The notes under the pieces: model-generated
The model's input: only the letters and a program-made list of their open reading frames with translations
Database searches by the model: none
Told to the model about the DNA's origin: nothing
Origin: an uncultured Gammaproteobacteria bacterium
GTDB taxonomy: Bacteria; Patescibacteriota; Patescibacteriia; UBA9934; GWF2-40-263
Assembly: GCA_964538435.1 (NCBI GenBank)
Contig: CAZIDX010000004.1
Coordinates: 769-64,768, forward strand
Length of the DNA: 64,000 bases
Direction: 5' to 3'
Shown: in pieces, positions 1 to 64,000 of the stretch
Position numbering within the stretch: position 1 is the first letter of the stretch
Layout: each line of letters begins with the position of its first letter
Program-made: the position numbers and the translations under genes

Positions 1-115
1 CTCCATCGTAGTTCTCAACGCCGATAGATTACTAGAAAATCGAATAAATATCAAGTCTTTTGGGTGGATATATTTGCTCCCAAAAATACTGTGTTTATTG
101 TATCATGTACTTACT

Positions 116-1363
116 ATGAAAAAGACCCTTTTTACCCTTTTTGCGCTTGCGCTCTTGTTTTTTTCTCCTGGAGTTTCGCAAGCAGCAGAAGGCCTTAATC
201 TTTATTTCTTTTACGGAGACACCTGTCCGCATTGTGCGGCTGAGGAGGTGTATTTGGATGAGGTGCTTGAGGAGTATCCGCAGATTGAGCTGCATGCGTT
301 TGAGATTTATAAGGATCAGAGCAACGTTCGACTCTTTCAGCAGGTTGCAGAGAAGATAGATGCAGAAGCTACGGGAGTACCTTTTCTTGTGGTTGGTGAT
401 GAGGCGATTGTTGGGTATTTGGAGGGGCTGACAGATGCTGTTATTGATGAGCGTGTTGCGTTTTGTCTTGAGAATGAATGTCCAGACTCGGTTGCTGGCA
501 TGGTTGGTTTGGATGAGCCAGCAGTACCGACTTTGTATGAAGGTGATGGAGACGCAGAGCCGATGCTTGTTTCTGAAATAGAGGAGGAGGTTGAGGGGGT
601 TCAGGAGTCTAGTGTGCGGATGGTGAACCTTCCAATTTTGGGTGAGACAGACTTGGCTCAGTTTTCACTTCCTGTGCTTGCTGTGGTGATTGGTGTGCTC
701 GATGGGTTTAATCCGTGTGCGATGTGGGTACTGCTCTTTCTTATAAGCATGCTCCTCGGAATGGAGAATAAGAAGCGGATGTGGACGCTTGGAACTGTGT
801 TTATTGTTGCGTCTGCGGCAGTGTACTTTGTGTTCATGTCAGCATGGCTTAATCTGATTTTGTTCCTCGGTTTTGTTTTCTGGGTAAGGTTGCTTATCGG
901 TCTTCTTGCGCTTGGGGTGAGTGGTTATAACTTCAAAGAATACTTTTTCAACAAGGAGGCGGTTTGTAAGATTACAAAGGGGCAGAAGAGGCAGAAGGTG
1001 TTTGATAAAATCAAAACGATTATTTCTGAGAAGAGTTTCTGGATTGCGCTTGTGGGGATTGTCTTGCTAGCGTTTGCTGTGAATTTGGTTGAGCTTGTGT
1101 GTTCTGCTGGTCTGCCAGTGATTTTTACACAAATGCTAGCGCTCAATGATTTGTCTGCGTTTCAGCATTATCTCTACATTTTTATTTACATCTTGTTTTT
1201 CATGATCGATGATCTGATTGTGTTTTTTGTGGCTATGATCACACTTCATGTTACGGGAATAACCACAAAGTATACTCGGGCCTCACGGCTTATCGGTGGT
1301 GTTTTGATGCTTATTATCGGGCTGCTTATGTTGTTTAAGCCTGAGTGGCTCATGTTTGGATAA
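116..1363 (+). CDS. Exported thioredoxin domain (CPHC) fused to a CcdA/DsbD-family membrane thiol:disulfide transporter (DG-NPC motif); signal peptide MKKTLFTLFALALLFFSPGVSQA
   Basis: ORF 74..1363; internal Met at 116 begins a classic signal peptide; CxxC thioredoxin motif; multi-TM C-terminal half with 'DGFNPCAMW' CcdA-like motif. Confidence 0.7.
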   Translation: MKKTLFTLFALALLFFSPGVSQAAEGLNLYFFYGDTCPHCAAEEVYLDEVLEEYPQIELHAFEIYKDQSNVRLFQQVAEKIDAEATGVPFLVVGDEAIVGYLEGLTDAVIDERVAFCLENECPDSVAGMVGLDEPAVPTLYEGDGDAEPMLVSEIEEEVEGVQESSVRMVNLPILGETDLAQFSLPVLAVVIGVLDGFNPCAMWVLLFLISMLLGMENKKRMWTLGTVFIVASAAVYFVFMSAWLNLILFLGFVFWVRLLIGLLALGVSGYNFKEYFFNKEAVCKITKGQKRQKVFDKIKTIISEKSFWIALVGIVLLAFAVNLVELVCSAGLPVIFTQMLALNDLSAFQHYLYIFIYILFFMIDDLIVFFVAMITLHVTGITTKYTRASRLIGGVLMLIIGLLMLFKPEWLMFG

Positions 1364-1370
1364 GAGCAAG

Positions 1371-1396
1371 CTCCAGGTTGAGGCCTGGAGTTTTTC
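1371..1396 (+). terminator. Intrinsic terminator (ctccagg-ttgagg-cctggag + TTTTT) after the Trx-CcdA gene
   Basis: Perfect 7-bp stem followed by T-run immediately after the stop at 1363. Confidence 0.55.
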
Positions 1397-1706
1397 TATA
1401 CCAGGAAACCCCGCATGGAGGCGACCTCAAGGGCGCCGGAGTGCGGGGATGAATGGTGCCTGGAGCGAAGCGGAAGTTTTTGCATTCAAACGAATTTTTG
1501 TCATTCTGAAGGAGTCTGAGTTGACTGAAGAATCTCTCATGTTCACAGATCAGGAGATTCTTCGCTACGCTCAGAATGACAAAAATGTGTTTGAATGAAG
1601 CGTTGGAAACCCCGGATGGAGCCGCTAGGCGGAGTCCGGGGAGGATGTCATTGTATTGACAAAGCGCTTCTTTTGGTGCAATGTGTGCAGTCAGGAAGGA
1701 GGATTT

Positions 1707-2717
1707 GTGAGAATTATCCTGATCGGATTGCTGTTTTGTGCCTTGATTTGGGGATGTGAGCTTGAGGAAGGTTTCAACCCTCAAGATGACGATGTGGTCC
1801 AGGATGATGACGATTCGGCCGGAGACGACGATGACATTATCGAAGATGCGTGTCCGAATCCGGATGCTCAGATCAGGCTCGAGGCCGGGACATACGTGCT
1901 GGAGGGGCACGAGCTGGGCAACACAGAGTATATTCCGCAACTTCGACCTGAGAGCGAGCATGACTTCGATGGGCAGACGTGCATTGAAGAGTGTCGATTT
2001 CCTGGTTGTGGGTCCGAGCAGATTGGGCAGCACGAGATCATTGGTGATGGCTTGACCTATCGAATGGTTGAGTTCATTGCAGAGATGGCTCCGCAGCAGA
2101 TCGGACGGAGGCTTTGCACTGCTGCAGAACATCAGGCTGCCTCGGCTCTTCCTGAGAATCCTGCGTACGGGTATGGGGGCGCGTACCAGCAGTTAGCGTG
2201 TGACTCGTCACTGAGTCCGGTCTACTTGATCGGCGAGCTCGACAGTTGTGTGTCTGCGCTTGGATTGCGAGACGTGATGCACCGCGGGGAATGGGTGTTT
2301 ATCGACAAAGAGACAGCTGAGGCATATAACCAATGGTCCCATGATCATGGTTGGACTTGTCTTGGGCCTGAGAGCGAAAATGAGCCAGCGCTTATCGAAG
2401 AGGGGTGGCTTGCGGTCAGTGGGGGAACCAATGATCGTTGCGCAGAGGCCTTTTACGGCTGCTTCGTAAACTCGCTTCACTGGCATGTTCATACTGGAGA
2501 TCCGTTCTCGTATGGAGATCCTGATGTGGAGTATGACGACGACTCGCTCCGGTTCTGTGTGGACATTGACAGCCCGCCAAGCCAGGAGCAAGAGAAGCTT
2601 TACGAGCAGGTGCGAGCTTTGGCTCAGGAGGAGATTTCCTACGAACCCTTGCTCGAGGCTCTGGGGTGGTATAACCAGGCGATCTCAGCCAAAGTACCAA
2701 CGGCCGGTCATCACTAG
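1707..2717 (+). CDS. Hypothetical exported acidic protein (lipoprotein-like N-terminus, D-rich tract, Cys-containing)
   Basis: ORF 1656..2717; GTG at 1707 preceded by AAGGAGG (1696-1702); hydrophobic N-terminus LIGLLFCALIWGC; opposite-strand ORF 1350..2132 judged shadow. Confidence 0.5.
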   Translation: MRIILIGLLFCALIWGCELEEGFNPQDDDVVQDDDDSAGDDDDIIEDACPNPDAQIRLEAGTYVLEGHELGNTEYIPQLRPESEHDFDGQTCIEECRFPGCGSEQIGQHEIIGDGLTYRMVEFIAEMAPQQIGRRLCTAAEHQAASALPENPAYGYGGAYQQLACDSSLSPVYLIGELDSCVSALGLRDVMHRGEWVFIDKETAEAYNQWSHDHGWTCLGPESENEPALIEEGWLAVSGGTNDRCAEAFYGCFVNSLHWHVHTGDPFSYGDPDVEYDDDSLRFCVDIDSPPSQEQEKLYEQVRALAQEEISYEPLLEALGWYNQAISAKVPTAGHH

Positions 2718-2744
2718 ATGATCGGTTTTCTACTATTCAAAAAT

Positions 2745-2770
2745 CCGAGGCTTAACCTCGGACTTTATTA
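2745..2770. terminator. Bidirectional hairpin terminator (ccgagg-cttaa-cctcgg) between CDS 1707..2717 and tRNA-Arg
   Basis: 6-bp GC-rich stem with T-run on plus side and A-run (U-run on minus) on the other. Confidence 0.5.
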
Positions 2771-2775
2771 TTCGG

Positions 2776-2852
2776 TGGCGTACCTGGCAGGACTTGAACC
2801 TGCGACCTTTGGCTCCGCAAGCCAACGCTCTATCCAGCTGAGCTACAGGTAC
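2776..2852 (-). tRNA. tRNA-Arg, anticodon read as GCG (unusual)
   Basis: Reverse complement folds as canonical cloverleaf: 7-bp acceptor GTACCTG/CAGGTAC, D-arm GCTCAGCTGGATAGAGC (A20), anticodon stem TTGGC/GCCAA with loop TTGCGGA, T-arm GCAGGTTCAAGTCCTGC, discriminator G, CCA. Confidence 0.85.
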
Positions 2853-2857
2853 TCGGC

Positions 2858-3376
2858 TTACAGTTTATACAGTCTTCGCATGAGATCCGTCAAGTTTTCT
2901 TCGGTTCTGTCCATGTTTTCGTAGCAATAGTGCATGAGAGCCTCTCGGATTTCATTTGGATCATTGTCTTCTAGTGGAATGGAAAGAAGTGGTTGCCAAG
3001 GAGAGTGGAATTCGAAATAGAGGTACTTTACGTCTGGTGGATCATAGGCAATTGAGAAGTCCTGCAAGGCCTCGTAGTCGTAGTACATGTCACCCACAAC
3101 AACACCTGTGTTGGTAAGGATTACCGGGATGCGGTCAGGTGGCAGAAAAGTTGAGAGAAGGGTGATGATGCCGATCATGAGGATGATGACCGCAAACAGG
3201 AAGTTTGCTGTGGCAATGGAGTACATGATGAGGCCGACTCCAACAATTGCTCCTAATATATACCAATATTGTGAGCGTTTGTGGTGTGGGTATTCATCGA
3301 CTTCCCATTGAACAATTGGTGCACCAATCTCCATTGGGCTTATTTCTTGCTGTGCCATACGCGGGTATTTTAGCAT
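2858..3376 (-). CDS. Hypothetical membrane protein (two TM helices, bacterial PH-like)
   Basis: ORF 2858..3376; hydrophobic core YWYILGAIVGVGLIMYSIATANFLFAVIILMIGIITLL. Confidence 0.45.
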   Translation of the reverse strand: MLKYPRMAQQEISPMEIGAPIVQWEVDEYPHHKRSQYWYILGAIVGVGLIMYSIATANFLFAVIILMIGIITLLSTFLPPDRIPVILTNTGVVVGDMYYDYEALQDFSIAYDPPDVKYLYFEFHSPWQPLLSIPLEDNDPNEIREALMHYCYENMDRTEENLTDLMRRLYKL

Positions 3377-3433
3377 GTTTGGAAGGGGAATTGTAGGTTT
3401 TGTGAAGCTTGCACTCTTGACAAGTTCTCTGAT

Positions 3434-3463
3434 TTGAAGCAGTCAAGAATGCTACGATATTAT
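3434..3463 (+). promoter_or_regulatory. Putative sigma70 promoter (-35 ttgaag, -10 tattat) for the wHTH/Cas2-like gene
   Basis: Hexamers with 18-bp spacing ending ~30 bp before ATG 3495; repeat-A copy (3477-3494) lies between -10 and the start codon. Confidence 0.3.
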
Positions 3464-3476
3464 CATGGTCATTTAT

Positions 3477-3494
3477 ACGACGATCGACGGTTAT
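3477..3494. repeat. 18-bp direct repeat copy 1 (acgacgatcgacggttat), operator-like, abutting ATG of CDS 3495
   Basis: 16/18 identical to 4053..4070; contains CGATCG core. Confidence 0.5.
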
Positions 3495-4028
3495 ATGCCT
3501 AAGAAAGAATCAAGAAAACGTTCGATGAGTTTTTATTCAAGAGCTTCACAAATTTTGATGGGGATTTTTGAGTATGGAGATTTAGTAATTGAGAATATTC
3601 ATCAGCCAGGATTGGCTTTTCGATATGGGCTTGAGAACGCGATCGAGATTCGTGATTCTAAGGAAAAAGCTCTTCAAAAAAGAGAGCTTCGTCGGTTGGA
3701 AGAAAGGAGATTGGTGAAGATTGATAAAACTGCCAAGTTGTATGTTGTGCGTTTGAGTGATGATGGTTTATTGGAGGTTTTGAGGCAAAAAATTAACCAG
3801 GCATATCCATTACCAGACGGGAGGGATTGCATTGTGGTGTTTGATATTCCTGAGTCAAAAAGAAAGCTTAGGGATGGCTTGAGAAGGCTTTTAAAAGACG
3901 TCGGTTTTTTCTGTATTCAGAGAAGTGTTTGGATGTCTCCATTTGATGCTGGCGAGGCGTTCGCCGAGTTTTTTCGATTTGTTGGAAATGAAGACTGGGT
4001 TAGGGTATACACAGGGATAAGGCATTGA
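3495..4028 (+). CDS. Winged-helix (N-terminal) + Cas2/VapD-like (C-terminal) domain protein, PaaX-like architecture; putative regulator or toxin-like module
   Basis: ORF 3465..4028, ATG 3495 preferred; N-terminal 'RRLEERRLVKIDKTAKLYVVRLSDDG' helix+wing; C-terminal 'CIVVFDIPESKRKLRDGLRRLLKDVGFFCIQRSVWMSPFD' matches Cas2 beta1-alpha1-beta2 pattern. Confidence 0.5.
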   Translation: MPKKESRKRSMSFYSRASQILMGIFEYGDLVIENIHQPGLAFRYGLENAIEIRDSKEKALQKRELRRLEERRLVKIDKTAKLYVVRLSDDGLLEVLRQKINQAYPLPDGRDCIVVFDIPESKRKLRDGLRRLLKDVGFFCIQRSVWMSPFDAGEAFAEFFRFVGNEDWVRVYTGIRH

Positions 4029-4052
4029 GTTTTGAATTTTTGAGGCGCATAT

Positions 4053-4070
4053 GCGTCGATCGACGGTTAT
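4053..4070. repeat. 18-bp direct repeat copy 2 (gcgtcgatcgacggttat) containing 12-bp perfect palindrome cgtcgatcgacg, adjacent to 10-bp palindrome cgcatatgcg
   Basis: Direct comparison with 3477..3494. Confidence 0.5.
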
Positions 4071-4225
4071 GTGGTTGAGTTGGTTAATGTTTTGATTTAT
4101 GAAGATTAGTTGGTGAGGCTTTTGGTTTTGTGTTGACAGGGAGATGGGTGCAGGTTAATGTCTGAGAAATCGGAATTGGCATCCTGTGTGGGGTTCGGGA
4201 GTAACCCCGGGTGCGTGGAGTGGTT

Positions 4226-4417
4226 ATGGAACAGGTTGTGGTTTTCACGGCAGAAGACGAGAAGGTTGTCACGCTCGGTGAAAAGATCAGTGAGTGGCTC
4301 AGGACGCATCCGAATATCAGGATCACTGACAGGAAGCAGACCGAGTCGGCAGCCGGTAGTGAGTTGAGGAGAAGTCATTACGTGACGATCTCCATCTGGT
4401 ACATGGAGCCACTCTAG
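4226..4417 (+). CDS. Small hypothetical protein (63 aa)
   Basis: ORF 4211..4417; ATG 4226 (MEQVVVFTAEDEK...), purine-rich stretch upstream; followed by a strong terminator. Confidence 0.35.
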   Translation: MEQVVVFTAEDEKVVTLGEKISEWLRTHPNIRITDRKQTESAAGSELRRSHYVTISIWYMEPL

Positions 4418-4433
4418 GAAGAGTGATTCCACG

Positions 4434-4463
4434 AAGAGCTTTTGCTTCGGCAAAGCTCTTTTC
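4434..4463 (+). terminator. Intrinsic terminator (aagagcttt-loop-aaagctctt + TTTT) separating the small ORF from recG
   Basis: 9-bp perfect stem and T-run. Confidence 0.55.
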
Positions 4464-4489
4464 TAATTGATATGCTAAGATGCAATCGT

Positions 4490-6532
4490 ATGGCGATTCA
4501 CTTAACATCTTCTGTTTCTGAGCTTCCTGGAATCGGGGGAAAGGCTCTTGCGGCGCTTCGGTCGCTTGGGATTTCTTCTGTGCGAGACCTCTTATGGTAT
4601 GTGCCGTTTCGGTATGATGATTTTTCTGTTATTCGTGGAGCTGGTGAGGTGAAGGCTGGGGAGACTGTGACGGTGATTGGAGTAGTCCAATCGATTACGT
4701 CTCGGCCTGCGCAGAATCGTAAACTCAAGATTGTCGATGGGGTGATTGAGGATGAGACTGGGGAGCTTAAGGTGACTTGGTTTAATCAGGCCTATCTTGA
4801 GAAGACGCTTCCGCCTGGGACAAAGGTTGCGGTTGCTGGGCGCGTGGAAAATCGCTACGGGCTCTCGATGACCAGTCCGGTGATTGAGAAGAGAAAGGCA
4901 AGCGTGCACACTGGGCGCATTGTTCCAGTGTATGGCCTCACAGGTTCGCTTACGATGAGACGACTGCGCGATGCCATTCATGCTGCGCTCCCGGCTGCGA
5001 AGGAAATGACTGACTGGCTTCCTGAAGAGATTGCAAAGAAAGAAATTTTCCCGAGCTTGGCTGAGGCGATTCGGGCTGTGCATTTTCCTGAGACTCAGGC
5101 TGAGCTTACGTCTGCGATTGATCGCTTGAAGTTTGGTGAGCTGTTTTTGCATCAACTTATGTTTGCGCATGTGCGGCGTGAGCGAGAGAAAAAGTCTGCG
5201 CATTCGATTAGGCTTGATGAGGAGTTTTTGAAAGAGTTTGCTGCTGGTTTGCCGTTTGAGCTGACTAGCTCGCAGAAAAAAGCAATCTGGAGCACTGTGC
5301 AGGATACGGCTGGCAGTGAGCCAATGAATCGTTTGCTTGAGGGAGATGTTGGGTCTGGAAAAACAGTCGTGGCTGCGGCTGCGATTGCGAATGTGCTCAA
5401 GGGTGGGCTTACGGCCGTGTACCTTGCACCAACAGAGATTCTGGCCATGCAGCAGCATCAGGCGCTATCGAAGTTTTTGTCTGAGCCAGTGGGGCTTCTT
5501 ACACGCTCGCAGTCAAAGCTTGGGGAGGAAGAGATTGCAAAGACTGAGATCCTCGATCAGGCCAAGGGGCGATGCATTGTTGGAACGCATGCACTCCTTC
5601 AGGATAAAATTAAGATTGATGATGTCGCGCTTGTTGTGGTGGATGAGCAGCATCGTTTTGGTGTGGAGCAAAGGCATGCGCTACTTGAGACCGGAAACAA
5701 GCCATCGCCGCATCTTTTGTCAATGACAGCCACACCGATTCCGCGCTCACTATCACTTACAATTTTTGGAGACCTCGATCTGTCAGTACTCACTGAGATG
5801 CCGGTCGGGAGAAAGCCTGTAGCTACTGCGGTTGTTCCTCGAGCAGAGCAACAAGGAATGTGGACGCATGTGCTTGAGCAGGTCAAAGAGGATAGGCAAG
5901 TGTTTGTAGTGTGTCCGCTCATTGATCCATCAGACAAAATGGGAGCAAAGTCAGTAGCCGAGGTCGCACGCGAGCTTTCTAAAGGTCCTCTCAAGAGCCT
6001 CAAGATCGCGCAGCTTCATGGAAGGCTCAAAAGCGAGGAGAAGGAACAGGCGATCAAAAAGTTTCGCGATGGCAAGATCGACGTCCTTGTCTCTACAACG
6101 GTTGTTGAGGTAGGAGTGGATATTCCAAACGCGAGCGTGATGGTGATTGTTGGAGCAGATAGGTTTGGTTTGGCGCAACTGCATCAGCTTCGTGGGCGCG
6201 TTGGGCGTTCTGATATTCAGTCGTATTGTTATCTCTTGCCAGGGGAGGAGATGAGTGTGAATGGAGTGGAGAGGCTCAAAACCATGGAGGTAACCAACGA
6301 TGGGTTTAAGCTGGCAGAGAAAGATTTGGAGCTGCGTGGTCCAGGGAATATTTTTGGAAATGCGCAGTCAGGGTTTCCGGACTTTGTGCTGGCGACCGTG
6401 GCGGATGTGGAACTCATGTCCCGCGCGCGCGAGTGGTCAGGGAAGCTTCTTGGTGCTGATCCGGAGCTTGAGAGGCATCCTTTGATTAGGGATAGGGTAA
6501 AGAGGGAGTTTGATTCGGTTCATTTGGAATAA
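4490..6532 (+). CDS. recG: ATP-dependent DNA helicase RecG
   Basis: ORF 4442..6532; wedge domain, GSGKT Walker A, DEQHRFGV, TATPIPRSL, QLHGR, RGRVGR motifs; start 4472 or 4490. Confidence 0.9.
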   Translation: MAIHLTSSVSELPGIGGKALAALRSLGISSVRDLLWYVPFRYDDFSVIRGAGEVKAGETVTVIGVVQSITSRPAQNRKLKIVDGVIEDETGELKVTWFNQAYLEKTLPPGTKVAVAGRVENRYGLSMTSPVIEKRKASVHTGRIVPVYGLTGSLTMRRLRDAIHAALPAAKEMTDWLPEEIAKKEIFPSLAEAIRAVHFPETQAELTSAIDRLKFGELFLHQLMFAHVRREREKKSAHSIRLDEEFLKEFAAGLPFELTSSQKKAIWSTVQDTAGSEPMNRLLEGDVGSGKTVVAAAAIANVLKGGLTAVYLAPTEILAMQQHQALSKFLSEPVGLLTRSQSKLGEEEIAKTEILDQAKGRCIVGTHALLQDKIKIDDVALVVVDEQHRFGVEQRHALLETGNKPSPHLLSMTATPIPRSLSLTIFGDLDLSVLTEMPVGRKPVATAVVPRAEQQGMWTHVLEQVKEDRQVFVVCPLIDPSDKMGAKSVAEVARELSKGPLKSLKIAQLHGRLKSEEKEQAIKKFRDGKIDVLVSTTVVEVGVDIPNASVMVIVGADRFGLAQLHQLRGRVGRSDIQSYCYLLPGEEMSVNGVERLKTMEVTNDGFKLAEKDLELRGPGNIFGNAQSGFPDFVLATVADVELMSRAREWSGKLLGADPELERHPLIRDRVKREFDSVHLE

Positions 6533-6718
6533 GTTTCGCTTTCGCTCGAATTTTTCTACGGGAGCTTGGGGCGGCCACGAGGTCGTAGGTTAAAAACTCG
6601 CTGCAGATGTTTTTAACCTACGACCTCGAACGGCCGTTTGGCGTCCTGGGCCACTGGGTAGGGTGGTGTTACGACGCTTCGGCACATCGAGTGCCTCGCG
6701 TCGTCATCTTCATTGGGT
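6533..6718 (+). repeat. Family-1 structured interspersed repeat, copy 1 (two conserved hairpins: 6579-6627 and 6671-6704)
   Basis: Aligned by eye with 39821-40012 and 51311-51515; shared core 'ggggcggccacgaggtcgtaggttaaaaa...tttttaacctacgacctcgaacggccgtttggcgtcctgggcc'. Confidence 0.7.
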
Positions 6719-6730
6719 TCTGAGAAATGA

Positions 6731-6759
6731 TTGACACATAGTCCCAATAGGGCTATTCT
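6731..6759 (+). promoter_or_regulatory. sigma70-like promoter (-35 ttgaca, 17-bp spacer, -10 tattct) for NADAR gene
   Basis: Consensus -35, good spacing, GGAGGA RBS at 6768-6773. Confidence 0.45.
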
Positions 6760-6777
6760 TTTTTTCTGGAGGATGAA

Positions 6778-7281
6778 ATGCCGATCGAGATTCCTGGTGC
6801 GATTACTTCTTTTCGAGGAAGCTACCGGTTCCTCTCCAACTTCTACGGGCACAAGCCTGAGCACATCAAGTTCACTGTGGTGGTGGATGGGGTGGAGTTT
6901 CACACGAGTGAACATGGGTTCATGGCTTCCAAGACGACTGACTTGGAGACCAGGCGACTGATCCAGGCTATGCCTGGTGCGATGCAGGCCAAGATGTACT
7001 GGCATGATGAGAGCAAACAGCACCTGCTCCGCGAGGACTGGGATGAGATCAGGCTCTCGACCATGTTGGACATGCTTCGTCAGAAGTTTGCTCATCCGAA
7101 GCTTCAGCAGATGCTGCTTGACACAGGTAACGTGATCTTGATCGAGGGCAACAACTGGGGGGATACGTTCTTCGGTGTCGATGAGGAGACTGGAGAAGGG
7201 GAGAGCTGGCTTGGGCGTTTGCTCATGATGGTTCGCACTGAGCGCGCTCTGGAGGAGTATCTCAAACGGGTCGCTGCGTAG
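6778..7281 (+). CDS. NADAR / YbiA-like (DUF1768) N-glycosidase family protein
   Basis: Motifs FLSNFY, EFHTSEHGFMASK, NNWGDTFFG; GC content visibly higher than flanks. Confidence 0.8.
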   Translation: MPIEIPGAITSFRGSYRFLSNFYGHKPEHIKFTVVVDGVEFHTSEHGFMASKTTDLETRRLIQAMPGAMQAKMYWHDESKQHLLREDWDEIRLSTMLDMLRQKFAHPKLQQMLLDTGNVILIEGNNWGDTFFGVDEETGEGESWLGRLLMMVRTERALEEYLKRVAA

Positions 7282-7340
7282 CAGCGGCTTTTTCTGTGAC
7301 ACAAAAACTCGTAGGTACGAGAATCTGTGTCACGTTTTTG
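7272..7340 (+). terminator. Tandem hairpin terminators after NADAR gene (cgctgc-gta-gcagcg+TTTTT; gtgacaca...tgtgtcac+TTTTT)
   Basis: Two consecutive stems each followed by T-runs. Confidence 0.55.
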
Positions 7341-7388
7341 AAAAAAGTTTGCTAAGTTTAGTTAATAAAAATGTTGTTGGTTTATAAC

Positions 7389-7416
7389 AAAAAACACGTA
7401 TTTACGTGTCTTTTTT
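7389..7416. terminator. Bidirectional terminator (A6-acacgt-attt-acgtgt-T6) downstream of radA
   Basis: Hairpin flanked by A-run and T-run; radA stop at 7422. Confidence 0.55.
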
Positions 7417-7421
7417 GTTTC

Positions 7422-8738
7422 TTAGAGATCTTTGATGTTTGAAATCCTTCTCAGTTCGATGTTGTCTGTTTTTACTTTGCTCTTTGCTGGGATTGCTGCT
7501 GCTGTGATTCCTAGTCTTGAGGTTTCTACTAGTCTTTTTTGTGTGAGTGGGGCTGAGCGCACTTCTCCTCCTAGGCCTACTTCTCCGATGTAGACAGTTG
7601 GGGTTTGGTCGATCTTGTTTGCAAACGCACTCTTGATAGCTGCGCAGATTGCTAGGTCTGCTGCTGGTTCTGAGAGTTTCATGCCTCCGATCACGTTGAG
7701 ATAGACATCTTTGTCTGACAGTTTGAGGTTGGCTCGTTTGGAAAGAATTGCAGTGAGCATTTGCAAACGGTTTTGATCAAATCCGGATGCGCGGCGGATG
7801 GGGGTTCCGTATGAGCTAGTTTCAACAAGCGCTTGGACCTCGACAAGGAATACACGTGAGCCTTCCATGGTTGCTGCGATGACTGAGCCTGGGGTGGCAG
7901 CGCGCTCTTCTAGAAATCGGGCAGAAGGGTTCTCGACAGGGATCAGGCCTTTTTCTGTCATCTCGAACACACCGATTTCGTCTGTGGCTCCAAAGCGATT
8001 CTTTTTGCTGCGGAGCATGCGGTAGGCATGCACAGGATCTCCTTCGATTTCGATAACAACGTCTACGAGGTGCTCGAGTGTCTTTGGTCCGGCAATAGAA
8101 CCGTCTTTTGTGACTTGGCCTACGAGCAGGATTGAGACTCCTGTGCGTTTTGCAACCTCCATGAGTAGAGCGGTTGCATAGCGGACAAGGGTGGGGGAGC
8201 CGGCAGTGGAGTCGAGTTCGTCTGAGGTGATTGTTTGTACGGAGTCAATAATCGCGAGGGCAGGCTTCTCTTTTTCAATTGTTGCTGCAAGAGTCTCGAT
8301 TGGGAGAGGTTCGAGCACATGAACATGGTCGGTTGGTTTTTCAAGTCGTGCAAAACGTGCGGTGAGCTGACCTGGGGATTCTTCTCCTGAAATGTAGAGC
8401 ACGGTCTCCTTGAGTGATCCAGCGATCGCAGCGACCATGGTGGATTTTCCGATTCCTGGTTCTCCTGAGATGAGGATGAGTGAGCCTTTTACAATTCCAC
8501 CTCCGAGTACACGGTCGGTTTCAGTATCGCCGGTGGGGGTGCGTTTGTGCTCATTCTGCTCAGCAATCTCTTTGAGAGGTTGGCTTTTTGAGGCTGCGGC
8601 AGTGCGCGCAGTTTTAAGAGACGAGCTTTTTTTGCTCGTCCTCCCTTGTTCTTCAGTTAGAGTGCCCCATTTGTCGCATACAAGGCATTTGCCTGCCCAT
8701 TTGGGGGATTGTGCGTCACAGTTTGAACAGATATACAT
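7422..8738 (-). CDS. radA: DNA repair protein RadA/Sms
   Basis: N-terminal C4 zinc ribbon (CSNCDAQSPKWAGKCLVC), GEPGIGKST Walker A, KNRFG motif, Lon-like C-terminus. Confidence 0.9.
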   Translation of the reverse strand: MYICSNCDAQSPKWAGKCLVCDKWGTLTEEQGRTSKKSSSLKTARTAAASKSQPLKEIAEQNEHKRTPTGDTETDRVLGGGIVKGSLILISGEPGIGKSTMVAAIAGSLKETVLYISGEESPGQLTARFARLEKPTDHVHVLEPLPIETLAATIEKEKPALAIIDSVQTITSDELDSTAGSPTLVRYATALLMEVAKRTGVSILLVGQVTKDGSIAGPKTLEHLVDVVIEIEGDPVHAYRMLRSKKNRFGATDEIGVFEMTEKGLIPVENPSARFLEERAATPGSVIAATMEGSRVFLVEVQALVETSSYGTPIRRASGFDQNRLQMLTAILSKRANLKLSDKDVYLNVIGGMKLSEPAADLAICAAIKSAFANKIDQTPTVYIGEVGLGGEVRSAPLTQKRLVETSRLGITAAAIPAKSKVKTDNIELRRISNIKDL

Positions 8739-8741
8739 AGA

Positions 8742-10064
8742 TTATCCTCCTGAGTCAGTACAGTATTTTAAGTAGATTTCAGCGGCTTTTGCTGCATAGT
8801 GAGCGGCTTGTGCTCCAGATCCGTTGTAGGCACACATGGCCATAGCAAGGTCGCCAGTTCGATCAAGTCGTTTTTTTACAAATGTTGCTTGAGCTCTGAG
8901 GGTGTTGCTAATACCTCCCCAGTTTGTTCCACCAGTTGAGAGTTTAGTGTCAAAGTACTCTGCACATGAGTCTAGTGCGACTTGGCAAGTCCAGCATACA
9001 GTGGTGTTACAATCTGGAAATTTTGTTGTGTCAGGCGGCCAGGTTGGGTCATAGGATTCATTGCAGTGCGCAGCAACTTGTTCTCCTCGTGTGTGGTCTC
9101 TGGACACTGTACGCACGCAACATTCTTGTCCAAGGGTTGATTCAAAAGATGTTGGCATGAACTGCGCAATCCCAATTTCCCCACATGGTCCACGCTGCGA
9201 GGAATCGTAGTCAATTGTTCCGCTTGTTTCAATCTGTAGATGAGTTGCAAGCTGGAAACGATCAGCTCCTGTTTCGTCTGCAATAGAGTTAACGACGGCG
9301 GTAAGCTCATCAGTCCAACCAGAAGGTTTTTTTAAAACAGTTGCAGAGCAGGCTTTGACCATCCCTTCGACTCCTTCACAGTTTTCAAGTGAGAATGATG
9401 TAAGCGCATCTTCTGCAATGTTGTCTAACGAGATTGTTCGAAGGCGGACAAGTTCGGGGTTCACTGTCCAAAGAATGAGCCAAGTGCTTGAAAGTAGGAT
9501 AAGGCCAATGACAGCGTTTTTGATGCGCTCCTTTGCTTTTGATGTATCTCCATATCCGCCAGCTGCAGCATACTGAAATCCTCCAATCATGACCATGACG
9601 ATTGCAGCAATGGTGGCTATTCCCAAAATGTACTTATAAGCTCCTGCGATGTAGGCACCCAAGAAGGCGATGTGCAGCACCTTACCATCGACCTCAATGG
9701 CATCTGACAGGTCTATGCCTGGGATTTCAACACTGAGGAGCGGGGTGATGGTTTGTGTGCTGTTGTTAGATACAGCTCCTGTGTTTCCAGGTGCGGTTGA
9801 GTAGCCAGAGTTTGTGCACGTTGTCTTACAATCCATGATGTGGCTTGTGCCATCTGGGCACGAGCAGCCAGCATCAGAGAGAATAGTGGCGCCGCTGTCT
9901 CCGCAGTCTGAAATACATTCGTCCGTTGCATCAACTGAGTGCGCAATATTATCTGAGTCATAACAAGTACAACCTCCAGCAGCAAGAGTGGTCAATGGGA
10001 AAAGGGCACTCAGTGTGAGTGTGGAAAGTGCTAGGAGGATTGAAATTCGTTTTGTTAGTTGCAT
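8742..10064 (-). CDS. Modular exported protein: signal peptide + Cys-rich domain + conserved membrane-hairpin module + lytic transglycosylase (SLT-like) domain
   Basis: Signal peptide; module '...IPGIDLSD...FLGAYIAGAYKYILGIATIAAIVMVMIGGFQYAAAGGYGDTSKAKERIKNAVIGLILLSSTWLILWTVNPELVRL'; SLT-like 'ETSGTIDYDSSQRGPCGEIGIAQFMPTSF'. Confidence 0.6.
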   Translation of the reverse strand: MQLTKRISILLALSTLTLSALFPLTTLAAGGCTCYDSDNIAHSVDATDECISDCGDSGATILSDAGCSCPDGTSHIMDCKTTCTNSGYSTAPGNTGAVSNNSTQTITPLLSVEIPGIDLSDAIEVDGKVLHIAFLGAYIAGAYKYILGIATIAAIVMVMIGGFQYAAAGGYGDTSKAKERIKNAVIGLILLSSTWLILWTVNPELVRLRTISLDNIAEDALTSFSLENCEGVEGMVKACSATVLKKPSGWTDELTAVVNSIADETGADRFQLATHLQIETSGTIDYDSSQRGPCGEIGIAQFMPTSFESTLGQECCVRTVSRDHTRGEQVAAHCNESYDPTWPPDTTKFPDCNTTVCWTCQVALDSCAEYFDTKLSTGGTNWGGISNTLRAQATFVKKRLDRTGDLAMAMCAYNGSGAQAAHYAAKAAEIYLKYCTDSGG

Positions 10065-11044
10065 GATCGAGACATTTTTGGATTTTCAAAATGCCAGGCT
10101 TCTGAGTCGAGCAGGCAAAAGCCCTGTGCTTTCATTGCTGAAATAAGAATGCTGTGCCCTGCATTTTTTCTGCATTTATCTACTGCAGGGTTGTTGTCGC
10201 ATTGTGCTTTTGTTACGCAGGGCGAGCCGCTGCATGTTGCCCACATATCGATAGCACGTCCAGTTGTGTGTGGACAGTTTTCTGCTTTTCCGTCTCGGAG
10301 CATGCAGGCGTAGGTAATCCCATCTTTTGGATCACATGTAGCAGAACCTGGTGGGTTGTTGCAGTATTTGAGAATCAGAGAAGTTTGTTTTTCAACGGTT
10401 CGAAAGCTTGAGGCAATGTAGATGCCATATCCTTGAGCATCTACTTGTGCTGCTGCCGCTTCAATCAAGGGAGCTAAGTCTTTTGGTACTTCATTCACTC
10501 CTGGACCTGTTATGTTTGCTGCAACAGGTGCTTGGAATTCAACTGCTACATTACCACCTGTAATGTTTTCTTCTGATCCAAGGGTTGCAAGGCTGATGTC
10601 GTCTACGACATCCACTTCAACAGGACCAAGGCGAACAAGTTCGGGGTTTACGGTCCAAAGTAGGAGATAGACAGATGCTAAGAGCACAAGACCTGTGATA
10701 GCGTCTTTTATTCTCTTCTTTGCTTTTGATGTTTCTCCATGTCCTCCAGCCAGCGCGTATTGAAGGCCGGCAATCATGATCATGACAATGGCAACAATAA
10801 CAGCTGCGTCAAGCAAGTAATCGTAGATGGCCGAGATGTAATCGGAAAGATAATTTACACTCATGACATTCCCTTTGATGCTGATTTCAGAAAGTTTGAG
10901 TCCGGGGATGTCTACGTTAAGAATAGGGGTCTGGGTTTTGACTGAGCTGGTGGTGGCGTGTGCAACAAGGGGGGAGACGAGAAAGAGTCCAGCGATGAGT
11001 TGGAGGAGGAGGCGTGCTGGTTTTGTGAGGAGAGTTTTTTTCAT
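10055..11044 (-). CDS. Modular exported protein: signal peptide + membrane-hairpin module + peptidase M15 (VanY/LAS-like) domain
   Basis: ORF 10055..11077, start MKKTLLTKP at 11044; shared module '...SDYISAIYDYLL...GLQYALAGGHGETSKAKKRIKDAITGLVLLASVYLLLWTVNPELVRL'; M15 motifs SSFRTVEKQ, HTTGRAIDMW, SEAWHFE. Confidence 0.6.
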   Translation of the reverse strand: MKKTLLTKPARLLLQLIAGLFLVSPLVAHATTSSVKTQTPILNVDIPGLKLSEISIKGNVMSVNYLSDYISAIYDYLLDAAVIVAIVMIMIAGLQYALAGGHGETSKAKKRIKDAITGLVLLASVYLLLWTVNPELVRLGPVEVDVVDDISLATLGSEENITGGNVAVEFQAPVAANITGPGVNEVPKDLAPLIEAAAAQVDAQGYGIYIASSFRTVEKQTSLILKYCNNPPGSATCDPKDGITYACMLRDGKAENCPHTTGRAIDMWATCSGSPCVTKAQCDNNPAVDKCRKNAGHSILISAMKAQGFCLLDSEAWHFENPKMSRSCN

Positions 11045-11045
11045 G

Positions 11046-12413
11046 TTAGTAATCCAGGCAGGCAAGTAGGTGACCACCCTTTGTTTTCCAGCTCATGTGT
11101 ACGTGTGGTCCAGAGGTGTTTCCTGACTGCTCTACAACTTGGCAGTCACAATTTTCAAGTTTGTTTGGGTCTGTGCATGGAGTTCCTTCGACATTGCACC
11201 ATCCGTATTTTGCTGTGGCCCATCCTGCAGGAGCTGTTTGTCCATCACAGCAGCGCCCACCAACATGCCCAATGATGTCTCCTTGTGAAACGGCCTGTCC
11301 AGCAAGAATAGCCCCAGAATCATTTACAAAATCTTTTGCGTGACAAATGGTTATGTAGGCTCCAGCAGCATCACCTGTTCCTTCAAGGTAAATTCGATTT
11401 CCACATTTGTTGTTTGTGTCTTCTTGCTTGGCGTAGGTGACAATACCATCAAAAGGTGCGTACACACTTGAACCCCAACCTGCTCCCCAGTCCAGGTGTC
11501 TGATTTTTTTGTAATCACCGTTTGCTCCGTAGTCAAACCAGTGGTGGTTTCCGCAGGATGGTTGAGCGCCGCCCACGGGGGAAGTAACGCTTTGCGCGAT
11601 TTTGCACTCACCATGATCTTTTGCCTTTGCAACAATAGCATCGCATGTTGGGCGGGGGAGGGATCCGAATTTTGCCCCCTCAAAGCCTCTTGTTGCCATA
11701 TCGAGCTCGAGCTCGTCGACTTCTGTAAGGCGGATGGCGTCAAAAAATGTCGTGTTTGGATTTACGACCCACAAGATAAAGTACACGAAGAAGAGGAGGA
11801 CTAGTCCGATTACAGCGTCTTTTATCCTCTTTTTTGCTTTTCCAGTTTCTCCGTGACCTCCAGCAAAGGCGTATTGCAGACCGCCAATCATGATAATGAC
11901 AATTGAAATGATTGCAGCAATACTCAGAAGATATGTATAGACACCTGTGATGTATTCACCAAGCCAGTTGATTTCCATTTCTTCACCATCTGTGACGATT
12001 CTTGAAAAGTAGACACCTGGAATTTCGACCTCGAGTTCTGGTTCGATGTAGCCTTTTTCTGCATATTCAATATCAGATTTTTTTTGCGTTGTGTAACTAG
12101 CGTTTTCAGCAATGCACACCGCAGTGCAATCAAGTTCAGGCAATTCTCCAGTGGCTGGGCAGTTGCAAATACCCGCGTTTGTTTCCATGGCGTCATCATC
12201 GTTGCAGTCGATGATACATTGGGCCGTACCGCTTACGATTACGAGTTTGTCGCCATCGTAGCATTCACAGGCAAGAGCTTGCGTACAAACAAAAAACACC
12301 CCCATTACTACAGACAGGAATGAAAAAAGACACACGAACTTGAGTCTAAACTTAGTGTTGAGAACGTGTGTCATAACAGGAGAATTATTGAAGGGCAGTG
12401 AGTTGCTCTGCAA
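11046..12413 (-). CDS. Modular exported protein: signal peptide + Cys-rich domain + membrane-hairpin module + peptidase M23 (LytM-like) domain
   Basis: Shared module '...GEYITGVYTYLL...GLQYAFAGGHGETGKAKKRIKDAVIGLVLLFFVYFILWVVNPN'; M23 motifs HLDWGAGWGSSVYAPFDG, ICHAKDF, GDIIGHVGG, SGPHVHMSW; start 12413 or 12374. Confidence 0.6.
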   Translation of the reverse strand: MQSNSLPFNNSPVMTHVLNTKFRLKFVCLFSFLSVVMGVFFVCTQALACECYDGDKLVIVSGTAQCIIDCNDDDAMETNAGICNCPATGELPELDCTAVCIAENASYTTQKKSDIEYAEKGYIEPELEVEIPGVYFSRIVTDGEEMEINWLGEYITGVYTYLLSIAAIISIVIIMIGGLQYAFAGGHGETGKAKKRIKDAVIGLVLLFFVYFILWVVNPNTTFFDAIRLTEVDELELDMATRGFEGAKFGSLPRPTCDAIVAKAKDHGECKIAQSVTSPVGGAQPSCGNHHWFDYGANGDYKKIRHLDWGAGWGSSVYAPFDGIVTYAKQEDTNNKCGNRIYLEGTGDAAGAYITICHAKDFVNDSGAILAGQAVSQGDIIGHVGGRCCDGQTAPAGWATAKYGWCNVEGTPCTDPNKLENCDCQVVEQSGNTSGPHVHMSWKTKGGHLLACLDY

Positions 12414-13038
12414 CGATATCTAGAAGATCAGCTGCATCAAGAGCGCCAACGTGGATTTCGTCGTTGATGAACATGGTTGGTGTGGCTGTAAGCCCTAGTC
12501 CCATGGCTTCCTCAAAATCTTTTTTCACGATTGGGAGTGTGTCGCGTGTATCAAAACAGTTTTGGAATTTTTCAGTATCAAGTTCCAGGTCGGATGCGAT
12601 TTGAGAGAAGGTGGAGTCGCTCAGGAAAGATTGTCTGTTAAACAGTTCGTCATGGTAAGCCCAGAACGCATCTTGCCGGTCTGCGCAATGTGCGGCAATG
12701 GCAGCAGGAGTGGCTTGCGCATGAATAGATTCGTTTGGAAGATCTTTCCACACAATGCGCACATCCGTTGGGTGGGCTGTCATCACAGACACAAGATTTT
12801 CTGCGAGTTCACCACATGCATGGCATTGGAAATCACTATAGACAATGATGGAGACGCTTGCGGTATCGCTTCCCAAAGATGGGTTGATAAATGTCACGCT
12901 TGGCTCAGTTACTTCTTCGTAGGATGCCATGATCTCCTCCCGATCAACTTCGATGGGTTGCAGCCGGTACCAGAAAAAAATCATTACCATTACGGTGAGA
13001 AAAGCGATTGTTAAAAATGTGAGCCATTTATGAGACAT
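12385..13038 (-). CDS. DsbA-like membrane-anchored thiol:disulfide oxidoreductase
   Basis: N-terminal TM, CHAC active-site motif in thioredoxin fold. Confidence 0.65.
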   Translation of the reverse strand: MSHKWLTFLTIAFLTVMVMIFFWYRLQPIEVDREEIMASYEEVTEPSVTFINPSLGSDTASVSIIVYSDFQCHACGELAENLVSVMTAHPTDVRIVWKDLPNESIHAQATPAAIAAHCADRQDAFWAYHDELFNRQSFLSDSTFSQIASDLELDTEKFQNCFDTRDTLPIVKKDFEEAMGLGLTATPTMFINDEIHVGALDAADLLDIVAEQLTALQ

Positions 13039-13050
13039 ACAAGCACTGTC

Positions 13051-14286
13051 TTATTTGAGCATTATGAGTTCGAGTCGACCGCTGTCATTTGTGTAGTAGA
13101 TTTTTGATTCATCAGAGCTAACAGAAAGACTATTCATGGATGTTTCATTGTCGGGGATTGCCAAAAGGGAAGTGTGTCCTGTGTTGAAGTCGATTTTGTA
13201 GAGCACATCTGGGAGGTTGTCGTAAATCGATCGTTGTAGGCCGGCGTTGTCTGGGAGGTCCTGAGGCACAGCACAGTAAGCTGTTGAGCTTGATCCCCAG
13301 GTGCATTTATCAACCCAGGTGTTCAGGCCAAGGCTTCGTCTGTTTTCTCCCATGGTTGATGCGGTTCCGTCAACGATCCAGAGAAGAGGTTTGTTGCTTG
13401 AGTAGTCGCCCACAACAGAGTAGAGGATTTGTTTTCCGTTTGGTGACCAGACTGAGTCAAAGAAAAGACCCTCAACCACAAGCCCTTTGTAGTTTTCGTC
13501 GTTGAGGCCGACAGGGTAGATCATTGCACGATTCAGGCCGCCATAAGATGATCCTGATGTGTCAGCAAAGGCAACGACCTGGTCGTTTGGTGACCAATTT
13601 ACATCAACCTTGTCTTCGTTTTCTCCAAGTGCTTGAAAGCTTTTTACGTTTGATCCGTCGTCGTTTGATGTGACAAGGTAGCGGTTGTTTGGGTCAAGAC
13701 CAATGCTTTTTGCAACAATCTCGTCTGCAACAGGAGAGAAGTCGAAGTCTTCCCAGTGTTGTGGAAGGGTGACTTGTTTTTCTGTGTCAAAGTCATAGAT
13801 GATGTTTGATCCATCAGGGAATTCCATGACCGCTTTTTCTGCGTCTTTATTCCACTCAACAGTTTCAACATCAGGGAATTGCGTATCAGACATGCGTACG
13901 ACATTTCCGTCTTCATCGATGGTGTAGAACCTGCCGTCTGTGTCGTCGTAATAGTTCATTGACTGACCATCTCCGCTGAGTGTGGCATTGTATACCGCTC
14001 CGGTTGTAAGGGAGGTTGTTTCTGTCACGCTTCCACGAGCAACTTCATCTGCTTCAGCTAAGGTTCCGGTTCCTGTGTCAGTGGTGTCGTCGTTGGTGAA
14101 GTCAGAAAAGACGCCGTCCATTGAAAACGGAAGTCCAGTGGTTGTGTCTGTTGTTGCGGTGTCGTCTTCAACGGTTGCTTCTGGAATGAAGTCAGCAACA
14201 AACATTCTGTACATTACGAAGGCAATGATAACAACTGAGAGAAGAAATCCAATGATGAGTAAAATGCGTTTTGTTCGTTCATTCAT
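13051..14286 (-). CDS. Membrane-anchored beta-propeller (TolB/PD40-like) protein with Thr/Asp-rich linker
   Basis: N-terminal TM; repeated 'D-G-x' beta-propeller-like segments; same operon as PG-hydrolase triad. Confidence 0.45.
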   Translation of the reverse strand: MNERTKRILLIIGFLLSVVIIAFVMYRMFVADFIPEATVEDDTATTDTTTGLPFSMDGVFSDFTNDDTTDTGTGTLAEADEVARGSVTETTSLTTGAVYNATLSGDGQSMNYYDDTDGRFYTIDEDGNVVRMSDTQFPDVETVEWNKDAEKAVMEFPDGSNIIYDFDTEKQVTLPQHWEDFDFSPVADEIVAKSIGLDPNNRYLVTSNDDGSNVKSFQALGENEDKVDVNWSPNDQVVAFADTSGSSYGGLNRAMIYPVGLNDENYKGLVVEGLFFDSVWSPNGKQILYSVVGDYSSNKPLLWIVDGTASTMGENRRSLGLNTWVDKCTWGSSSTAYCAVPQDLPDNAGLQRSIYDNLPDVLYKIDFNTGHTSLLAIPDNETSMNSLSVSSDESKIYYTNDSGRLELIMLK

Positions 14287-14292
14287 ATGGTT

Positions 14293-15285
14293 CTAAAAAA
14301 TGCCAAGCGCTGAGTATAGTATACCACCCAGACACATGTTTCCGCCGCCGCTTCCAATAGCGTTTAAAATAAATGCAGGGCCTTGTGAGAGGTATTGGTA
14401 GTAGTCAAAACCTGCGCACATGCCAACGGAAAAAATTGCAAAGATAATGAAGATGAGAGCTAAGTCTGCGGCAATAAGAAGACCAGCTAAGATGTTAGCT
14501 TGTGGGTCAACGGGCATTGGGATTGGGTCCCAGGAAAGAGGGGAGATGAAAGGGTCTTTTCCTTGTCGCATTCCTCGTCCGTAAATGAGTTCAAGGTTGA
14601 GCCAACCAAATGTAAAGATGTAAAAAAGGATATCAACTAAGGTTGAGATTCCGGTTGTTCCAATATCAAGACACCCTGCAAGAAGGTCGATGACGTAAAT
14701 GATTCCACGTTTTACTCCTGCTTCAACTTTGCGTTTGACGGCTTTTCGAAGGCGCTGTTTTTGTTTTTCCATCATTGCCTCAAGCTCGTTTTTTGCGTCT
14801 TGGTTGTTTGTGCTTGCTTGCCTGGCTTTGAGGTTGGCCATTTGAGATCGGAGTTGGCTCACGGGTGTTGGGTCCACTTCTCCTGTTCCTCGTGGTTGCA
14901 TTGATTCAGGGGTGTCTCTGTCGATGTCTCGCTGCGCTGCCTGTGCTTCTGGTGTGCGCAGGTTGAGAGGTTGTTGTTGTGGGATTTTGTTTGGACCCAC
15001 GTCATTTGGGTTTCGTATTCCAAGATTAAATGCTTTGTTTAGACCACGACCAACTCTTGAGCCGGTTACGCCACGCGCAATTCCTTCTGCGTTTCCAGTG
15101 TTTGCTTGTTTGATGCCTCGTTGGTAGGCTTGGGCCATGTTTTTTCCGCCGTGTTTTTGTGTGGCAGCTTGTTCTTTGTCACTAAAAATCGTACCAACAA
15201 GTCCTTCGTTGATGTTTCGTTTTGCGTGTCGGTTCTGTGCGAGCTTTTGCTTGTGTCCGATTTGTTGTGCTGTGGCATTAGCCAT
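14293..15285 (-). CDS. Hypothetical protein with disordered basic/Q-rich N-half and multi-TM C-half
   Basis: ORF; hydrophobic C-terminus with 3-4 predicted TM segments; first gene of the minus-strand operon. Confidence 0.4.
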   Translation of the reverse strand: MANATAQQIGHKQKLAQNRHAKRNINEGLVGTIFSDKEQAATQKHGGKNMAQAYQRGIKQANTGNAEGIARGVTGSRVGRGLNKAFNLGIRNPNDVGPNKIPQQQPLNLRTPEAQAAQRDIDRDTPESMQPRGTGEVDPTPVSQLRSQMANLKARQASTNNQDAKNELEAMMEKQKQRLRKAVKRKVEAGVKRGIIYVIDLLAGCLDIGTTGISTLVDILFYIFTFGWLNLELIYGRGMRQGKDPFISPLSWDPIPMPVDPQANILAGLLIAADLALIFIIFAIFSVGMCAGFDYYQYLSQGPAFILNAIGSGGGNMCLGGILYSALGIF

Positions 15286-15291
15286 AACCTC

Positions 15292-17787
15292 CTATTTGCG
15301 CGGTTTAGTGACTGAGATCGTTTTGTTTTTTAGATTCACTTTGAGTTTCTTTGGTTTGTCTTTTTTTGTAAGTCGCTCTGCAATTTTGTGTTCGATGTGT
15401 GTTTGGATTTGGTTTCGGATGTTGCGCGCGCCGTAGGATGGGTCTGCAAGTGTGACAAGGTGGGGGATCAGGCTGTCGTGCACTTGGAGTTCCAGTCCTT
15501 GATCTGAAAGCCTGTCTGTTAGCTCGCCCAGCTGCTTGCGACAAATGTCGTGGAGCACGTCTTCTGTGAGGGGGTCAAACACGCAAACGTGATCGATGCG
15601 GTTGATAAGTTCTGGTCGCATGCGTTCCTCGAGTTCTTGTTTGAGATCTGTGTTTAGCGTCATCTTTCGTTCAGCGTGAGAGCCTTGGAATCCCATATCT
15701 CCTTGACCAAAACGTTCGAGGCCAATGTTTGATGTTAGGATGATAATTGCGTTTTTGAAGTTCACTTTGCGGCCGGTTGCATCTGTGAGTTCTCCTTCTT
15801 CCAAGACTTGAAGGAGGAGGTTTTGAACATCACGGTGAGCTTTTTCGATTTCATCAAAAAGTACAACTGAGTACGGGCGTTGCTTGATGCGGTCAGTAAG
15901 GTTGGCGTTTTCTTTGTAGCCAACATACCCTGCTGGCGCACCGATGAGCTTGGACATGGTAAAGCCTTCTGAATACTCGGACATGTCCAGGCGAATGAAG
16001 TTTTGTTTTCCGAGAAAGAGTGTTTCTGCAACTGTTTTGGCGAGCTCTGTTTTTCCTACACCTGAAGGACCAAGGAACAGAAACGATGCCAGAGGTCGGT
16101 CGGGGTGGGAGACGCCGGTTTTTGCTCGTTTGAGTGCGCCTGATACGCGGTCAATCACATTGTCCTGACCTAGCACGCGTGCGCAGAGTGATCCGTGAAG
16201 GGATTGAAGCTTTGATGTGTTGTCGATCAGAATGTCGTCGATTGGAATACCTGTGATACGCGCGACTACTGCAGCCACGTCGTTTTCTGAGATAACAGGA
16301 ACAGGTCCAACATCGTCAGTTATGCTTGCGCGCGCGATTTGTTCTTTGACACGATCTTCTTCGTCTTTGAGTTCGACTGCGTCAAGAAAACGTTCTTCAA
16401 TAACAGCTTGTCGCTTGGTGTCTTGAACTTTACGAAGTTCTTCTTCGAGTTTTCGTTGAAGGTTTTTTGGGGTTGGGTCTGTGCGCTTGATGTGCGTGGC
16501 AGCGGCAGCTTCGTCAATAAGATCAATGGCTTTGTCTGGGAGGTGCTTGTCCTGGATGTAGCGCTCAGACATTTTTACGGCTTGTTCTAAGGCGTCTGGT
16601 GCAATGCGGACGCGGTGATAGTTTTCATAAAAAGGAGCAATGCCTTGGAGGATCTCGAGTGTTTTTTCAGGTGTTGGCTCGTCAACTAATACAGATTGGA
16701 AGCGGCGTTCAAGTGCACTGTCTGATTCAATGTGTTTTTTGTATTCAGCTGGGGTTGTGGCTCCAATGCAGCGAATCTCTCCGCGAGAGAGCGCGGGTTT
16801 TAAGATGTTGGCTGCGTCCATTGAGCCTGATGCTGCACCTGCTCCGACAATGGTGTGGATTTCATCGACAAATAAAATAATGTCATCATCCTTTTTCACT
16901 TCTTCAATGATTTGCTTGAGGCGCCCTTCAAATTCTCCTCGATACATGGTCCCTGCAATGAGCATGGCCATATCAATGGCGTAGATGCGTTTTGTTTGAA
17001 GCACAGGTGGGACGCGGCCTTCTGTGATGAGTTTTGCCAGCCCCTCAACAATGGCTGTTTTCCCAACGCCTGGTTCGCCCAGTAGGAGAGGGTTGTTTTT
17101 TGTTCTGCGGCAAACGATTTCCATGAGACGTTCAATCTCGCGCTCTCGGCCAATGACGGGATCAATTTTTTTCTGCACTTCTTTTGAGGTGAGTTCTCGA
17201 CTGAAGTATTCAAGAGCGGCTACTTTTTGCTCACCCGCTTTTTCTTCAGTGAGGTTTTTTTCCTGTTGTCCTGATGGTGCAATGAGCATGCCTCCTTCTG
17301 GTGGAATGCTGTCTGTGAGCTCAGGGAATTTTGAAGTACTTTTTAGAACAATGGAAAGTTGATTGCGGAGTTCTTTTAGGTCAGCGCTGAGCACTTCAAA
17401 AAGTTGCCCTACATTTGGGCTGTCGATTTGAATCATTCCTGAGAGGAGGTGCTCTGTTCCTACGTAGCGATGGTTGTAGACGTTTGCAGTGAGGACGGCC
17501 TTTTCTACGATGCGCTTGGCATCATCTGAAAGGTTAAGGGACATGTCTACAGGTGGTGTGCTGGTGCCTGCTCCTTGTTTAGCTCCAACAAGTTTTCTGA
17601 GAGCTGGGGTTTTTACTCCTGATTTTTTGAGGATTTCTGCTCCAATACAACCTTTTTGAGTCCCAAGTGCCCAGAGGAGGTGTTCGGGTTGGATGGTTTT
17701 TTCGTCTGTTTCAACAACAAAGCAAAGCGCGCGCGTAAGCACGTTTTTCAGGTGTGATGAGAACTTGTCGACAATGTCTTGTGGCAT
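15292..17787 (-). CDS. clpC: Clp/Hsp100 AAA+ chaperone, ClpC-like (two AAA modules, short middle domain)
   Basis: Clp_N repeats; [25 protein letters not shown]; second P-loop [16 protein letters not shown]; length 831 aa and short M-domain favour ClpC over ClpB. Confidence 0.8.
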
Positions 17788-17789
17788 AG

Positions 17790-18674
17790 TTAGTCAAGCA
17801 TCCCCCTGAGCTTTTTAATGCGATCTTCAATCGGTGGGTGAGTTGAGAAAAGTGATTCGAACTTTTTTGTCACATGTGGATCGAATGGGTTGGCAAGAAA
17901 CATGTGAGCGGTTGCATGATTGGCTTTGACAAGTGGTTTGTCATGCGTGGCGATTTTTTGCAGCGCGCTTGCGAGGCCTTCTGGGTATCGGGTGAGGAGG
18001 GAAGCAGAAGCGTCGGCAAGGTATTCACGTGAGCGCGAGACAGCAAGTTTAATCATTTGTGCAAACAGCGGTGAGAGCATGGCGAGCACGATCCCGATGA
18101 TGATGAGAGGCAAGGCTCCTTTGTTGTCTCGTCCACGTCCTCCAAAGATGAATGTGCGCATGAGAATGTCTGAGAGGAGCAGTACGACTCCGACAAGCAC
18201 AACGACAATCGTCATGACGCGAATGTCGTAGTTTTTTACGTGTGAGATTTCATGTGCGAGCACGCCTTCGAGTTCTTGCTTGGTCATGATTTGCATGAGG
18301 CCAGTTGTGACGGCAACGGAAGCGTGTTCTGGATCGCGGCCAGCAGCAAAGGCGTTTGGAGAAGGGTCGTTTATCACGTAGATTTTTGGTGTTTGTATTC
18401 CAGCGGTGATAGCAAGATTTTCTACCATGCGAAATAACTGTGGGTTGTCTTGCTTCTCGATTTCTTTTGCCCCTGCGGTTGCGAGTGCGACTTTATCGCC
18501 GCGGTAGTAACCGATGAGGTTCATGAGCGTTGCAATCATTACTGCGCCAATGAGTCCGTAGTTTCCGGTTTCGGTTGCCTGGCCAAACACCCAGCCTAGA
18601 AACACAATCATGACCGTGAAGATCACGATCAGGATCCATGTTTTGCGTTTGTTTGCGTCAATCTGTGAGTACAC
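17790..18674 (-). CDS. htpX: Zinc metalloprotease HtpX (M48)
   Basis: HEISHVKN HExxH motif, 4 TM, typical lemA-htpX pairing. Confidence 0.85.
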   Translation of the reverse strand: MYSQIDANKRKTWILIVIFTVMIVFLGWVFGQATETGNYGLIGAVMIATLMNLIGYYRGDKVALATAGAKEIEKQDNPQLFRMVENLAITAGIQTPKIYVINDPSPNAFAAGRDPEHASVAVTTGLMQIMTKQELEGVLAHEISHVKNYDIRVMTIVVVLVGVVLLLSDILMRTFIFGGRGRDNKGALPLIIIGIVLAMLSPLFAQMIKLAVSRSREYLADASASLLTRYPEGLASALQKIATHDKPLVKANHATAHMFLANPFDPHVTKKFESLFSTHPPIEDRIKKLRGMLD

Positions 18675-18679
18675 ACGCT

Positions 18680-19231
18680 TTAGAACTCAACGGTTGGGGC
18701 TTCGTTTGCAACATCTGGTGCATCAAAGAACTCTCGGTCTTTGAATCCGAACATGCCTGCAATGAGGTTGGTTGGGAAGACTTGGAGCTTGGTGTTGAAG
18801 TCGCGAACGTTTGAGTTGTAGAAGCGACGAGAGGCCTGAATCTTATCTTCAGCGTCTGTGAGTTCGTGCTGAAGGTTCAGGAAGTTTTGTGAAGCTTGAA
18901 GCTGCGGGTAGTTTTCTGATACAGCAAAGAGAGATTTGAGCGTGTCTGAGAGCATGTTCTCTGTTTGAGCTTGCTCCTTCATGTCCTTGGCTCCCATGGC
19001 TGCAGCGCGCGCCTCAGTCACTTTTGTGAATACACTGTCTTCGTGCTTGGCATAGCCTTTGACTGTGTTGACCAGGTTTGGAATGAGGTCGTATCGGCGC
19101 TTGAGTTGCACCTCGATATCAGACCATGCTTCTTCTACGCGATTGCGGGAGCGAATGAGTCCGTTGTATGTTAAAATGAGCCACACAATGACAACTCCGG
19201 CGATTATTACGAGTGCCCAGATGAGTTCCAT
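18680..19231 (-). CDS. lemA: LemA family protein
   Basis: ORF 18680..19294 (TTG); likely start MELIWALV at 19231; LIRSRNRVEEAWSDIEVQLKRRYDLIPNLV signature. Confidence 0.75.
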   Translation of the reverse strand: MELIWALVIIAGVVIVWLILTYNGLIRSRNRVEEAWSDIEVQLKRRYDLIPNLVNTVKGYAKHEDSVFTKVTEARAAAMGAKDMKEQAQTENMLSDTLKSLFAVSENYPQLQASQNFLNLQHELTDAEDKIQASRRFYNSNVRDFNTKLQVFPTNLIAGMFGFKDREFFDAPDVANEAPTVEF

Positions 19232-19299
19232 ATTTTTCTGAAAATTTAGGGAATTTACACCCATAATTGTACGTAAATTAATCATCTCAGTCAAAGTTT

Positions 19300-20673
19300 A
19301 TGAGCTTTCCAAAACACATCTTTAAAATGTATGACATTCGAGGGTTGGTAGATAGTGAAATTACCGATGATTTAGCGGAAAAAGTAGGTCGAGCGTATGC
19401 GAAAATGCGTCAGTCTGAGCTTTCTCCAGGAAAGCCTATGACAGTGGCTGTGGGTAGAGACATGAGAGAGAGTTCGATTCGGTATCAAAAGCAGGTTATG
19501 AGAGGTTTGGTTTTGGCTGGTGTGCGTGTGCTTGATATCGGTTTGGTGTCGACTCCAGCATTCTATTTTGGTGTGGGGCACACAGGGGCTGATGGAGGAA
19601 TCATGGTGTCAGCTTCGCATAATCCAGCTGCGTACAATGGGTTCAAGATTACACGTGAGATGGCGATCCCTGTGAGTGGCGATAGTGGGATCATGGAGAT
19701 TCGTGACATGGTGGACGCTGGGGCGTTTGATGATGCTGAGCAAGCTGGGTCGATTGAGATTGTTGAGGATATTCCAAAGCTGGCTGTAGAGGCAGAGCTT
19801 AACTATGCAGGTAAAGGTGATATCAAGAGATTCAAGATCGTGGCTGACACTGCAAACGGAATGGGAGCGCAGTACTTGGATGAGATGTTTGAGCATGTTG
19901 ATGCAGAGGTGGTGCGAATGTATTGGGATTTTGATGGGAGTTTTCCAAATCATGAGGCGGATCCTTTGAAGCCGGAGAACATCGTTGATCTTCAAAAGCG
20001 TGTTGTGGAAGAGGGGGCAGATCTTGGGATTGCGGTTGATGGGGATGGGGATCGGATTTTTTATGTAGACGAGAAAGGGAATCTTGTGAATCCAGCGATT
20101 GTGCGTGGGCTTTTGGGACAGATTGCACTTCGTGTATTTCCTGGGGCTACGATTTGTCGTGACATTCGGCCTGGGAAGATTACAACTGACATGATTTTAG
20201 AGTCTGGCGGCGTGCCATCTATTACTCGAGTTGGGCATTCGCTTATCAAAGAACAGATGCGCGAGGTTGACGCTGTTTTTGGAGGAGAGTCGTCTGGTCA
20301 TTTCTTTTATCGTTTTAATACAGGGGTGTATGAAGGGCCGGTTGTGGCTACGGTTCAGATTCTTCATGAGATCACTGCGCTTGGAAAGAAGGTCTCTGAG
20401 ATTGTTGAGCCACTTGATCGATATGTACATTCTGGGGAGATTAACTTTGTGGTGGAGGATAAGGATGCGACGGTTCAGAAAATCAAAGATGCTTTTGCTG
20501 ATGGAGAGCTTAGTGAGCTGGATGGGATCACGATTGCGTATGAGGACTTCTGGTTCAATGTGCGTGGATCCAATACTGAGCCAAAGCTGCGGCTGAATCT
20601 TGAAGCCGTAGATCAAGCGACCATGGAGGCAAAAAGAGACGAAATCATTGCACTTATTGAGCAAAAAGCCTAA
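19300..20673 (+). CDS. Phosphomannomutase/phosphoglucomutase (alpha-D-phosphohexomutase family)
   Basis: IFKMYDIRG N-terminus; active-site SASHNPAAYNGFK. Confidence 0.8.
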   Translation: MSFPKHIFKMYDIRGLVDSEITDDLAEKVGRAYAKMRQSELSPGKPMTVAVGRDMRESSIRYQKQVMRGLVLAGVRVLDIGLVSTPAFYFGVGHTGADGGIMVSASHNPAAYNGFKITREMAIPVSGDSGIMEIRDMVDAGAFDDAEQAGSIEIVEDIPKLAVEAELNYAGKGDIKRFKIVADTANGMGAQYLDEMFEHVDAEVVRMYWDFDGSFPNHEADPLKPENIVDLQKRVVEEGADLGIAVDGDGDRIFYVDEKGNLVNPAIVRGLLGQIALRVFPGATICRDIRPGKITTDMILESGGVPSITRVGHSLIKEQMREVDAVFGGESSGHFFYRFNTGVYEGPVVATVQILHEITALGKKVSEIVEPLDRYVHSGEINFVVEDKDATVQKIKDAFADGELSELDGITIAYEDFWFNVRGSNTEPKLRLNLEAVDQATMEAKRDEIIALIEQKA

Positions 20674-20685
20674 GCTAGAGCTTGT

Positions 20686-21879
20686 ATGAATGTATCAACA
20701 GACAAAAAACAGATTGAAAAGTTATTGAATCGTGGGGTGGAGCATGTGTATCCATCAAAGGATTTTCTCGAAGCCAGACTCCTTGAAGGCAAGCAGCTTT
20801 CGATTTATCTCGGGATTGATCCAACAGGACCAGATCTTCACATTGGCCACTCGATTCAGCTTCGCAGGTTGCGGATGTTCCAGGACTTGGGGCATAAGAT
20901 CATCATGCTTGTTGGAGATTTTACTGGCATGATTGGTGATCCAACTGATAAGTCGTCAGCGCGCGTGAAGCTTACGCGGGAGCAGGTATTGAAGAATGCT
21001 GAGAATTACAAAGCACAGGCCTCAAAGATATTGGATTTTGACGGAGAGAATCCGGTTGAGGTGAAATACAACAGTGAGTGGCTTGGCAAGATGAGTTTTG
21101 AAGATGTGGTTGAGCTTGCATCGAACTTTACAGTGCAACAGATGCTGGAGCGGGATATGTTTGATAATCGCATGAAGGAAGGTAAGCCTATTTACCTTCA
21201 TGAGTTTATGTATCCGCTCATGCAGGGTCAGGACTCAGTGGCTATGGATGTTGATGGTGAGGTGGGTGGAAATGATCAAGTGTTTAACATGCTTGCTGGG
21301 CGCACGCTCATGAAGGCTGTGAGTGGAAAAGAAAAGTTTGTGGTGGCAAGTAAGCTTCTTGAAGATCCGACTGGGAAGAAGATGGGGAAGAGTGAGGGGA
21401 ATATGATTCGCCTTTGTGACGCACCAGATGAGATGTTTGGGAAGATTATGAGCTGGACTGATGGCATGATTATGCCTGGGTTTGAGATTCTTACTGATGA
21501 GGATCTTGAAGCTGCTAAGAAAGAGAGTGAAGAGAATCCTCGTGGAGCAAAGGCTCGTCTTGCTAGCCTGATTGTTGCGTACTATCACGGAGAGGAAGAG
21601 GGGAAGGCAGCGGCAGGGCGGTTTGATCAGCTTTTTAAGAAGAAAGAAATTCCAGATGAGATTGATGAGGTGAAGATTAAAGGTTCGATGTCTGTTGTTG
21701 ATGTTTTGGTTGAGACCGGGCTTGTGAAATCTAAGTCAGAGGCTCGACGGACGATTGATGGAAAGGGTGTGAAGGTTGATGGGGAGGTGGTTGAAGGGTA
21801 TGAGCTTGAGATCGAGCCAACAGTAGATGGTGTTCTTATTCAAAAAGGAAAGCGGCACTTTGTGCGGGTGAAGGCTTGA
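20686..21879 (+). CDS. tyrS: Tyrosine--tRNA ligase
   Basis: DPTGPDLHIGH class-I motif, KMGKS, C-terminal S4-like domain. Confidence 0.85.
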   Translation: MNVSTDKKQIEKLLNRGVEHVYPSKDFLEARLLEGKQLSIYLGIDPTGPDLHIGHSIQLRRLRMFQDLGHKIIMLVGDFTGMIGDPTDKSSARVKLTREQVLKNAENYKAQASKILDFDGENPVEVKYNSEWLGKMSFEDVVELASNFTVQQMLERDMFDNRMKEGKPIYLHEFMYPLMQGQDSVAMDVDGEVGGNDQVFNMLAGRTLMKAVSGKEKFVVASKLLEDPTGKKMGKSEGNMIRLCDAPDEMFGKIMSWTDGMIMPGFEILTDEDLEAAKKESEENPRGAKARLASLIVAYYHGEEEGKAAAGRFDQLFKKKEIPDEIDEVKIKGSMSVVDVLVETGLVKSKSEARRTIDGKGVKVDGEVVEGYELEIEPTVDGVLIQKGKRHFVRVKA

Positions 21880-22013
21880 CAAAATTGATAAAAACTGGTA
21901 AAACGTGGGTATCTTGAATGTGGAACACGGTGTGAATCCGTGACTGTCTCTCTGCAACGGTATAACCCCCCAACCCATTAAGTCCGATCTTCATCCAAGT
22001 GCACCCCAAAAAT

Positions 22014-22035
22014 CGCCTCAGAGAGGGCGGTTTTT
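22014..22035 (+). terminator. Intrinsic terminator after tyrS (cgcctc-agaga-gggcgg + TTTTT)
   Basis: GC stem + T-run ~135 bp after stop. Confidence 0.5.
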
Positions 22036-22061
22036 ACTTTGAACGTTTTTTTGTGATGGTT

Positions 22062-22157
22062 GTGAGTTTGCTGCATGAGAACAGCGCGAGGCGGAGCCGG
22101 GCCGTCTCGCAGGATAGACGACCACCACCTCGCACTGTTCTCATGCAGCAAACTCAC
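22062..22157. repeat. Family-2 element, site 1: 30-bp near-perfect palindrome arms (gtgagtttgctgcatgagaacagcgcgagg / cctcgcactgttctcatgcagcaaactcac) enclosing conserved core
   Basis: Core 'ggcggagccgggccgtctcgcaggatagacgaccaccacctc' shared with 37303-37346; arms unrelated between sites. Confidence 0.65.
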
Positions 22158-22238
22158 ATGGTGATTGACGTTCTCTGTGGTTTGGGGTGGGTGTTGTCTT
22201 GCTAAATATGTTTGAAAACGTTATCATTTAGCTGATTT

Positions 22239-23354
22239 ATGGGAACAATTATACTTTTCATCCTTGTCTTGTCCCTCCTTGTTTTTGTGCATGAACTGGG
22301 GCATTTTTTCATGGCTCGGCGCATGGGAATGCGTGTTGAAGAATTTGGATTTGGATTTCCACCGAAAATTTTTGGTGTGAGGCGCGGAGCAACAGAATAC
22401 ACAGTGAATTGGATCCCGCTTGGTGGGTTTGTGAGGATCAAAGGTGAGTCTGGGGATCACAAGTTCGACAGTGACAGTTTTGCTTCAAAAAGTGCTTTGC
22501 AAAGGTTTGTTGTTTTGATTGCGGGAGTGGCTATGAACATTGCTCTTGCTGGAGTGCTTTTTTCAATCGGTTTCATGATTGGCTTACCGAGCGTGATTGA
22601 TGACACATTGTCTGCGAATGCTGTTGTAAGCGATGAGAACATTATGGTCATGAGTGTTCTTGAAGGCTCTCCTGCTGAGGAGGTTGGCATGACACCTGGT
22701 GATGAGCTTGTCTCGATTGATAATCGTGTTTTTGAAAATGATGCTCAAGTTTTTGAGTACATCACAGAGGATGCAGGTGAGAGTCTGAGTGTTGTTGTTG
22801 AGAAGGTTGATGAAGTAAAGATGACGTATGAGCTTAGCCCTGCATTTATTGAAGAGCTTGATAGAGAGGCTTTGGGAGTTGGGTTTGTTTCGACTGGGAC
22901 GGTTGCTTATCCTTTTTTCTCAGCCATTGGACATGGAATTACAACCACGGGATTGATAACATGGGAGGTGATTAAAGCGTTTTATGAGATTATTCGGAAC
23001 TTGATTGTGACGCAGGAGGTTGGCATTGAGATTTCTGGACCTGTTGGGATCGCTGTGATGACAGGGGAGGTTGCAGCGCTTGGCCTTGTGTATCTCATTC
23101 AGTTCACAGCCATTCTTTCAATCAACCTAGCGATCATTAATGCGTTTCCGTTCCCAGCGCTGGATGGAGGAAGGATCTTGTTCTTGTTTGTTGAGAAGAT
23201 TAGAGGGAAGGCGCTTGATGATCGTATCGAGAACGTGATTCACAATTCGGGGTTTCTTCTATTGATGCTACTCGTTGTTTTGGTGACTTACAGAGACTTC
23301 CTTACTTTTTCTGATCAAATTTTAGGCGCTATTAAAGGCGTAATTGGAGTGTAA
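22239..23354 (+). CDS. rseP: RIP metalloprotease RseP (site-2 protease, M50, PDZ)
   Basis: HELGHFFMARRMG HExxH in TM1; PDZ region; second TM block. Confidence 0.8.
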   Translation: MGTIILFILVLSLLVFVHELGHFFMARRMGMRVEEFGFGFPPKIFGVRRGATEYTVNWIPLGGFVRIKGESGDHKFDSDSFASKSALQRFVVLIAGVAMNIALAGVLFSIGFMIGLPSVIDDTLSANAVVSDENIMVMSVLEGSPAEEVGMTPGDELVSIDNRVFENDAQVFEYITEDAGESLSVVVEKVDEVKMTYELSPAFIEELDREALGVGFVSTGTVAYPFFSAIGHGITTTGLITWEVIKAFYEIIRNLIVTQEVGIEISGPVGIAVMTGEVAALGLVYLIQFTAILSINLAIINAFPFPALDGGRILFLFVEKIRGKALDDRIENVIHNSGFLLLMLLVVLVTYRDFLTFSDQILGAIKGVIGV

Positions 23355-23355
23355 T

Positions 23356-24387
23356 ATGAAAAATGATTTAGAGAGATTAAAAGATGAGTTTTTGGAGCTC
23401 GTAGATAAGGTTGCAGACAGAGCTCAGCTTGATGAGCTTAAAAATGAGTTTTTGGGACGCAAAGGAAAACTTAAGGGTCTTATGCGAGACATGGCTTCAC
23501 TTGCTGATGAAGAGCGTCGAGCGATTGGGAAGTTTGCAAACGAAGTGAAGGATGCGATTGAAGCGGTGTACACAGAAAAAGATACTGGTCTTAAAAAACA
23601 GGAGCGAAGCAGTGCCATGGAAAAAGAGTGGGTTGATATGACCCAGCCTTCGCTTAAGAAAAAGTCACAGGGCGCGCTTCATCCCGTAACTCAAGTGCAG
23701 CAGGATCTTGAGGATTTGTTTTCCTCAATGGGATTTGTGGTAGCAGACGGTCCTGAGCTTGAGAGTGATTTTTATAACTTTACTGCACTAAATATCCCTC
23801 CAACACATCCTGCGCGAGACATGCAGGACACGTTTTACATTAAGGGGCAGGATAATGTTGTGATGCGTACGCACACATCTCCTGTGCAAGTGCGCAGCAT
23901 GCGCAAGTGGGGAGTTCCACTTCGCGTGATTAGTCCTGGTAGGTGCTTTCGCAATGAAGCTACAGATGTTCGTCACGAGCACACGTTCCACCAGCTTGAA
24001 GGACTTGTAGTTGATAAGGGAATTACCATGGGTGATATGAAGGGTGTTCTTGAGGTGGTGGCCAAGCACTTGTATGGAGAGGAGACTGAGATTCGTCTTA
24101 GACCAAAGTTTTATCCGTTTGTGGAGCCTGGTGTGAATGGTGAAGTGACATGTTTCTTGTGTAAGGGGGAAGGTTGTCGGCTTTGCAAAAAAACAGGTTG
24201 GCTTGAGGTGTTTGGTGCCGGAATGGTTCATCCAAATGTTTTAAAAGAGGGCGGAATTGATCCAGAGAACTATTCTGGGTTTGCCTTTGGCTTTGGGCTT
24301 ACACGGCTTGTGATGCTCAAGTATGGCATTGATGATATTCGTCATCTTGAAAGTGGTGACCTTCGATTCTTAAAGCAGTTTTCATAG
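23356..24387 (+). CDS. pheS: Phenylalanine--tRNA ligase alpha subunit
   Basis: ORF from 23344 (TTG); ATG 23356 with GGAG RBS; FTALNIPPTHPARDMQDTFYI motif. Confidence 0.9.
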   Translation: MKNDLERLKDEFLELVDKVADRAQLDELKNEFLGRKGKLKGLMRDMASLADEERRAIGKFANEVKDAIEAVYTEKDTGLKKQERSSAMEKEWVDMTQPSLKKKSQGALHPVTQVQQDLEDLFSSMGFVVADGPELESDFYNFTALNIPPTHPARDMQDTFYIKGQDNVVMRTHTSPVQVRSMRKWGVPLRVISPGRCFRNEATDVRHEHTFHQLEGLVVDKGITMGDMKGVLEVVAKHLYGEETEIRLRPKFYPFVEPGVNGEVTCFLCKGEGCRLCKKTGWLEVFGAGMVHPNVLKEGGIDPENYSGFAFGFGLTRLVMLKYGIDDIRHLESGDLRFLKQFS

Positions 24388-24388
24388 T

Positions 24389-26821
24389 ATGCTGATATCA
24401 AAAAAATGGCTTGAGACCTTTGTTGAGATTCCAAAAGATTTGTCTGATGAGGATCTTGCAAAGAAGATCTCGCTTTCAACTGTTGAGGTTGAGGAGACAA
24501 TCGATCAAGCGCAATGCTTTGAGAATATTGTTACTGGTCAAATCACGAGCGTTGAAAAGCATCCAAATGCCGACAAGCTTCGGCTTTGTCAGGTTGATGT
24601 TGGAAAAAAGAACGTGCAGGTTGTGTGTGGTGGAGCTAATGTTGCAGAGGGAATGAATGTGGCCATGGCACTTGTTGGTTCAAAAGTGCGTTGGCATGGA
24701 GAGGGTGATTTGGTTGAGCTTAAGAAAACCAAGATTCGAGGAGAGGAGAGTGAAGGGATGATCTGTGCAAGTGCTGAGATTGGTCTTGTGCAAACAGAAG
24801 GCGATGATGAGATTCGGGATTTGGGGGATGTTGAGGCTCCGCTAGGAACACATTTGGCTGAAGCGCTTGGGATCAATGATGTTGTGTACGACATTGAGCA
24901 TAAGTCGCTTACGAATCGACCTGATCTCATGGGGCATTATGGAATGGCTCGAGAGGTTGCTGCACTTGTACAAAAAGATTTGAAGGCGTTTGAGCTAAAA
25001 GAGATTGTTCAAGGGAAGGGGGTTGCACTTGATGTCTCAGTGAAGGATGCGGCTGCTTGTCCTCGATACATGGCTGTTGCAATGGATGGGGTCAAGATCG
25101 AGTCTTCACCTGAATGGATGCAGCGCAGGCTTGAGGCTTGCGGTGTGCGACCGATTAATAATGTTGTTGATGTTACAAATTTTGTTTTGCTCGAGCTTGG
25201 GCAGCCAATGCATGCGTTTGATGCAGATGATCTTGGAGGAGATAAGGTGAAGATTGTTGTGCGCAGCGCAAAGAAGGGGGAGGAGATTGTCGCGCTCGAT
25301 GAGGAAACATACAAGCTTTATGGAGAAGACCTTCTTATTACAGATGGAAAGCGTGCGCTTGCGATTGCTGGTGTGATGGGGGGAGAAGGAAGTGGTGTAA
25401 CAGAGAAGACGACTCGTGTTGTGTTTGAGTCTGCGAATTTTGATCCAGTTGCAATTCGAAAAACATCCACAAAACTTGGGCTTCGCAGTGAGTCGTCTGC
25501 TCGTTTTGAAAAGTCGCTTGATCCACGCATGTGTAATCTGGCTCTTTGTCGTGCGGCTCAGCTCATGCAAGAGCTCTGTCCTGAGGCAAAGGTTTGCTCT
25601 GAGGTTGTTGATGTGAAGAAGGATCTTCCAAAGCCGCTTGAACTTACATTTACTGTTGATCAGGTTAATGCCTGTCTTGGTGCAGAGATTGGTGTGAAGG
25701 AGATGACTCAAATTCTTGAAAGGCTTGGGTTTGAGGTTGCAGAAAAGAAAGAAGAGCTTAAAGTGATCGTTCCAAGCTGGCGAGCAACAAAGGATGTTGA
25801 GATTAAGGAAGATGTGTTTGAGGAGATTGCTCGGATTTATGGATACGAGCGCATTGAGTCTACGCTTCCGACATTTGAAACAGAGCCTCCTTTTGTTGAT
25901 TCTGTGCGCATGCTTTCACGCACTGCACGTCAGGCTTTGGCTGTTGGTTGCGGAGGGGTGGAGACGTATCAATATGCGTTTGTGCGACCTGAGACATTGG
26001 TAGCGCTGGGGGAAACAGCAAAGGATCATATTGAGCTTGCAAATCCGCTTGCGGCTGATCGTCCGTATCTTGTTCGTTCTCTTGTTCCGAATTTGCTTGA
26101 GGTGGTGGTGCGCAATCAGCGCACAACAGATGAGGTGCGTGTGTTCCAGGTTGAGCGCGTGTTCCGTAAAGATGAGAAAGGGCTTGAGATGGGAGAGGGG
26201 AAGAGTCTTTTGCCAAATCAGCCTCATATGGTTTGCGCTGTGTATTCATGTAAGTGCACAGAAGAGCCGGTTTGGGAGGTAAAGGCCATGCTTGATAACA
26301 CACTTCGTTCGCTTGGGTTTAAGTATGAGCTGAAGACTTCAAAGAAAGTGGCTGATTGGCAGCATCCGCTTCGCGCAGCTGAGGTTGTTGTGTGTGACAC
26401 GGTGATTGGTGCTCTTGGTGAGATTGCACCTGAGAATTCAGAGAATTTAGGGCTTGATCATCGTGCAGCATTTTTTGAGCTTAATTTGGATGTGCTTGCA
26501 GGGCTTGATTCAGATGTGTGTGAGTACAAGACGGTTTCTGTGCATCCACACTCTGATCGAGACTTGGCGTTTGTTGTGGCAGAGCGTGCTCAGTACGGTC
26601 TTATTGAGAGTGCACTTGTGGGTGCGAGCTCACTTCTTGAGTCTGTGAAGCTTTTTGATGTGTATCGAGGAGATGGGGTTGAGGAAGAAAAGAAGTCTAT
26701 GGCAGTCCGCCTGCGCTTCCGTTCTAGTGAGAAGACGCTTGCTTCCGAGGAGGTGGATGCAGAGCTTGAGAAGATTCGGGGTGTGCTTGAGAAGGAATTT
26801 GATGCTACAATGAGATCGTAG
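24389..26821 (+). CDS. pheT: Phenylalanine--tRNA ligase beta subunit
   Basis: 810 aa; tRNA-binding N-domain, B3/4 and B5 regions; immediately follows pheS. Confidence 0.9.
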   Translation: MLISKKWLETFVEIPKDLSDEDLAKKISLSTVEVEETIDQAQCFENIVTGQITSVEKHPNADKLRLCQVDVGKKNVQVVCGGANVAEGMNVAMALVGSKVRWHGEGDLVELKKTKIRGEESEGMICASAEIGLVQTEGDDEIRDLGDVEAPLGTHLAEALGINDVVYDIEHKSLTNRPDLMGHYGMAREVAALVQKDLKAFELKEIVQGKGVALDVSVKDAAACPRYMAVAMDGVKIESSPEWMQRRLEACGVRPINNVVDVTNFVLLELGQPMHAFDADDLGGDKVKIVVRSAKKGEEIVALDEETYKLYGEDLLITDGKRALAIAGVMGGEGSGVTEKTTRVVFESANFDPVAIRKTSTKLGLRSESSARFEKSLDPRMCNLALCRAAQLMQELCPEAKVCSEVVDVKKDLPKPLELTFTVDQVNACLGAEIGVKEMTQILERLGFEVAEKKEELKVIVPSWRATKDVEIKEDVFEEIARIYGYERIESTLPTFETEPPFVDSVRMLSRTARQALAVGCGGVETYQYAFVRPETLVALGETAKDHIELANPLAADRPYLVRSLVPNLLEVVVRNQRTTDEVRVFQVERVFRKDEKGLEMGEGKSLLPNQPHMVCAVYSCKCTEEPVWEVKAMLDNTLRSLGFKYELKTSKKVADWQHPLRAAEVVVCDTVIGALGEIAPENSENLGLDHRAAFFELNLDVLAGLDSDVCEYKTVSVHPHSDRDLAFVVAERAQYGLIESALVGASSLLESVKLFDVYRGDGVEEEKKSMAVRLRFRSSEKTLASEEVDAELEKIRGVLEKEFDATMRS

Positions 26822-27246
26822 TGTGGAATTGGGAATCGGGAATCGGGAATTGAGAATATTAGTTCAGGATCAGAAATAAAGTCATTTCAAGATTTGGTTG
26901 TATGGCAAGAAGGCCACAAACTTGTAGTGAAGACCTATCAAATTACAAAAGTTTTTCCACCTGAAGAGCGATACGGCTTGTCAAATCAAATGCGGAGAGC
27001 TGCTGTTTCTATCACTTCAAATATTGCGGAAGGTTTTGGGAGGTTTACATATAAAGAAAAAATTCGATTCTATTCATTGTCGCACGGATCACTGACAGAG
27101 CTGCAAAATCATTTCTTGATTTCAAAAGATGTTGGTTTTCTTCAAGAGGGGGAACTGGATGAAATTTGGAATCAAACAATTCGTGTCAAGAAATTACTTA
27201 ACGGTCTTATCAGGTCTTCAAAAATGAGAATCTAATATTCTCAATT
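26822..27246. mobile_element. IR-flanked cassette: heptamer tandem repeat (gggaat[ct])x4 + perfect 15-bp inverted repeats (26848-26862 aattgagaatattag / 27232-27246 ctaatattctcaatt) enclosing a four-helix-bundle gene
   Basis: Perfect reverse-complement 15-mers flanking ORF; right IR overlaps stop codon; no transposase. Confidence 0.45.
26894..27235 (+). CDS. Four-helix-bundle protein of the 23S rRNA intervening-sequence (IVS) protein family
   Basis: 'FQDLVVWQEGHKLVVKTYQITKVFPPEERYGLSNQMRRAAVSITSNIAEGFGRFTYKEKIRFYSLSHGSLTELQNHFLIS' matches family signature; TTG start, frame open back to pheT stop. Confidence 0.7.
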   Translation: MVVWQEGHKLVVKTYQITKVFPPEERYGLSNQMRRAAVSITSNIAEGFGRFTYKEKIRFYSLSHGSLTELQNHFLISKDVGFLQEGELDEIWNQTIRVKKLLNGLIRSSKMRI

Positions 27247-27276
27247 CTCATTACTATATTCCAATCTCCTTTCTAT

Positions 27277-27588
27277 ATGTTTTCACCACTTGATATTTTG
27301 TACATTGTGCTGGCGTTTTGTGCGCTGTGGCTGACGGCTGGGGTCTTTTGGCTTATCTGGCAGGTGGCTTCGATTTTCCGCACGGTTAACGATACGGTCA
27401 CCCAGGCTCAGGATACGCTTTGTAAGATTGAGGATGCGCTTGCGGGGATTAGGGCAAAGTTTGAGCATACGAGTTCTGTACTCGGTGTGGTGGTGGATGC
27501 GACCAGTCGGGTTGTGGAGCATGTTATCGACAAAAAACGTGATAAAAAGCGCAGAAAAGAAGAGGATGAAGATGTGATCGATGTTTAA
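27277..27588 (+). CDS. Small membrane-anchored coiled-coil protein with basic/acidic tail (DUF948-like)
   Basis: N-terminal TM; KKRDKKRRKEEDED tail. Confidence 0.45.
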   Translation: MFSPLDILYIVLAFCALWLTAGVFWLIWQVASIFRTVNDTVTQAQDTLCKIEDALAGIRAKFEHTSSVLGVVVDATSRVVEHVIDKKRDKKRRKEEDEDVIDV

Positions 27589-27603
27589 AAACAAAGCAAA
27601 AAA

Positions 27604-27625
27604 GCCCGCTGAAAAGCGGGTTTTG
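27604..27625 (+). terminator. Intrinsic terminator (cccgct-gaaa-agcggg + TTTT)
   Basis: GNRA-like tetraloop hairpin + T-run. Confidence 0.6.
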
Positions 27626-27662
27626 ATATTGTCCTGAGAGGATGGTAAAGTCTGCATAACAT

Positions 27663-30600
27663 ATGAGCAAATTTGTCCATCTTCACAGCCGCTCTCACTT
27701 CTCGCTTCTTGAAGCGCTTCCTAAGGTTGGGGAGCTTATTGAGCATGTGAAAGGCATGGAGATGGATGCGGTGGCGATCACAGACAATGGGACCATGTAC
27801 GGCATGATCGAGTTTTATCAGAAAGCAACAAAGGCTGGGATAAAACCAATCATGGGATGTGATTTTTATGTGGCTCAGCATGGTCGTCATCAAAAGCGTG
27901 CGCGTATTGATACAAAACCTCATCGTCTTGTTTGTCTTGCTGAGACATATGAGGGGTACTTAAATCTCCTTAAGCTGACTTCGGTTGGGTTCCTTGAGGG
28001 GTTTTATTATAAGCCGAGAATCGACAAGGAGATTTTGAAAGGAAACGTGAAAGGAGTGATTGCTCTCTCTGGTGGTCATCTGGGAGAGATCGATGAACTC
28101 TTGCGCCATGACAAGACGGAAGAAGCTGAGCAGCTTGTGAAGGAATTTGTTGATCTGTTTGGTGAGAATAATTTCTTTTTAGAGCTTGTTGATCGGCCTG
28201 AGATTGCAGAGCAGGAAGCAACGAATGCAAAGCTTATTGAGCTTGGGAAAAAGACAGGGGTTGGTGTGGTTGCTACAAAGAATACGTTTTATCTTAAGCC
28301 TCAGGATGTTGAGGCGTGGAAGATTTTGAATTGTATTAAGGGTGGAAGGACGCTTGAGCATTTTGATCGTATCAACCAGTTTGATTTTGATGCGTCCATG
28401 GTGAGTGGGGAGTACATGGAAGAGCGGTTTGCAGATGTGCCTGAGGCGATTGAGAACACAAGAAAGATTGCTGACCGATGTCATGTTGAGCTCGAGCTTG
28501 GGAAATGGCATTTTCCACTTTTTGAGATTCCAGAGAATAAAACATTTCGCGAAGTGCTCACTGAGCAGACGTTTGCGGCGCTTGAAAAAAAGAAGGGTCG
28601 CGAACTCACAGAGGTTGAGGTTGAGCGCTTGAATTATGAGCTTGATATTATTGATCAAAAAGGTTTTTGTGCATATTTTTTGATCACATCTGACTTTATT
28701 CAGTGGGCGCGTGACAATGGAATTATGACCACGACGCGTGGTTCAGCTGCAGGGTCGCTTGTTGGATACTCGATTGGAATTTCATCTATTGATCCGCTTT
28801 TATACGAGCTTCCGTTTGAGCGGTTTTTGAATCCTGAACGACCGAGTGCACCTGATATTGATGCTGACTTTGCTGATAACAGACGTGATGAGGTTTTGAA
28901 TTATGTGCGTGAGAAATATGGCTATGAGAAAGTGGCGCAGATTTGTACATTTGGAACTATGCTTGCGCGTGGATCTGTGCGAGATGTTGGGCGTGCACTT
29001 GGGTTTGAGTATTCGATGATTGATGAGATTGCCAAGCTTGTTCCAATGGGGTCGCAAGGTTTTGCAATGACACTTGCGCGTGCGCTTGATGAGTCGCCAG
29101 ATCTGAAGAAAAAATACAATACAGATGCGAATGTTCGGCGGGTGATTGAGCTTGCTCAGCAGATTGAGGGGTGTTCTCGGCATGTTTCAATTCATGCTGC
29201 AGGAACAGTTATTTCACCAACAGCGCTCACGGATTTTACTCCGCTGCAGATTGATACGCGTGAAGGTAAGATTATTACTCAGTACGAGATGAAATCCGTT
29301 GAGTCGGCCGGGCTTGTGAAGCTTGATTTTCTTGGTATTAGAAACTTGTCGATTCTTGGAGACGCTGTGCATTTGGTGCGAAAGGTGAAAGGGGATGAGA
29401 TTGATGTTGAGCAGATTCCTGTTGATAACAAAAAGACGTTTAAGCTTTTGGCTGCTGGTCATACTATGGGGGTGTTTCAGCTTTCAGGAGATGGAATGAC
29501 AAAGTACCTGATGGATCTGCGACCAGAGCGCGTGGAAGATATTATGGCCATGGTGGCGCTTTATCGTCCTGGGCCAATGGAAATGATCCCGGATTATATT
29601 GATCGAAAGGATCACCCAGCGAAAATCAAGTTTTTGGATCCTCGAATGAAAGAGTTTTTGCAAAAGTCATATGGACTTTTGGTGTATCAGGATGATGTGA
29701 TGCTTACAGCGATTCATTTGGCTGGGTACTCTTGGCTTGAGGCAGATAAGCTTCGAAAGGCCATGGGTAAGAAGATTCCAGAAGAGATGGCAAAGCAGAA
29801 GATTAAGCTTTTGGATGGATTTGTGGAGCATGGGCTTAGCAGCAAGATGGCGCGAAAGCTTTGGAAGCTTATTGAGCCATTTGCAGCGTATGGGTTTAAT
29901 AAAGCTCATGCGGCGAGTTATGGAATGGTGGCGTATCAGACGGCGTACATGAAGGCGAATTACCCGGCTGAGTACATGACAGCGCTCATGACGGCTGAGT
30001 CAGGTGACTTGGAAAAGATTGCAGAGGCAGTGAATGAGTGTGAGCGAATGGGGATTGAGGTGCTTGCGCCTGATATCAATCTTTCGCTCAAAGATTTTAC
30101 GTACATCAATGACAGTGAAATTCGTTTTGGTCTTCTTGTGATTAAGAATCTTGGCAGTGAAGTGATCGAATCCATCATTGAAGAGCGAAAAGAACATGGT
30201 GAGTTTAAGGACCTGGCTGATTTTGCTGGACGGATTTCTCATCGGGCTTTTAACAAGAAATCACTCGAAGCACTTATTAAGGTTGGTGCGCTTGATCGTT
30301 TTGGTGAGCGGAGACGATTGCTTGAGAACATGGATCGAATTCTCATGCATAACAAGGGGGTGCAGCAGCAAAAGGCGTCGAATCAACAAAGTTTGTTTGC
30401 TCTTGCTCCGAATGTGATGGATTCTCAAATCAAGCTTCGGGAGAGTGAGCCAGCAAAGATGCAAAACCTTCTTGCTTGGGAGAAAGAGTTGTTGGGATTG
30501 TATGTTTCTGCGCACCCGTATGATCCTGTTGCTGAGCGGATTGGGACACTTGTTACATCATGCGAGGATGTGCCAAAGCAGGCTAAGGATGCATTTGTGA

Positions 30601-31175
30601 AATGCGGTGGAGTTGTGACGTATCTTAAAGAGATCATTACAAAGAAAGGCGACCCAATGGCGTTCATGGGGATTGAGGATCATACGGGTCAGCAGGAGGT
30701 GATTGTGTTCCCTCGAACGTATGAGCAAGCGAAAACGTTTTTAGAGGAAGATCAGATGTATCTTGTTTCCGCAAAGGTGTCCAAGCGCGAGGGAGAAGAA
30801 GCAAAGCTTATTGCAAATAGTTTTGTGCCGATCAGTGAAGATGTTATTGATGGGGTTGAGAGCATGCTTCGCTCTGGACAATGGGCGAGTGCAAGTGGTC
30901 CACCTCCGTCTGTTGCGCCGCCTCAGGAGAAAAAGGATGAGCCAAAGGATGAAAAAAGTTTGTCTATTGCGCTGAAAGGAAAGCCAACGCCAGACATGGT
31001 TCAGCAGCTTAGGGAGATCCTCTCATCTTCTCCGGGGATTGCGCCGGTGCGACTTTTGGTGGAATCTGGCGGTCAGTTTAGGCGAATTGATACGGATTAT
31101 CGGGTTAGAATCAAAGACCAGCTTGTGTCTGACATTGCCCAGCTTGTGGGTAGGCAGAATGTAATTGTGGAATAG
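27663..31175 (+). CDS. dnaE: DNA polymerase III alpha subunit
   Basis: N-terminal PHP domain (HLHSRSHFSLLEA), polymerase core, OB fold; 1170 aa. Confidence 0.9.
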   Translation: MSKFVHLHSRSHFSLLEALPKVGELIEHVKGMEMDAVAITDNGTMYGMIEFYQKATKAGIKPIMGCDFYVAQHGRHQKRARIDTKPHRLVCLAETYEGYLNLLKLTSVGFLEGFYYKPRIDKEILKGNVKGVIALSGGHLGEIDELLRHDKTEEAEQLVKEFVDLFGENNFFLELVDRPEIAEQEATNAKLIELGKKTGVGVVATKNTFYLKPQDVEAWKILNCIKGGRTLEHFDRINQFDFDASMVSGEYMEERFADVPEAIENTRKIADRCHVELELGKWHFPLFEIPENKTFREVLTEQTFAALEKKKGRELTEVEVERLNYELDIIDQKGFCAYFLITSDFIQWARDNGIMTTTRGSAAGSLVGYSIGISSIDPLLYELPFERFLNPERPSAPDIDADFADNRRDEVLNYVREKYGYEKVAQICTFGTMLARGSVRDVGRALGFEYSMIDEIAKLVPMGSQGFAMTLARALDESPDLKKKYNTDANVRRVIELAQQIEGCSRHVSIHAAGTVISPTALTDFTPLQIDTREGKIITQYEMKSVESAGLVKLDFLGIRNLSILGDAVHLVRKVKGDEIDVEQIPVDNKKTFKLLAAGHTMGVFQLSGDGMTKYLMDLRPERVEDIMAMVALYRPGPMEMIPDYIDRKDHPAKIKFLDPRMKEFLQKSYGLLVYQDDVMLTAIHLAGYSWLEADKLRKAMGKKIPEEMAKQKIKLLDGFVEHGLSSKMARKLWKLIEPFAAYGFNKAHAASYGMVAYQTAYMKANYPAEYMTALMTAESGDLEKIAEAVNECERMGIEVLAPDINLSLKDFTYINDSEIRFGLLVIKNLGSEVIESIIEERKEHGEFKDLADFAGRISHRAFNKKSLEALIKVGALDRFGERRRLLENMDRILMHNKGVQQQKASNQQSLFALAPNVMDSQIKLRESEPAKMQNLLAWEKELLGLYVSAHPYDPVAERIGTLVTSCEDVPKQAKDAFVKCGGVVTYLKEIITKKGDPMAFMGIEDHTGQQEVIVFPRTYEQAKTFLEEDQMYLVSAKVSKREGEEAKLIANSFVPISEDVIDGVESMLRSGQWASASGPPPSVAPPQEKKDEPKDEKSLSIALKGKPTPDMVQQLREILSSSPGIAPVRLLVESGGQFRRIDTDYRVRIKDQLVSDIAQLVGRQNVIVE

Positions 31176-31188
31176 TGTATAATAGTAG

Positions 31189-32499
31189 GTGACAACAAAG
31201 CGAAAAAACGCTATGCCTCCAGCAAAAAAGAAAACAGCTACAAAAAAACGTGTATCCGTGAAAACAGCAAAGAAACCTGCTGCAAAAAAAGCGCCAGCAA
31301 AGAAAAAGCCGGTTGCGAAAAAACGGGTGCCTGTAAAAAAGAAGCCAGCGGTAAAGAAGCCGCCGGTGATTGAGCACGAGCCAGGTGCTGTGCCACTTGC
31401 TATGTATCGCCATATCGCTCTTGCGTTTGTGGTGGTGGTTGCGATTGCCTTGATGGGTATTTTGTATCTTGCAACCATGCAGGCTGTTATTCACGTTGAT
31501 CCTGTTGAGACAGTGGTGAGTGCAGAGTTTATTGTGAATGGAACAGAGACACAAACGAGTGAGCTTGAGATTCCATCAGAAATCATTGTTGGTACGATTG
31601 GAAAGACAGAAACATTCATGCCAAACGGTGATGGCACAAAAGAGGTGTTTGGAGTCGCAATAGGGCAGGTGACCATTTACAATGACATGAGCTCTAGTCA
31701 GCCACTTGTTGCAACAACGCGTTTGCTTACGCCGGATGATGTACTTTTTAGGATCAAAGAAGATGTAACTGTTCCTGCAAATGGTTCTGTGGTTGTGGGG
31801 GTCTATGCAGACGAAGAGGGGGCTTCTGGTGATGTTGAGCCAACCACGTTTACCATCCCAGGTCTTTCAGCGGCCAAGCAAGCGCTTGTGTACGCAGCAA
31901 ATGACGCAGCGTTTACTGGAGGTGTGAGTTTGGTATCGGTTGTGTCAGCAGAGGAGATGGAAGCCGCAGCATCTGGAATGGAAGAGGTGCTACTTGAAGA
32001 TGCAAAATACATGCTCTGGGAAGAGTCATCACAAGAGTATGCAGGTGAGGTATTTGATATTGAGGTGGTGGAGAAGACTTATAGCATTGAACCCGACAGT
32101 GAGGCAGAGAGCTATGACGTAACGATTACGCTTCAGATCGGTGCAGTGTTCTATGATGAGGTTGCGCTTGATAGTTTGGCTGAGATGAAGATTTATGAAG
32201 GCTTGGGTCAAGGGCAAGAGTTTGTGGATACGGGCGTGTCAGATATGGGTGTTGTGCTTGAGGGGTACAATGATGAGTCTGGAATCGCCTCGCTGCACGT
32301 CACTCTTGACGGCAGGGCAATTGCGTCTCGGGCGAGTGATGCACTTGAGGTTGATCGGTTTGTTGGGATGACAGAAGAAGAGGTGAAGACACTGCTTGTG
32401 GATGAGGGTGTGGCTGAGGATGTGAGTGTGGACTTCTTCCCGATTTGGGTAAGCAAGATCCCGAGACTGCAGGATCATGTGTATATTGAAATTGATTAA
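31189..32499 (+). CDS. Hypothetical membrane protein with Lys/Ala/Pro-rich (histone-H1-like) cytoplasmic N-terminus and large extracytoplasmic domain
   Basis: GTG start; AKK/PAKK repeats; single TM ALAFVVVVAIALMGILYLA. Confidence 0.5.
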   Translation: MTTKRKNAMPPAKKKTATKKRVSVKTAKKPAAKKAPAKKKPVAKKRVPVKKKPAVKKPPVIEHEPGAVPLAMYRHIALAFVVVVAIALMGILYLATMQAVIHVDPVETVVSAEFIVNGTETQTSELEIPSEIIVGTIGKTETFMPNGDGTKEVFGVAIGQVTIYNDMSSSQPLVATTRLLTPDDVLFRIKEDVTVPANGSVVVGVYADEEGASGDVEPTTFTIPGLSAAKQALVYAANDAAFTGGVSLVSVVSAEEMEAAASGMEEVLLEDAKYMLWEESSQEYAGEVFDIEVVEKTYSIEPDSEAESYDVTITLQIGAVFYDEVALDSLAEMKIYEGLGQGQEFVDTGVSDMGVVLEGYNDESGIASLHVTLDGRAIASRASDALEVDRFVGMTEEEVKTLLVDEGVAEDVSVDFFPIWVSKIPRLQDHVYIEID

Positions 32500-32504
32500 C
32501 TTGA

Positions 32505-32530
32505 CGCCCCGCCTTGGCGGGGCTATTATT
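32505..32530 (+). terminator. Intrinsic terminator (cgccccgcc-ttgg-cggggc + T-rich)
   Basis: GC hairpin right after stop 32499. Confidence 0.5.
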
Positions 32531-32777
32531 TATCCATCACTGTGATAAAAGACATGTTTGCAAGACATGCGTTGGAAAGAGAAAGAGAGTCTAGGCTGAA
32601 AGCTCTCTACAACAGCGCTTGCAAGTACCACTTTTTGAGTGATCCAGCTCTGGAAGAGCAGAATTGAGCGGCCTGAAGGGTGAACCTGATGGCAATCCGG
32701 GTGGAACCGCCCCGCTGAGCGGGGTCCCGAAGCTTCACTTTTTGTGGAGTTTTTTGATTATTAACTGTTCAATTACT

Positions 32778-34574
32778 ATGGACGATAAATTACATGCCAT
32801 GAGGCATACGGCTGCGCATGTGCTTGCAGCAGCGGCTCAGCGTTTGTATCCGGATGCAAAGTTTGGAGTTGGCCCTGTGGTCGATAATGGGTTTTACTAC
32901 GATATTCTTTTTCCAGAACCTGTTTCTGAAGATGTGCTAGACGCGCTTCAAAAAGAAATGAAAAAGATTCTCAAGGAGAGTCATGCGATGGAGCGTAGTG
33001 AGCTTTCGCTTGATGAAGCTATTGAGTTTTTCGAGGAGAAGAAACAGGATTTTAAAGTTGAACTTCTGCGAGATCTTAAAGAGAAGGGGACAACGAAACT
33101 TAATGCAGATGATGCAGCTGACCTTGATCTTGATCGGCCTGATGTTGCATCGCTGTATACAACTGGAGAGTTTGTTGATTTGTGTCGCGGACCTCATCTT
33201 GAGAAAGCGAAATGGATTGGAGCGTTTAAGCTTTGGAAATTGGCTGGAGCATATTGGCGCGGAGATGAGAAGAATGCGCAATTGCAGCGCGTGTATGGAC
33301 TTTGTTTTGAGACAAAGGATGAGCTCGCTGCCTATTTGAAGATGCTTGAGGAGGCTAAGAAGCGAGATCACAGAAAACTTGGAAAAGATTTGGACCTTTT
33401 TACGTTCTCAGAACTTGTTGGGTCAGGGCTTCCTCTTTGGACTCCAAAGGGTACAACAGTGCGCTTGCTGCTTGATGAGTTTGTGTGGAGTCTTCGTAAG
33501 GCTCGTGGGTATGAGCGTGTTGAGATTCCTCATATTACAAAAAAGGATCTTTATGAGACCTCTGGGCATTGGGAAAAGTATCAGGATGATTTGTTTAAGA
33601 TCACAACGCGTGAGGGGCATGAGTTTTGCATGAAGCCTATGAACTGCCCACATCACACGCAGATTTTTGCACGCAAAAGATATAGTTACCGCGAGATGCC
33701 ACAGCGTTATGCAAACACAACGATGTGTTATCGCGATGAGCAGAGTGGTGAGCTTCATGGTTTGTCTCGTGTGCGCGCGTTTGCGCAGGATGATGCGCAT
33801 GTGTTCTGTCGAGAGTCTCAGGCAAAGGAAGAGTTTTTGAAGATTTGGGATATTGTGGAAGCGTTTTATGCTGGAGTAGGTTTTGGTGAGCTTGATGTGC
33901 GTCTTTCACTTCGAGATCCAGATCAACCTGAGAAATACTTGGGATCGGCTGAGGGTTGGGAGCGTGCTGAAAAAGCGATTCGCGAGCTTGCAGCTGAGCG
34001 TGGTGCTGATACTACTGAGGATTTGGGCGAAGCAGCATTTTATGGGCCTAAGATTGATTTTCACGCAAAGGATTCACTTGGGCGAAGCTGGCAGGTGGCA
34101 ACCATTCAGCTTGATATGAACATGCCTGAGCGGTTTGGGCTTTATTGCGTGAATGAGGAGGGTGAGCAGGAACAGGTTGTGATGCTTCATGCTGCGATCA
34201 TGGGTTCAATTGAGAGATTCCTTTCAAACTTACTTGAGCATACGGCTGGAGCGTTTCCGTTCTGGCTTGCGCCCGTGCAGATCAGGGTTGTGAGTGTGTC
34301 GCAGGATTATGGTGAGTTTGCTCAGGAGTTGACGGACAAGCTTGTAGGCGCTGGTGTGCGCGCAGATCTTGATAATTCTGCAGAGAAGGTTGGGAAGAAG
34401 ATTCGCAGCGCGGCCATGGAAAAGATTCCGTGGACAATCGTTGTGGGGAGCAAGGAGGTTGAGGGAGGGGACTTTAAAATCAATGTGTTTGGGCAGGAGG
34501 AAGATATTGTGTTCTCGCAAGATACATTAATTGAGGAGGCACAGAAGGCTGGTGAGATTCCGAAGGAAAAGTAA
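32778..34574 (+). CDS. thrS: Threonine--tRNA ligase
   Basis: ORF 32664..34574 (TTG); ATG 32778 MDDKLHAMRHTAAHVLAAA; TGS/second additional domain, class II core, anticodon-binding domain. Confidence 0.9.
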   Translation: MDDKLHAMRHTAAHVLAAAAQRLYPDAKFGVGPVVDNGFYYDILFPEPVSEDVLDALQKEMKKILKESHAMERSELSLDEAIEFFEEKKQDFKVELLRDLKEKGTTKLNADDAADLDLDRPDVASLYTTGEFVDLCRGPHLEKAKWIGAFKLWKLAGAYWRGDEKNAQLQRVYGLCFETKDELAAYLKMLEEAKKRDHRKLGKDLDLFTFSELVGSGLPLWTPKGTTVRLLLDEFVWSLRKARGYERVEIPHITKKDLYETSGHWEKYQDDLFKITTREGHEFCMKPMNCPHHTQIFARKRYSYREMPQRYANTTMCYRDEQSGELHGLSRVRAFAQDDAHVFCRESQAKEEFLKIWDIVEAFYAGVGFGELDVRLSLRDPDQPEKYLGSAEGWERAEKAIRELAAERGADTTEDLGEAAFYGPKIDFHAKDSLGRSWQVATIQLDMNMPERFGLYCVNEEGEQEQVVMLHAAIMGSIERFLSNLLEHTAGAFPFWLAPVQIRVVSVSQDYGEFAQELTDKLVGAGVRADLDNSAEKVGKKIRSAAMEKIPWTIVVGSKEVEGGDFKINVFGQEEDIVFSQDTLIEEAQKAGEIPKEK

Positions 34575-34586
34575 GGGTAAAACAAA

Positions 34587-34615
34587 ACACCCTCGCGATT
34601 GCGAGGGTGTTTTTG
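34587..34615. terminator. Bidirectional terminator (acaccctcgc-gatt-gcgagggtgt + T5 / A-run upstream) between convergent thrS and CDS 34624..36582
   Basis: 10-bp stem. Confidence 0.6.
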
Positions 34616-34623
34616 TTCTGTTG

Positions 34624-36582
34624 TTATCCAATCTTTACTGTAAATACATGGCTTGGAGCCTTGTTCGCACGGTCTTTTAGGTCCTGGAACCTACCAAAGG
34701 CAGGTGAGTCTTTTCGGAGTCGAATGTCGCCTAGATCCATAGGTGCATTCTTCAATGCATCAAATGCTTTTTTCATATCAGATTGACCACCAAGCATCTT
34801 CTTAAAGAATCCCTTTAGACCCTTTTCGCTTGTACCAAGCTGAAGAAAATCGTTCCAGGTATTTGGCATTCCAAATGTTTCCATGCTTGTACCTCCACCA
34901 CTCTTTGCTTCATCCATGGCAATGCCTCCTTTAACCATTTCATACCACGCCTTGATTCCGTCGAGTTGTTCGACTGACATGCCAAGTTCTGCTGCAGCAG
35001 CATCAATAACTGCTGAGTCTACAGCAACTTCTTCTTCAGCAAACCACTCTTCCATATCATCGTCTTCTGCTTCTACAGCTGCTTCTGCCACGCCTTCTGC
35101 CCCAGTCTCTGCTTCATCTTCTTCTGTTTCTTTGATATATCCTTCGACTTCTTTTCCATCAAGAATGTCGAGGGTTTGTTTGAGAACATCTTTTTGAGCT
35201 TCTGAAGTGCTTTCTTGACCTAGCATGAAGTCAATGAATTCACGCACTCCTTCTTCGCTTCCGTCATTGGCCATGTCAAGAAGTTGGTCTTGGAGCTCTG
35301 TTTTTGCAGCCGCCTCTTCTTGCTCAACTGAGAAATCAAGCAAAATTCCGCGTTCGCCTAGTTCTGCTGCTTCTTCAGAGAGCTCGTTGAGTGTGTCGAG
35401 GTAGCCACCAGTTTGGTCCATGACAGTTGCTTGTTCGTCTGCATCGTCATCGTCCCAGTCATCCATTCCAAATCCAAGCTGCTCTCCATAATGGGCTGCC
35501 CAGCCGGTTGGATCAGGTAGGCGCTTTGCAGCTCGTTTTAGATGCATTCCCATTGACCATTTTGAGCGATCGATTTGGTCTAATCGATCTTCAATTTCAT
35601 GTGTTTGCTCTGCGATTTGAGATTCTGCTTTTTCTTCTGTCTCTGCAAGAGCTGCGCTGAGTTTTTCAACGTTTCTTAGCATTGGCAGTACAATCTGGTG
35701 CTTTTTCTTTTCGGTGATAAAGGCATTCAACTTCATTGTTTCTGCTGCACTGAGATAGCCTTTGTTTTTATCAAACTTTTCTTCAAGAGCTCGGATTTGA
35801 CCATCAAGCTCGTCGATGCGTCCCTGTGTTGCATCAGCACCTTCCTGGTATACAGCTGAAAATTCTGGCACAACAACACCTTCTGCGTTTGCTCGAGCTT
35901 TGTCAGCGTTGAATTCTCTTCGGTTTTCTTCTCTAATCGCTCCGCTACGTTCATAGGCTGCCGCGCTAGCAAGAAGTGACTTGGCGTCAGCGATTGTTTT
36001 GTCATGCAGTGACGCTGCTTCATCTACATCCACTTGTGCTTTTCGTGCTGCAAGATTTAGTTCGGATAGTTTTGGCCTGTTGGCAATCACTTCTTGCAGC
36101 TGCTTTGGTTTCATTTTCTTAAGCTCAGAAATTTTTGCCGTAATAACTTCACCTGACTTGTCTCCAGCTGCTACTGCATCTAGAAGAGTAAGGGTTTTAA
36201 CTGCTCCAGCAGCCTGCTTGTAGATCTCTTGATCAGCTTTTTCAGTGATTCCCATTGCTACTAGAGACGCTTCTAGTTGGTCATCAAAGGTTGATTGTAG
36301 ATCTGCAACAGTTGGTGCAGATTTTTCTCGAATCTGAACAAAGTTTTCCGGCACAATCACAAATCCTTCTTCTGATTTTAGTGTGTGCTTGCCGTCTTCA
36401 TTGGCAACAAGAGTGAATTCAACCTTGTTTTCTCCAATTTGGATTTCCATTGTTTCCCCAACAGAAAGCTCAGGAAGTTCCTTTTTTGCAGCCCCCTCCT
36501 GGTTATCTTTGCCAGCTTGTGCCTCTTGAGCATCTTTTAGCTCTTTTGGGTCAACAGCTCGCGCTTCGGCAGATTTTGCCAT
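34624..36582 (-). CDS. Hypothetical large acidic coiled-coil protein
   Basis: 652 aa, Glu/Asp/Ala-rich, no recognisable catalytic motif. Confidence 0.45.
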   Translation of the reverse strand: MAKSAEARAVDPKELKDAQEAQAGKDNQEGAAKKELPELSVGETMEIQIGENKVEFTLVANEDGKHTLKSEEGFVIVPENFVQIREKSAPTVADLQSTFDDQLEASLVAMGITEKADQEIYKQAAGAVKTLTLLDAVAAGDKSGEVITAKISELKKMKPKQLQEVIANRPKLSELNLAARKAQVDVDEAASLHDKTIADAKSLLASAAAYERSGAIREENRREFNADKARANAEGVVVPEFSAVYQEGADATQGRIDELDGQIRALEEKFDKNKGYLSAAETMKLNAFITEKKKHQIVLPMLRNVEKLSAALAETEEKAESQIAEQTHEIEDRLDQIDRSKWSMGMHLKRAAKRLPDPTGWAAHYGEQLGFGMDDWDDDDADEQATVMDQTGGYLDTLNELSEEAAELGERGILLDFSVEQEEAAAKTELQDQLLDMANDGSEEGVREFIDFMLGQESTSEAQKDVLKQTLDILDGKEVEGYIKETEEDEAETGAEGVAEAAVEAEDDDMEEWFAEEEVAVDSAVIDAAAAELGMSVEQLDGIKAWYEMVKGGIAMDEAKSGGGTSMETFGMPNTWNDFLQLGTSEKGLKGFFKKMLGGQSDMKKAFDALKNAPMDLGDIRLRKDSPAFGRFQDLKDRANKAPSHVFTVKIG

Positions 36583-36683
36583 ATATGTTGTTTTGTTAAA
36601 GAAATTGTAAAAAGTTAGCCCGCACAGGGGCTTTAAATTCTTTTAAAATATAGCAGAAAAAGGGGGTTTTGTCAATCAAGCTG

Positions 36684-36711
36684 TTGACAAACTTTGAGAT
36701 TTGCGTATACT
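36684..36711 (+). promoter_or_regulatory. sigma70-like promoter (-35 ttgaca within inverted repeat ttgtcaa/ttgacaa; -10 tatact)
   Basis: 16-bp spacer; GGAGG RBS 36725-36729; ATG 36735. Confidence 0.45.
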
Positions 36712-36734
36712 CAAAAGCTGCTATGGAGGCCAAC

Positions 36735-37229
36735 ATGGGAACGATTCACCCTTTTGCCGCGCATGATGCGCGAATCAATCGGGTGTGCCACAGCGCGCTC
36801 CCGAACCATTACCACGTTGCTGAGTTCATCGCTCAGACATTGCGTGATCACGACGGTTCTGTCTTGGTGGCGAGGATGCTCTGCGAGCATCTGACGCGCT
36901 ACGAGTACACTCGTGAAGCATCAGAAGAGCGTGTTCAGGCGTTTGCACCCATGGTGGGCAACGATGCTCTTCGTATGCGTGTGTGCCTGCACATGTCCCA
37001 GAACGATGGGCGGAATGTGGACGCTGCTGACGCGTATGAGGCTGCGTTGGCGAATTGCGCTGAGAACTACTGGTACATGGAAAGTGAGAACAAGGTCTGG
37101 AGTTCGCGGCGTAAGCTCGCGATCAAGAACGGCAAGTTCACGACCGCGTTCTTCGCTTCCATCCTTCACACGGCCTTTGCGATGCTCTCGGATACACCGA
37201 TTGAGCTCGTAGAGACGGCTGCGGTCTGA
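36735..37229 (+). CDS. Hypothetical protein (GC-rich cargo gene)
   Basis: ORF 36669..37229; RBS-supported ATG at 36735; noticeably higher GC than neighbours. Confidence 0.5.
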   Translation: MGTIHPFAAHDARINRVCHSALPNHYHVAEFIAQTLRDHDGSVLVARMLCEHLTRYEYTREASEERVQAFAPMVGNDALRMRVCLHMSQNDGRNVDAADAYEAALANCAENYWYMESENKVWSSRRKLAIKNGKFTTAFFASILHTAFAMLSDTPIELVETAAV

Positions 37230-37235
37230 CAACGA

Positions 37236-37270
37236 CCCTGGGGTAAACAACGATGTCCCAGGGTTTTCTG
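37236..37270 (+). terminator. Intrinsic terminator (ccctgggg-loop-cccaggg + TTTT)
   Basis: Hairpin + T-run directly after stop 37229. Confidence 0.45.
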
Positions 37271-37278
37271 ATACGCTC

Positions 37279-37370
37279 GTTGCTGTGTGTGATTTCATTC
37301 ATTCGGCGGAGCCGGGCCGTCTCGCTAGATAGACGACCACCACCTCATGAATGAAATCACACACAGCAAC
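37279..37370. repeat. Family-2 element, site 2: perfect 24-bp palindrome arms (gttgctgtgtgtgatttcattcat / atgaatgaaatcacacacagcaac) enclosing conserved core 37303-37346
   Basis: Core identical to site 1 except 2 nt (cgcAGgat vs cgcTAgat). Confidence 0.65.
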
Positions 37371-37461
37371 TTCGCTCCAGTTGGGTTATCAATATTTTGT
37401 TCTTCCGATAGAGTTTACGTTGGCAGTTGTGCCTTTTTTTGTTACGCTTGGGCCGAAATCT

Positions 37462-38850
37462 ATGAGCAAGCCAACCTATCACATCACCACCTATGGGTGT
37501 CAGATGAACAAGAATGACTCCGAGCGAATGGAGGCGCTTCTTCAGGCTGTGGGTATGGAGTCGGTTGATGGTCCTGAGAAGGCGGATTTGGTTGTACTAA
37601 ATTCGTGTTCAGTGAGGAAGAGTGCAGAGGATCGAATTTTCGGTCGGGTGCGGACATTGAACAAGATGAAGAAGAAGCGTCCAGGGATGATTATTGCGAT
37701 CACTGGATGCATGCCAGGTAGAGATCGGGATCGTGAATTTCAAAAAAAGATGCCTGGGGTGGATCTTTATTTTCCAACTGCGGATATGGGCCAGCTTCCG
37801 CGTTGGATTGGAGAGCTTCGGCCTGAGCTTGTGAATAGCACTGATGCGGTTGAGGATTATATGAAGCTTAAACCTGAGCGACATTCTGTGCGGCAGGCGT
37901 TTGTTTCGATTCAGACTGGGTGTAACAAGTTTTGTACGTACTGTGTTGTGCCATTTGCGCGTGGGCTTGAGAAGAATCGGCCGCTTAAGCAGATCCTTGA
38001 TGAGATAGAAGATCTTGTTGCTCATGGGTGTGTGGAGATTACGCTCTTAGGTCAGACAGTGAACAGTTATCAAGCACCTGATCCAGACACGATCTCAAAA
38101 AAAAATCCGTACACAGATCATTTTGCTGCGCTCCTTTGGGAGGTGAACCAGATCAAAGGTATTGCTCGTTTGCATTACACTGCGCCTCATCCTGTTCACA
38201 TGAATGATGAGATTATTGATGCAATGACGCTTCCTGCGCATCTCAACTTTATTCATATCCCTGTTCAGTCAGGTGATGATGAGGTGCTGCGTCGCATGAA
38301 TAGACGGTACACAGCAGAGGAGTTTTTGGCTGTAATTGAAAGGATTAAAGCAAAGATTCCTACAATTGCGATTGGGACAGATATCATTGTTGGGTTCTCA
38401 GAAGAGACTGAAGAGCAGTTTGAAAAGACCGTTGAGCTTTATAAGAATGTTGGGTTTGATATTTCTTACACTGCGCAGTACTCAGAGCGTTCTGGCACTG
38501 CAGCGTCGAGTGCATTTCCTGATACGGTTTCACATAAGGAAAAGAAACGGAGGTGGCGAGTGCTTCAGGCTCTTATGGAAAAGATGACGACTGAGAAGAA
38601 TCAGGTTTATGTTGGCAAGACTGTTTCTGTTTTGGTTGAGCGTCATGAACCACCAAAGGTTTCAGATGAGATGATGAAGATGCCGGAGAAAGTAAAAGAA
38701 TTACTTGAGAGTCATCCAGGGTATTGCTATGGCAACTCTCGTGAGATGAAGCTTGTGAGATTTAAGTCTGACGCATCAATGATCGGTGAGATTGTTGATG
38801 TAAAAGTAACTCGCGCGGATGTGTGGGTGCTTGAAGGGCAAATTGTATGA
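37462..38850 (+). CDS. miaB: tRNA-2-methylthio-N6-dimethylallyladenosine synthase MiaB (radical SAM)
   Basis: ORF 37351..38850; start MSKPTYHITTYGCQMN at 37462; CNKFCTYC radical-SAM motif; TRAM C-terminus. Confidence 0.85.
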   Translation: MSKPTYHITTYGCQMNKNDSERMEALLQAVGMESVDGPEKADLVVLNSCSVRKSAEDRIFGRVRTLNKMKKKRPGMIIAITGCMPGRDRDREFQKKMPGVDLYFPTADMGQLPRWIGELRPELVNSTDAVEDYMKLKPERHSVRQAFVSIQTGCNKFCTYCVVPFARGLEKNRPLKQILDEIEDLVAHGCVEITLLGQTVNSYQAPDPDTISKKNPYTDHFAALLWEVNQIKGIARLHYTAPHPVHMNDEIIDAMTLPAHLNFIHIPVQSGDDEVLRRMNRRYTAEEFLAVIERIKAKIPTIAIGTDIIVGFSEETEEQFEKTVELYKNVGFDISYTAQYSERSGTAASSAFPDTVSHKEKKRRWRVLQALMEKMTTEKNQVYVGKTVSVLVERHEPPKVSDEMMKMPEKVKELLESHPGYCYGNSREMKLVRFKSDASMIGEIVDVKVTRADVWVLEGQIV

Positions 38851-39797
38851 AAAAGAAAATCATTGCTGTGGTAGGTCCGACAGCTGCGGGTAAAACCTCG
38901 CTTGGAATTACGATCGCTAAGGAGATTGGTGGCGAGGTGATCTCGGTTGACTCGCGTCAGATTTATCGAGGTATGGATATTGGGACTGGAAAGGAGCCAG
39001 GAGAGTGGGTGGAACATGACATTGAGAAGGGGGGAAGTATTGAACAACTTTATGGTGCAAGGAAGCGTCTCGTAATTGATGGGGTGGTGCACTGGGGGAT
39101 TGATATCGTAGACCCGGATCAGGTGTACTCAGCGTCTGAGTTTAAGGATTATGCAGAGCAGAAGATCGATGAGATTGTGTCTCGCGGGCATGTTCCTGTG
39201 CTTGTTGGTGGAACTGGGTTCTGGCTTAAGGCGATTGTTGAGAATTTGGACCTTGGATCTGTGGCTGCAGATGAAAAACTCAGAGAAGAGCTTGGAACGC
39301 AAGGGGTGGGGTATTTGTTTGCTGAATACAAGCGACTTGATCCTGAGGGGGCTCAAACTATTGATCGAGATAATAAAAGAAAGCTTGTTAGAGCGCTTGA
39401 GGTTACAAAGCTGACTGGTAAGCCGTTTTCAGAGCTTAAAACGTCTGGAGAGCCAAAATACAATGTTTTAACGCTTGGAATTACTCATGAGAGAGATGTT
39501 TTAGCTGAGAGAATTAGTACGCGCGTGGAACAAATGGTGGCAGAGGGGCTGGTTGATGAGGTGAGGGGGCTCAGGGAGAAATATGGGTGTGATATCGAGT
39601 CAATGACAGGGATTGGATATCGGCAGGTTTGTCGATTTTTAGAGGGTGAAGATTCGCTTGAAGAAGCAATCGAAGAGATAAAAAAAGACTCTCGCAGGTA
39701 TGCTAAGAGGCAGATGACTTGGTGGAAACGTGACGGCAGTATTCAATGGGTGCGAGACTTTGGTGAAGCTGTTCCATTGATTGATGCTTTTCTTTAA
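38847..39797 (+). CDS. miaA: tRNA dimethylallyltransferase MiaA
   Basis: GPTAAGKTSL P-loop, DSRQIYRGMDIGTGK. Confidence 0.85.
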   Translation: MKKKIIAVVGPTAAGKTSLGITIAKEIGGEVISVDSRQIYRGMDIGTGKEPGEWVEHDIEKGGSIEQLYGARKRLVIDGVVHWGIDIVDPDQVYSASEFKDYAEQKIDEIVSRGHVPVLVGGTGFWLKAIVENLDLGSVAADEKLREELGTQGVGYLFAEYKRLDPEGAQTIDRDNKRKLVRALEVTKLTGKPFSELKTSGEPKYNVLTLGITHERDVLAERISTRVEQMVAEGLVDEVRGLREKYGCDIESMTGIGYRQVCRFLEGEDSLEEAIEEIKKDSRRYAKRQMTWWKRDGSIQWVRDFGEAVPLIDAFL

Positions 39798-39820
39798 ATC
39801 TTTCCTTTCCTTTACCTTTA

Positions 39821-40012
39821 ATTGGTTTCGCTTTCGCTCGGATCTCGCTGCGGGGGCTTGGGGCGGCCACGAGGTCGTGATTTAAAAATTCGTTGTAAAT
39901 TTTTTTAAACCACGACCTCGAACGGCCGTTTGGCGTCCTGGGCCTATAGGTGGGGTGGTGGGGGCTGCGACCTGTCAGGCCGTCGAGGCCTTCAGGTCGC
40001 CATCTCCATGGA
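39821..40012 (+). repeat. Family-1 structured interspersed repeat, copy 2 (hairpins 39867-39919 and 39967-40000)
   Basis: Alignment with copies 1 and 3; preceded by CT-rich tract 39800-39820. Confidence 0.7.
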
Positions 40013-40034
40013 GGATGAGCTTTAGAAAATCAAC

Positions 40035-40062
40035 AGCCCCCGGATCCTGCGTGGATTCGGGG
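40035..40062 (-). terminator. Terminator of pentapeptide-repeat gene (agcccccg...cgggggct hairpin; U-run on minus)
   Basis: 8-bp GC stem followed on minus strand by ttgattttct. Confidence 0.5.
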
Positions 40063-40080
40063 GCTTGTCGTTGGTGTTGG

Positions 40081-40851
40081 TCAGTCGTTGATGACCTTCA
40101 CCGCGGCCTGGGTCGCTCCGGAGAGGTCGAGGCCTGTGCAATTGACGAACTTCACAGCCTGCAGTGTCGCTCCGTGGAATCGGGCTCCAGTCAGATCGCA
40201 CTCCATGAACTTGGCGGCCATGATGACTGTGTTGGTGAAGTCAGCGTTGCGGAAGTCCTCACTGATGTGCTTGACGCTCATCATGTCCTGGCCGCTGAAG
40301 TCTTGACCTTGGGGCTGCTCATCTTCGTCCGGGGCAATGTACTCGCCTTCGTGGATGATCTGTGTGGGCAGGTTGGGGTTAGGCTGATCCTGGTTCTCCT
40401 CGGTAGAGGCTTGGAGCATTTCGTTCATGGTGTAGAAGACACGACCTTCGACCTCGTGGATGTTGGAGTCGGTGAGGTCGGCGTTGTCGACGAGGAGCAG
40501 GTCAGCGCTCAAGGGCAGCATTGTACCGATGAGGCTGGCTCCAGTGAGTTTGATTCCTTCGAAGGTGGTTTTGGACAGGTCACATCCATCCAGATTCGCG
40601 TGGGACAACAGGTTGGAGTCGAAGATGGCTCCATCCAGGTTGGCTCCGCGCAGGTCGGCGTTGCGCAAGATCATTCCGCTGAAGTTTTGCTCGCGCAGAT
40701 CTGTGCCTCGCAGGTCCAGGTGGGTGTAGAACTTGTGGTTGCACGCGGGACATACATGACCCGTCTCTCCGAGATGTGTGTTGTGCAGATCTGCTTCTGC
40801 CAGGGATCCACAATCGGGGCAAGGGGTGTTGGTGGACAGCAGGTCGCTCAT
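40081..40851 (-). CDS. Zinc-ribbon + pentapeptide-repeat protein (GC-rich cargo gene)
   Basis: CPDC...CPAC N-terminus; tandem A(D/N)LxG pentapeptide repeats; GGAAGGA RBS; ORF 39955..40893(+) is its shadow. Confidence 0.7.
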   Translation of the reverse strand: MSDLLSTNTPCPDCGSLAEADLHNTHLGETGHVCPACNHKFYTHLDLRGTDLREQNFSGMILRNADLRGANLDGAIFDSNLLSHANLDGCDLSKTTFEGIKLTGASLIGTMLPLSADLLLVDNADLTDSNIHEVEGRVFYTMNEMLQASTEENQDQPNPNLPTQIIHEGEYIAPDEDEQPQGQDFSGQDMMSVKHISEDFRNADFTNTVIMAAKFMECDLTGARFHGATLQAVKFVNCTGLDLSGATQAAVKVIND

Positions 40852-40981
40852 CTGGTTTCCTTCCTATCCGAGAGTGAATTCTCGCGGATTTGAGCGATGT
40901 GTTCCAAGTGGCTGTTCCTGTGCCACATTCGTTCGATACAGCCGATTGCACAATGCAATCTGATAGCCGTATAAGAGAGCC

Positions 40982-41010
40982 AGAATAGCACAAAATAGCC
41001 GTTTTGTCAA
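40982..41010 (-). promoter_or_regulatory. sigma70-like promoter on minus strand (TTGACAAAA -35, 17-bp spacer, TATTCT -10) with ~150-nt leader containing palindrome gattgca-ttg-tgcaatc
   Basis: Read from reverse complement; same architecture as five other promoters in window. Confidence 0.45.
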
Positions 41011-41032
41011 GGGTTTTACGTGTTTTTGAATC

Positions 41033-41060
41033 AAAAAACACCCAGTAAATGGGTGTTTTT
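41033..41060. terminator. Bidirectional terminator after gatB (A6-cacccag-taaa-tgggtg-T5)
   Basis: Hairpin with flanking A and T runs. Confidence 0.55.
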
Positions 41061-41073
41061 ATCTTATGTTTGA

Positions 41074-42597
41074 TTACTTGTTGAGCTCTACTTTTAAGAT
41101 GTTTTTTGCTACTCCTGGGTCTGCTGTGCCTTTTGATTTTTTCATGATCATTCCGATGAAAAACTGTAGCAGCTGCTCTTCGCCTGCTTTGTAGCGGGCT
41201 AGTTCTGCTGGGTGTGACTCGATTACGTTCATTACGATTTCGGCTAGCTCACCCTCGTCACTCATTTGGCCGAGTTGCTTGTCTTCCATGATGTGCGTTG
41301 GGCTCTCGCCAGCCTCGAGCATTGCTTCGAGTACTTTGAGTCCAGAGGTGTTGTTGAGTTTTCGTGTTGCTACAAGTGTGATGAACTCAGCAAAGTTTTC
41401 TGGGGTGATTTTCATGATGCGAATGTCGATGGATTTATCTGCGAGCAGTCCACCAAGTTTTGAGAGCAGCCATCCAGCGAGTAGTTTTGCCATTTTCTTT
41501 TTCTCGGTTTCAACTGCTTCAATTTCGTTGACATCAAGTTCTGGAATAGAAGCGAGCCAAGCATGGAGTTCTGAGAATGCACGCTCAACAAAGTCTGCCA
41601 TTACCAGGTCGTCGCAAATCTGTTTTGCATCCGATGGTTTGAGTGCGTATTCTTCTTCGAATCGTGCACGCTTTGCTGCGGGCAGTTCTGGGAGTTCGCT
41701 TTTTAGCTCGTCTGCAATGTCTTTGAGTGCAAGAGGTGGGATGTCAGGTTCTGGGAAGTAGCGGTAGTCAGATGCGCCTTCTTTTGACCGTTGGTCTTCT
41801 GTAATGCCTTTTGCGTCGTTCCATCCGCGTGTTGTTGAGATGGATGGGATTTCATCTTTCTCCCACAGTTTTGTTTGTCTTTGGATTTCGTGTTCGAGTG
41901 CGCGCTCAACATGTTTGAATGAGTTGAGGTTTTTGATTTCTGTTTTTGGGTGCAATGTGGAATCCTTTGGAACTCCGTTTTCGTCTACTTCTCGCAGCGA
42001 GATGTTTGCATCACAACGCAGGTGTCCTTTTTCCATGTCAGCATTGGAGACACCAAGGTAGCGCATGATGAGACGCAACTCTTGAAGGAATATTTTAGCC
42101 TCAAGAGGGGAGCGGAAGTCAGGTTCAGTTACGATCTCGATGAGAGGTGTTCCTCCGCGGTTGAAATCAACAAAGGTTTTTCCGTCTGTGCCGTGAACGT
42201 TTTTTGCTGCGTCTTCTTCGAGGTGCGCACGCGTGATTCCGATGTTTGCAATATCTCGCTCTCCACCTGGAACACGCACACTTAGGTGTCCGTGTTCTGC
42301 GATCGGGAGGTCAAATTGTGAGATTTGGTAGGCCTTTGGGAGGTCAGGATAAAAGTAGTTTTTTCGATCAAATTTTGAGTGATCTGCGATTTTACAATTC
42401 AAAGCAAGTCCCACAAGCACGCCAAAGCGAATGGCTTGCTTATTTGGGACAGGAAGGGTTCCTGGGTTTCCAAGGCAGATTGGGCATACATTGGTGTTTG
42501 GTCGAGCAGCGCTATCGTGCGTGGAACAACCACAAAACATTTTTGTTTTGGTTTTCATTTGCACGTGGATTTCAAGTCCGATTACTGGTTGCAGTTT
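41074..42597 (-). CDS. gatB: Asp-tRNA(Asn)/Glu-tRNA(Gln) amidotransferase subunit B
   Basis: ORF 41074..42654; start MKLQPVIGLEIHVQ at 42597; GatB catalytic and YqeY-like tail. Confidence 0.85.
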   Translation of the reverse strand, partial: KLQPVIGLEIHVQMKTKTKMFCGCSTHDSAARPNTNVCPICLGNPGTLPVPNKQAIRFGVLVGLALNCKIADHSKFDRKNYFYPDLPKAYQISQFDLPIAEHGHLSVRVPGGERDIANIGITRAHLEEDAAKNVHGTDGKTFVDFNRGGTPLIEIVTEPDFRSPLEAKIFLQELRLIMRYLGVSNADMEKGHLRCDANISLREVDENGVPKDSTLHPKTEIKNLNSFKHVERALEHEIQRQTKLWEKDEIPSISTTRGWNDAKGITEDQRSKEGASDYRYFPEPDIPPLALKDIADELKSELPELPAAKRARFEEEYALKPSDAKQICDDLVMADFVERAFSELHAWLASIPELDVNEIEAVETEKKKMAKLLAGWLLSKLGGLLADKSIDIRIMKITPENFAEFITLVATRKLNNTSGLKVLEAMLEAGESPTHIMEDKQLGQMSDEGELAEIVMNVIESHPAELARYKAGEEQLLQFFIGMIMKKSKGTADPGVAKNILKVELNK

Positions 42598-42628
42598 CAT
42601 AAACGTATAGGTTGCTTTGAAATGCAGC

Positions 42629-43360
42629 TTACGCTGTCTGTTTGCTTGTCGCAAGTTGTTTTAAGTGGAGGTAGAGAAGGGTGATGTAGATGGCAAATAG
42701 AGGTACAAAGAACATTTCTCCAATCACTTCAAAGATTTCTACCCAGAGTGGCAAGGTGTCGCTTTCGTAAATAGTAACAGGGTCGATTCCAAAAACAAGA
42801 GCAATGATAGTGATCACGCTGCCCACGAGTGCTGAGTAGACAAACGCGATAGCGACAGGTCCCAAAAGAAGTCTCCATAGCACGCGGAAGAATTGTCCCT
42901 TGAGAAGTTCTTTGCTGGTTGAGAGAGCGTCGAGGTCTTTCTTGCCGTCAATAACGAGAGCTTGCTGTGAGAACGCGAACCAGATAGCAAATACGAGTCC
43001 AGGAATAATGAGAAGAATCAGGCCACCGAGAAAGATGACGAGTTGCAGCAAGATGATGCGTACTGAGGAGGTGATGAGATTGAATGCATCACGTTGAACC
43101 TTTTGCAGATCAAGAGGCTTGCGTCTGGCAATTGCTGTTGTGATCTTGATGTAGATAACAGTGATCCAGATGGCTAGGAAGATTTCTAGAATAGACGCAA
43201 CAACCTCTGCAGCGGTGGTTGCGAGGTGGTCGGGGCTAAGACGTAAAACTACAAACGCCGCAAATGGCACGAGCAGCCATGCGGCGTAACCTAGGTACAG
43301 CCAGAGGTGTTTTTTGTAGAGGTGGTACGTTCGTGTGAGAAGATCTAGCGGTGGCAACAT
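42629..43360 (-). CDS. Hypothetical polytopic membrane protein (paralogue of next gene)
   Basis: 6 predicted TM; N-terminal similarity (Y-x-x-x-W-L pattern) to 43363..44244. Confidence 0.45.
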   Translation of the reverse strand: MLPPLDLLTRTYHLYKKHLWLYLGYAAWLLVPFAAFVVLRLSPDHLATTAAEVVASILEIFLAIWITVIYIKITTAIARRKPLDLQKVQRDAFNLITSSVRIILLQLVIFLGGLILLIIPGLVFAIWFAFSQQALVIDGKKDLDALSTSKELLKGQFFRVLWRLLLGPVAIAFVYSALVGSVITIIALVFGIDPVTIYESDTLPLWVEIFEVIGEMFFVPLFAIYITLLYLHLKQLATSKQTA

Positions 43361-43362
43361 AG

Positions 43363-44244
43363 TTATCGAGTCTCTTTGAGAGATCTGTAAAGAAGAACGT
43401 CTGAAATAATGATAAGTGGGTTGATGAGAACAACGATTAAGATTGGGACAACGGTTTCTGTCATTGTGGTGATTCTGAGTTGAAGGTCAAGGTTCAAGCC
43501 AGCACTGGCGTCGATGAGGATGCGCGCAGCAAACGCAGCCAGGTACATGGCAAAGACACCAAAGATGATAAAGACAAGTTTTGGAACAGCAATGCGAGCG
43601 AGTACAGCCCAGAAGCGATCTCTGACAAGGTCTCGGCTAAGTTCAAGAGCTTTCATTCCTCTGGCTCCGTCTAGCATGGTAGCGATCGGTCCAAAGAAGT
43701 AGTAACCCATCCAGCGGATGCTTAGGAATACGGATACAAACATTCCAGCGATTAGGAGCAGGGAGCCGATGACGATTAAGCTTGTGAGTCCGAAGGATTG
43801 TCCAATTGCAGCAACAATTGCTGGTGGGGCAAAACCAATCAAGATCGCGAGTCCTACCATGAGCACAACCATGATGGTGGTAATGGCAGCAGGGATAAAG
43901 ATTTTCCAACCTTCTTTTAGGGCCTTTTTGTGATCAGGGCGCTTGCGAGAAAGGTGGGTTCTGACCATGCGTGTGATTGATGTGAGCACCCAGAAGGTCA
44001 TGATTGGAGCAATGATGAATGTGGTGAGTGCATACAGATATACACCAAAGACATCTGTTCCTGTGAGCACAGCCCCGAATTGAAGCTTGCTGGCTGCCGG
44101 ATAGAAGGCAAGGGCAACGACATACAAGATGGCTGTGATCAAGATCCAGCAGGAAACAGCTAGGTATTCAACGATTTTGCTTCGGTATGTCTCCCAAGAG
44201 TCGTCAATGAGTTGTCCGACAGTGATGAGTGGTTTTGAAGGCAT
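43363..44244 (-). CDS. Hypothetical polytopic membrane protein
   Basis: 6-7 predicted TM helices. Confidence 0.45.
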   Translation of the reverse strand: MPSKPLITVGQLIDDSWETYRSKIVEYLAVSCWILITAILYVVALAFYPAASKLQFGAVLTGTDVFGVYLYALTTFIIAPIMTFWVLTSITRMVRTHLSRKRPDHKKALKEGWKIFIPAAITTIMVVLMVGLAILIGFAPPAIVAAIGQSFGLTSLIVIGSLLLIAGMFVSVFLSIRWMGYYFFGPIATMLDGARGMKALELSRDLVRDRFWAVLARIAVPKLVFIIFGVFAMYLAAFAARILIDASAGLNLDLQLRITTMTETVVPILIVVLINPLIIISDVLLYRSLKETR

Positions 44245-44252
44245 AGGTTGTC

Positions 44253-44966
44253 TTATCGCGAAAAGATTTGACTGATGAGCTCTGTTGCGCGCGCGCGAGA
44301 GTCATCAACGGTTCCTCCAGTATCGAGTAGATACACACGTGAACCTTTGTTTTTGAAAATAGAATGAAGCCACTTGGCAGCAAAGCGCTCCTCTTGTTTG
44401 AGCAGGAAGGCAAGTTCTGCGAACACACCTTTTGATTCATCGTCGCGAGCATGGATGCGTCTGTGAGCTTCCTGGGCATCAACTTTTGTGAGAATCAGGA
44501 CGTCTGGTGCGTGGTCGAGTGCGAGCTGGTTTCCAGGTAGGGACATGATGAATTCTTCTGTCATCCCTCCGTGCATGACGGGTTGGTAGACTAGCGAAGA
44601 GGAGATGCCTCTGTCTTGGATGACGATTTTTCCTGCTTTGAGCGCTGGGATAACAAGGCGCTTGTACATGATCTGTCGATCAAGAGCGAATGCGTGCGCG
44701 AGCTCTTCGCCTCCGTATGGATCGTCTGAGCGAGAGAGTTCGTAGCGGATGGCGCGACCTGTCCAGGTTCGGGTGGGTTCGTATGTGAAGAAGACGTCAT
44801 GATCTTGCAGGTCTTCAAATGCGGGTGGTTCGTGGTCGATCCAGTCAGAAAGTTTGAATACGTTGTGACCTTGCTCCTGTGTCCACTCTTGAACAGCATT
44901 AAGGACAGTGGATTTTCCACTTCCTGTCATGCCATCAACCATGATGAATTGACCTGATCGCTTCAT
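44253..44966 (-). CDS. Thymidylate kinase-like dNMP kinase
   Basis: P-loop VDGMTGSGKST; YEPTRTWTGRAIR; DRGISSSLVYQ (Tmk-like DRY/SS motif). Confidence 0.6.
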   Translation of the reverse strand: MKRSGQFIMVDGMTGSGKSTVLNAVQEWTQEQGHNVFKLSDWIDHEPPAFEDLQDHDVFFTYEPTRTWTGRAIRYELSRSDDPYGGEELAHAFALDRQIMYKRLVIPALKAGKIVIQDRGISSSLVYQPVMHGGMTEEFIMSLPGNQLALDHAPDVLILTKVDAQEAHRRIHARDDESKGVFAELAFLLKQEERFAAKWLHSIFKNKGSRVYLLDTGGTVDDSRARATELISQIFSR

Positions 44967-45117
44967 ATTATAGCAAATATTGCGTAATAATCCGATTTAG
45001 GGTGCCCCTTAATTCTCAAAGTGAGATCTATCCACAGGTTGCTCTGCAATGTCGTTATTTTAGCGGAAAGATGAGCCCATGGAAACCAGGTGCTTGGGGT
45101 GGTATTCTTGATCTAGT

Positions 45118-45951
45118 ATGACAAACTTTGATCAAATCTATTTAGACGCCATTGGGCGCATTTATAACGAGGGCGATGAAGTGTTTTCTGAGCGCACAGG
45201 ATACTCAACAAAGGCTATTCCGGGTCTTACGCTTGAGATTGAGCCTGCAAAGGGTTTTCCTCTGCTTACATTGCGCAAAATCCCTGTAAGATTGTTTTGT
45301 GCAGAGGTTGTGTGGATGGTAACTGGGCATAAACATCTTGAGTTCCTGCGTCAGTTTACAAAGGTTTGGGATGGGTTTGCAGAAGAAGATGGAACAGTGG
45401 AGGCAGCGTATGGTCACAGGTGGCGTCACTATTTTGGACGAGATCAGCTTTTGGATCTTGTGGATCATTTGCGCGCGGAGCCATCGTCTCGACATGGGGT
45501 TGTTGTGATGTGGGATCCTGCAACAGATGGGCTCACTGCGCCGAAGAAGAAAAATGTACCGTGTCCGTTTTGTTGGACAGCGAATATTATTCAAAATAAA
45601 TTGAATGTGCATTTGGTGATTCGATCAAATGACATGATGCTTGGAAATCCGCACGATACCGCTGGGTTCGCGCTCCTGCAGGCCATGCTTGCGCAGGAGC
45701 TTGGGGTCAATGTTGGGAAGCTTACGATTTCGATTTCGCATGCACATATTTATGAGAATCACTACTCTCAAGCTGTAGAACTTCTTGATCGAGATGATCA
45801 TTCTCATGACGAGATTTTTTGTAACTTGCCTGAGAATTCGTTTAGGCGAGCCATGGATGCTGATGAGACGCTTGTGAAGGAGATGTTTAAAATGTTTAAA
45901 AATCAGTATGAGCCTGCGCCTCCAGTGGAGCGCATGCAGATTGCGTATTAG
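45118..45951 (+). CDS. Thymidylate-synthase-family (ThyA-like) folate-dependent pyrimidine-C5 transferase with Asn->Asp specificity substitution (predicted dCMP- rather than dUMP-directed)
   Basis: Collinear with E. coli ThyA: ERTG (Arg21), PSSRHGVVVMWD, catalytic Cys in NVPCPF, IRSND, HAHIY; E. coli LGLPFN(177) aligns to LGNPHD. Confidence 0.75.
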   Translation: MTNFDQIYLDAIGRIYNEGDEVFSERTGYSTKAIPGLTLEIEPAKGFPLLTLRKIPVRLFCAEVVWMVTGHKHLEFLRQFTKVWDGFAEEDGTVEAAYGHRWRHYFGRDQLLDLVDHLRAEPSSRHGVVVMWDPATDGLTAPKKKNVPCPFCWTANIIQNKLNVHLVIRSNDMMLGNPHDTAGFALLQAMLAQELGVNVGKLTISISHAHIYENHYSQAVELLDRDDHSHDEIFCNLPENSFRRAMDADETLVKEMFKMFKNQYEPAPPVERMQIAY

Positions 45952-45953
45952 AT

Positions 45954-46454
45954 ATGGACGTTATACTTATTGCAGCGGTTTCGGCTGATGGAAAGATTGC
46001 TCAGTCCTCTGATCAGCTTTCTCTTGATTGGACAAGCAAAGAGGATTTGCGGTTTTTTGTTGAAAAAACTAAGGAAATTGGTGTGGTGATCATGGGGCGA
46101 AAGACCTTTGATACGATTGGAAAGCCGCTTAAAGACAGGCAGCTCATAGTGATGACACGCTCACCAGAGGAGCAGGAGACAATGGAAGGGGTGGAGTTTA
46201 CAAGCGAGACACCGCATGAGATTTTGGAGCGATTGGAGGGGCTTGGGCTAAAGAGTGTTGTGCTGGCTGGTGGGTCATCGATTTACAGCAAGTTTTTGTA
46301 TGACAATCTTGTGACAGATGTTTATCTGACGATTGAACCAATCTTGTTTGGTCAGGGTGTGCCACTTGCCTTTGGATTTGATCGAATTGATATGGAGCTT
46401 GAGGATGTGAGCGAGCTGGGGGAGAATGGAATTCTTGCGCATTACACGTTGTAG
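45954..46454 (+). CDS. folA: Dihydrofolate reductase
   Basis: VILIAAVSADGKIA...VVIMGRKTFDTIGKPLKDRQLIVMTRS matches DHFR fold motifs; translationally coupled to thyA-like gene. Confidence 0.7.
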   Translation: MDVILIAAVSADGKIAQSSDQLSLDWTSKEDLRFFVEKTKEIGVVIMGRKTFDTIGKPLKDRQLIVMTRSPEEQETMEGVEFTSETPHEILERLEGLGLKSVVLAGGSSIYSKFLYDNLVTDVYLTIEPILFGQGVPLAFGFDRIDMELEDVSELGENGILAHYTL

Positions 46455-46465
46455 AGAAAAATAAA

Positions 46466-46493
46466 ACCACCCTCGTATAGAGAGTGGTTTTTT
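46466..46493. terminator. Bidirectional terminator (ccaccctc-gtatag-agagtgg + T6)
   Basis: Hairpin between convergent folA and CDS 46501..49617. Confidence 0.55.
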
Positions 46494-46500
46494 GTTTTGC

Positions 46501-49500
46501 TTATTCTTCAGATGGTGGTGGGGCAAGGTCTTTTGGTAGCTCATAGCCCCCAAAGACGCGTTGGACCATTCCTTCTGCAATATCTGTGTTGAAACGGACG
46601 CGCTCGGCAAGTTTTGCATACTCTGGAGTGTTCTGGAGTCCTTCCTCTGCCATGTTCTCGAGTACGCCCCGCTGCTCAAGGGCATAGACCATTTGACGCA
46701 TAACGCGTTCTCCCTGCGTGTTCCAATCGTTGTCGTAGCCTTTGTCTCGGAAGGCTTCGTAGAGCTGGTCCTTTGGCACACCGAACTCGTTTGCAGCATC
46801 TGTCATTTCTGATTTGTTTGCGAAGAAGCCGATGATGCGTGCGGCTGTAACTTCACCTTCATCGTTATAACGGAAACGGATTTTGTTTTCATCTCCCACA
46901 AACTTTTTAAGAGCTTCGGATGATCCTCCCTGTGGTGATTCAGGGGTTGGTGGTGCTTCAACTGGTGGGGGAGGAGTTGGTTGCGGACCTGCTTTTAGGT
47001 TTTGTTGCAGAGTGTCAGGTTTTTCTGGAGCTCCTGCGCTCGCTGTTGAATTCATGTTTTCAGATAGGTTTGCCGATGCTACCACAATGTCGGCGTCAGC
47101 CATGGCTTGCTGCACAATTGGATTTCCTGCGTCAAGGTATCTTCCGTATTCTGCAAGTTCTTGTGCGATTTGTTGTTTGAGAGCCAGAGCTTCACCAGAG
47201 CCACCTTCTCCAACACCCTCTAGCGCACGTAGGGCCTTTTGCATGACAAAGATCTTTGTTGCGCTGTCTTGGATTTGACTTGAGCTTTCAAGAACACTTG
47301 CTTCTGTAGCTTCTTCCCATCCTTCAACAAGAAGACCTTGAGCACTTTCCACAACAGAAGGTTGTGGGTTTTCTAGTAGCGCTTGGAAGTTTTCAATGTG
47401 TGGTCGTCCTGATGCGTCCAGTGTGAAAGAAACTTCACCAACTCCTTCAACGTTTAAGGATTCGATTGGTGGGATTGCATCAGCTTCAGGGTCGAAGTGA
47501 ACAATTTTATCGTAGTGTGTGAAGAATCCTTTGAGTTCTTGGATTGTTTCGCTTTGCTCATCAATGATTCCAAATTGTTTTAACGCATAATAGTGCATTT
47601 CTGCAGTTGAGATTGTTTCCATTGCTTCGGCAGTTTCTAGCAGGTTGTTTTCTTGCAGTGTTTCCAGTAATTGGTGATATCCAGCGAGGTACTCGGCATT
47701 GTGCTGGAAGATTTCAGTGTACTGTCCTGCTAATTCTTGGTGCATTTCAAGCAAGTGCTGAGTTCCTCCATACATTGCTTCGACTTGAGCAAGTTCCTCT
47801 GCAGAGAGTTCGACGTTATCAAGAGCAAGTCCTTCGACAATATCGGTTGAGTCAGATGCGTATTCAAAGTTGATTGAAGATCCGTCTTCTAGGTCGACTG
47901 TTCCGACACCGGTCCCACCTGGGGCTTCGCGTGGGATTTGGGCGATAAGCTGTTCGGTTGGGTTTGGTGGGTTGCCGTGTTCGTAGATAAATCCTTCAGC
48001 GCGAAGTTCGTCCATGCTGAGTACATCTGGTGTATCGGAGCTGATATCAACAAAACCGATATCAAGACCACCTTCGGTTGCGGTTGCAACTACGGATAGA
48101 TTTCCAATGGCTTCTGTGGCTAATCGGGTGTCACCTCCAGTGCGGACAAGTCCTTCTGCACGTGCTGCTGTGAGAGCTTGCTGGTTTGCCCAAGCGTCCA
48201 CATCACCCTCGCCTGAGAATCCAAAACCTTCTGGGTTCGCTTTGAGTTGGGAGGTGATGAGTCCGATGATGCTGTTGTGCTCGGAATCTGCTGCAACGGT
48301 TCCCATTTGGAGTTTTTCAAGATTAAGGCTTGAGCCTTCTGCCGCGTCTGGAGCAACTGTTGCTTCTGTGTTTGTCTCAGGGGAGGCAGGGGTTGCTTCT
48401 TTTGTAATCGCAGCTTCAGTTTCGGGTGCTGGCTCTGCTTCGGTTGGTGCCCCTGTTTCTGTTGCTGCTTCTGCACTGTCTGTGATTTCAGCTTCAGAGT
48501 CGCTTGAGAACAGATCGTTAAACCGCGTGAAGTTTTCAGCTAGGTTGCTCTTGATGGCTTCTGTTGCTCCAAGTTCTTGGAATTTGTCTATTGATTCAGA
48601 AAGGGAGCTTAAAACACCTTCATCCATTGCTTCGGCTCCAGCCAGGAATCCAAGACCAGTGGCTGTGGCAATGGTTCCGAGGGCCTGTGCTCGGTTCATT
48701 GTGCGCTTCAACCCTGTGTCAGCGTTGTCTCCGTATTTGAGTTTTTCGTAGGTCTCTTGAGCGCCGAATACGAACATTTCATTGAAGTAGCTATCTGTTC
48801 GTTTTCCTTCTTCCATTTCAGCAGTGACCTTTTTATGCCTTTCGTAATATTTGAAACCAGCAAGAACACCCACTCGAGCGATGTTGAGGCCAGACATTGC
48901 TAGCATCGAGTTTATGGTTTGCTTGAGAACCTCTGTGTTCTTGATGCGATTATCAATGGCTGTCTGCAGCGCTTCGTCCATTTCTGCGCGCATATTTTCA
49001 CCAGCATCATCGACTTTCTCCCCATAGGTTTCAATAATTTCGTCCAGCTTGGCTTTCATTTCAGCTTTTTTTTCTGGTGTAAGGTGCTTTGATGATTCAA
49101 TCGCTTGAGCAAGAGCGGCTTTTTTCTGTTCAACAGGATTTGGTTTTTCGCCATCCTCTTCAATAACTTCTTGCGCTTTTTCTATTGCATCGAGGATTCG
49201 ATTACGTTCTTTTTTGGTGAAGATTTTTTGAGAAATATATTTTGGGACGTCAACAAAGCCTTTGAGACCGAAAATATGCAAAGGCACAGCCATACCAACC
49301 CCTCCCACAGATAAAACAGCGTCTGTCACTGTTTCTTCAGCGGTTTCTTTTTCTTCCTGTTTTACTTCACCTGTTGCTTCTCTTCGGATGCGTTTTCCAA
49401 TCGCTCGTGCAACGTTCATGAGCTTGTCTCGTGTGCTGGCAGGTGTTTCTTCTGATGGTTCTTCTGCTGGTTGCTCGCCTTCAGGCGAAGGTTCACCCTC

Positions 49501-49617
49501 AGGCGCTGGTTCTGCTTCAGGTTCTGGAGCAGGTTCAGGTTGGTCTTTTTTGGGTTCGGTTGGCGGATCTTGGGCATTCAATTGATCCATGATGTCGTTT
49601 GCTAGTGGATCACTCAT
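46501..49617 (-). CDS. Hypothetical large (1038 aa) acidic low-complexity protein
   Basis: PE/EA-rich N-terminus, one hydrophobic segment, long acidic helical regions. Confidence 0.5.
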   Translation of the reverse strand: MSDPLANDIMDQLNAQDPPTEPKKDQPEPAPEPEAEPAPEGEPSPEGEQPAEEPSEETPASTRDKLMNVARAIGKRIRREATGEVKQEEKETAEETVTDAVLSVGGVGMAVPLHIFGLKGFVDVPKYISQKIFTKKERNRILDAIEKAQEVIEEDGEKPNPVEQKKAALAQAIESSKHLTPEKKAEMKAKLDEIIETYGEKVDDAGENMRAEMDEALQTAIDNRIKNTEVLKQTINSMLAMSGLNIARVGVLAGFKYYERHKKVTAEMEEGKRTDSYFNEMFVFGAQETYEKLKYGDNADTGLKRTMNRAQALGTIATATGLGFLAGAEAMDEGVLSSLSESIDKFQELGATEAIKSNLAENFTRFNDLFSSDSEAEITDSAEAATETGAPTEAEPAPETEAAITKEATPASPETNTEATVAPDAAEGSSLNLEKLQMGTVAADSEHNSIIGLITSQLKANPEGFGFSGEGDVDAWANQQALTAARAEGLVRTGGDTRLATEAIGNLSVVATATEGGLDIGFVDISSDTPDVLSMDELRAEGFIYEHGNPPNPTEQLIAQIPREAPGGTGVGTVDLEDGSSINFEYASDSTDIVEGLALDNVELSAEELAQVEAMYGGTQHLLEMHQELAGQYTEIFQHNAEYLAGYHQLLETLQENNLLETAEAMETISTAEMHYYALKQFGIIDEQSETIQELKGFFTHYDKIVHFDPEADAIPPIESLNVEGVGEVSFTLDASGRPHIENFQALLENPQPSVVESAQGLLVEGWEEATEASVLESSSQIQDSATKIFVMQKALRALEGVGEGGSGEALALKQQIAQELAEYGRYLDAGNPIVQQAMADADIVVASANLSENMNSTASAGAPEKPDTLQQNLKAGPQPTPPPPVEAPPTPESPQGGSSEALKKFVGDENKIRFRYNDEGEVTAARIIGFFANKSEMTDAANEFGVPKDQLYEAFRDKGYDNDWNTQGERVMRQMVYALEQRGVLENMAEEGLQNTPEYAKLAERVRFNTDIAEGMVQRVFGGYELPKDLAPPPSEE

Positions 49618-49934
49618 AGAGTTTCGATAAATTCACGAACTTTATTGATTTGTTCGTTTCTTGTGATTTGATCTGCAAGTTGCAGAGATTGTTTTTGCAT
49701 ATCATGTGCAGCTTCTTTTTCTTGAGCTTCAACTTTTTTTGCAATGTCATCAAAACGTTCAAGAAGTGCAGCAACAATAGCTTGGTCAGCTTCATGCCAA
49801 GCAGCAACAAGTTCACCAAGGTCTTTCTCCAGCTTTGGGTCGTCACTGAGAGAGAGGAGATCAATAATCATGAGTTTTGTCTCACGGTCCAATGAGCCGT
49901 GTTGCAGGGCATCCAGGAGCTTTTGTCTGTTCAT
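49614..49934 (-). CDS. Small acidic coiled-coil protein
   Basis: ORF overlapping start of 46501..49617 by 4 bp (operon). Confidence 0.4.
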   Translation of the reverse strand: MNRQKLLDALQHGSLDRETKLMIIDLLSLSDDPKLEKDLGELVAAWHEADQAIVAALLERFDDIAKKVEAQEKEAAHDMQKQSLQLADQITRNEQINKVREFIETL

Positions 49935-49937
49935 AGA

Positions 49938-50336
49938 TTAGCTCTCCTCAGCTTTTTTAAGGATGTTTTCAATTTCTTCCATTTCAGAAAGAGCCTGCTT
50001 TTCAATCTCTTTGCGTTGTTCTTGGTACTTTGTTTTGACACGTTCGAGTGTTTCAACAAATTCCTGTGTTTCAATTTGAGTTGCGTCAGCAATGTTTGCC
50101 TCGAGCATGGTAGCGAGCTTGTCTATGAGTTCTGGGGTCATGTCAGGCAGAAGTGCCATGTAGGCATCTTTTACGTCGTCTGGGAGCGATGAGGCAGCCA
50201 TGAGCCAGGCTAGGCGTTCACCTAGTTGTTTTGCCTCCTTTTCAATTTCTTGCTCATTGTTTGTTTGGTCTGTCATACGAAAATATGCTAACTTTGATTC
50301 ACGATATTCATAGTATAGCGTATTTATGCCAGACAT
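49938..50336 (-). CDS. Small acidic coiled-coil protein
   Basis: ORF; first gene of the three-gene minus operon. Confidence 0.4.
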   Translation of the reverse strand: MSGINTLYYEYRESKLAYFRMTDQTNNEQEIEKEAKQLGERLAWLMAASSLPDDVKDAYMALLPDMTPELIDKLATMLEANIADATQIETQEFVETLERVKTKYQEQRKEIEKQALSEMEEIENILKKAEES

Positions 50337-51237
50337 TCAGTATCCATATTTACCAGAGGGTAAGACTATTAAGTACACCAGTGCTGACGATCCTTTCATG
50401 ATCGAGGCATCTAAGGTTCGAGATGGTCAAGCGGGTGATACGTTTTTTCCTGTGGGGAGTGTTCTTGTGAAAGATGGGGAGGTTATTGGTCGAGGAGGGA
50501 ATGGGTTTAACAAGGGGCCAGGGCAGCTTCATATTTGTCCTCGGATTGTTATGGATTGTAAGAGTGGAGAAGGGTATGATTTGTGCACGTTTCATGATTC
50601 TCCTGGGCACAGTGAAGCTATGGCTGTGCAGGATGCAATTCATAACGGGAAGGATCCTAGTGGAGCAGATATTTATATGCATGGGCATTGGTGGGCATGT
50701 GAGCCGTGTTGGACGCAGTTTTTGGAAGCTGGAGGGAATGATATTTATGTGCTTGATGATGCGCACGAGCAGTTTACAAAAGAAAAGATGTATGAGAAGG
50801 CCATGACTACGAGTTTGAAGAGTGCTTATGTTGCAGGAGGAATTACGAACATTGAAGATTTTGATGCCAAGGCAAAGTTTTATGAAGAGATTGGAGGTGT
50901 GTGTGATGAGCTTGGGATTGTTTCAAGGATTCCGCATCGAGATAATGCACTCAATGAAGATCGAGATAAGGGGAATTCGCGTGGGGTGTATGATTGGGCG
51001 ACAAAAGAGGCTCAAGACAATTGTGTAACGATTGCTGAGGTGAGTGATCCTTCGCTTGGGACCGGGGGAGAGATTGTGCATGCTGAGCTCTCGGGAAAGC
51101 CGGTTGTGTTGTATTCAAAGAAAGGGGCGAAGGTGTCAAGGTATGTGCTTGGGAATCCGGCGGTTGTGTATCATGTTGAGTATGAGGATTTAGACGATGC
51201 TAAGCGGCAACTTCGGAATGTGCTTCGGTTGATGTAA
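50326..51237 (+). CDS. Fusion protein: dCMP/CMP deaminase zinc-binding domain + DNPH1/Rcl-like 2'-deoxynucleoside-5'-phosphate N-hydrolase (nucleoside deoxyribosyltransferase fold)
   Basis: HSEAMAV (H-x-E) and ACEPCW (C-x-x-C) deaminase motifs; C-terminal AYVAGGI ... DPSLGTGGEIVHAELSGKPVVLY resembles DNPH1 'PSLGVGYELG'. Confidence 0.7.
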   Translation: MPDIQYPYLPEGKTIKYTSADDPFMIEASKVRDGQAGDTFFPVGSVLVKDGEVIGRGGNGFNKGPGQLHICPRIVMDCKSGEGYDLCTFHDSPGHSEAMAVQDAIHNGKDPSGADIYMHGHWWACEPCWTQFLEAGGNDIYVLDDAHEQFTKEKMYEKAMTTSLKSAYVAGGITNIEDFDAKAKFYEEIGGVCDELGIVSRIPHRDNALNEDRDKGNSRGVYDWATKEAQDNCVTIAEVSDPSLGTGGEIVHAELSGKPVVLYSKKGAKVSRYVLGNPAVVYHVEYEDLDDAKRQLRNVLRLM

Positions 51238-51243
51238 GAAACA

Positions 51244-51268
51244 AGCAGTGCAAACGCACTGCTTTTTT
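51244..51268 (+). terminator. Intrinsic terminator (agcagtgc-aaac-gcactgct + T6)
   Basis: Perfect 8-bp stem + T-run. Confidence 0.6.
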
Positions 51269-51310
51269 GATTGTATTCTTTTCCTCCTTCCTTTTCCTCC
51301 CTTCCTTTTT

Positions 51311-51515
51311 AATTGGTTTCGCCTTCGCTCGAACCTTGCTCGGATCTTGCTGCGGGGGTTTGGGGCGGCCACGAGGTCGTAGGTTAAAAACTCGCAGTAA
51401 ATGTTTTTAAACTACGACCTCGAATGGCCGTTTGGCGTCCTGGGCCTATAGGTGGGGTGGTGGGGCTCTGCGACGTGTCGGCACGTCGAGTGCCTCACGT
51501 CGCCATTTCCACGGG
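51311..51515 (+). repeat. Family-1 structured interspersed repeat, copy 3 (hairpins 51370-51422 and 51470-51503), preceded by CT-rich tract 51283-51308
   Basis: Alignment with copies 1 and 2. Confidence 0.7.
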
Positions 51516-51592
51516 GGATTCGGTTGTGTAAACAAAGAAGCACCCGGAGACGAGCTGCGGGTGCAACTTGTCTCGCGGGTGCGAGAGGGGGG

Positions 51593-51668
51593 TGGGGCCG
51601 GCTGCGGGACTCGAACCCGGAATCTGCTGATTACAAATCAGCTGCTCTACCAATTGAGCTAAGCCGGC
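51593..51668 (-). tRNA. tRNA-Thr (anticodon UGU)
   Basis: RC gives GCCGGCT acceptor, D-arm GCTCAATTGGTAGAGC, anticodon stem GCTGA/TCAGC loop TTTGTAA, T-arm CCGGGTTCGAGTCCCGG, CCA; hairpin+U-run downstream on minus. Confidence 0.85.
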
Positions 51669-51683
51669 TGAGTCGTCTTGAGG

Positions 51684-53198
51684 CTACCTCACATCCTTCA
51701 TGATGGGGGTGAAGTAGACAGCCACGACCCGGGGGGTCAGGTAGTGCCCGTCGACTCGGTACAGGACCAGGTCACCCTCGGAGGGGAAGTACCGGTGGTG
51801 TCCGCGCGCCTGCACCATCTTGAGGTGGCCGTGATGGACCAGCATCTGGGTGCCGCCCTTGGGGTGGCGACCTTGCTCGATCGTGCCGTACCAGTAGCCA
51901 GCTTGGTCGAGCCGGTACTCGAGGCTGTCCTCGAGCTGGGGGTGGCTCAGGCCCAAGCGCCTCCAGGCGATGAATGCCGTGGAGATGGTGTTTTCCGTGA
52001 GGGTCGGGGCGACCACTTCGCGGAAGAAGGCTTCACCTTCGCCCTCCAGATCTACCACGAGGCGGAGCAGGAATGAGAACGTGTGCCGTGTCGCGTAGTG
52101 AGGAGTGTGGGCCAGGTCCAGGCGCTTGGCCAGGGCCTTGCGAGTTCTTGCGTCCAGGCGCTTGAGCTCATCCTCGGGGATGCGGTCGAGGCTCTCGAGT
52201 CCCAGGATGGCCTGGGCGATGTGGGCGTCCACGGCCGCGCTGGGCAGTCGACGCTCCATCTGGACCCGTGCACCCATGAGCTTGTTCGGTGCCTTGGATC
52301 CGCAGATGGCCAGGGCGATGGACAGCTCCTGGTTGGTGAGCATGTCCCAGGGCTTGAAGTCGCCGAAGCAGTAGTGCCACTTCTCGGTCTCGGTGTACTT
52401 GCGCAGGTTCATGGTGAACGGCTCGTTCTGATGCGTGTAGCCGTCACCAGCCTTGAGCGAGGTCAGGCATGCGAGTACTTCCTGGTGGATCAGGTCGAAC
52501 CCGTGGGTGGGATCGGACAGGATGCGGTTGTAGAGGTCGCTTCCGCGGCTGACTGCGATTCCGAGGGAGTGCAGGGTGCTGCGGATGGGGGCGCTGTGGC
52601 GGTCGCCGATGCCGTACTCGATGAAGTCGTGCACATCGTTGGCCATGCCATGCCGAACCTGGGTGCGGCGCAGGCGCTCGATGATGGCCTGGGCGATCAC
52701 CTGACGGGTGACACCAGCCATGATGGCAGCATTGATCCAGCCGTTGTTCCACGAGCCGAAGCGCGGGTACAGCTCGTGGATGAACCGCTCGCGCCACTGG
52801 GGCGAGAGCAGGGTCAGGAGCTCTGCGGACTGGATGAAGCCCTGGAAGAACCAGTGCGGTAGGGACAGGAGCGGGGACTCGAAGTCCGTCTGCGCGGCCT
52901 TCTGCTCGCATGCGGTGTCGTACGCGTGCAGTGCGGCCTGCATGAACAGGTCTGCGTCCCCCACGATTTCGGTGAACTTGGTCGGGTTGGCCATGATCCA
53001 GGGCATGCCTGCAGACTGCGGGATCACTTCGTATCCACAGTCATCGACCAGGAGTGCGAAGCTGAGCATGTCCTCGGGCTTGGCCGTGCCGTCTTCGATC
53101 TTCGCCAGGATGGCGTCACGGGCTGCGTTCAGGCGGTCGTAGGACTCGCCGCGGCCACTGATCCACTGGTGGGTCACGTTCTGGGTCTCGATCTGCAT
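51684..53198 (-). CDS. Hypothetical protein (504 aa from RBS-supported start), first gene of GC-rich island
   Basis: ORF 51684..53276; ATG at 53198 preceded by GGAGGA; ~60% GC by eye. Confidence 0.5.
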   Translation of the reverse strand: MQIETQNVTHQWISGRGESYDRLNAARDAILAKIEDGTAKPEDMLSFALLVDDCGYEVIPQSAGMPWIMANPTKFTEIVGDADLFMQAALHAYDTACEQKAAQTDFESPLLSLPHWFFQGFIQSAELLTLLSPQWRERFIHELYPRFGSWNNGWINAAIMAGVTRQVIAQAIIERLRRTQVRHGMANDVHDFIEYGIGDRHSAPIRSTLHSLGIAVSRGSDLYNRILSDPTHGFDLIHQEVLACLTSLKAGDGYTHQNEPFTMNLRKYTETEKWHYCFGDFKPWDMLTNQELSIALAICGSKAPNKLMGARVQMERRLPSAAVDAHIAQAILGLESLDRIPEDELKRLDARTRKALAKRLDLAHTPHYATRHTFSFLLRLVVDLEGEGEAFFREVVAPTLTENTISTAFIAWRRLGLSHPQLEDSLEYRLDQAGYWYGTIEQGRHPKGGTQMLVHHGHLKMVQARGHHRYFPSEGDLVLYRVDGHYLTPRVVAVYFTPIMKDVR

Positions 53199-53330
53199 TT
53201 GTCTTCCTCCGATCGGGTGTCTTTCTTTGACATTGCCGAGTGAGGTCTTTCTGGGAACCGCCCAGAACGGAGCCAAAAGGCTTGTAGGAATGAAAGGAGC
53301 ATGCGCACATTTGTTGTGCGCGAACGGAGA

Positions 53331-53359
53331 AATATATCATAAAATAGGTGTTTTGTCAA
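53331..53359 (-). promoter_or_regulatory. Minus-strand promoter TTGACAAAA-N17-TATATT
   Basis: Reverse complement of 53331-53359. Confidence 0.45.
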
Positions 53360-53452
53360 TCCATTTAGACAAAAAGTAGGTCTATAATAGTCATTTTTGT
53401 AAAAGTGACTCAAAACTCTCACCATGGTGAGGTTTTTGAAACCTTTGAAATT

Positions 53453-53477
53453 GAAAAGATCCGCTTTGTTGCGGATC
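53453..53477 (-). terminator. Terminator (gatccgc-tttgtt-gcggatc; U-run on minus) overlapping stop of CDS 53477..54322
   Basis: 7-bp stem; A-run 53454-53457 on plus. Confidence 0.45.
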
Positions 53478-54322
53478 TAGAGGCTCAGGCCGGGTTTGGT
53501 TGAGCATTCGTAGAGAAAGCCTTCGTAGGCCTGGTTGACGAGTTGTATCCAGCCGCCATCGCGGGGGATGCGGCTGAGGTCTGGCATTGGATTTGTTTTT
53601 ACACGTCGAGGGCGTACGTGGGTGTGTGCGACGATTTGGAGTCGGAGTTTGTCCGGTCTTTGAGGGTCGCGATCCATGATGCGAGCTGTGATCAGCAGAA
53701 GTCTCATCTCAACGCCGATGACCGCACCTTCTGGTCCGTAGACTTCGGTGGCGGCGTAGATTGCTCCGTGTGCGGCTTTGGTTGAGTAGAGTCGCTTGCT
53801 TGGAGCGAAGTTGCCATGCTCGTCCTGGTTGATGATTGCGATCGGGTCCAGGGGACTGGTGTTTCGTTTGCACCAGACCGCGTAGCAGTCGCGCAGACCG
53901 TTGTTGAACGAGTCTGGGAGTTGTAGCTCGCGTTCGTCTGTGGTGCGGTGTCGCCTGTTGTACTGCCGGCGTCCGCTGCTCAGGATCGAGACAAGATAGG
54001 CTTTTGCACGCTCTCGCTCGGCTTTCTCACAAATGTGATGCCAAGCGAGTCTGTCTGCTGAGCGCATGGAAGCAATGCCATGCTGGAGCAGGTTCGTGCT
54101 TGTAGAGTTTTTCCACTGGCCCGGGATCGTGACATAGTGCCGGTCACGTCCCATTTTAGGTTGAATCAGCTCAGCCGAGGGGGTCTTGGTTGTCTGACAC
54201 AGTTCAAGATGTTTGCGTGCAGCAGCTTCGGAGTCGAATCCGAGTGCGGGTGTGATCAGGGACGTTGTGTCCTGTGTGCTCATCAGTCCAGGAAAAGGCG
54301 CAGTCATTGCATCCTCGTACAT
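53477..54322 (-). CDS. Hypothetical protein (281 aa), GC-rich island
   Basis: ORF; own promoter and terminator. Confidence 0.5.
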   Translation of the reverse strand: MYEDAMTAPFPGLMSTQDTTSLITPALGFDSEAAARKHLELCQTTKTPSAELIQPKMGRDRHYVTIPGQWKNSTSTNLLQHGIASMRSADRLAWHHICEKAERERAKAYLVSILSSGRRQYNRRHRTTDERELQLPDSFNNGLRDCYAVWCKRNTSPLDPIAIINQDEHGNFAPSKRLYSTKAAHGAIYAATEVYGPEGAVIGVEMRLLLITARIMDRDPQRPDKLRLQIVAHTHVRPRRVKTNPMPDLSRIPRDGGWIQLVNQAYEGFLYECSTKPGLSL

Positions 54323-54345
54323 TGGGCGTCATCGCCGGGAGCTGG

Positions 54346-54374
54346 AATTTACTGGACAGAGCGTGTTTTGTCAA
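54346..54374 (-). promoter_or_regulatory. Minus-strand promoter TTGACAAAA-N17-TAAATT
   Basis: Reverse complement of 54346-54374. Confidence 0.4.
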
Positions 54375-54404
54375 TCAAAAAGCAGCTCTTGTGAGCTCCT
54401 TTGT

Positions 54405-55061
54405 TTAGATTTTGAACTGATCTTTAAGATCGGTTAGTTTTCCGCTGATGAGCAGCTCGCGCTCGTCGTCTTTGTCTAGTTTGAACGACGGAGAGCCTGA
54501 GTCTGTGTATTTGGCTGCGCTCATGCCGTGAAGGTTGGCCTCTTCTGGAGTGAGGGATTCGTTCAGCTCTTGGAAGATTACCTGGCAGACGCGCTCGCCT
54601 GGATAGATACGGATGACTTGATCGCCTGCTTCGTTTTTCATTGGGAAGATCAGGTGTCCTTTGTAGCCTGTGTCAATGATTCCTGAGAGTGAAAGGTTGA
54701 TTCCGCGGCGGTTTGTGCTGGTGCGAGGAAAGAGGATGGCCATGAGGTTCATGGCGTTGATCTCGATGCGCTCAAGGCTGGTTGCGATTACGAACTCGTT
54801 AGGGAGAAGGTCAAAGTATTGGCCAGGTTGGAGTTGGACTTCGTCGAATTGTTCGCGGTGTGCGTCAACATCGTCGATGGCTACGTTGATAGCTCGTCGT
54901 CCTTTTTCATCCACTGTCCAGTTGCGGGGGATGAGGAACTTGTAGCCGAGGCGTAGGTCAAGGGCGTGTGGTTGGATTTGAAACTTGTCGAGTTCTGGCT
55001 CAAAGACAAGGTCTTTGTCCTCGATGGATTTGATGATTTGTGATCGTGTAAGTATTCCCAT
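54405..55061 (-). CDS. dCTP deaminase / dUTPase-superfamily protein (Dcd-like) with C-terminal extension
   Basis: N-terminal ILTRSQIIKSIEDKDLVFEP...IQPHALDLRLG; RTSTNRRG; SGIIDTGYKGHLIFPMKN...PGERVCQVIF; the Dcd catalytic Glu position appears to be Pro (alignment by eye). Confidence 0.65.
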   Translation of the reverse strand: MGILTRSQIIKSIEDKDLVFEPELDKFQIQPHALDLRLGYKFLIPRNWTVDEKGRRAINVAIDDVDAHREQFDEVQLQPGQYFDLLPNEFVIATSLERIEINAMNLMAILFPRTSTNRRGINLSLSGIIDTGYKGHLIFPMKNEAGDQVIRIYPGERVCQVIFQELNESLTPEEANLHGMSAAKYTDSGSPSFKLDKDDERELLISGKLTDLKDQFKI

Positions 55062-55119
55062 AGTGCTACTACGTTGCCATATTTTTGGGTATTAGAAAAG
55101 GCCCGGACGAATCCGTGGC

Positions 55120-55671
55120 CTAGCGTGGGGTGACCATGTCTTGGAGTTGCCAGAGGCAAGTATCTCGCAGTGCGTAGTCTTCGTCTGTGAGGGAGCCGCG
55201 ATGCCACTTAGCCAGAGCCAGCCAGCACTTCATGGCGTCGCTGGCGCGATTGCATCGAAGTGCCAGGTAAGTGGCCATGCGCAGTGTCCCTTTAGGAAAT
55301 CGAGTGCGAGTTGCAACTGGAGGGATCTTTTCGACCACCTCCCAGGCAGCATTGTCTCGTCCGAGGATTACGAGTGCCCAGGCGCCGTGGGCGTAGCGGT
55401 TGAGGATATTTTCGCCGTAGAAGCAGAACGGCGCTCCGTCAAGGATGCGACTTGCTAGGACAGCGTTAGGATTCTCGTCGCAGAGCCAGATTCGAGGGAG
55501 ATCAGCAAGGGATTCTGGTGATGGCTTCATGCCCTGAAGAGCCAGGGCAAGGATGCCATCGATCTTTTCTGGTTGATCGAAGACGAGAGTTTCGTTGATC
55601 CAGCTGCGCGGGGGCGGCTTTGTGACGTCCATGGCGTTGGGGTATTGCTTTGGTTCGTTTGTGACTACCAC
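55120..55671 (-). CDS. Hypothetical protein, GC-rich island
   Basis: ORF 55120..55683 (TTG); GTG at 55671 with GGGAGGA RBS. Confidence 0.4.
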   Translation of the reverse strand: MVVTNEPKQYPNAMDVTKPPPRSWINETLVFDQPEKIDGILALALQGMKPSPESLADLPRIWLCDENPNAVLASRILDGAPFCFYGENILNRYAHGAWALVILGRDNAAWEVVEKIPPVATRTRFPKGTLRMATYLALRCNRASDAMKCWLALAKWHRGSLTDEDYALRDTCLWQLQDMVTPR

Positions 55672-55696
55672 GTTTCCTCCCAAATGGCTTCAGTGG

Positions 55697-55725
55697 AGGA
55701 TAGATAAAAACGGTCTTTTTGTCAA
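55697..55725 (-). promoter_or_regulatory. Minus-strand promoter TTGACAAAA-N17-TATCCT
   Basis: Reverse complement of 55697-55725. Confidence 0.4.
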
Positions 55726-55763
55726 CCAAAAAACCCGCTTTGCAGCGAGTTTTTCATTTTGGT

Positions 55764-56444
55764 TTATGCTCCAGCGTTGATCTTGATTCCAGGGCCGATT
55801 GTAGATGAAATACTTGCGCCCTTGATGTAGATTCCTTTTGCACCTGCTGGCTTGAGACGCTTGATTTGATCTAGAAGCGCTTCAAGGTTCTGTGCGAGCT
55901 GTTCTTCTGTGAATGATGCTCGTCCAAAGACTTGGTGAATGTTTCCTGTGTTGTCGTTTTTGAAACTCTCTTTACCAGCCTTTTGATCCTCAACCATTTT
56001 CTTTACGTTTGGTCCTACAGTGTCAGACTTTGGGTTTGGCATGAGTCCGCGAGGTCCGAGGAAGCGCGCAAGCTTTGCGAGCTTTGGCATCATGGTTGGA
56101 GTTGCAACAGCGACATCAAAGTCAATGTTTCCTTTTTGAGCAATTTCTTGGATGAGCTCTTCGTTTCCAACGAGGTCTGCTCCAGCTTCCTTTGCCTCTG
56201 CTTCCTTTTCAGGTTCTACGAATGCAGCAACGCGCTTTGTTTTTCCTGTTCCGTGTGGAAGAGAAATGGTTCCGCGTACTTGCTGATCAGACTTTGAAGG
56301 GTTGATTCCTAGTTTTACGTGAAGCTCGATTGCCTCGTCATACTTTGCGGTTGCAAGCTTCTTTGAAAGTGTAAGCGCTTCTGGGATCTCGTAGATCTTG
56401 TCTTTGTCTACTTGAGATCGCGCTTCTGTCATTCTTTTTGTCAT
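55764..56444 (-). CDS. rplA: 50S ribosomal protein L1
   Basis: Characteristic L1 sequence; follows rplK. Confidence 0.9.
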   Translation of the reverse strand: MTKRMTEARSQVDKDKIYEIPEALTLSKKLATAKYDEAIELHVKLGINPSKSDQQVRGTISLPHGTGKTKRVAAFVEPEKEAEAKEAGADLVGNEELIQEIAQKGNIDFDVAVATPTMMPKLAKLARFLGPRGLMPNPKSDTVGPNVKKMVEDQKAGKESFKNDNTGNIHQVFGRASFTEEQLAQNLEALLDQIKRLKPAGAKGIYIKGASISSTIGPGIKINAGA

Positions 56445-56499
56445 AGTGTTCTATTAGTGGTCTAGCGCCATGCCAGTGGCAGAGCTCCCACGATTTAGA

Positions 56500-56925
56500 T
56501 TAACCTTTGATTTCGAGTCCCATTTGCTTTGCTGTGCCTGCAATAATCTTCATTGCTTGCTCAACATCATCTGTGTTGAGGTCAGGCATTTTCTTTTCAG
56601 CAATTTCTTGGAGCTGTGCGCGAGTGATTGAACCAACTTTGGTGGTCAAAGGGTTGCCAGATCCTTTTTTGATCTTTGCAGCCTTCTTGAGCATGTCAGA
56701 GGCTGGTGCTGTTTTTGTAACAAAGTCGAATGATCGATCTTCGTATACGTTGATGATGACCGGAACGATCTCACCGCGACGTTCTTTGGTAGCTCCATTG
56801 AACATGTTCACGAAGTCTCCGATTGGGAGTCCGTGCTGACCAAGTGCTGGTCCGATCGGTGGGGCAGGGGTAGCTGCGCCTCCTGGGATTTGCAACTTGA
56901 TCTGCGTAACGAGTTTTTTCGCCAT
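56500..56925 (-). CDS. rplK: 50S ribosomal protein L11
   Basis: [33 protein letters not shown]. Confidence 0.9.
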
Positions 56926-57007
56926 AGTATTGATATTTACTGGATTCCGCTGCCCGTAGGTAGCAGCAACCAGACTATGAATAATTATCTAGCTTCGGGA
57001 GGGTACA

Positions 57008-57559
57008 CTAAACTTCCTTAACTTGCAAGAAGTCGAGCTCTACTGGAGTCTCGCGTCCAAACATGGAAACAAGCACCTTAACCTTACCGCGCTCTTCGTC
57101 GATTTCAGCCACTTTTCCTTCCTGGTCTTTAAACGGACCGTCGGTGATAAGTACAGGTGATCCTTTTTGCAGATCAAGCTTGTATTCAGGTTCATCAACA
57201 CCCATGCGTTTCTGGAGAGAGTCGATTTCTTCTTGAGCGATTGGAGTAGGGGTTGTTCCGGTTCCAATGAATCCAGTCACGTTTGGTGTGTTTCGTACAA
57301 CGTACCAAGAGTCGTCTGTAACGATCATTTCCACGAGCACGTATCCAGGGAAGATTTTTTCTTCAATGGTTTTTCGTTTTCCGTTTTTGATCTTGATCTT
57401 CTTTTCCTTTGGTACCAAGACGTGAAAGATTTTCTCTTCCATGTCCATGGTCTCAATACGTTGATTGAGGTTCTCAGATACGTTCTCTTCGTATCCTGAG
57501 TAAGTGTGGATCGCGTACCAACGTCGACCCATGTTTGCTGTTTGCTTTGCCATACTCAC
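57008..57559 (-). CDS. nusG: Transcription termination/antitermination factor NusG
   Basis: NGN domain WYAIHTYSGYE; C-terminal KOW. Confidence 0.9.
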   Translation of the reverse strand: MSMAKQTANMGRRWYAIHTYSGYEENVSENLNQRIETMDMEEKIFHVLVPKEKKIKIKNGKRKTIEEKIFPGYVLVEMIVTDDSWYVVRNTPNVTGFIGTGTTPTPIAQEEIDSLQKRMGVDEPEYKLDLQKGSPVLITDGPFKDQEGKVAEIDEERGKVKVLVSMFGRETPVELDFLQVKEV

Positions 57560-57690
57560 GTCTTCAAAATTGACGATCTTTCAGTTCGTGTCTGTGCACT
57601 TCGACGATGTACCGATCAGTACACCTTACTGCAGTGCTCGACACTCACTGAAATCTCATTCAATTTTGCAAACGTTCAATGTTTAAAAAA

Positions 57691-57915
57691 TTAAGAGGTA
57701 AGTGAGATAAGCTGCTCTAGTCCAATGTTGAGCAACCAGTCTAATCCTCCAAAGAAACCAGCAATGATTAGACAAAGAACAATAGTGATAATTGAGTACT
57801 TGACGGTTTCCTTGCGGCTTGGCCAAGTGACTTTTTTCATCTCGCTTCGAGATTCACTAACGTAGCGAAAGAGCCATTTAATAGGATTCTCTTTCTCAGT
57901 AGTTTTGGTTTTCAT
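57691..57915 (-). CDS. secE: Preprotein translocase subunit SecE
   Basis: 74 aa, single C-terminal TM; canonical secE-nusG-rplK-rplA order. Confidence 0.8.
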   Translation of the reverse strand: MKTKTTEKENPIKWLFRYVSESRSEMKKVTWPSRKETVKYSIITIVLCLIIAGFFGGLDWLLNIGLEQLISLTS

Positions 57916-58024
57916 AAAATAAAGCGTGTAGCGGTTAGCGGGTAGCGAGTAGTCTATTCGCTAAACGCTATTCGCTCTTTAGCTGAAGTATTTTAAAAAC
58001 GGGCCCTGGGCCCATTCGATGAGA

Positions 58025-58053
58025 ACTATAAGGTATCTAGGGTATTTTGTCAA
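58025..58053 (-). promoter_or_regulatory. Minus-strand promoter TTGACAAAA-N17-TATAGT upstream of secE operon
   Basis: Reverse complement of 58025-58053; hairpin GGGCC-CAG-GGCCC+U5 just downstream of predicted TSS. Confidence 0.45.
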
Positions 58054-58076
58054 TGGGGTGGGGACAATTGAAAAAC

Positions 58077-58093
58077 CGGCTGGGAGGCCGGCT
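58077..58093 (-). terminator. Terminator hairpin ccggc-tgggag-gccgg (U-run on minus) after CDS 58109..58525
   Basis: 5-bp GC stem; plus-strand A-run 58071-58075. Confidence 0.4.
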
Positions 58094-58108
58094 TGGCGTG
58101 GAGCGCGA

Positions 58109-58525
58109 TCATTCGATCGGGTTTCCTGTGAGAGGGTTCTTCCACTCTGCTCCCTTGGGACCGTTGGCGGTCGTCTTGATCACACAGGACTCGAGATGTT
58201 CTCCGGGCATGAACACGTAGTAGCGTACCTGGTGGCCAGAGCGGTCGGGTACACGGTCGCCTGGTGCGAGCTCTCTGCTCCAGCGAACGGTTTCGCCCTT
58301 GAACAGCCAGGTAGAGCGGATGTGGACGGGGTGATCGTTGTTGTTTTTTACCCAGCCAGGTGCTGCATGGCCTGTCACCTCGACGCCGCACTGCTCAGTG
58401 CGGGCTTGGAGGTGGTCGGAACGTTCCCAGTGGGGGACAATGCTGATGTTGGCGGCCGCAGCCAGTCCCAGAGGGATAAGCATGATCGCGCCAAGCATCC
58501 AGAGGCCTCTGGTCGACATGGGCAC
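58109..58525 (-). CDS. Hypothetical small secreted protein (GC-rich)
   Basis: Signal peptide MPMSTRGLWMLGAIMLIPLGLAAAA. Confidence 0.45.
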   Translation of the reverse strand: MPMSTRGLWMLGAIMLIPLGLAAAANISIVPHWERSDHLQARTEQCGVEVTGHAAPGWVKNNNDHPVHIRSTWLFKGETVRWSRELAPGDRVPDRSGHQVRYYVFMPGEHLESCVIKTTANGPKGAEWKNPLTGNPIE

Positions 58526-58555
58526 CTCCTAAGGTGTTTGTGTGAGAGTGGGGGA

Positions 58556-59035
58556 TTATTCGGGCTTAGGCACCTCTTCTATGCGGAGGAGTAGGTGGAG
58601 ATCACCGAATTGGATGTGGTGCCTTGCATGACTGAGGTAGATGTGCACGAAGGAGACAGGGATGCAGTTTGCAGGGTCAATGATCACACCGTCGATCAGG
58701 ATGGTGTCGGTTGGCTCGTTTTGCCGGTACTTTTTTCTGTTTGGCTGGGATGCTTTTTGTCGCTCGGTGAGCTCGCTGGCGTGCTCCTTGTGGGCAATCA
58801 ATAGCACACAAGGTTTTTGCATCGTCTCCCTTGCTTGCAAAGTTAGAATGTCATCAGAAGCAAGGTTTGCCAGATGGTTGGGGATGTGGTGTCTGAGGAG
58901 CTCCCTGTCCATGAGGATTGTTGGGTTGTATCCTAGGGGATCTGCTGGAGGGGAGCACTCAATGGGTGTGCTAAAGGAGATGTCCAAAGGCTCTCCTGTG
59001 ATTGCATCGATGATACAGAAGCGGAGCATTAGCAT
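58556..59035 (-). CDS. Hypothetical protein
   Basis: ORF with GGAGG RBS (plus 59041-59046 cctccg). Confidence 0.45.
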   Translation of the reverse strand: MLMLRFCIIDAITGEPLDISFSTPIECSPPADPLGYNPTILMDRELLRHHIPNHLANLASDDILTLQARETMQKPCVLLIAHKEHASELTERQKASQPNRKKYRQNEPTDTILIDGVIIDPANCIPVSFVHIYLSHARHHIQFGDLHLLLRIEEVPKPE

Positions 59036-59068
59036 TTTTGCCTCCGTGAGTTTATGAGAGAACCAGTA

Positions 59069-59097
59069 TTATTAGCAAGTTTTTGTGAATTTGTCAA
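59069..59097 (-). promoter_or_regulatory. Minus-strand promoter TTGACAAAT-N17-TAATAA
   Basis: Reverse complement of 59069-59097. Confidence 0.4.
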
Positions 59098-59100
59098 TAC

Positions 59101-59127
59101 AAAAACCCGCAACGTGATTGGTTGCGG
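59101..59127 (-). terminator. Terminator (cccgcaac-gtgattg-gttgcgg; U5 on minus)
   Basis: 8-bp stem; plus A-run 59101-59105. Confidence 0.5.
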
Positions 59128-59146
59128 ATTCTTTACTTTGAAATAT

Positions 59147-61733
<2,587 letters not shown>

Positions 61734-61808
61734 CTATAGATTACACTATTTGAGCGACTTTTCCAAGCCCTGACTGTGGGTGTCTTGAGCGCATTTTTTC
61801 TTTTGTCG

Positions 61809-61817
61809 TGGTATAAT
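61809..61817 (+). promoter_or_regulatory. Extended -10 promoter element TGgTATAAT upstream of CDS 61826
   Basis: tggtataat 9-8 bp before the ATG; no good -35 at canonical spacing. Confidence 0.35.
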
Positions 61818-61825
61818 TTTCTTAC

Positions 61826-62755
61826 ATGAATCAGGAGGGATTTTTATTAGAAGAAGAACAAGAAGATAAGCGGTTTTATCGCTTGTCTTTGTGGTGGGTA
61901 GAGCATCGCGCGCTTCTGCGTCAGATTGGGATTGGAATTTTTATTGCGTTTGATGCTGTGCTCTTGTCTTTTGTTGTCTGGACCATGCTTGATAGCTTTG
62001 CGATTTCCTATGGCGCAGAGCAGCGTGCTGTGGCAGAGATGGTTGCATATGGTCAGTCGGATCTGCATGCGTATACGGTTGCAAATGCAGCAGAGGATTT
62101 GCAGATGGGAAGCGCAAGTGTGTTTTCTACGGGGGATGGCCAGTTTGATCTTGTTGTGTTTGTTCGCAATAAGAATGATGATTGGTGGGCTGAGGTTGAT
62201 TACCATTTCCTCACAGATTCAGGTGAGAGCGAATACCGCTCAGGGTTTATTTTGCCAAGCGAGGAAAAGCCATTTGTAGAGCTTGCATTTGATTCAGGCA
62301 GCACATTGTTTGATGCAGAGTTTGTGGTTGATAATGTTGCGTGGTATCGCGTTGACCATCATCTGATTTCAGACTACGAAGTGTGGTCAGATGATAGACT
62401 AAACATTGCGATTGAGGATGCTGCGTTTACAACTGAGGCGGGGTATGAAGACGAGGTTTATGGGCGTACGTCGTTTTATGCCACGAACAGCACGGCGTTT
62501 AGCTATTATGAGCCAAGGTTTTTTATTATGCTCATGAGAGGTTCGTCAGTGGTTGGAATAAACAGAACATCGGTTTCAGAGTTTGAGAGCGGTGAGATGA
62601 TTGATGTGAGTGTGAACTGGTTTGGGACACTGCCGTCAGTGACAAGTGTTGAGATCAGGCCGGAGATTAATATCTTTGATCTTGATTCGTATAAAGCATT
62701 GGCTGGTGAGACTACGCGAGATACACGTACAAGGGTGTTTGATACTCGAAGGTAG
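61826..62755 (+). CDS. Hypothetical membrane-anchored extracytoplasmic protein
   Basis: ORF; TM IGIGIFIAFDAVLLSFVVWTML. Confidence 0.5.
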   Translation: MNQEGFLLEEEQEDKRFYRLSLWWVEHRALLRQIGIGIFIAFDAVLLSFVVWTMLDSFAISYGAEQRAVAEMVAYGQSDLHAYTVANAAEDLQMGSASVFSTGDGQFDLVVFVRNKNDDWWAEVDYHFLTDSGESEYRSGFILPSEEKPFVELAFDSGSTLFDAEFVVDNVAWYRVDHHLISDYEVWSDDRLNIAIEDAAFTTEAGYEDEVYGRTSFYATNSTAFSYYEPRFFIMLMRGSSVVGINRTSVSEFESGEMIDVSVNWFGTLPSVTSVEIRPEINIFDLDSYKALAGETTRDTRTRVFDTRR

Positions 62756-62831
62756 GTTCAATTCTTAAAAGGAGGCAACCGGGGGTGGTTGCTTTTTTGC
62801 TTGGCTGTGATTAGCTAGGGGAGACATTGAT

Positions 62832-63962
62832 ATGAAACGTTTTCTTCCTAACATTTCAATGGGGTCAGGTCGGTTTAGATCACTGGACTGGCTTCTTTTG
62901 ATTAGTGTGTTTGTTTTGCTTTTGCTTGGTCTTTCTGCGATTTACTCAGTTGAGCTTTCTCAGGCGAGTGGGTTTTTGAATGTGAAAAAGCAGCTTATTG
63001 CTGTTGTGGTGGCAAGTGTGGTTTGTTTTTTTGTTTCGTTTTCAAATTATCAGCTTTTGCGTAATTATAGTTTGGTTCTTTATGTGTTTGGGGTTCTGCT
63101 TTTGGTGGGAGTGCTCGTGCTGGGGGATACCATTCGTGGCGCGCAAGGATGGTTTGTGTTTGGTCCAGCGAGTTTTCAGCCGGTTGAGTTCATGAAGGTG
63201 GCGCTTATTGTGATGCTTGCCGCGTATTTTTCTCGGCATGCAAAACGACCACTTGGGCTCAGGCAACTTGGTGGAAGTATGGTTATCATGCTTATCCCTG
63301 TCACGCTTGTAATGATGCAGCCTGACCTTGGTTCTGCGTCTGTGCTTGTGGGGATTTGGCTTTTCTTGTCACTGTTTGCTGGTATGCGCTGGCTTCACGC
63401 GATTGTCCTGGCTGTGTTTGGGTCTGCACTCAGTGCTTTGGCATGGCTCTTTTTTCTTGTTGAGTATCAGAAGGCTCGCATCATGACGTTTTTGGATCCG
63501 ACGTTTGATCCGTTAGGGCAGGGATATAATGTTGCGCAGGCAATTATTGCCATTGGGTCAGGCGGTTTTTTTGGAAGCGGGCTTGGGTTTGGAACTCAGA
63601 GCCACTTGAAGTTTTTGCCTGAGAGTCAGACAGACTTTATTTTTGCTGTGATCGCTGAGGAGCTTGGGTTTATTGGGGTGCTTATTGTGATGGCCGCGTT
63701 TGCACTTTTGTTTTCACGAATTCTAAGGCTTGTTTTTCGAGCGGCAAATGATTTTTCTGCGTTTTTACTTTTGGGGGTTGGTGCCATGTTCTTTTTGCAG
63801 TTTCTTGTGAACATTGGGATGAATCTTGGTCTCTTTCCTGTGACAGGAATCGGTCTTCCTTTTGTAAGTTATGGAGGAAGCTCGCTTCTCTTTTCGCTTC
63901 TTCTGGTTGCTATTGTTGAGAGTGTTGCTTGTCGAGATCGGGGTGTTCGTCAATCAAGATAG
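62832..63962 (+). CDS. SEDS-family peptidoglycan glycosyltransferase (FtsW/RodA)
   Basis: 10-TM topology, conserved SEDS motifs incl. C-terminal GGSSLL-like region. Confidence 0.8.
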   Translation: MKRFLPNISMGSGRFRSLDWLLLISVFVLLLLGLSAIYSVELSQASGFLNVKKQLIAVVVASVVCFFVSFSNYQLLRNYSLVLYVFGVLLLVGVLVLGDTIRGAQGWFVFGPASFQPVEFMKVALIVMLAAYFSRHAKRPLGLRQLGGSMVIMLIPVTLVMMQPDLGSASVLVGIWLFLSLFAGMRWLHAIVLAVFGSALSALAWLFFLVEYQKARIMTFLDPTFDPLGQGYNVAQAIIAIGSGGFFGSGLGFGTQSHLKFLPESQTDFIFAVIAEELGFIGVLIVMAAFALLFSRILRLVFRAANDFSAFLLLGVGAMFFLQFLVNIGMNLGLFPVTGIGLPFVSYGGSSLLFSLLLVAIVESVACRDRGVRQSR

Positions 63963-64000
63963 CTTGTGGTATTCTGAGAGTAAGGAGAGTCGTGGGGACT

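Follow-up and report, generated by a model that had tools for sequence, protein, structure and literature searches.

Copy-specific perfect stems around a conserved hairpin nucleus: a possible lineage-restricted DNA insertion in Candidatus Uhrbacteria

Introduction

MITEs and the REP and REPIN elements are short, non-coding, intergenic sequences that fold into long hairpins, vary in presence between related genomes and often lie just past terminators; their arms are conserved and the middle varies (for REPINs, PMC3116915). The attC sites also rely on a folded single-strand structure in which much of the stem sequence is unconserved, but the base of the stem is conserved (R''/R', RYYYAAC/GTTRRRY), while the centre varies. 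The SDR repeats of Nostoc and its relatives, reportedly described by Elhai and co-workers (2008, Genome Res 18:1484), are very small non-coding mobile repeats of 21-27 nt that are nested in other repeats or hairpins and are variable at orthologous sites. We know of no report of SDRs on copy-specific long perfect stems. Template switching, a mutation mechanism, is a documented source of perfect stems and a way of maintaining them (PMC8794818, Monttinen and Loytynoja 2022), and it also expands inverted repeats (PMC13100816). The perfect stems arise in one step (PMC8794818, PMC10710096, PMC13100816). Such hairpins show multi-base "compensatory" changes without G.U intermediates, and the stem grows around an existing small hairpin. 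The events are sporadic and have no common centre.

Family-2, described here, resembles each of these systems in part. It shares with the MITE and REP elements its size, non-coding nature, intergenic position, long-hairpin fold, frequent location past terminators and presence/absence polymorphism at orthologous sites. The layout, however, is reversed: there are no terminal inverted repeats common to all copies, only a common centre. The original prediction had called this the inverse of a MITE, a description that holds for three copies with unrelated arms. A constant tip on a copy-specific stem is the opposite of the ordinary bacterial mini-transposon. REP and REPIN elements have a conserved 20-40 bp palindrome, a GTAG/CGTC head and many copies, whereas Family-2 has only 2 copies in ~69 kb, no such palindrome or head, and no RAYT or transposase was seen. 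The stem bases of Family-2 (TGTGAG.., GTTGCT.. and CAAGAT..) do not match those of attC, and boxes, cassettes and integrase are absent at its sites. As far as the description of SDRs goes, Family-2 is like them in being tiny, nested, variably present and devoid of coding capacity. It has the one-step perfect stems, the absence of G.U intermediates and the small central hairpin of template-switch products, but its three loci have an identical 40-42-nt nucleus, which implies that a copied element is involved besides the mutation mechanism. A literature search for elements with a conserved loop on a variable stem, or with an inverted target duplication, returned nothing relevant.

Results

Architecture of the two hairpins

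The window, i.e., the whole stretch of 64,000 nt that was analysed, represents ~6% of the genome (~1 Mb) of an uncultured member of the Uhrbacteria (CPR). The 42-nt core pattern GGCGGAGCCGGGCCGTCTCGCNNGATAGACGACCACCACCTC matched the plus strand at two sites with 0 mismatches. There was no further match elsewhere in the window at up to 3 mismatches, the number expected from 100 shuffles being 0, and 5.3 kb of extra sequence beyond the window contained no additional core. The claim of one core at two sites was thus borne out, with inner limits slightly different from those originally given (22092-22127 and 37303-37346). The two hairpins consist of the following parts:

22061-22089, plus strand: left arm of site 1, TGTGAGTTTGCTGCATGAGAACAGCGCGA, copy-specific, found by inverted-repeat search and otherwise unmatched in the window and fetched loci
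22090-22131, plus strand: conserved core of site 1, from the exact pattern match and fold, in the order GGCGG / AGCCG / GGCCGTCT / loop CGCAGGAT / AGACGACC / A / CCACC / TC
22130-22158, plus strand: right arm of site 1, reverse complement of the left arm with one mismatch (A 22135 versus C 22084)
37279-37302, plus strand: left arm of site 2, GTTGCTGTGTGTGATTTCATTCAT, copy-specific, from the inverted repeat; absent from the related loci L047 and L048
37305-37346, plus strand: conserved core of site 2, with loop CGCTAGAT, from the exact pattern match and fold
37347-37370, plus strand: right arm of site 2, perfect reverse complement of the left arm

The inverted repeat spans 34 nt at site 1 (22061-22094 with 22125-22158, 94% complementary) and 31 nt at site 2 (37279-37309 with 37340-37370, 90% complementary), since the pairing of the arms continues into the core ends GGCGG/CCACC at both sites. 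The site 1 arms are 29 nt long, not 30 bp as first proposed, and contain the predicted lone C.A mismatch, which is G.U on the minus strand; the first two bases of the right arm coincide with the core-terminal TC. At site 2, the arms are 24 nt long and perfect, as predicted, and are set apart from GGCGG...CCACC by a TC/TC mismatch formed by an unpaired TC (37303-37304) preceding the core and, opposite to it, the final two bases of the 42-nt pattern (37345-37346). The core itself folds into a 5-bp outer helix, an asymmetric internal loop, an 8-bp inner stem and an 8-nt loop. With a GC content of 71%, it stands out from the window (48%) and from the host-like, AT-rich arms (37-48%). The sequence GGCGGAG(N)CCGGG is common to the core and a hairpin repeat at 1404-1452 / 1605-1645; the overall similarity was marginal (p = 0.07), and we do not consider the two related.

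Folding z-scores ranged from -7.6 to -12.6, and zero shuffles folded equally well. The predicted energies of the minus-strand RNA (-79.5 and -65.0 kcal/mol) were lower than those of the plus strand (-67.6 and -52.2 kcal/mol), and the mismatches of transition type, of which the core has two and the site 1 arm one, all become G.U or G.T on the minus strand.

Searches for the core and a third copy

The core had originally gone unrecognised, and it matched no known class in our searches either. At gathering thresholds, Rfam 15 gave two tRNAs only in the whole window, and in a permissive scan the hairpins matched generic miRNA-precursor models only, far below threshold. No known self-cleaving ribozymes or riboswitches were found in the hairpins. 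The core was not found in phage and plasmid collections or Rfam, and two core patterns had 0 matches in IMG/VR. A core centre pattern had 0 matches among the GTDB species representatives (185,579), but it contained the G of core position 24, which is not the same in all copies, and was therefore too strict. In the same collection, a search with the right half gave 29 matches, all of them chance matches within coding sequence. A metagenome scan with the left half yielded 10 loci, nine of which were chance matches to high-GC coding sequence. The tenth, FLOH01000056.1 (L003) from a closely related metagenomic genome, is a real third copy with different arms of its own, as expected if a dispersed core has different arms at each site, as the original prediction held.

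In the three copies, 39 of the 42 core positions are identical; there are zero changes in these 117 positions, and the variation is confined to three bases at the tip of the loop (22111-22113 and 37326-37328 in the window). The total lengths of the hairpins are 98, 92 and 92 nt for site 1, site 2 and the FLOH01 copy, respectively.

We considered whether the palindromes could be an artefact of sequencing or assembly, for instance a foldback chimera or a hairpin adapter. The layout does resemble that of reads with an unremoved hairpin adapter, and short-read contigs end within the core. However, normal unique sequence resumes on both sides after just 24-29 bp, and the core was unmatched in the phage, plasmid, viral and GTDB collections. 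Furthermore, the junctions recur in an independent Logan assembly, whose contigs (SRR8146440) contain both halves of site 1, and the FLOH01 copy comes from an unrelated project. The Logan contigs and the FLOH01 copy indicate that the sequence is real, making an artefact extremely improbable.

Relationship to the Family-1 repeat

The FLOH01 copy is nested in the central hairpin of a Family-1 repeat, replacing its apical part in the same orientation, so that the Family-1 basal helix GGTCG/CGACC encloses the Family-2 core and the Family-2 hairpin sits where the Family-1 hairpin normally is. Family-1 is an abundant structured repeat in these genomes, with three copies in the window:

6509-6737: Family-1 copy
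39787-40039: Family-1 copy
51278-51540: Family-1 copy

Its many G.U pairs and compensatory changes give Family-1 the appearance of a structured RNA on the plus strand. Both families have the loop motif CTCGC(A/T)..A(T/A), and the closing helix CGAGG/CCTCG is common to Family-1, Family-2 site 1 and the FLOH01 copy. One Family-1 copy (51278-51540) has exactly the same loop 9-mer, CTCGCAGTA, as the L003 core, and another (6509-6737) has CTCGCT..AGAT in common with site 2. Shuffle tests of the loop similarity gave p values from <0.001 to 0.1, but the similarity was not robust against a genomic null, in which the Family-1 hairpins did not rank top. Family-1 differs from Family-2 in its length of 230-250 nt, its further covarying hairpins and its hairpin arms of 19-20 bp, which keep their sequence from copy to copy and are rich in AT towards the tip. 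With the three Family-1 copies as input, an nhmmer profile matched neither site 1 nor site 2, even at E < 10, and on L003 it matched the Family-1 flanks only. The flanks of sites 1 and 2 thus gave no indication of being decayed Family-1. A G-rich motif was also dismissed as a link between these flanks and Family-1, since it is common generally on the plus strand, as was a derivation of the L003 right arm from pre-existing Family-1 apical sequence, which was not significant (p about 0.18).

Sequence and pairing of the arms

The arms appear essentially unrelated between copies, in agreement with the original prediction for the two window sites. Compared with the window and the fetched loci, they had no match longer than 11 nt, or 14/15 with one mismatch, which speaks against their being copies of other window sequence, for example antisense guides. 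Nor did they appear to be captured foreign, spacer-like DNA: the three arm patterns had no match in IMG/VR, and a blast search with the site 1 hairpin gave 0 matches in phages and one chance 26-nt plasmid match (E = 0.9). Pairwise tests of arm similarity were mostly non-significant (p = 0.14-0.94), the exception being site 2 and the FLOH01 copy, which are identical at 13/16 positions over one 16-nt stretch (p = 0.006, uncorrected). The three-way similarity had p = 0.017, rising to 0.11 once the 3 core-proximal bases were dropped.

In spite of their unrelated sequences, the arms are almost completely paired. In the three-copy alignment, 97.4% of the cells are paired, unmatched by any of 500 shuffles; there are two mismatches in 79 arm pairs, and a single G.U among 75. 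When 29 arm pairs were compared between copies, 16 had changed on both sides, from Watson-Crick to Watson-Crick, and one on one side, to G.U. Near-exact reverse-complement arms with predominantly double Watson-Crick differences (16 versus 1) are the pattern associated with template switching.

Genomic context

Both hairpins lie in non-coding spacers among the genes tyrS, rseP, miaB and purA. As originally described, they follow a terminator and precede a plus-strand gene: they begin 11-25 nt past an intrinsic terminator and end 80-91 nt ahead of the next start codon (rseP 22239; miaB 37462). The conserved rseP promoter, TTGCTA-17-TATCAT, lies downstream of the site 1 hairpin, and neither a promoter nor a terminator of the hairpins' own was found. 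The immediate surroundings contain the following features:

22041-22046, plus strand: GAACGT, 5' half of an older outer hairpin that encloses hairpin 1 and pairs with 22168-22173 in DNA folds
22057-22060, plus strand: TGGT at the left end of hairpin 1, repeated directly at the right end (22159-22162)
22168-22173, plus strand: ACGTTC, 3' half of the older outer hairpin, from DNA folds and comparison with the related locus L042
37272-37278, plus strand: TACGCTC at the left end of hairpin 2, a 6/7 direct repeat of TTCGCTC at the right end (37371-37377)
37371-37433, plus strand: unique 63-nt stretch, absent from relatives together with hairpin 2 (alignments to L047 and L048)

The 63-nt stretch has no second copy in the window or fetched loci. 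Together with hairpin 2 it makes up an insert of ~155 nt (37279-37433), bracketed by two copies of an ancestral TTTTTGCTACGCTC motif (37264-37278 and 37436-37448). A search for a cognate transposase or recombinase had been proposed; none was seen, nor any reverse transcriptase, among ~30 ORFs scanned in the window (~6% of the genome), and no integrase domain was present in 17 site-flanking ORFs (10 in the window and 7 in L003).

Empty orthologous sites

The core is absent from the orthologous tyrS-rseP spacer in L042, L043, L045 and L046, and from the spacer upstream of miaB in L047 and L048. The nearest available relatives are at about 79% protein identity and lower (L042: RseP 79%, TyrS 93%). 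These empty sites indicate that the copies are lineage-specific insertions between a terminator and the next promoter, and that the element moved or was created recently. The original prediction had proposed just such a comparison of empty and filled sites, and neither of the observations it had named against itself (the same sequence at the relatives' sites, or a known ncRNA matching the core) was made.

Of all the arm sequence, only 6 nt (TGTGAG, at the outer end of the site 1 left arm) are common to the empty site in L042, and the inverted copy is new. The other 23 of the 29 nt of the site 1 arm and the entire site 2 arms are absent from the relatives at ~79% protein identity, and the region of the site 1 right arm is absent from L042, L043, L045 and L046. 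The best reconstruction of site 1, in which TGTGAG is ancestral and CTCACA is removed, scored 38, compared with 33.5 when exactly the hairpin was removed, suggesting that the palindrome extends into pre-existing DNA. The suggestion of a foldback duplication of flanking DNA thus receives weak support from the ancestral TGTGAG and its new inverted copy, and none from the remaining 23 nt, which are unseen in relatives.

L042 has GGACGT..ACGTCC where the window has GAACGT..ACGTTC, a compensatory pair that identifies the outer hairpin at site 1 as an older, small hairpin. This observation bears on the idea that a mobile core of 40-46 bp enters the loops of older host hairpins by recognising their structure, for which there is precedent in other elements, such as IS1397 in REP/BIME palindromes (cited in PMC3116915). 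Site 1 does lie in the loop of an older hairpin, and the FLOH01 copy occupies the usual place of a Family-1 hairpin with its 19-20 bp arms; to this extent, the original suggestion that hairpin loops are targeted is upheld. The long arms, however, did not pre-exist: no empty site has them, the FLOH01 arms are not significantly similar to the Family-1 hairpin arms, and the window has no other perfect 24-29 bp hairpins after a terminator, repeat families aside. Insertion of the core alone into ready-made long hairpins is therefore unlikely.

A somewhat better, if still doubtful, candidate is transposition of the entire 92-98 bp palindrome. The machinery would then recognise the core alone, keeping it identical while the arms drift and are re-perfected by hairpin templating, for example by regeneration of one arm via a single-stranded intermediate. 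The similar total lengths, the slight likeness of the arms at matching distances from the core and the lack of arms at the empty sites are all consistent with such a unit. So are the short direct repeats that directly adjoin both ends of each window hairpin, as they would if the palindrome had gone in as one piece. The TGGT pair around hairpin 1 is a possible short target duplication, although a 4-bp repeat could be due to chance. Against this reading, the direct repeats differ in length, being 4 bp at site 1, 7 bp at site 2 and absent in L003, and short ones could arise by chance. Moreover, 39 identical core positions next to seemingly randomised arms and loop tip would require very strong selection on every core base, even at stem positions that are able to covary, and neither sibling copies with common arms nor a transposase was seen.

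The empty sites also bear on a functional role, in which the core would be an apical RNA domain that binds a protein or ligand, or a cruciform DNA site, on a stem that may have any sequence provided that it pairs. IRE- and SECIS-type elements have such pairing-only stems, the predicted structure is very strong, and the apical domain is perfectly conserved in two species. In addition, the three transition mismatches favour one strand, the minus-strand folds are more stable, and the FLOH01 copy is embedded in Family-1, which itself resembles a plus-strand structured RNA. Conversely, the same genes lack the element in relatives, and the hairpins lie downstream of terminators and upstream of the conserved rseP promoter, with neither promoter nor terminator of their own. 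G.U is nearly absent from the 75 arm pairs, wobble pairs favour the strand (minus) opposite to that of Family-1 (plus), and Rfam gives only generic hairpin models. The original suggestion of a regulatory site on an RNA stem is disfavoured by the position between terminator and promoter, the absence from relatives and the nearly complete Watson-Crick pairing, and we regard a functional hairpin as improbable.

Discussion

Our preferred, though tentative, reading treats Family-2 as a non-coding hairpin insertion in DNA that is rare and restricted to one lineage, a small clade within Candidatus Uhrbacteria; its nucleus would be copied and its stem made by fold-back or template switching. What is copied would be the GC-rich 40-42-nt hairpin nucleus, presumably related to the central hairpin of Family-1, whose loop and helix-closing motifs are similar. 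It would be copied into a few intergenic places, such as terminator-promoter spacers and the loops of existing hairpins. The long stem would be a local product outside the conserved unit: while DNA is being inserted, repaired or replicated, fold-back or template-switch synthesis may place a reverse complement of the sequence adjoining the nucleus on its opposite side, which would keep the stem perfectly Watson-Crick. Local copying of the stem would explain why the palindromes of 24-29 bp are different in every copy. That the arm differences are nearly all double Watson-Crick changes argues for copying at the DNA level and against selection at the RNA level or stepwise compensation. The two mismatches in 79 arm pairs and the unchanged core fit young copies, without a need for selection.

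As there are only three copies, every pattern rests on n = 3, and we infer from them the mechanism: the route by which the nucleus is copied, the formation of the arms by reverse-complement copying and the selfish or neutral status of the element. Against fold-back stands the lack of any counterpart in the empty sites for 23 of the 29 nt at site 1 and for all of the site 2 arms; the arms may have come in together with the core, or the relatives may have diverged too far. A unit that comprises the whole hairpin and has rapidly evolving arms would also account for the similar lengths and for the likeness between the arms of site 2 and those of FLOH01. The G.U and G.T mismatches on the minus strand hint at a strand-specific single-stranded form, which the fold-back model leaves unexplained.

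A more specific version, which we consider rather unlikely, is an "inverse MITE" of CPR bacteria, a mobile nucleus defined by its structure that acquires a new perfect stem at each insertion, made from the DNA that happens to adjoin it by self-primed fold-back of a single-stranded intermediate. Here, a putative single-strand-specific enzyme would probably recognise the nucleus, which would land preferentially in existing hairpin loops and cause an inverted, rather than direct, duplication of the adjacent DNA.

If the stems do arise at insertion, Family-2 would offer a small natural example of long perfect palindromes that grow in one step from a hairpin nucleus, linking mobile DNA to template-switch mutagenesis. 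If the core is a binding site instead, it would be the marker of an unknown regulator in an uncultured lineage. In addition, Family-2 adds to the evidence that the tiny genomes of Uhrbacteria hold several structured intergenic repeat families that are undescribed in databases.

Two practical points concern assembly and annotation. The hairpins break short-read assemblies, and the start codon of miaB is probably mis-annotated owing to one of them.

Architecture of the Family-2 Hairpins

The 42-nt core pattern of Family-2 was matched exactly twice in the window, at 22090-22131 upstream of rseP (site 1) and at 37305-37346 upstream of miaB (site 2), both on the + strand, in line with the two copies originally described; no third window copy with up to three mismatches was found, and none is expected by chance. 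The core has a GC content of 71%, vs. 48% for the window. The long, near-perfect palindrome predicted around each core was recovered as an inverted repeat:

22061-22094 with 22125-22158, site 1 inverted repeat
37279-37309 with 37340-37370, site 2 inverted repeat

Site 1 has 29-nt arms with a single mismatch, and site 2 has 24-nt arms that pair throughout; at both sites the pairing continues into the core ends, GGCGG with CCACC. Compared with shuffled controls, single-strand folding of both sites gave z = -7.6 to -12.6 as RNA and -6.7 to -10.2 as DNA. In the predicted fold of the core, an 8-nt loop caps an 8-bp stem (GGCCGTCT/AGACGACC), below which come an asymmetric internal loop and the 5-bp helix GGCGG/CCACC. 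The three bases at the loop tip differ among all copies (AGG, TAG and AGT), including the third described below, and thus seem to be set copy by copy, as the arms are. The non-Watson-Crick positions, two in the core and one in the site 1 arm, are all C.A on the + strand and G.U (G.T) on the - strand, which therefore folds better (-79.5 vs. -67.6 kcal/mol at site 1 and -65.0 vs. -52.2 kcal/mol at site 2). This modeled preference for the - strand is only a hint, since it depends on three positions, two of which the copies inherited in common.

Family-2 is real, and its architecture of a conserved centre within a copy-specific, perfect stem is unusual. A sequencing or assembly artefact is extremely improbable, and was rejected because the hairpins occur in independent assemblies with normal flanks on both sides. 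The Logan contigs of SRR8146440 stop within the core from both directions (one ends at 22116, the other starts at 22103, overlapping by only 14 nt), possibly because coverage falls at the hairpin or because the loop tip is heterogeneous; no 31-mers are common to both sites or to the arms.

MITE, REP and REPIN elements are defined by conserved arms, whereas in Family-2 the centre is conserved and the stem is specific to each copy, and these classes were therefore ruled out. The layout is the inverse of a MITE, as had been proposed, and an 'inverse MITE' reading would be new if true; Family-2 is likened to small hairpin-forming intergenic insertions and to template-switch hairpins. At Rfam gathering thresholds, only two tRNAs were detected in the window and the core matched no known RNA family, while a permissive scan of the hairpins returned only generic miRNA-precursor models. 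An integron attC site was rejected, as R boxes, cassettes and an integrase are all lacking at Family-2, and the hairpins are neither terminators nor promoters in their own right. The ≈30 window ORFs scanned included no transposase, recombinase or reverse transcriptase. The window also has three consecutive genes for proteins with type IV secretion pilin-like domains (8742-12413, - strand), one of which also has an M23 peptidase domain, and a separate gene for a PaaX-like protein whose central domain resembles Cas2 (3465-4028, + strand).

Distribution of the Core

RseP, MiaB and TyrS homologues place the window, which is part of a 99,893-bp NCBI contig and is also represented in the Logan contigs, in Candidatus Uhrbacteria (Patescibacteria/CPR). 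There was no true core match among 185,579 GTDB species, represented by one genome each: the first pattern gave no matches, and the 29 matches of the second were coincidences in coding sequence. IMG/VR and the phage and plasmid collections gave none either. A metagenome collection yielded one true match, at 6270-6311 of a locus from FLOH01000056.1 (L003). Its 26-bp arm pair contains one mismatch and bears no relation to the arms in the window, and its loop has one changed position. A hypothetical membrane protein without a Pfam family, sharing 93% identity with its counterpart in the source genome, marks FLOH01 as a close relative. These searches, together with the absence of another core in the 5.3 kb beyond the window, show that Family-2 is rare (two copies in ≈69 kb) and narrowly distributed.

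Empty Sites in Relatives

Each hairpin is placed downstream of an intrinsic terminator and upstream of the promoter of the next gene, rseP or miaB, in agreement with the context originally described. Site 1 was compared with the nearest fetched relatives, L042 (TyrS 93% and RseP 79% identical), L043, L045 and L046. In all four, tyrS is followed by the conserved element with its terminator and then by the rseP promoter (TTGCTA-17-TATCAT), and the Family-2 core and arms are absent. Likewise, the site 2 hairpin and the following 63 nt are absent from the miaB-upstream loci L047 (MiaB 79%) and L048 (74%). In the window, the ancestral motif TTTTTGCTACGCTC occurs twice, at 37264-37278 and 37436-37448, flanking this insert of ≈155 nt. 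Since the outgroups lack both hairpins, a gain in the lineage of the window is a more parsimonious explanation than several losses.

The element downstream of tyrS resembles an AdoCbl (cobalamin) riboswitch (window 21894-22035, + strand; L042 556-702), scoring below the gathering threshold of 50 (37.1 bits in the window, 41.7 bits in L042). It is conserved at the nucleotide level in all four relatives and has an intrinsic terminator at its end. Since the conserved rseP promoter comes after it, the element does not stand out as an rseP leader. At site 2, the public MiaB gene call (499 aa, P0121; 37351-37462 region) starts at an ATG within the right arm of the hairpin. This start is probably wrong, as MiaB homologues and the conserved N-terminus MSKPTYHITTYGCQMN begin at 37462.

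At the position of site 1, L042 has a small hairpin, GGACGT-15 nt-ACGTCC. In the window, GAACGT...ACGTTC encloses the whole Family-2 hairpin and forms a compensatory pair relative to L042, so that the site 1 element sits in the loop of an older hairpin. To this extent the suggestion that the core targets hairpin loops is supported; the long arms, however, are absent from the empty sites, and insertion of the core into loops of pre-existing hairpins is rather improbable.

Origin of the Stems

As had been claimed, the arms of the two sites are essentially unrelated. No match to them was found elsewhere in the window, in the fetched loci or in IMG/VR. Pairwise arm alignments gave p = 0.14-0.94, with the exception of site 2 vs. 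FLOH01, in which 13 positions of a 16-nt stretch are alike (p = 0.006, uncorrected). The three-way similarity had p = 0.017, which rose to 0.11 when the three core-proximal bases were left out. Arm GC, counted from the sequences, is host-like (37-48%).

In the alignment of the three hairpins, 97.4% of the cells pair. Arm pairs differ among copies on both sides in 16 of 29 cases, and on a single side in only one. Stems selected as RNA usually build up G.U intermediates, whereas reverse-complement copying of DNA yields almost purely Watson-Crick stems that differ wholesale. The latter is favoured because the arms have just this character, with few G.U pairs; the near lack of G.U and the many two-sided changes argue against an RNA-selected stem, and a functional RNA- or DNA-binding hairpin is rather improbable. 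The arms have mismatches in two of 79 pairs (≈1.3% per base), and the copies look young. At this rate, the 117 non-tip core positions should have accumulated ≈1.5 changes, and none was observed; this is compatible with neutrality, and the identity of the core may be explained without selection.

In the best reconstruction of site 1 against the empty site (score 38 vs. 33.5), the left arm keeps its outermost 6 nt, TGTGAG, as ancestral (L042 has ATGGCTGTGAG), and the inverted copy CTCACA is removed with the remainder. The palindrome would then reach into older DNA, as expected from in-situ fold-back copying. The proposed foldback duplication of flanking DNA would fit these 6 nt; the other 23 nt of the arm and the whole site 2 arm were not seen in the compared relatives. 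Those sequences possibly arrived with the core, exist only in the window lineage, or have diverged too far in the relatives.

Transposition of the whole hairpin, with the arms drifting afterwards, would fit the similar total lengths (98, 92 and 92 nt) and the short direct repeats adjoining the hairpins (TGGT/TGGT at site 1, TACGCTC/TTCGCTC at site 2); FLOH01 has no such repeats, and we consider this unlikely. Our tentative preference, held at somewhat less than even confidence because there are only three copies and no ancestral state was seen for most of the arm sequence, is for reverse-complement copying. On this view, the Family-1 hairpin probably gave rise to a small hairpin nucleus that would have been copied into a few intergenic sites in a single Uhrbacteria lineage, with fold-back or template-switch copying both creating the stem and keeping it perfect. 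Replication template switching is known to produce perfect stems in a single event and to fix or lengthen stems that already exist (PMC8794818; PMC13100816).

Relation to Family-1 and Other Repeats

Family-1 is a structured repeat of 230-250 nt, every copy of which lies on the G-rich + strand just downstream of genes. A fourth copy occurs just outside the window, and one in L003:

6509-6737, + strand, full Family-1 copy in the window
39787-40039, + strand, full Family-1 copy in the window
51278-51540, + strand, full Family-1 copy in the window
L049 8622-8704, further Family-1 location
L003 6173-6535, further Family-1 location

Family-1 has a conserved 19-20 bp hairpin, and its predicted + strand consensus fold includes many G.U pairs and compensatory changes in 10 pairs. 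It has no match in Rfam, is absent after miaA in L047 and L048, and would seem to be a multi-copy RNA or mobile element of Uhrbacteria not described so far.

In L003, the position of the Family-1 central hairpin is taken precisely by the Family-2 hairpin, which is oriented alike and rests on the homologous basal helix. The Family-2 loops CTCGCAGTATAG (L003) and CTCGCTAGATAG (site 2) are similar to the Family-1 loops CTCGCAGTAAATG and CTCGCTGCAGATG, and a CGAGG/CCTCG closing helix is common to site 1, L003 and Family-1. Shuffle tests of the similarity gave p <0.001 to 0.1; against a genomic null, the Family-1 hairpins did not rank first, and a Family-1 profile did not match the window Family-2 sites. 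A relationship between the two hairpins is a good lead from these comparisons.

The Family-1 copy in FLOH01 also carries an extra 89-nt insert (L003 6353-6441), 40 nt downstream of the Family-2 hairpin. This insert contains the GTCATCCTGAGCGGAGCGAAGGATC motif and, inverted, 12 nt identical to the core start (CCCGGCTCCGCC, 6371-6382). A second palindromic construct is found at window 1404-1452, 1483-1597 and 1605-1645, with two inverted copies of a GTCATTCTGAGCGTAGCGAAGAATCTC-type motif within 27-nt site-specific arms. It is flanked by two direct copies of a ≈45-nt hairpin that show a compensatory change (CCCCGCA/TGCGGGG vs. CCCCGGA/TCCGGGG). Its motif recurs at L003 6414-6440, and at 1628-1640 there is a motif, GGCGGAGTCCGGG, similar to the beginning of the Family-2 core.

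All 8-kb bins of the window have a strongly positive GC skew (+0.09 to +0.27), whatever the gene orientation, and 27 of the 28 G-rich motifs are on the + strand, which is therefore probably the leading strand across the whole window. Both Family-2 cores and all Family-1 copies are oriented alike on this G-rich strand.

Follow-up and report, generated by a model that had tools for sequence, protein, structure and literature searches.

A thymidylate synthase homologue with a predicted dCMP-directed active site is conserved across CPR bacteria and suggests a possible route to dTMP through 5-methyl-dCMP

The thymidylate synthase (TS) homologue encoded by a Candidatus Uhrbacteria-like bacterium has an active site that matches those of phage dCMP-methylating enzymes, as do its relatives in many classes of CPR bacteria, and these ultra-small cells therefore probably obtain thymidine by methylating cytosine nucleotides and only then deaminating them. 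We give a probability of about one half to the full proposal, that dCMP is converted to 5-methyl-dCMP and then to dTMP as a housekeeping thymidylate route; data on enzyme activity or DNA composition are lacking for all CPR members. The net chemistry would be that of the canonical conversion of dCMP to dUMP to dTMP with its two steps reversed, such that dUMP is bypassed. Thymidylate synthesis is regarded as universal, with dUMP being methylated by ThyA or ThyX, and a route that methylates first and deaminates second has to date been found only in viruses like phage XP-12. The original prediction offered this route as one of two possibilities, the other being that the organism makes 5-methylcytosine (5mC) or 5-hydroxymethylcytosine (5hmC) for modification of its DNA; our analysis leads us to prefer the first, although the two cannot be separated in silico.

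The gene lies in a window of 64,000 nucleotides, which is the whole stretch of DNA that was analysed. The window is cellular and Candidatus Uhrbacteria-like, and among its genes are those for DnaE, GyrB, PheS/T, ThrS, TyrS, GatB, RecG, RadA, L1 and NusG. The features considered here are as follows.

44253–44966, minus strand: dTMP kinase (Tmk), divergent from the TS homologue (TIGR00041, score 89.8 against a cut-off of 83.25)
44967–45117, no strand assigned: divergent intergenic region of 151 bp between tmk and the TS homologue, the presumed promoter site
45118–45951, plus strand: TS-fold enzyme of the Asp-type clade, predicted dCMP C5-methyltransferase (from Pfam, alignments and a fold model)
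45954–46454, plus strand: dihydrofolate reductase, DHFR (Pfam DHFR_1, PF00186, E=1.4e-19)
50326–51237, plus strand: zinc deaminase fused to an Rcl/DNPH1-like domain (PF00383, E=6.4e-8; weak PF05014, E=0.0026)
54405–55061, minus strand: Dcd-like protein of the dCTP-deaminase family, DCD (PF22769, E=3.5e-27; TIGR02274, 95.5 against a cut-off of 92.8)

The TS homologue is a full-length member of the thymidylate synthase superfamily (PF00303 fold). Its open reading frame encodes 277 amino acids between an ATG start and a TAG stop, and the product matches Pfam Thymidylat_synt (PF00303, E=7e-53) over residues 7–236. All of the motifs from which collinearity with TS had been proposed are present, with SERTG at residue 24, SSRHG at 123, VPCPF at 147, IRSND at 168, GNPHD at 176 and HAHIY at 208; Cys149, in the 'PC' motif of VPCPF, is encoded at nucleotides 45562–45564. 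Conserved TS residues that are retained include E63, W84, Y98, R26, R125, R169, S170, D172, H210 and Y212, none of the residues E58, W80, Y94 and D169 (E. coli numbering) is changed, and the catalytic residues are canonical except at positions 83, 127, 147 and 177. Its C-terminus is a hydrophobic tail (..MQIAY), which in relatives reads ..KIVL or ..KIAL. When modelled with AlphaFold2 (pLDDT 96.7), the protein can be superposed on E. coli TS over its full length with a TM score of 0.83–0.88, and also on the structures of N229D / N177D mutant TS (PDB 1NJC).

The critical residue is that equivalent to Asn177 of E. coli ThyA, which the original prediction held to be Asp in this protein. HMMER pairwise alignment with solved TS chains sets 'rsndmmlgnphdtagfall' of the homologue opposite 'rsadvflgvpfniasyall', and a MAFFT alignment that includes E. 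coli ThyA, T4 gp42 and the Xp12 enzyme puts N177 of E. coli, D179 of T4, an Asp of Xp12 and Asp180 of the homologue (nucleotides 45655–45657) in a single column. The residue is thus Asp and not Asn, and its placement is unambiguous because it is flanked by invariant residues (R166, S167, D169, G173 and P175, together with H207 and Y209). Two further markers of canonical ThyA are also absent, with Pro150 in place of His147 and Phe87 in place of Trp83. At positions 83, 147 and 177 the homologue thus reads F/P/D, as do Xp12 and Mallos, compared with W/H/N in E. coli; the signature string is REWFYRHCPIRSDDHY in the homologue and REWFYRRCPLRSDDHY in Xp12. The H147P and W83F changes co-vary with Asp177, and among 21 Asn-type representatives 19 are W/H/N, one is W/C/N and one is F/H/N. 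Within the CPR family the F/P/D signature, which is common to Xp12, is invariant. Arg127 of canonical ThyA is in addition replaced by His or Gln.

There is precedent for such a switch altering the choice of base. Positions 147 and 177 are the residues that best separate the TS homologues of cytosine-modified phage contigs from those of unmodified ones (PMC8670742). N229D in the L. casei enzyme or N177D in that of E. coli turns TS into a dCMP methylase, and Asp occupies the specificity position naturally in T4 CH, MilA and BcmA. The engineered enzymes share this single specificity switch with the homologue but lack its co-varying changes at 83, 127 and 147. On expression in E. coli, the Xp12 enzyme and five of seven metagenomic Asp177 TS homologues gave 5mdC, and the other two of the seven natural homologues assayed did not show it (bioRxiv 10.1101/2024.12.05.627091). 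The best phage matches of our protein are to Xp12-like phages. The prediction of a dCMP-directed C5 transferase that yields dihydrofolate (DHF) is thus supported by the co-variation at 147 and 83, by these phage matches, by the C-terminal tail and by the linked DHFR; its substrate and product are inferred from sequence, and no activity has been measured.

In the reaction that we envisage, Cys149 would attack C6 of dCMP rather than dUMP, with Asp180 acting as acceptor of hydrogen bonds from the cytosine N4-amino group and N3, and the methylene of 5,10-methylene-THF would be transferred and then reduced by the cofactor hydride to give 5-methyl-dCMP and DHF. The co-transcribed DHFR would return DHF to THF. 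The coupling of a DHFR gene had been noted previously and is borne out, the DHFR start lying two nucleotides past the TS stop codon (junction 'TAGATATG'); gene calls in relatives place DHFR immediately 3′ of the TS homologue or overlapping it by 4 bp. A DHFR gene lies within 6 kb in 25 of 25 Uhrbacteria-like loci that have sufficient flank; among 22 other CPR loci the number is at least 12. In these respects the pair resembles canonical ThyA-FolA (EC 2.1.1.45, 1.5.1.3), with which the homologue shares its fold, catalytic Cys, folate- and phosphate-binding residues and tail at 30–35% identity, as well as production of DHF, which the DHFR coupling implies in this case; it differs in its predicted substrate, dCMP, and in the four active-site substitutions.

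The specificity-position Asp is also common to T4 gp42, whose substrate is dCMP and which has the catalytic Cys, and the homologue could therefore be read as a hydroxymethylase of that type, making 5-hydroxymethyl-dCMP for DNA modification or as a metabolite; the Asp-type clade may contain hydroxymethylases. The two proteins are only 21% identical, however, and gp42 has Thr at 147 and Val at 83, and is truncated at its C-terminus, with the homologue running about 40 residues past the end of gp42 and including the hydrophobic tail that gp42 is missing. The gp42 reaction gives a hydroxymethyl product and THF with no requirement for DHFR, and a tight, conserved DHFR coupling would be pointless where THF is released. 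The gene has no linked glycosyl-, carbamoyl- or other transferase, and the deaminated product would be 5hmdUMP, for which no use is apparent. We consider a hydroxymethylase very improbable and have rejected it on the grounds of tail, coupling, identity and missing transferase; the DHFR coupling, the TS-like tail and the retention of E58, W80, Y94 and D169 all favour transfer of a methyl over that of a hydroxymethyl group. MilA and BcmA, the CMP hydroxymethylases of Streptomyces nucleoside antibiotics, are likewise TS homologues from cellular organisms and have Asp at the position that sets specificity, but they act on ribonucleotides, have Ala at S167 (MilA Ala176) and Lys for one Arg of the phosphate pair, and belong to secondary metabolism and not to a core gene context; the homologue retains Ser170, Arg125, His210 and Tyr212, and its position 126 is a His.

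The second step of the preferred route, from 5-methyl-dCMP to dTMP, would fall to the zinc deaminase, which was correctly recognised in the original prediction as a dCMP-deaminase fusion. The protein has HSE at residue 95, CEPC at 125 and PSLGTGGE at 242, and its second domain has a nucleoside-deoxyribosyltransferase fold and matches Rcl (2klh). Its gene is 3.9 kb downstream of the TS homologue here and adjoins DHFR in most relatives, and it is linked to the TS homologue in all 25 Uhrbacteria-like loci and in at least nine of 22 other CPR loci. The CPR deaminase is highly divergent. We predict that it is a member of the (d)CMP-deaminase family that acts on 5-methyl-dCMP (or 5-methyl-dCTP), its preference for 5mC and the nucleotide level at which it acts being inferred; conversion of a 5-methylcytosine nucleotide to a thymine nucleotide would be simplest at the monophosphate level. 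Enzymes of the DCTD family can use 5mdCMP as substrate, and that of XP-12 forms dTTP from 5mdCTP (PMC12088426; bioRxiv 10.1101/2024.12.05.627091). The adjacent Tmk could then phosphorylate dTMP to dTDP. This kinase was described previously as Tmk-like and divergently placed, which is correct as to position, orientation and family, but judged from its alignment it looks like an ordinary dTMP kinase: comparison with S. aureus TMK shows that the Phe and Arg that contact thymine are kept, along with a 'DR..SSL.YQ' block. It is linked to the TS homologue in 20 of 25 Uhrbacteria-like loci.

A further conserved partner, not noticed in the original prediction, is the Dcd-like protein at 54405–55061, in which the catalytic Glu of the family (E. 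coli Dcd E138; 'VLEF' / 'TLEL') is replaced by Pro140 in 'LIFPMKN'. Pro is found at this position in 54 of 54 Dcd-like copies linked to the TS homologue in CPR genomes, and Altimarinota chromosomes have a tight operon of TS homologue, DHFR and DCD-like genes. The protein is without the trimeric dUTPase motif V (GGFGSTG), a motif that is present in the separate 143-residue Dut of relatives. The only homologues retrieved with the Dcd-like protein as query were close Uhrbacteria copies that are automatically named 'dCTP deaminase', which gave no functional lead. Its role is inferred; it is a candidate pyrophosphatase for dCTP or dUTP that would feed the pathway or sanitise it, and in the absence of the deaminase Glu it may make dCMP from dCTP, or may clear dUTP. 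The conserved module comprises the TS homologue, DHFR, the zinc deaminase and the Dcd-like protein, with Tmk added in Uhrbacteria. In many relatives a 143-codon dut lies between tmk and the TS gene, but it is missing from the corresponding gap here, and no dut was found anywhere in the window with either relatives' Dut or E. coli Dut as query.

It could be argued that the enzyme is an ordinary dUMP-dependent thymidylate synthase in which Asp180, perhaps protonated and with Pro147 and Phe83 compensating, binds uracil; a dUTPase or dCMP deaminase would supply dUMP, TS would convert it to dTMP, DHFR would recycle the folate and Tmk would phosphorylate the dTMP. Every canonical component is present in the cluster, and the bona fide dUTPase gene that adjoins the TS gene in many Uhrbacteria makes dUMP for which the dCMP-route model has no consumer. 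The homologue scores above the cut-off for TIGR03284 thymidylate synthase (132.6 against 108.35), it is labelled a thymidylate synthase in every database, its catalytic residues are canonical outside 83, 127, 147 and 177, and in a neighbour-joining tree a few W/H/D and W/P/D sequences sit inside the canonical clade, so that Asp is not limited to one clade. Because the canonical dUMP route needs exactly the same genes (counting Dut, present in many relatives, the Dcd-like protein, dCMP deaminase, TS, DHFR and Tmk), context alone cannot give the order of the steps, which we infer, and the choice between dCMP and dUMP rests entirely on the active-site signature. Here the evidence turns against dUMP: Asp versus Asn sets the preference for cytosine or uracil in every tested case, including mutants in both directions and natural enzymes, and all three residues of F/P/D are invariant in the CPR family, as in Xp12. 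The homologue is also below the equivalog cut-offs of all PRK01827 submodels, and far below in the case of 151.4 against 327, and since the Dcd-like protein no longer has the Glu on which conversion of dCTP to dUTP depends, the case for a canonical supply of dUMP is weakened. We regard the dUMP reading as unlikely.

Asp177 is present in all 325 of the Patescibacteria homologues that we checked, which span Uhrbacteria, Parcubacteria, Gracilibacteria, Peribacteria, Altimarinota and Daviesbacteria; the nearest homologues are named Candidatus Uhrbacteria or Patescibacteria. Some MAG contigs have record titles ('uncultured Gammaproteobacteria', 'Saccharibacteria') that conflict with the names given to the homologues (Uhrbacteria, Parcubacteria), and these titles were set aside. 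The CPR proteins form a single subclade within an Asp-type (F-x-D) clade that also includes Xp12 and is separate from the W/H/N clade, although this tree was constructed by neighbour joining only, has no support values and leaves out assayed enzymes other than that of Xp12. Across CPR classes the family is monophyletic, with identities of 50–90%, and the arrangement tmk / TS homologue-folA-deaminase / rplA-rplK-nusG-secE-gyrB is constant across dozens of Uhrbacteria species. Universal Asp in these 325 homologues, together with synteny with rplK-rplA-nusG-secE-gyrB, indicates a vertically kept core gene. The original prediction regarded either of its readings as unusual for a cellular genome; the window is cellular, and the trait is not peculiar to this one genome but conserved across many CPR classes. 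We also considered whether the cluster is a prophage or a horizontally acquired island, the remnant of an XP-12-like virus standing outside the cell's own metabolism, given that the closest relatives of characterised function come from phages and that Xp12 and Mallos also have the trio of TS, deaminase and DHFR. No genes for phage structure or replication lie nearby, however, and the GC content at the gene (0.47) is that of the window mean; with the cellular synteny and the monophyly these observations lead us to reject this explanation, to which we attach almost no weight.

A genome scan with an alignment of the close family gave 92 hits, which cannot be read as prevalence in CPR because the peptide patterns are narrow; alignments of diverse Asp-type sequences contain no stretch conserved enough for genome scanning. 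No thyX or second thyA was found in 1.18 Mb of CPR flanking DNA by motif and tblastn (with a T. maritima query sequence for thyX), but these are flanks only and do not establish absence genome-wide, and that the Asp-type enzyme is the sole thymidylate route is an inference for which this is weak evidence. In the open-access literature we found no report for CPR/Patescibacteria of an Asp-type TS, of methylation of dCMP or of bulk 5mC, and in CPR papers the gene is taken to be an ordinary thyA. The kind of enzyme is known from phages, and its lineage-wide cellular use appears unreported in the searchable open-access literature.

Were the preferred route from dCMP through 5-methyl-dCMP to operate across the radiation, it would constitute a third, cellular solution to a core step in DNA-precursor synthesis, and genome-scale metabolic reconstructions of CPR bacteria would be wrong at two steps, those annotated as ThyA and Dcd. 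ThyA has served as a CPR phylogenetic marker (PMC10221324), and the marker would then be an enzyme distinct from canonical ThyA, with a bearing on its use. The phage 5mC pathway would have a parallel in cells, and one could ask which of the two is older; antifolates or inhibitors of the 5-FU type may act differently on carriers.

The closest known system is that of phage XP-12, which combines a deoxycytidylate methyltransferase and a DHFR with a 5-methyl-dCTP deaminase of the DCTD family, a scheme called 'a new thymidylate biosynthesis' (Kuo, Chow and Lin 1982; see also Feng, Tu and Kuo 1978; Wang and Ehrlich 1982). In XP-12, thymidylate arises when a 5-methylcytosine nucleotide is deaminated (PMC12088426; bioRxiv 10.1101/2024.12.05.627091). 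The Xp12 enzyme has the TS fold, F83/P147/D177 and about 37% identity to our homologue, and a C-terminal extension, ending ..PEVIE, that aligns to the TS tail region; in both systems a zinc deaminase and DHFR are in one cluster with the TS gene. The homologue differs in belonging to a distinct CPR subclade and in being encoded in a cellular genome, vertically conserved across a bacterial radiation and beside ribosomal-protein genes. The CPR deaminase has no similarity to the Xp12 deaminase detectable by tblastn, that of Uhrbacteria carries the fused Rcl-like domain, and there are two extra conserved CPR partners, the Dcd-like protein (Glu to Pro) and Tmk.

This parallel invites the suggestion that the cells resemble XP-12 more fully, with 5mdCMP being phosphorylated and incorporated such that 5-methylcytosine stands for much or all of the chromosomal cytosine, the deaminase diverting part of the pool (possibly 5mdCTP) to dTTP and the Dcd-like protein serving as a dCTPase that excludes dCTP. 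Studied phages do pair an Asp177 TS and a cis deaminase with cytosine-modified DNA, 5mC fully replacing C in Xp12 and PaMx74 (PMC8670742; bioRxiv 10.1101/2024.12.05.627091), and a Dcd-like protein without its Glu could act like the phage dCTPases (T4 gp56; PRA-PH/MazG fusions, e.g. P0191). Yet there is no precedent in cellular life, no report of unusual CPR DNA was found in the open-access literature, and the sole linked kinase retains the Arg that reads O4 and so looks specific for thymine. Entry of 5mdCMP into the E. coli dNTP pool required T4 gp1 (bioRxiv 10.1101/2024.12.05.627091), and an untargeted scan of window ORFs, and of precomputed Pfam matches at the loci of four relatives, revealed no dNMP kinase like T4 gp1. 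We judge substitution of 5mC in CPR DNA unlikely; we find an XP-12-like economy in this organism quite improbable, and are slightly more sceptical again of the general form, in which many CPR cells have 5mC largely or fully replacing cytosine, with the TS homologue making 5mdCMP, the Dcd-like protein purging dCTP and the deaminase supplying dTTP. If it were true, these would be the first cellular organisms with wholesale base substitution. The GC skew is very strong and independent of strand (0.46 at 4-fold sites) and might be taken for a side effect of such chemistry, but this extreme skew is not common to all carriers; we rejected it as a footprint of 5mC deamination linked to the TS homologue, as carriers range from about 0 to 0.5.

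The thymidylate-synthase-fold protein encoded at 45118-45951 (TS*, a name we also use for its orthologues in the Patescibacteria radiation, CPR) carries an aspartate at the position of E. coli Asn177, and this is real and not an alignment artefact, because HMMER, MAFFT and superposition of an AlphaFold2 model agree. HMMER alignments pair RSNDMMLGNPHDTAGFALL of the query with RSADVFLGVPFNIASYALL of solved thymidylate synthases (TS); a MAFFT alignment of the query with E. coli ThyA, the T4 dCMP hydroxymethylase gp42, and the Xp12 and Mallos phage proteins places query Asp180, T4 Asp179, the Xp12 Asp and E. coli Asn177 in a single column; and the model (pLDDT 96.7, pTM 0.94) fits E. coli TS along its entire length with a TM of 0.83-0.88. 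The Asn-to-Asp exchange claimed in the original prediction thus stands, every TS motif that it quoted is found in its place within the gene, and the three neighbours that it named (a coupled DHFR, a Tmk and a deaminase fusion) are all present in the region:

44253-44966, minus strand: dTMP kinase gene (tmk), neighbour of TS*
45118-45951, plus strand: TS*, 277 aa (Pfam Thymidylat_synt, E=7e-53)
45954-46454, plus strand: DHFR gene (folA), starting 2 nt beyond the TS* stop codon
46501-50336 region, minus strand: 1038-aa acidic low-complexity protein with a Pro/Glu/Ala-rich N-terminus
49614-49934 and 49938-50336, minus strand: two small ORFs between folA and the deaminase gene
50326-51237, plus strand: zinc-deaminase fusion with HxE and CxxC zinc motifs and a C-terminal Rcl/DNPH1-like half
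54405-55061, minus strand: Dcd-like (dCTP-deaminase-family) protein, 218 aa, scoring 95.5 with the dCTP deaminase model, barely above its cut-off of 92.8

Alignment of 270 homologues with reference sequences allowed 16 active-site positions to be read in E. coli numbering, and the query signature is R21 E58 W80 F83 Y94 R126 H127 C146 P147 I165 R166 S167 D169 D177 H207 Y209. F83, P147 and D177 are common to TS*, Xp12 and Mallos, unlike E. coli TS, which has W83, H147 and N177. Among the 150 best representatives from a library of 1.8 billion proteins, 125 have the Asp and 21 the Asn, the latter being almost all W/H/N and occurring only below E ~1e-36. In a neighbour-joining tree, a largely W/H/N clade stands apart from a clade of Asp-type proteins (F-x-D, mostly F/P/D), within which the CPR proteins make up a single subclade, distinct from that of Xp12 and Mallos. 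Three Asp-type proteins of the representative library, of unknown source, are natural fusions: to a dCMP deaminase (P0137), a PRA-PH/MazG-like pyrophosphohydrolase (P0191) and an HNH endonuclease (P0140).

In phage metagenomic contigs, positions 177 and 147 best discriminate TS homologues of cytosine-modified from those of unmodified DNA (PMC8670742), and Asn is present in TS and in dUMP hydroxymethylase (PMC5175136). References within the retrieved literature describe conversion of TS to a dCMP methylase by N229D/N177D and a reciprocal role for Asp179 of T4 dCMP hydroxymethylase. In a 2024 preprint, when the Xp12 homologue and seven metagenomic Asp177 homologues were expressed in E. coli with T4 gp1, 5mdC was detected for Xp12 and five of the seven, and cis-encoded DCTD-family deaminases converted 5mdCTP to dTTP (10.1101/2024.12.05.627091). 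By analogy, this literature supports a cytosine-directed reading of the TS* signature; we predict from sequence, with a probability of about 0.75 and no experimental demonstration, that TS* methylates dCMP.

In Uhrbacteria the TS* neighbourhood is fixed. On the minus strand lie tmk and, in many cases, a 143-aa dut; TS*, folA and the deaminase gene follow divergently on the plus strand; next come, in some cases, a Nudix gene, then the Dcd-like gene, and after it rplA, rplK, nusG, secE and gyrB. In many Uhrbacteria this dut, situated between tmk and the TS gene (for example at 9498-9929 and 9446-9877 of the homologous loci L006 and L007), encodes a bona fide dUTPase that has motif V; it is absent from 44967-45117 here and from the same place in the closest relatives, and the whole 64-kb window contains no detectable dut. 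The folA and deaminase genes, adjacent in most relatives, are separated by the 1038-aa protein, which matches no Pfam family, and the two small ORFs, an insertion shared with a 90% identical relative (L004). In other CPR classes the order is shuffled, yet TS* stays grouped with folA and the Dcd-like gene, and frequently with the deaminase gene too; in the two complete Altimarinota chromosomes TS*, folA and the Dcd-like gene form a tight three-gene operon. We note also a GC-rich block at 51593-54322 (GC 0.59, where the window averages 0.48) adjoining tRNA-Thr (51593-51668), which may be a foreign insertion at that tRNA; its ORFs of 530 aa (51684-53276, -) and 281 aa (53477-54322, -) have no Pfam or NCBIfam match.

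We favour reductive methyl transfer over hydroxymethyl transfer on three points. Where flanks are long enough, every Uhrbacteria-like locus (25 of 25) links DHFR to TS*, as do at least 12 of 22 more distantly related CPR loci; a hydroxymethylase, whose reaction gives off THF, would not particularly need DHFR, so this linkage favours methyl transfer. The hydrophobic C-terminal extension (..QIAY here, ..KIVL or ..KIAL in Parcubacteria copies) resembles the ..PVAI tail of TS, whereas T4 gp42 terminates about 40 residues before the TS* end. Finally, E58, W80, Y94 and D169, which serve cofactor activation and proton abstraction, are retained. That TS* is a hydroxymethylase, as its Asp-bearing counterpart T4 gp42 is, therefore seems very improbable. 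The retention of Ser167, His207 and Tyr209 as well speaks for a deoxyribonucleotide substrate rather than CMP, as used by MilA-like enzymes.

The window is cellular chromosome, encoding DnaE, GyrB, RecG, RadA, four aminoacyl-tRNA synthetases, GatB, MiaA/MiaB-type enzymes, ClpB, L1, NusG, FtsW and two tRNAs; that the cluster is a prophage remnant, phage relatives of TS* notwithstanding, is scarcely credible. The nearest TS homologues (65-90% identity) are in Candidatus Uhrbacteria or Patescibacteria MAGs. Scanning a single genome for each GTDB species gave 80 loci, with Uhrbacteria at 63-80% identity and Gracilibacteria, Peribacteria, Altimarinota (including two complete chromosomes of ~1.3 Mb), Daviesbacteria and Kaiserbacteria at 50-56%. 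F83, P147 and D177 occur together in all 85 TS* copies from the scan and relatives' loci, and in 117 of 120 Parcubacteria/Paceibacterota clusters retrieved with one of these copies as query; D177 is present in all 120 and, with 120 Uhrbacteria clusters, in 325/325 CPR homologues. Asp-type TS is thus a lineage trait in CPR. The titles of several 'binchicken' MAG contigs ('uncultured Gammaproteobacteria', 'Candidatus Saccharibacteria'; L017, L021, L025, L028 and others, L082, L085) clash with gene content and homologue names (Uhrbacteria, Parcubacteria), and these taxon labels look unreliable.

In the proposed route, TS* would methylate dCMP first and deamination to a thymine nucleotide would follow; the canonical route deaminates first and then methylates. 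Gene context cannot order the steps, because both routes share the gene set and net chemistry, and an Asp-bearing enzyme still using dUMP remains an unlikely but live alternative; the order is set by the active-site signature, which points to dCMP. If TS* does methylate dCMP, its main job is probably dTMP supply, since every cell needs dTMP, the core cluster is vertically inherited, and no other TS was found in 1.18 Mb of flanking DNA, although this last point is weak, covering flanks only. The methylated product might instead serve an XP-12-like 5mC chromosome, which we consider doubtful. In an alignment with S. aureus TMK, the window's Tmk retains the Phe and Arg that contact thymine ('AFALDR'), as well as the 'DR..SSL.YQ' block. 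It resembles a genuine dTMP kinase and not a kinase of 5mdCMP, which argues against bulk 5mdCTP synthesis and mildly favours deamination of the monophosphate.

The putative deaminase is very divergent, with PDB matches only to TadA (E=0.002) and, for the C-terminal half, Rcl/DNPH1 (E=0.008), a 2'-deoxynucleoside 5'-phosphate N-hydrolase; residues ~175-303 resemble the latter and retain its 'PSLGxGxE' motif. We saw this fusion only in Uhrbacteria, the deaminase domain standing alone in other CPR classes, and a speculative role for the Rcl-like domain is the removal of dUMP or of other dNMPs that are not wanted. As a rule, enzymes of the DCTD family can use 5mdCMP as a substrate (PMC12088426).

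The Dcd-like protein, named dCTP deaminase in databases, is unlikely to deaminate dCTP, because the catalytic Glu (E. coli E138, 'IVLEF') is replaced by Pro140 ('LIFPMKN'). All 54 copies linked to TS*, whichever of the sampled CPR classes they come from, have this Pro (copies being observed in the window and at L004, L006-L008 and L010-L088). The protein lacks dUTPase motif V, which is present in the separate 143-aa Dut of relatives; its function is unknown, and we infer only that it could act as a dCTP (or dUTP) pyrophosphatase.

Phage XP-12 and related viruses already provide both this kind of enzyme and the logic of methylating before deaminating; that XP-12 obtains thymidylate by deaminating a 5-methylcytosine nucleotide has been on record since 1982. 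The searchable literature, whose CPR papers handle the TS* gene as ordinary thyA, seems to contain no report of a conserved chromosomal module of Asp-type TS across many CPR classes, of its Glu-to-Pro Dcd-like companion or of the Uhrbacteria-specific deaminase-Rcl fusion.

Two further features of the window are recorded. Four-fold degenerate sites (1-64000) have a GC skew of +0.46 on the plus strand whichever strand a gene occupies (overall +0.17, with T > A), a very strong replication-type asymmetry; a tie to the TS variant was ruled out, other TS*-carrying CPR loci ranging from ~0 to 0.5. At 8742-12413 (-), adjoining RadA and a DsbA-like thioredoxin, three consecutive proteins each contain a T4SS-pilin-like domain, fused in two of them to cell-wall hydrolase domains (VanY, peptidase M23).

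Follow-up and report, generated by a model that had tools for sequence, protein, structure and literature searches.

A conserved fusion of dCMP-deaminase-type and DNPH1-like domains in a putative thymidylate module of Patescibacteria

A zinc deaminase domain of the dCMP deaminase type and a DNPH1-like domain are joined in one polypeptide within the 64,000-nucleotide stretch of DNA analysed here (the window), and sequence comparisons indicate that this is a real and conserved fusion. We give about an even chance to the reading in which the protein forms part of a Patescibacteria-specific thymidylate module that would lead from dCTP over dCMP and 5-methyl-dCMP to dTMP, with the C-terminal domain serving as a clean-up hydrolase. 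Known cellular thymidylate synthesis proceeds from dUMP by either ThyA or ThyX, and a route with dCMP methylation as its first step is, to our knowledge, so far found solely in phages (e.g. XP12) and in no cell. A literature search gave no description of a deaminase::DNPH1-like fusion, in agreement with the first-pass annotation of this DNA, to which the fusion was not known as a bacterial enzyme, and searches on a cellular dCMP methylase route and on thymidylate in Uhrbacteria returned nothing relevant. The genomic context outweighs the fusion itself in importance.

Results

The fusion protein and its deaminase domain

The fusion gene (50326..51237, + strand) encodes 303 residues from ATG to stop, according to the open reading frame list and its translation, with the motifs HSEAMAV at residues 95–101, ACEPCW at 124–129, AYVAGGI at 167–173 and DPSLGTGGEIVHAELSGKPVV at 241–261. 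A homologue search yielded about 100 full-length homologues with identities of 43–100%, nearly all of them from Candidatus Uhrbacteria, and an AlphaFold2 model of the fusion protein had a pLDDT of 91.8 and a pTM of 0.83.

The N-terminal domain (residues 1–160; 50326..50805, +) was recognised by Pfam PF00383 with 32.9 bits (gathering score 25, E 6.4e-8), a profile matched by all 52 aligned family members, and the solved structures closest to it, in sequence as well as in fold, were those of dCMP deaminases rather than of deaminases acting on tRNA, cytosine or guanine. The catalytic zinc ligand and proton-shuttle Glu are found in His95-Ser-Glu97 (50608..50616, +) and the two cysteine zinc ligands in Cys125-Glu-Pro-Cys128 (50698..50709, +), the latter falling within the family signature GHWWACEPCW; the codons of both motifs were checked and both were invariant in the 52 aligned homologues, so that the cytidine/dCMP deaminase zinc motifs ascribed to this half at first pass were borne out. 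Ahead of the H-x-E motif lies an insert (50530..50595, +) with His69, Cys71, Cys87 and His90, all four again invariant in the 52 homologues, which in a sequence alignment matched the Cys/His-rich insert of the Streptococcus mutans dCMP deaminase 2hvv and probably forms a second, structural zinc site.

The domain thus shares both the H-x-E plus C-x-x-C zinc site and a Cys/His-rich insert ahead of H-x-E with the S. mutans enzyme 2hvv, ComEB, human DCTD and T4 Cd. Unlike these dCMP deaminases it has the HICPRIV and GHWWACEPCW signature and an additional C-terminal domain, and its family is always found beside a ThyA homologue of Asp type (70 of 70 ThyA neighbours). On the ComEB equivalog NCBIfam TIGR02571 the N-terminal half scored 18.8 bits, far under the cut-off of 219.45, which ruled out an identity as ComEB orthologue. 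By its signature sequences, the N-terminal domain belongs to a distinct deaminase subfamily.

The DNPH1-like domain and its active site

The remainder of the protein (residues 161–303; 50806..51234, +) was assigned as a DNPH1/MilB-like nucleoside-5'-monophosphate N-glycosidase domain. Pfam PF05014 (Nuc_deoxyrib_tr) gave a sub-threshold 18.3 bits on the C-terminal half of the window protein (gathering score 28.8 bits, E 0.0026) and was matched at E ≤ 0.01 by 45 of the 52 aligned homologues, with a best E of 2.7e-10. At family level the relation to known enzymes lay clearly above chance: rat DNPH1/Rcl was matched by the family profile at E 1.1e-7, human DNPH1 was aligned to the C-terminal half by hhalign with a probability of 97.3% (E 1.8e-11), and the fold corresponded to that of a DNPH1/Rcl-type dNMP N-hydrolase, in keeping with the DNPH1-like character initially proposed for this half. 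Two observations had been named at first pass as speaking against the assignment of the two halves, namely a loss of zinc ligands and a closer relation of the C-terminal half to an unrelated Rossmann-like domain of the LOG/YjeF type; all zinc ligands were found to be invariant, and the best matches of the C-terminal half were DNPH1, MilB and NDT, which ruled out a LOG/YjeF-type domain. A nucleoside deoxyribosyltransferase proper (NDT/PDT) was also ruled out, because the family profile matched NDT/PDT enzymes (members of PF05014) at E 0.02, five orders of magnitude weaker than DNPH1 at 1e-7, and because the fusion has two phosphate-binding serines, as is usual for nucleotide hydrolases but not for nucleoside transferases. 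Since Ser243 and Ser271 are both present, the ligand is likely to be a 5'-phosphate rather than a nucleoside.

Most of the active-site residues of DNPH1 had counterparts in the window protein. The motif PSLGTGGE comprises the segment (51052..51072, +) from Ser243, which hhalign placed at the phosphate-binding Ser98 of DNPH1, to Glu249, placed at the covalent nucleophile Glu104; Ser243 was kept in 95 of 97 fusion homologues, and Glu249 was invariant in the 52 aligned sequences and kept in 96 of 97 of the larger set. Ser271 (51136..51138, +; Ser in 79 of 98) was equivalent to rat Ser117 and human Ser128 both by HMMER alignment to rat Rcl and by hhalign, and we take it to be the counterpart of the phosphate-binding serine that is given across the DNPH1 dimer. 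His204 (50935..50937, +; His in 84 of 95) was aligned by hhalign with His56, which contacts O2 of the base, the HMMER alignment of this loop being offset. Tyr168 (50827..50829, +; retained by 89 of 95 fusion homologues) was aligned by hhalign with Tyr24, which in DNPH1 belongs to the catalytic triad and is of deoxyribose type, the ribonucleotide enzyme MilB having a Phe instead (PMC10603095). By hhalign, the positions of Glu55 (water activation) and Arg30 (recognition of the base O4 through water) are occupied by Pro203 and Thr174, respectively.

At the general acid Asp80 of human DNPH1 (rat Asp69), both HMMER and hhalign placed Ala225 (50998..51000, +), and on these alignments the catalytic triad of the window protein is incomplete. 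The conservation of the catalytic Glu and Tyr, which the first-pass annotation had suggested should be checked, accordingly held for Glu249 and Tyr168, whereas the third member of the triad was lost. Asp was present at the general-acid position in 32 of 99 fusion proteins, compared with 110 of 144 stand-alone relatives. With Ala225 in place of the general acid, a hydrolase would probably be slow or rely on another acid, for which Asp206 in a PHRD motif is a candidate. The D80A variant of human DNPH1 retains measurable rates (PMC12751057).

In 39 of 82 loci the C-terminal domain had decayed or was shortened, with degenerate motifs in P0095, P0100 and P0120, and with forms of 236 aa in which no more is left of this domain than its first strand together with the final strand and helix. 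We therefore regard it as accessory and non-essential, and not as the core of the system.

Thymidylate genes in the window

The window also encodes a ThyA homologue (45118..45951, +; PF00303, 180 bits), which, when aligned with thymidylate synthases of known structure and with Escherichia coli ThyA, has Asp180 (codon 45655–45657) at the position of E. coli Asn177 and Pro150 at that of His147, while keeping the Cys149 nucleophile together with Ser170 and Arg125 of deoxyribo type. The residue at Asn177 sets the specificity for dUMP or dCMP (PMC5175136, PMC8670742), an exchange of Asn to Asp turned thymidylate synthase into a dCMP methylase in mutagenesis work (Liu & Santi 1992 and others, as cited in PMC8670742), and the Ser and Arg are a mark of deoxyribo-specific enzymes of the ThyA family (PMC5175136). 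Asp occupied the position in all of the 120 closest ThyA homologues and in 70 of 70 ThyA neighbours of the fusion family, and it recurred in two ThyA lineages having a mutual identity of only 31%. On this basis the ThyA homologue is predicted to be a dCMP 5-methyltransferase, and the dCMP C5-modifying activity that had been thought probable at first pass is strengthened by the presence of the dCMP-type determinant. The alignment with E. coli ThyA extends over its C-terminal residues, and a conserved dihydrofolate reductase (DHFR) gene follows directly (45954..46454, +; PF00186, 70.8 bits), 3 nt downstream.

Divergent from the ThyA homologue lies a dTMP kinase gene (44253..44966, −; TIGR00041, 89.8 bits, cut-off 83.25), the position of which is kept in the loci of relatives. 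A DCD-like protein (54405..55061, −; PF22769, 95.8 bits) has Pro140 (codon 54642–54644) where dCTP deaminases have their catalytic Glu, as seen in alignments to 4xjc and 2qxx. None of 13 aligned homologues had Glu at this position (Pro in 11, Ser in one and a gap in one), and each of the 60 sequences matched by motif in the locus table had Pro there. We predict from these substitutions that the protein would be a dCTP (or dUTP) diphosphatase and not a deaminase.

A conserved operon in relatives

In relatives the fusion gene directly follows thyA-like and folA genes, and the DHFR gene overlaps or abuts it, in L001 and L006 with 4-nt overlaps along thyA-like, folA and fusion; a DHFR gene was located at most 150 nt upstream of the fusion in 24 of the 39 loci possessing a C-terminal domain. 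A search of related genomes for the same fusion beside thyA-like genes, as had been suggested from the window alone, thus revealed a conserved thyA(Asp)-folA-fusion operon. Triple fusions were also found, DHFR::deaminase::DNPH1-like in L003 and DCD-like::deaminase::DNPH1-like in L074. The loci sit in housekeeping surroundings (L1/L11/NusG/SecE, GatB) of very small genomes, and L001 in addition encodes a classical dUTPase. Co-variation was seen in L089, where the ThyA is of the canonical Asn type and the deaminase an ordinary one of ComEB type, and where the DNPH1-like gene is unfused and still within the thymidylate operon, beside the Asn ThyA.

A scan for ThyX motifs in 1.33 Mb of sampled loci gave chance matches only (e.g. 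a membrane protein), and no secondary-metabolite genes were seen in the loci examined. A phage origin was rejected, with no match in PHROG and just two weak matches to the N-terminal domain in IMG/VR. An anti-phage defence system was likewise rejected, since PADLOC had no match for either the fusion or the ThyA homologue and matched the DCD-like protein at chance level.

Discussion

The proposed pathway

In the route that we propose, the DCD-like neighbour, missing the deaminase Glu, would turn dCTP into dCMP, and the ThyA homologue, judged from its specificity switch, would use methylene-tetrahydrofolate for conversion of dCMP to 5-methyl-dCMP with release of dihydrofolate, from which the co-transcribed DHFR would regenerate the cofactor. 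The N-terminal domain of the fusion would then deaminate 5-methyl-dCMP to dTMP, for use by the dTMP kinase encoded next door. As methylation would precede deamination, dUMP would be bypassed. Because the thyA(Asp)-folA-fusion operon is conserved and fusions with DHFR and DCD-like domains occur, we favour a biosynthetic role of the deaminase in making dTMP from 5-methyl-dCMP. A salvage or sanitising path for modified deoxycytidylates such as 5-hm-dCMP, suggested by the first-pass annotation, is for the same reasons less likely as the main role; its second option, the flux from 5-methyl-dCMP to dTMP, is the route preferred here, with the fusion protein seen as a biosynthetic deaminase instead of the regulator listed there.

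The least certain step is that of the C-terminal domain, which may bind a 2'-deoxynucleoside 5'-monophosphate in the manner of DNPH1, through the two phosphate serines, Tyr and His, and cleave the N-glycosidic bond by way of a covalent Glu249-deoxyribose-5-phosphate intermediate. Its targets would be off-pathway pyrimidine dNMPs that the module could not use, with dUMP, which would arise from deaminase action on dCMP, and 5-hydroxymethyl-dUMP as candidates; by analogy with DNPH1, cleavage of the latter is possible. The hydrolase would be an accessory, lost from many relatives. That the general acid is missing here and from roughly two thirds of the fusion family, that equivalents of Glu55 and Arg30 are lacking, and that the C-terminal domain has decayed at nearly half of the loci were counted against this pathway, as was the dUTPase of L001, because of which dUTP is evidently not absent from these cells.

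We propose more tentatively, and with some doubt, that a dUMP-dependent thymidylate synthase is absent altogether from Uhrbacteria and related Patescibacteria, which would depend on the dCMP-methylation route as a third cellular way to dTMP, with a specialised 5-methyl-dCMP deaminase and with the C-terminal domain as a pool sanitiser. In the extreme form of such a sole route, 5-methyl-dCTP would also be incorporated in their DNA.

Comparison with known systems

Human DNPH1 works downstream of the dCMP deaminase DCTD. The fusion resembles human and rat DNPH1 (Rcl) in its PSLG-G-E motif with the nucleophile Glu and in equivalents of Tyr24, His56, Ser98 and the trans-dimer Ser128, and differs from them in having Ala225 for Asp80, Pro for Glu55 and Thr for Arg30, and in being joined to a deaminase within a bacterial thymidylate operon. 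As with the CMP (hydroxymethyl-CMP) N-glycosidases MilB, BcmB and BlsM, its N-glycosidase-like domain is encoded alongside a ThyA homologue with the cytosine-specific Asp, which in those systems is MilA or BcmA. Enzymes of the MilB type act on ribonucleotides, have Phe for Tyr and Glu62 for His56, and provide free bases for antibiotics (PMC10603095), whereas the fusion has residues of deoxy type and its partner ThyA is coupled to DHFR and dTMP kinase. This coupling to DHFR would point to transfer of a methyl and not of a hydroxymethyl group.

The pathway of XP12-type phages is similar in that a ThyA homologue with Asp at N177 stands beside a PF00383 deaminase. In phage contigs, genes for TS(Asp) adjoin genes of the dCMP deaminase family, five of seven such phage TS yielded 5-methyl-dCMP, and 5-methylcytosine-selective phage deaminases (mSCD) were proposed to give dT nucleotides from 5-methyl-dC nucleotides, skipping dUMP; mSCD-B5 uses triphosphates and not monophosphates (bioRxiv 10.1101/2024.12.05.627091), a point counted against the proposed deamination at the dNMP level. 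Unlike the module of Patescibacteria, which is chromosomal, syntenic, housekeeping and cellular, the phage genes are viral and serve DNA hypermodification, with no reported DHFR, DCD-like or DNPH1-like partner.

Alternative explanations

Among 99 fusion proteins 67 have lost the general acid, compared with 34 among 144 stand-alone relatives, which could also mean that the deaminase acts as proposed while the C-terminal domain has given up catalysis and become a nucleotide-binding regulatory or oligomerisation module. Such a module would adjust deaminase activity to a dNMP that it senses, such as dTMP or dUMP, in place of the allosteric control by dCTP and dTTP known from classical dCMP deaminases; the graded decay of the domain suggests that a structural contact with the deaminase is the part retained, and the pTM of 0.83 is consistent with a fixed packing of both domains in the model. 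We nonetheless consider this explanation unlikely, as conservation of Glu249 in 96 of 97 full-length members, along with Tyr168, His204 and the phosphate serines, exceeds what ligand binding usually needs, and human DNPH1 D80A still has measurable rates (PMC12751057). Less probable still is an ordinary dCMP deaminase feeding dUMP to an ordinary thymidylate synthase, with an incidentally fused enzyme of general deoxynucleotide or deoxynucleoside salvage or catabolism as C-terminal domain. The database names "deoxycytidylate deaminase" and "thymidylate synthase", the dUTPase in L001 and the DNPH1-like gene in the canonical operon of L089 with its Asn ThyA would all fit such conventional metabolism, but Asp at N177 in 70/70 neighbours and 120/120 homologues represents the established switch to dCMP, the deaminase is of a distinct subfamily (18.8 versus 219 bits on the ComEB equivalog), and Ser243 and Ser271 point to a 5'-phosphate ligand and not to a nucleoside.

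A dCTPase-like protein, a TS with Asp, a deaminase of the dCMP family and a dNMP kinase make up a set like the one seen in phages whose cytosine is fully substituted, and the pairing of TS(Asp) with a deaminase marks modified-cytosine DNA in metaviromes (bioRxiv 10.1101/2024.12.05.627091). It could thus be imagined that 5-methyl-dCMP, once phosphorylated, takes the place of dCTP in replication, with the DCD-like dCTPase shutting out dCTP and with the fusion converting a share of the 5-methyl-dC pool to dTMP and hydrolysing unwanted dCMP or dUMP. We find this highly improbable, given that nothing in the sequence indicates base modification, that the neighbourhood is one of housekeeping genes (L1/L11/NusG/SecE, GatB) in very small genomes, that the family is nearly missing from viral contigs, and that our literature search found no report of 5mC-substituted DNA in Patescibacteria. 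Hardly credible, finally, is a pair resembling MilA/MilB or BcmA/BcmB, in which the ThyA-like enzyme would modify a cytidylate at C5 and the N-glycosidase would set free 5-methylcytosine or thymine destined for a metabolite or cofactor: Tyr168 is of deoxyribose type as opposed to the Phe of MilB, the ThyA homologue has the deoxyribo-specific Ser and Arg, the module includes DHFR and dTMP kinase, half of the lineages can do without an intact C-terminal domain, and the genomes are streamlined, with no secondary-metabolite genes in the loci examined.

Significance and an exceptional locus

If the proposed dCMP-methylation route is correct, a large bacterial lineage would methylate dCMP first and deaminate it after, which would be a new housekeeping pathway, and the thymidylate genes of Patescibacteria, all now named "thymidylate synthase" and "dCMP deaminase", would need other annotation. 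One would then also have to ask how these cells exclude 5-methyl-dC and dU nucleotides from their DNA. DNPH1 is a drug target in humans, and the natural variation of the fusion family at the catalytic Asp offers a simple experimental system for deamination coupled to nucleotide-pool sanitation; the family is possibly also a source of 5-methylcytosine-selective deaminases for sequencing technology. Should the ThyA homologue use dUMP, the finding would shrink to an uncharacterised, ordinary domain fusion.

A word-indexed homologue search with the C-terminal domain only gave two matches, one of which, P0390, pointed to L089. Because this locus pairs a DNPH1-like gene with an Asn ThyA, the role of this DNPH1-like gene would not be limited to 5-methyl-dCMP chemistry. 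A dUMP hydrolase in L089 would be a rival of the ThyA encoded there, an observation that counts against the proposed pathway.

A fused deaminase and DNPH1-like protein

The fusion protein encoded at 50326–51237 (+) of the window, in one uninterrupted reading frame from ATG to stop (303 amino acids), flags a probable non-canonical and lineage-wide thymidylate pathway that is directly testable by simple enzyme assays. All of the motifs by which the first-pass annotation had read it as a dCMP deaminase joined to a DNPH1/Rcl-like domain were found, namely HSEAMAV (residues 95–101), ACEPCW (124–129), AYVAGGI (167–173) and DPSLGTGGEIVHAELSGKPVV (241–261). The N-terminal half was confirmed as a deaminase by a PF00383 match over residues 21–128 (32.9 bits, gathering score 25), and no loss of zinc ligands, which that annotation had named as evidence against its reading, was seen: His95, Glu97, Cys125 and Cys128 were invariant in an alignment of 52 homologues, as were His69, Cys71, Cys87 and His90, located in an insert ahead of the H-x-E motif. 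Using a family profile made from this 52-sequence alignment, the top deaminase was the dCMP deaminase of S. mutans (2hvv, E 2.1e-7, residues 19–140), with the dCMP deaminases of cyanophage S-TIM5, human (DCTD) and T4 matched more weakly (E 6.9e-4 to 0.012) and with RibD/TadA fragments (RibD 2hxv, 8.6e-6), covering the domain only in part, ranking in between. The fusion protein did not reach the ComEB equivalog cut-off (18.8 versus 219 bits). Judged by its sequence, the deaminase is a distinct subfamily, with HICPRIV and GHWWACEPCW as signatures.

For the C-terminal half, the PF05014 match of the fusion protein itself was weak (18.3 bits versus a gathering score of 28.8), yet the evidence from the family was strong. 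PF05014 was matched by 45 of the 52 homologues (best E 2.7e-10), and the family profile matched rat DNPH1/Rcl (E 1.1e-7) and human DNPH1 (approximately 4e-7) as well as the N-glycosidases BcmB (5.6e-6), BlsM (4.8e-5) and MilB (3.2e-4). True nucleoside deoxyribosyltransferases gave E-values no better than 0.02 with the same profile. When a C-domain alignment was compared with human DNPH1 using hhalign, the probability was 97.3% (E 1.8e-11), and Foldseek matched a confident model of the fusion (pLDDT 91.8, pTM 0.83) to MilB, DNPH1, BcmB and NDTs. Given this family-level evidence, the C-terminal half was found to be DNPH1-like as first proposed, and not an unrelated Rossmann-like domain. Its predicted mode of action is that of DNPH1 and MilB; because some features of the DNPH1 triad are missing, we class it within the PF05014 superfamily as DNPH1-like and not as a DNPH1 orthologue.

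ThyA and DCD-like neighbours

The residues at the Asn177 and His147 positions of E. coli ThyA separate cytosine-modifying from uracil-methylating enzymes. In HMMER alignments of the neighbouring ThyA homologue (45118–45951, +) with solved thymidylate synthases and E. coli ThyA, these positions were occupied by Asp180 (codon 45655–45657) and Pro150 (codon 45565–45567), respectively, which bore out in sequence the earlier suggestion of a dCMP-modifying neighbour. Asp was found at the Asn177 position in all of the 120 closest ThyA homologues and in 70 of 70 ThyA genes located no more than 10 kb from a deaminase-family member, the latter including a second ThyA lineage (locus L001) only 31% identical to the first. 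Ser and Arg residues typical of deoxyribo-specific enzymes were both present in the ThyA homologue. Asn at this position is associated with uracil substrates and Asp with cytosine substrates (PMC5175136, PMC8670742), and mutation of Asn to Asp turns thymidylate synthase into a dCMP methylase, as cited in PMC8670742 from Liu & Santi 1992, Hardy & Nalivaika 1992 and Graves et al. 1992. The neighbouring protein is thus predicted not to be an ordinary thymidylate synthase. A natural control was provided by locus L089, from another Patescibacteria lineage, having a canonical Asn-type ThyA together with an ordinary ComEB-type deaminase that lacks GHWWACEPCW. All of the Asp-bearing homologues are annotated as 'thymidylate synthase'.

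The DCD-like protein (54405–55061, −) scored above the TIGR02274 cut-off, with Pro140 (codon 54642–54644) replacing the catalytic Glu of dCTP deaminases when aligned to 4xjc and 2qxx. That Glu was found in none of 13 aligned DCD-like homologues (Pro in 11, Ser in one, a gap in one); a motif table gave Pro in 60 of 60 matched sequences, and manual alignment to E. coli Dcd gave Gly in L089. Rather than a deaminase, the protein is probably a diphosphatase acting on dCTP (or dUTP).

Operon structure and further fusions

In L001 and L006 the gene order is thyA-like, folA and fusion gene, with overlaps of 4 nt. Considering the 39 loci having both the C-terminal domain and a co-directional DHFR, the DHFR lies at most 150 nt upstream of the fusion gene in 24, whereas nine carry an insertion of 1.5–5 kb in between, including the window (46501–50336; DHFR at 45954–46454, +). 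Because the DHFR is translationally coupled, the arrangement argues for a ThyA reaction by reductive methyl transfer, yielding dihydrofolate, and not by hydroxymethyl transfer. A divergent dTMP kinase gene (44253–44966, −) is found upstream of thyA, and a few kb downstream of the fusion gene comes the DCD-like gene, followed by L1-L11-NusG-SecE.

Rosetta-stone fusions joined the same components elsewhere, as a DHFR::deaminase::DNPH1-like protein of 481 amino acids (L003, 8001–9446) and as a single 544-residue reading frame for DCD-like::deaminase::DNPH1-like (L074, 897–2531). L089 encodes, in one co-directional operon, deaminase, DCD-like protein, ThyA, DHFR, DNPH1-like protein, two kinases and a Tmk::dUTPase of 379 amino acids (9730–10869), the latter being a fusion within the same module. 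The DNPH1-like protein is here the stand-alone P0390 (8001–8483, 160 amino acids), in which the catalytic Asp is present. Since it lies in a canonical thymidylate operon whose ThyA is of the Asn type, the link between DNPH1-like proteins and thymidylate synthesis in Patescibacteria is shown to hold without the fusion and irrespective of ThyA type.

Active site and decay of the C-terminal domain

Residue equivalences were taken from the family profile and hhalign alignments and read against the mechanism and residue roles of human DNPH1 (PMC10603095). The annotated expectation of a catalytic Glu and Tyr held, with Glu249 (human Glu104, covalent nucleophile) and Tyr168 (Tyr24, a triad residue of deoxyribose type) both kept, but the third triad residue, the general acid Asp80, was replaced by Ala225. 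Also kept were His204 (aligned by hhalign with His56, which contacts O2 of the base), Ser243 (Ser98, phosphate binding) and Ser271 (Ser128 in human and Ser117 in rat, binding phosphate from the partner subunit), while Pro203 and Thr174 stand in place of Glu55 (water activation) and Arg30 (O4 recognition). Throughout the family, Glu249 was retained in 96/97, Ser243 in 95/97, Tyr168 in 89/95 and His204 in 84/95 proteins. Conservation of both phosphate serines indicates a nucleoside 5′-monophosphate as the predicted ligand, and Tyr168, at a position where MilB has Phe, indicates a deoxyribonucleotide.

An exhaustive representative search gave approximately 280 relatives of the domain at E ≤ 0.001, the majority of the 150 listed being stand-alone proteins of 135–160 amino acids. 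Asp was found at the Asp80 position in 32 of 99 fusion proteins versus 110 of 144 such stand-alone relatives among the matches listed, with PF05014 membership confirmed. Turnover persists in human DNPH1 D80A (PMC12751057), so absence of the Asp counts against activity but does not exclude it.

Approximately 100 full-length homologues (43–100% identity) were found, named 'hypothetical protein', 'deaminase', 'deoxycytidylate deaminase' or '2′-deoxynucleoside 5′-phosphate N-hydrolase' in databases. Scanning one genome per GTDB species gave 80 loci, almost all from Uhrbacteria, many of them in mislabelled MAGs, and a few from Moraniibacteriota and from Falkow-, Taylor- and Adlerbacteria. The family was almost absent from viral contigs and had no match in defence-system and PHROG searches. 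The C-terminal domain was present in 43 and absent in 39 of 82 non-redundant loci. Orthologues of 236 amino acids at the identical chromosomal position keep only its first strand and its last strand and helix, and the PSLG-G-E motif is degenerate in intermediates (P0095, P0100 and P0120). On these grounds, the domain is ancestral to a clade, repeatedly eroded and accessory in function.

Most likely, the domain would use a Glu249-linked intermediate to cleave a deoxypyrimidine monophosphate that lies off the pathway. One candidate is dUMP, which the deaminase would form were it to act on dCMP and which an Asp-type ThyA could not use; another, raised in the first-pass annotation, is 5-hydroxymethyl-dUMP, arising from a ThyA-type side reaction followed by deamination. 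This step is uncertain because the Asp is missing, the domain is eroded in half of the lineages and it occurs beside a canonical ThyA in L089. A regulatory, non-catalytic domain is the main rival explanation, to be weighed against the almost invariant nucleophile.

A putative dCMP-first route to thymidylate

The sequences show the identity of the domains, the conservation of catalytic residues, the association of the genes in operons and fusions, the switch of ThyA to Asp and the loss of Glu in the DCD-like protein. We infer a route in which the DCD-like protein would convert dCTP to dCMP, the Asp-type ThyA would methylate dCMP to 5-methyl-dCMP, with DHFR recycling the dihydrofolate, the N-terminal domain of the fusion protein would deaminate 5-methyl-dCMP to dTMP, and Tmk would phosphorylate dTMP to dTDP. 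Similar logic is known from phages. In phage metagenomes, genes of the dCMP deaminase family co-localise with thymidylate synthase homologues bearing Asp at N177; of seven of these homologues, five yielded 5-methyl-dCMP, and the deaminases were selective for 5-methyl-dC-nucleotides and proposed as a source of dT-nucleotides, as in phage XP12 (preprint 10.1101/2024.12.05.627091). We found no literature report of a dCMP-first route in cellular organisms, nor of the fusion. Although the kinds of components were already known, the fusion itself is new, and so is their three-way association in the streamlined genomes of cells.

Other features of the locus

Gene content and closest relatives place the window (47.8% G+C) in Candidatus Uhrbacteria (Patescibacteria/CPR). 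Many MAGs with the Uhrbacteria-type module (L016, L018, L019, L021, L024, L025 and others) are titled 'uncultured Gammaproteobacteria bacterium', probably a placeholder or submission mislabel. The insertion between folA and the fusion gene (46501–50336, −) breaks the operon and encodes an acidic low-complexity protein of 1038 amino acids as well as a pair of small ORFs (106 and 132 amino acids), the latter seen again in L004 and L005; similar insertions above 1 kb (1.1–5.6 kb) occur in 22 of 70 related loci. A block at 51500–53300 has 62–65% G+C against a window mean of 48%, adjoins tRNA-Thr(TGT) (51593–51668, −) and is possibly a horizontally acquired island. Its 530-residue ORF (51684–53276, −) had no Pfam or PHROG match, and the ORFs at 53477–54322 (−) and 55120–55683 (−) are likewise orphans. 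At the equivalent position, L001 instead encodes a cytidylate-kinase-like protein of 531 amino acids.
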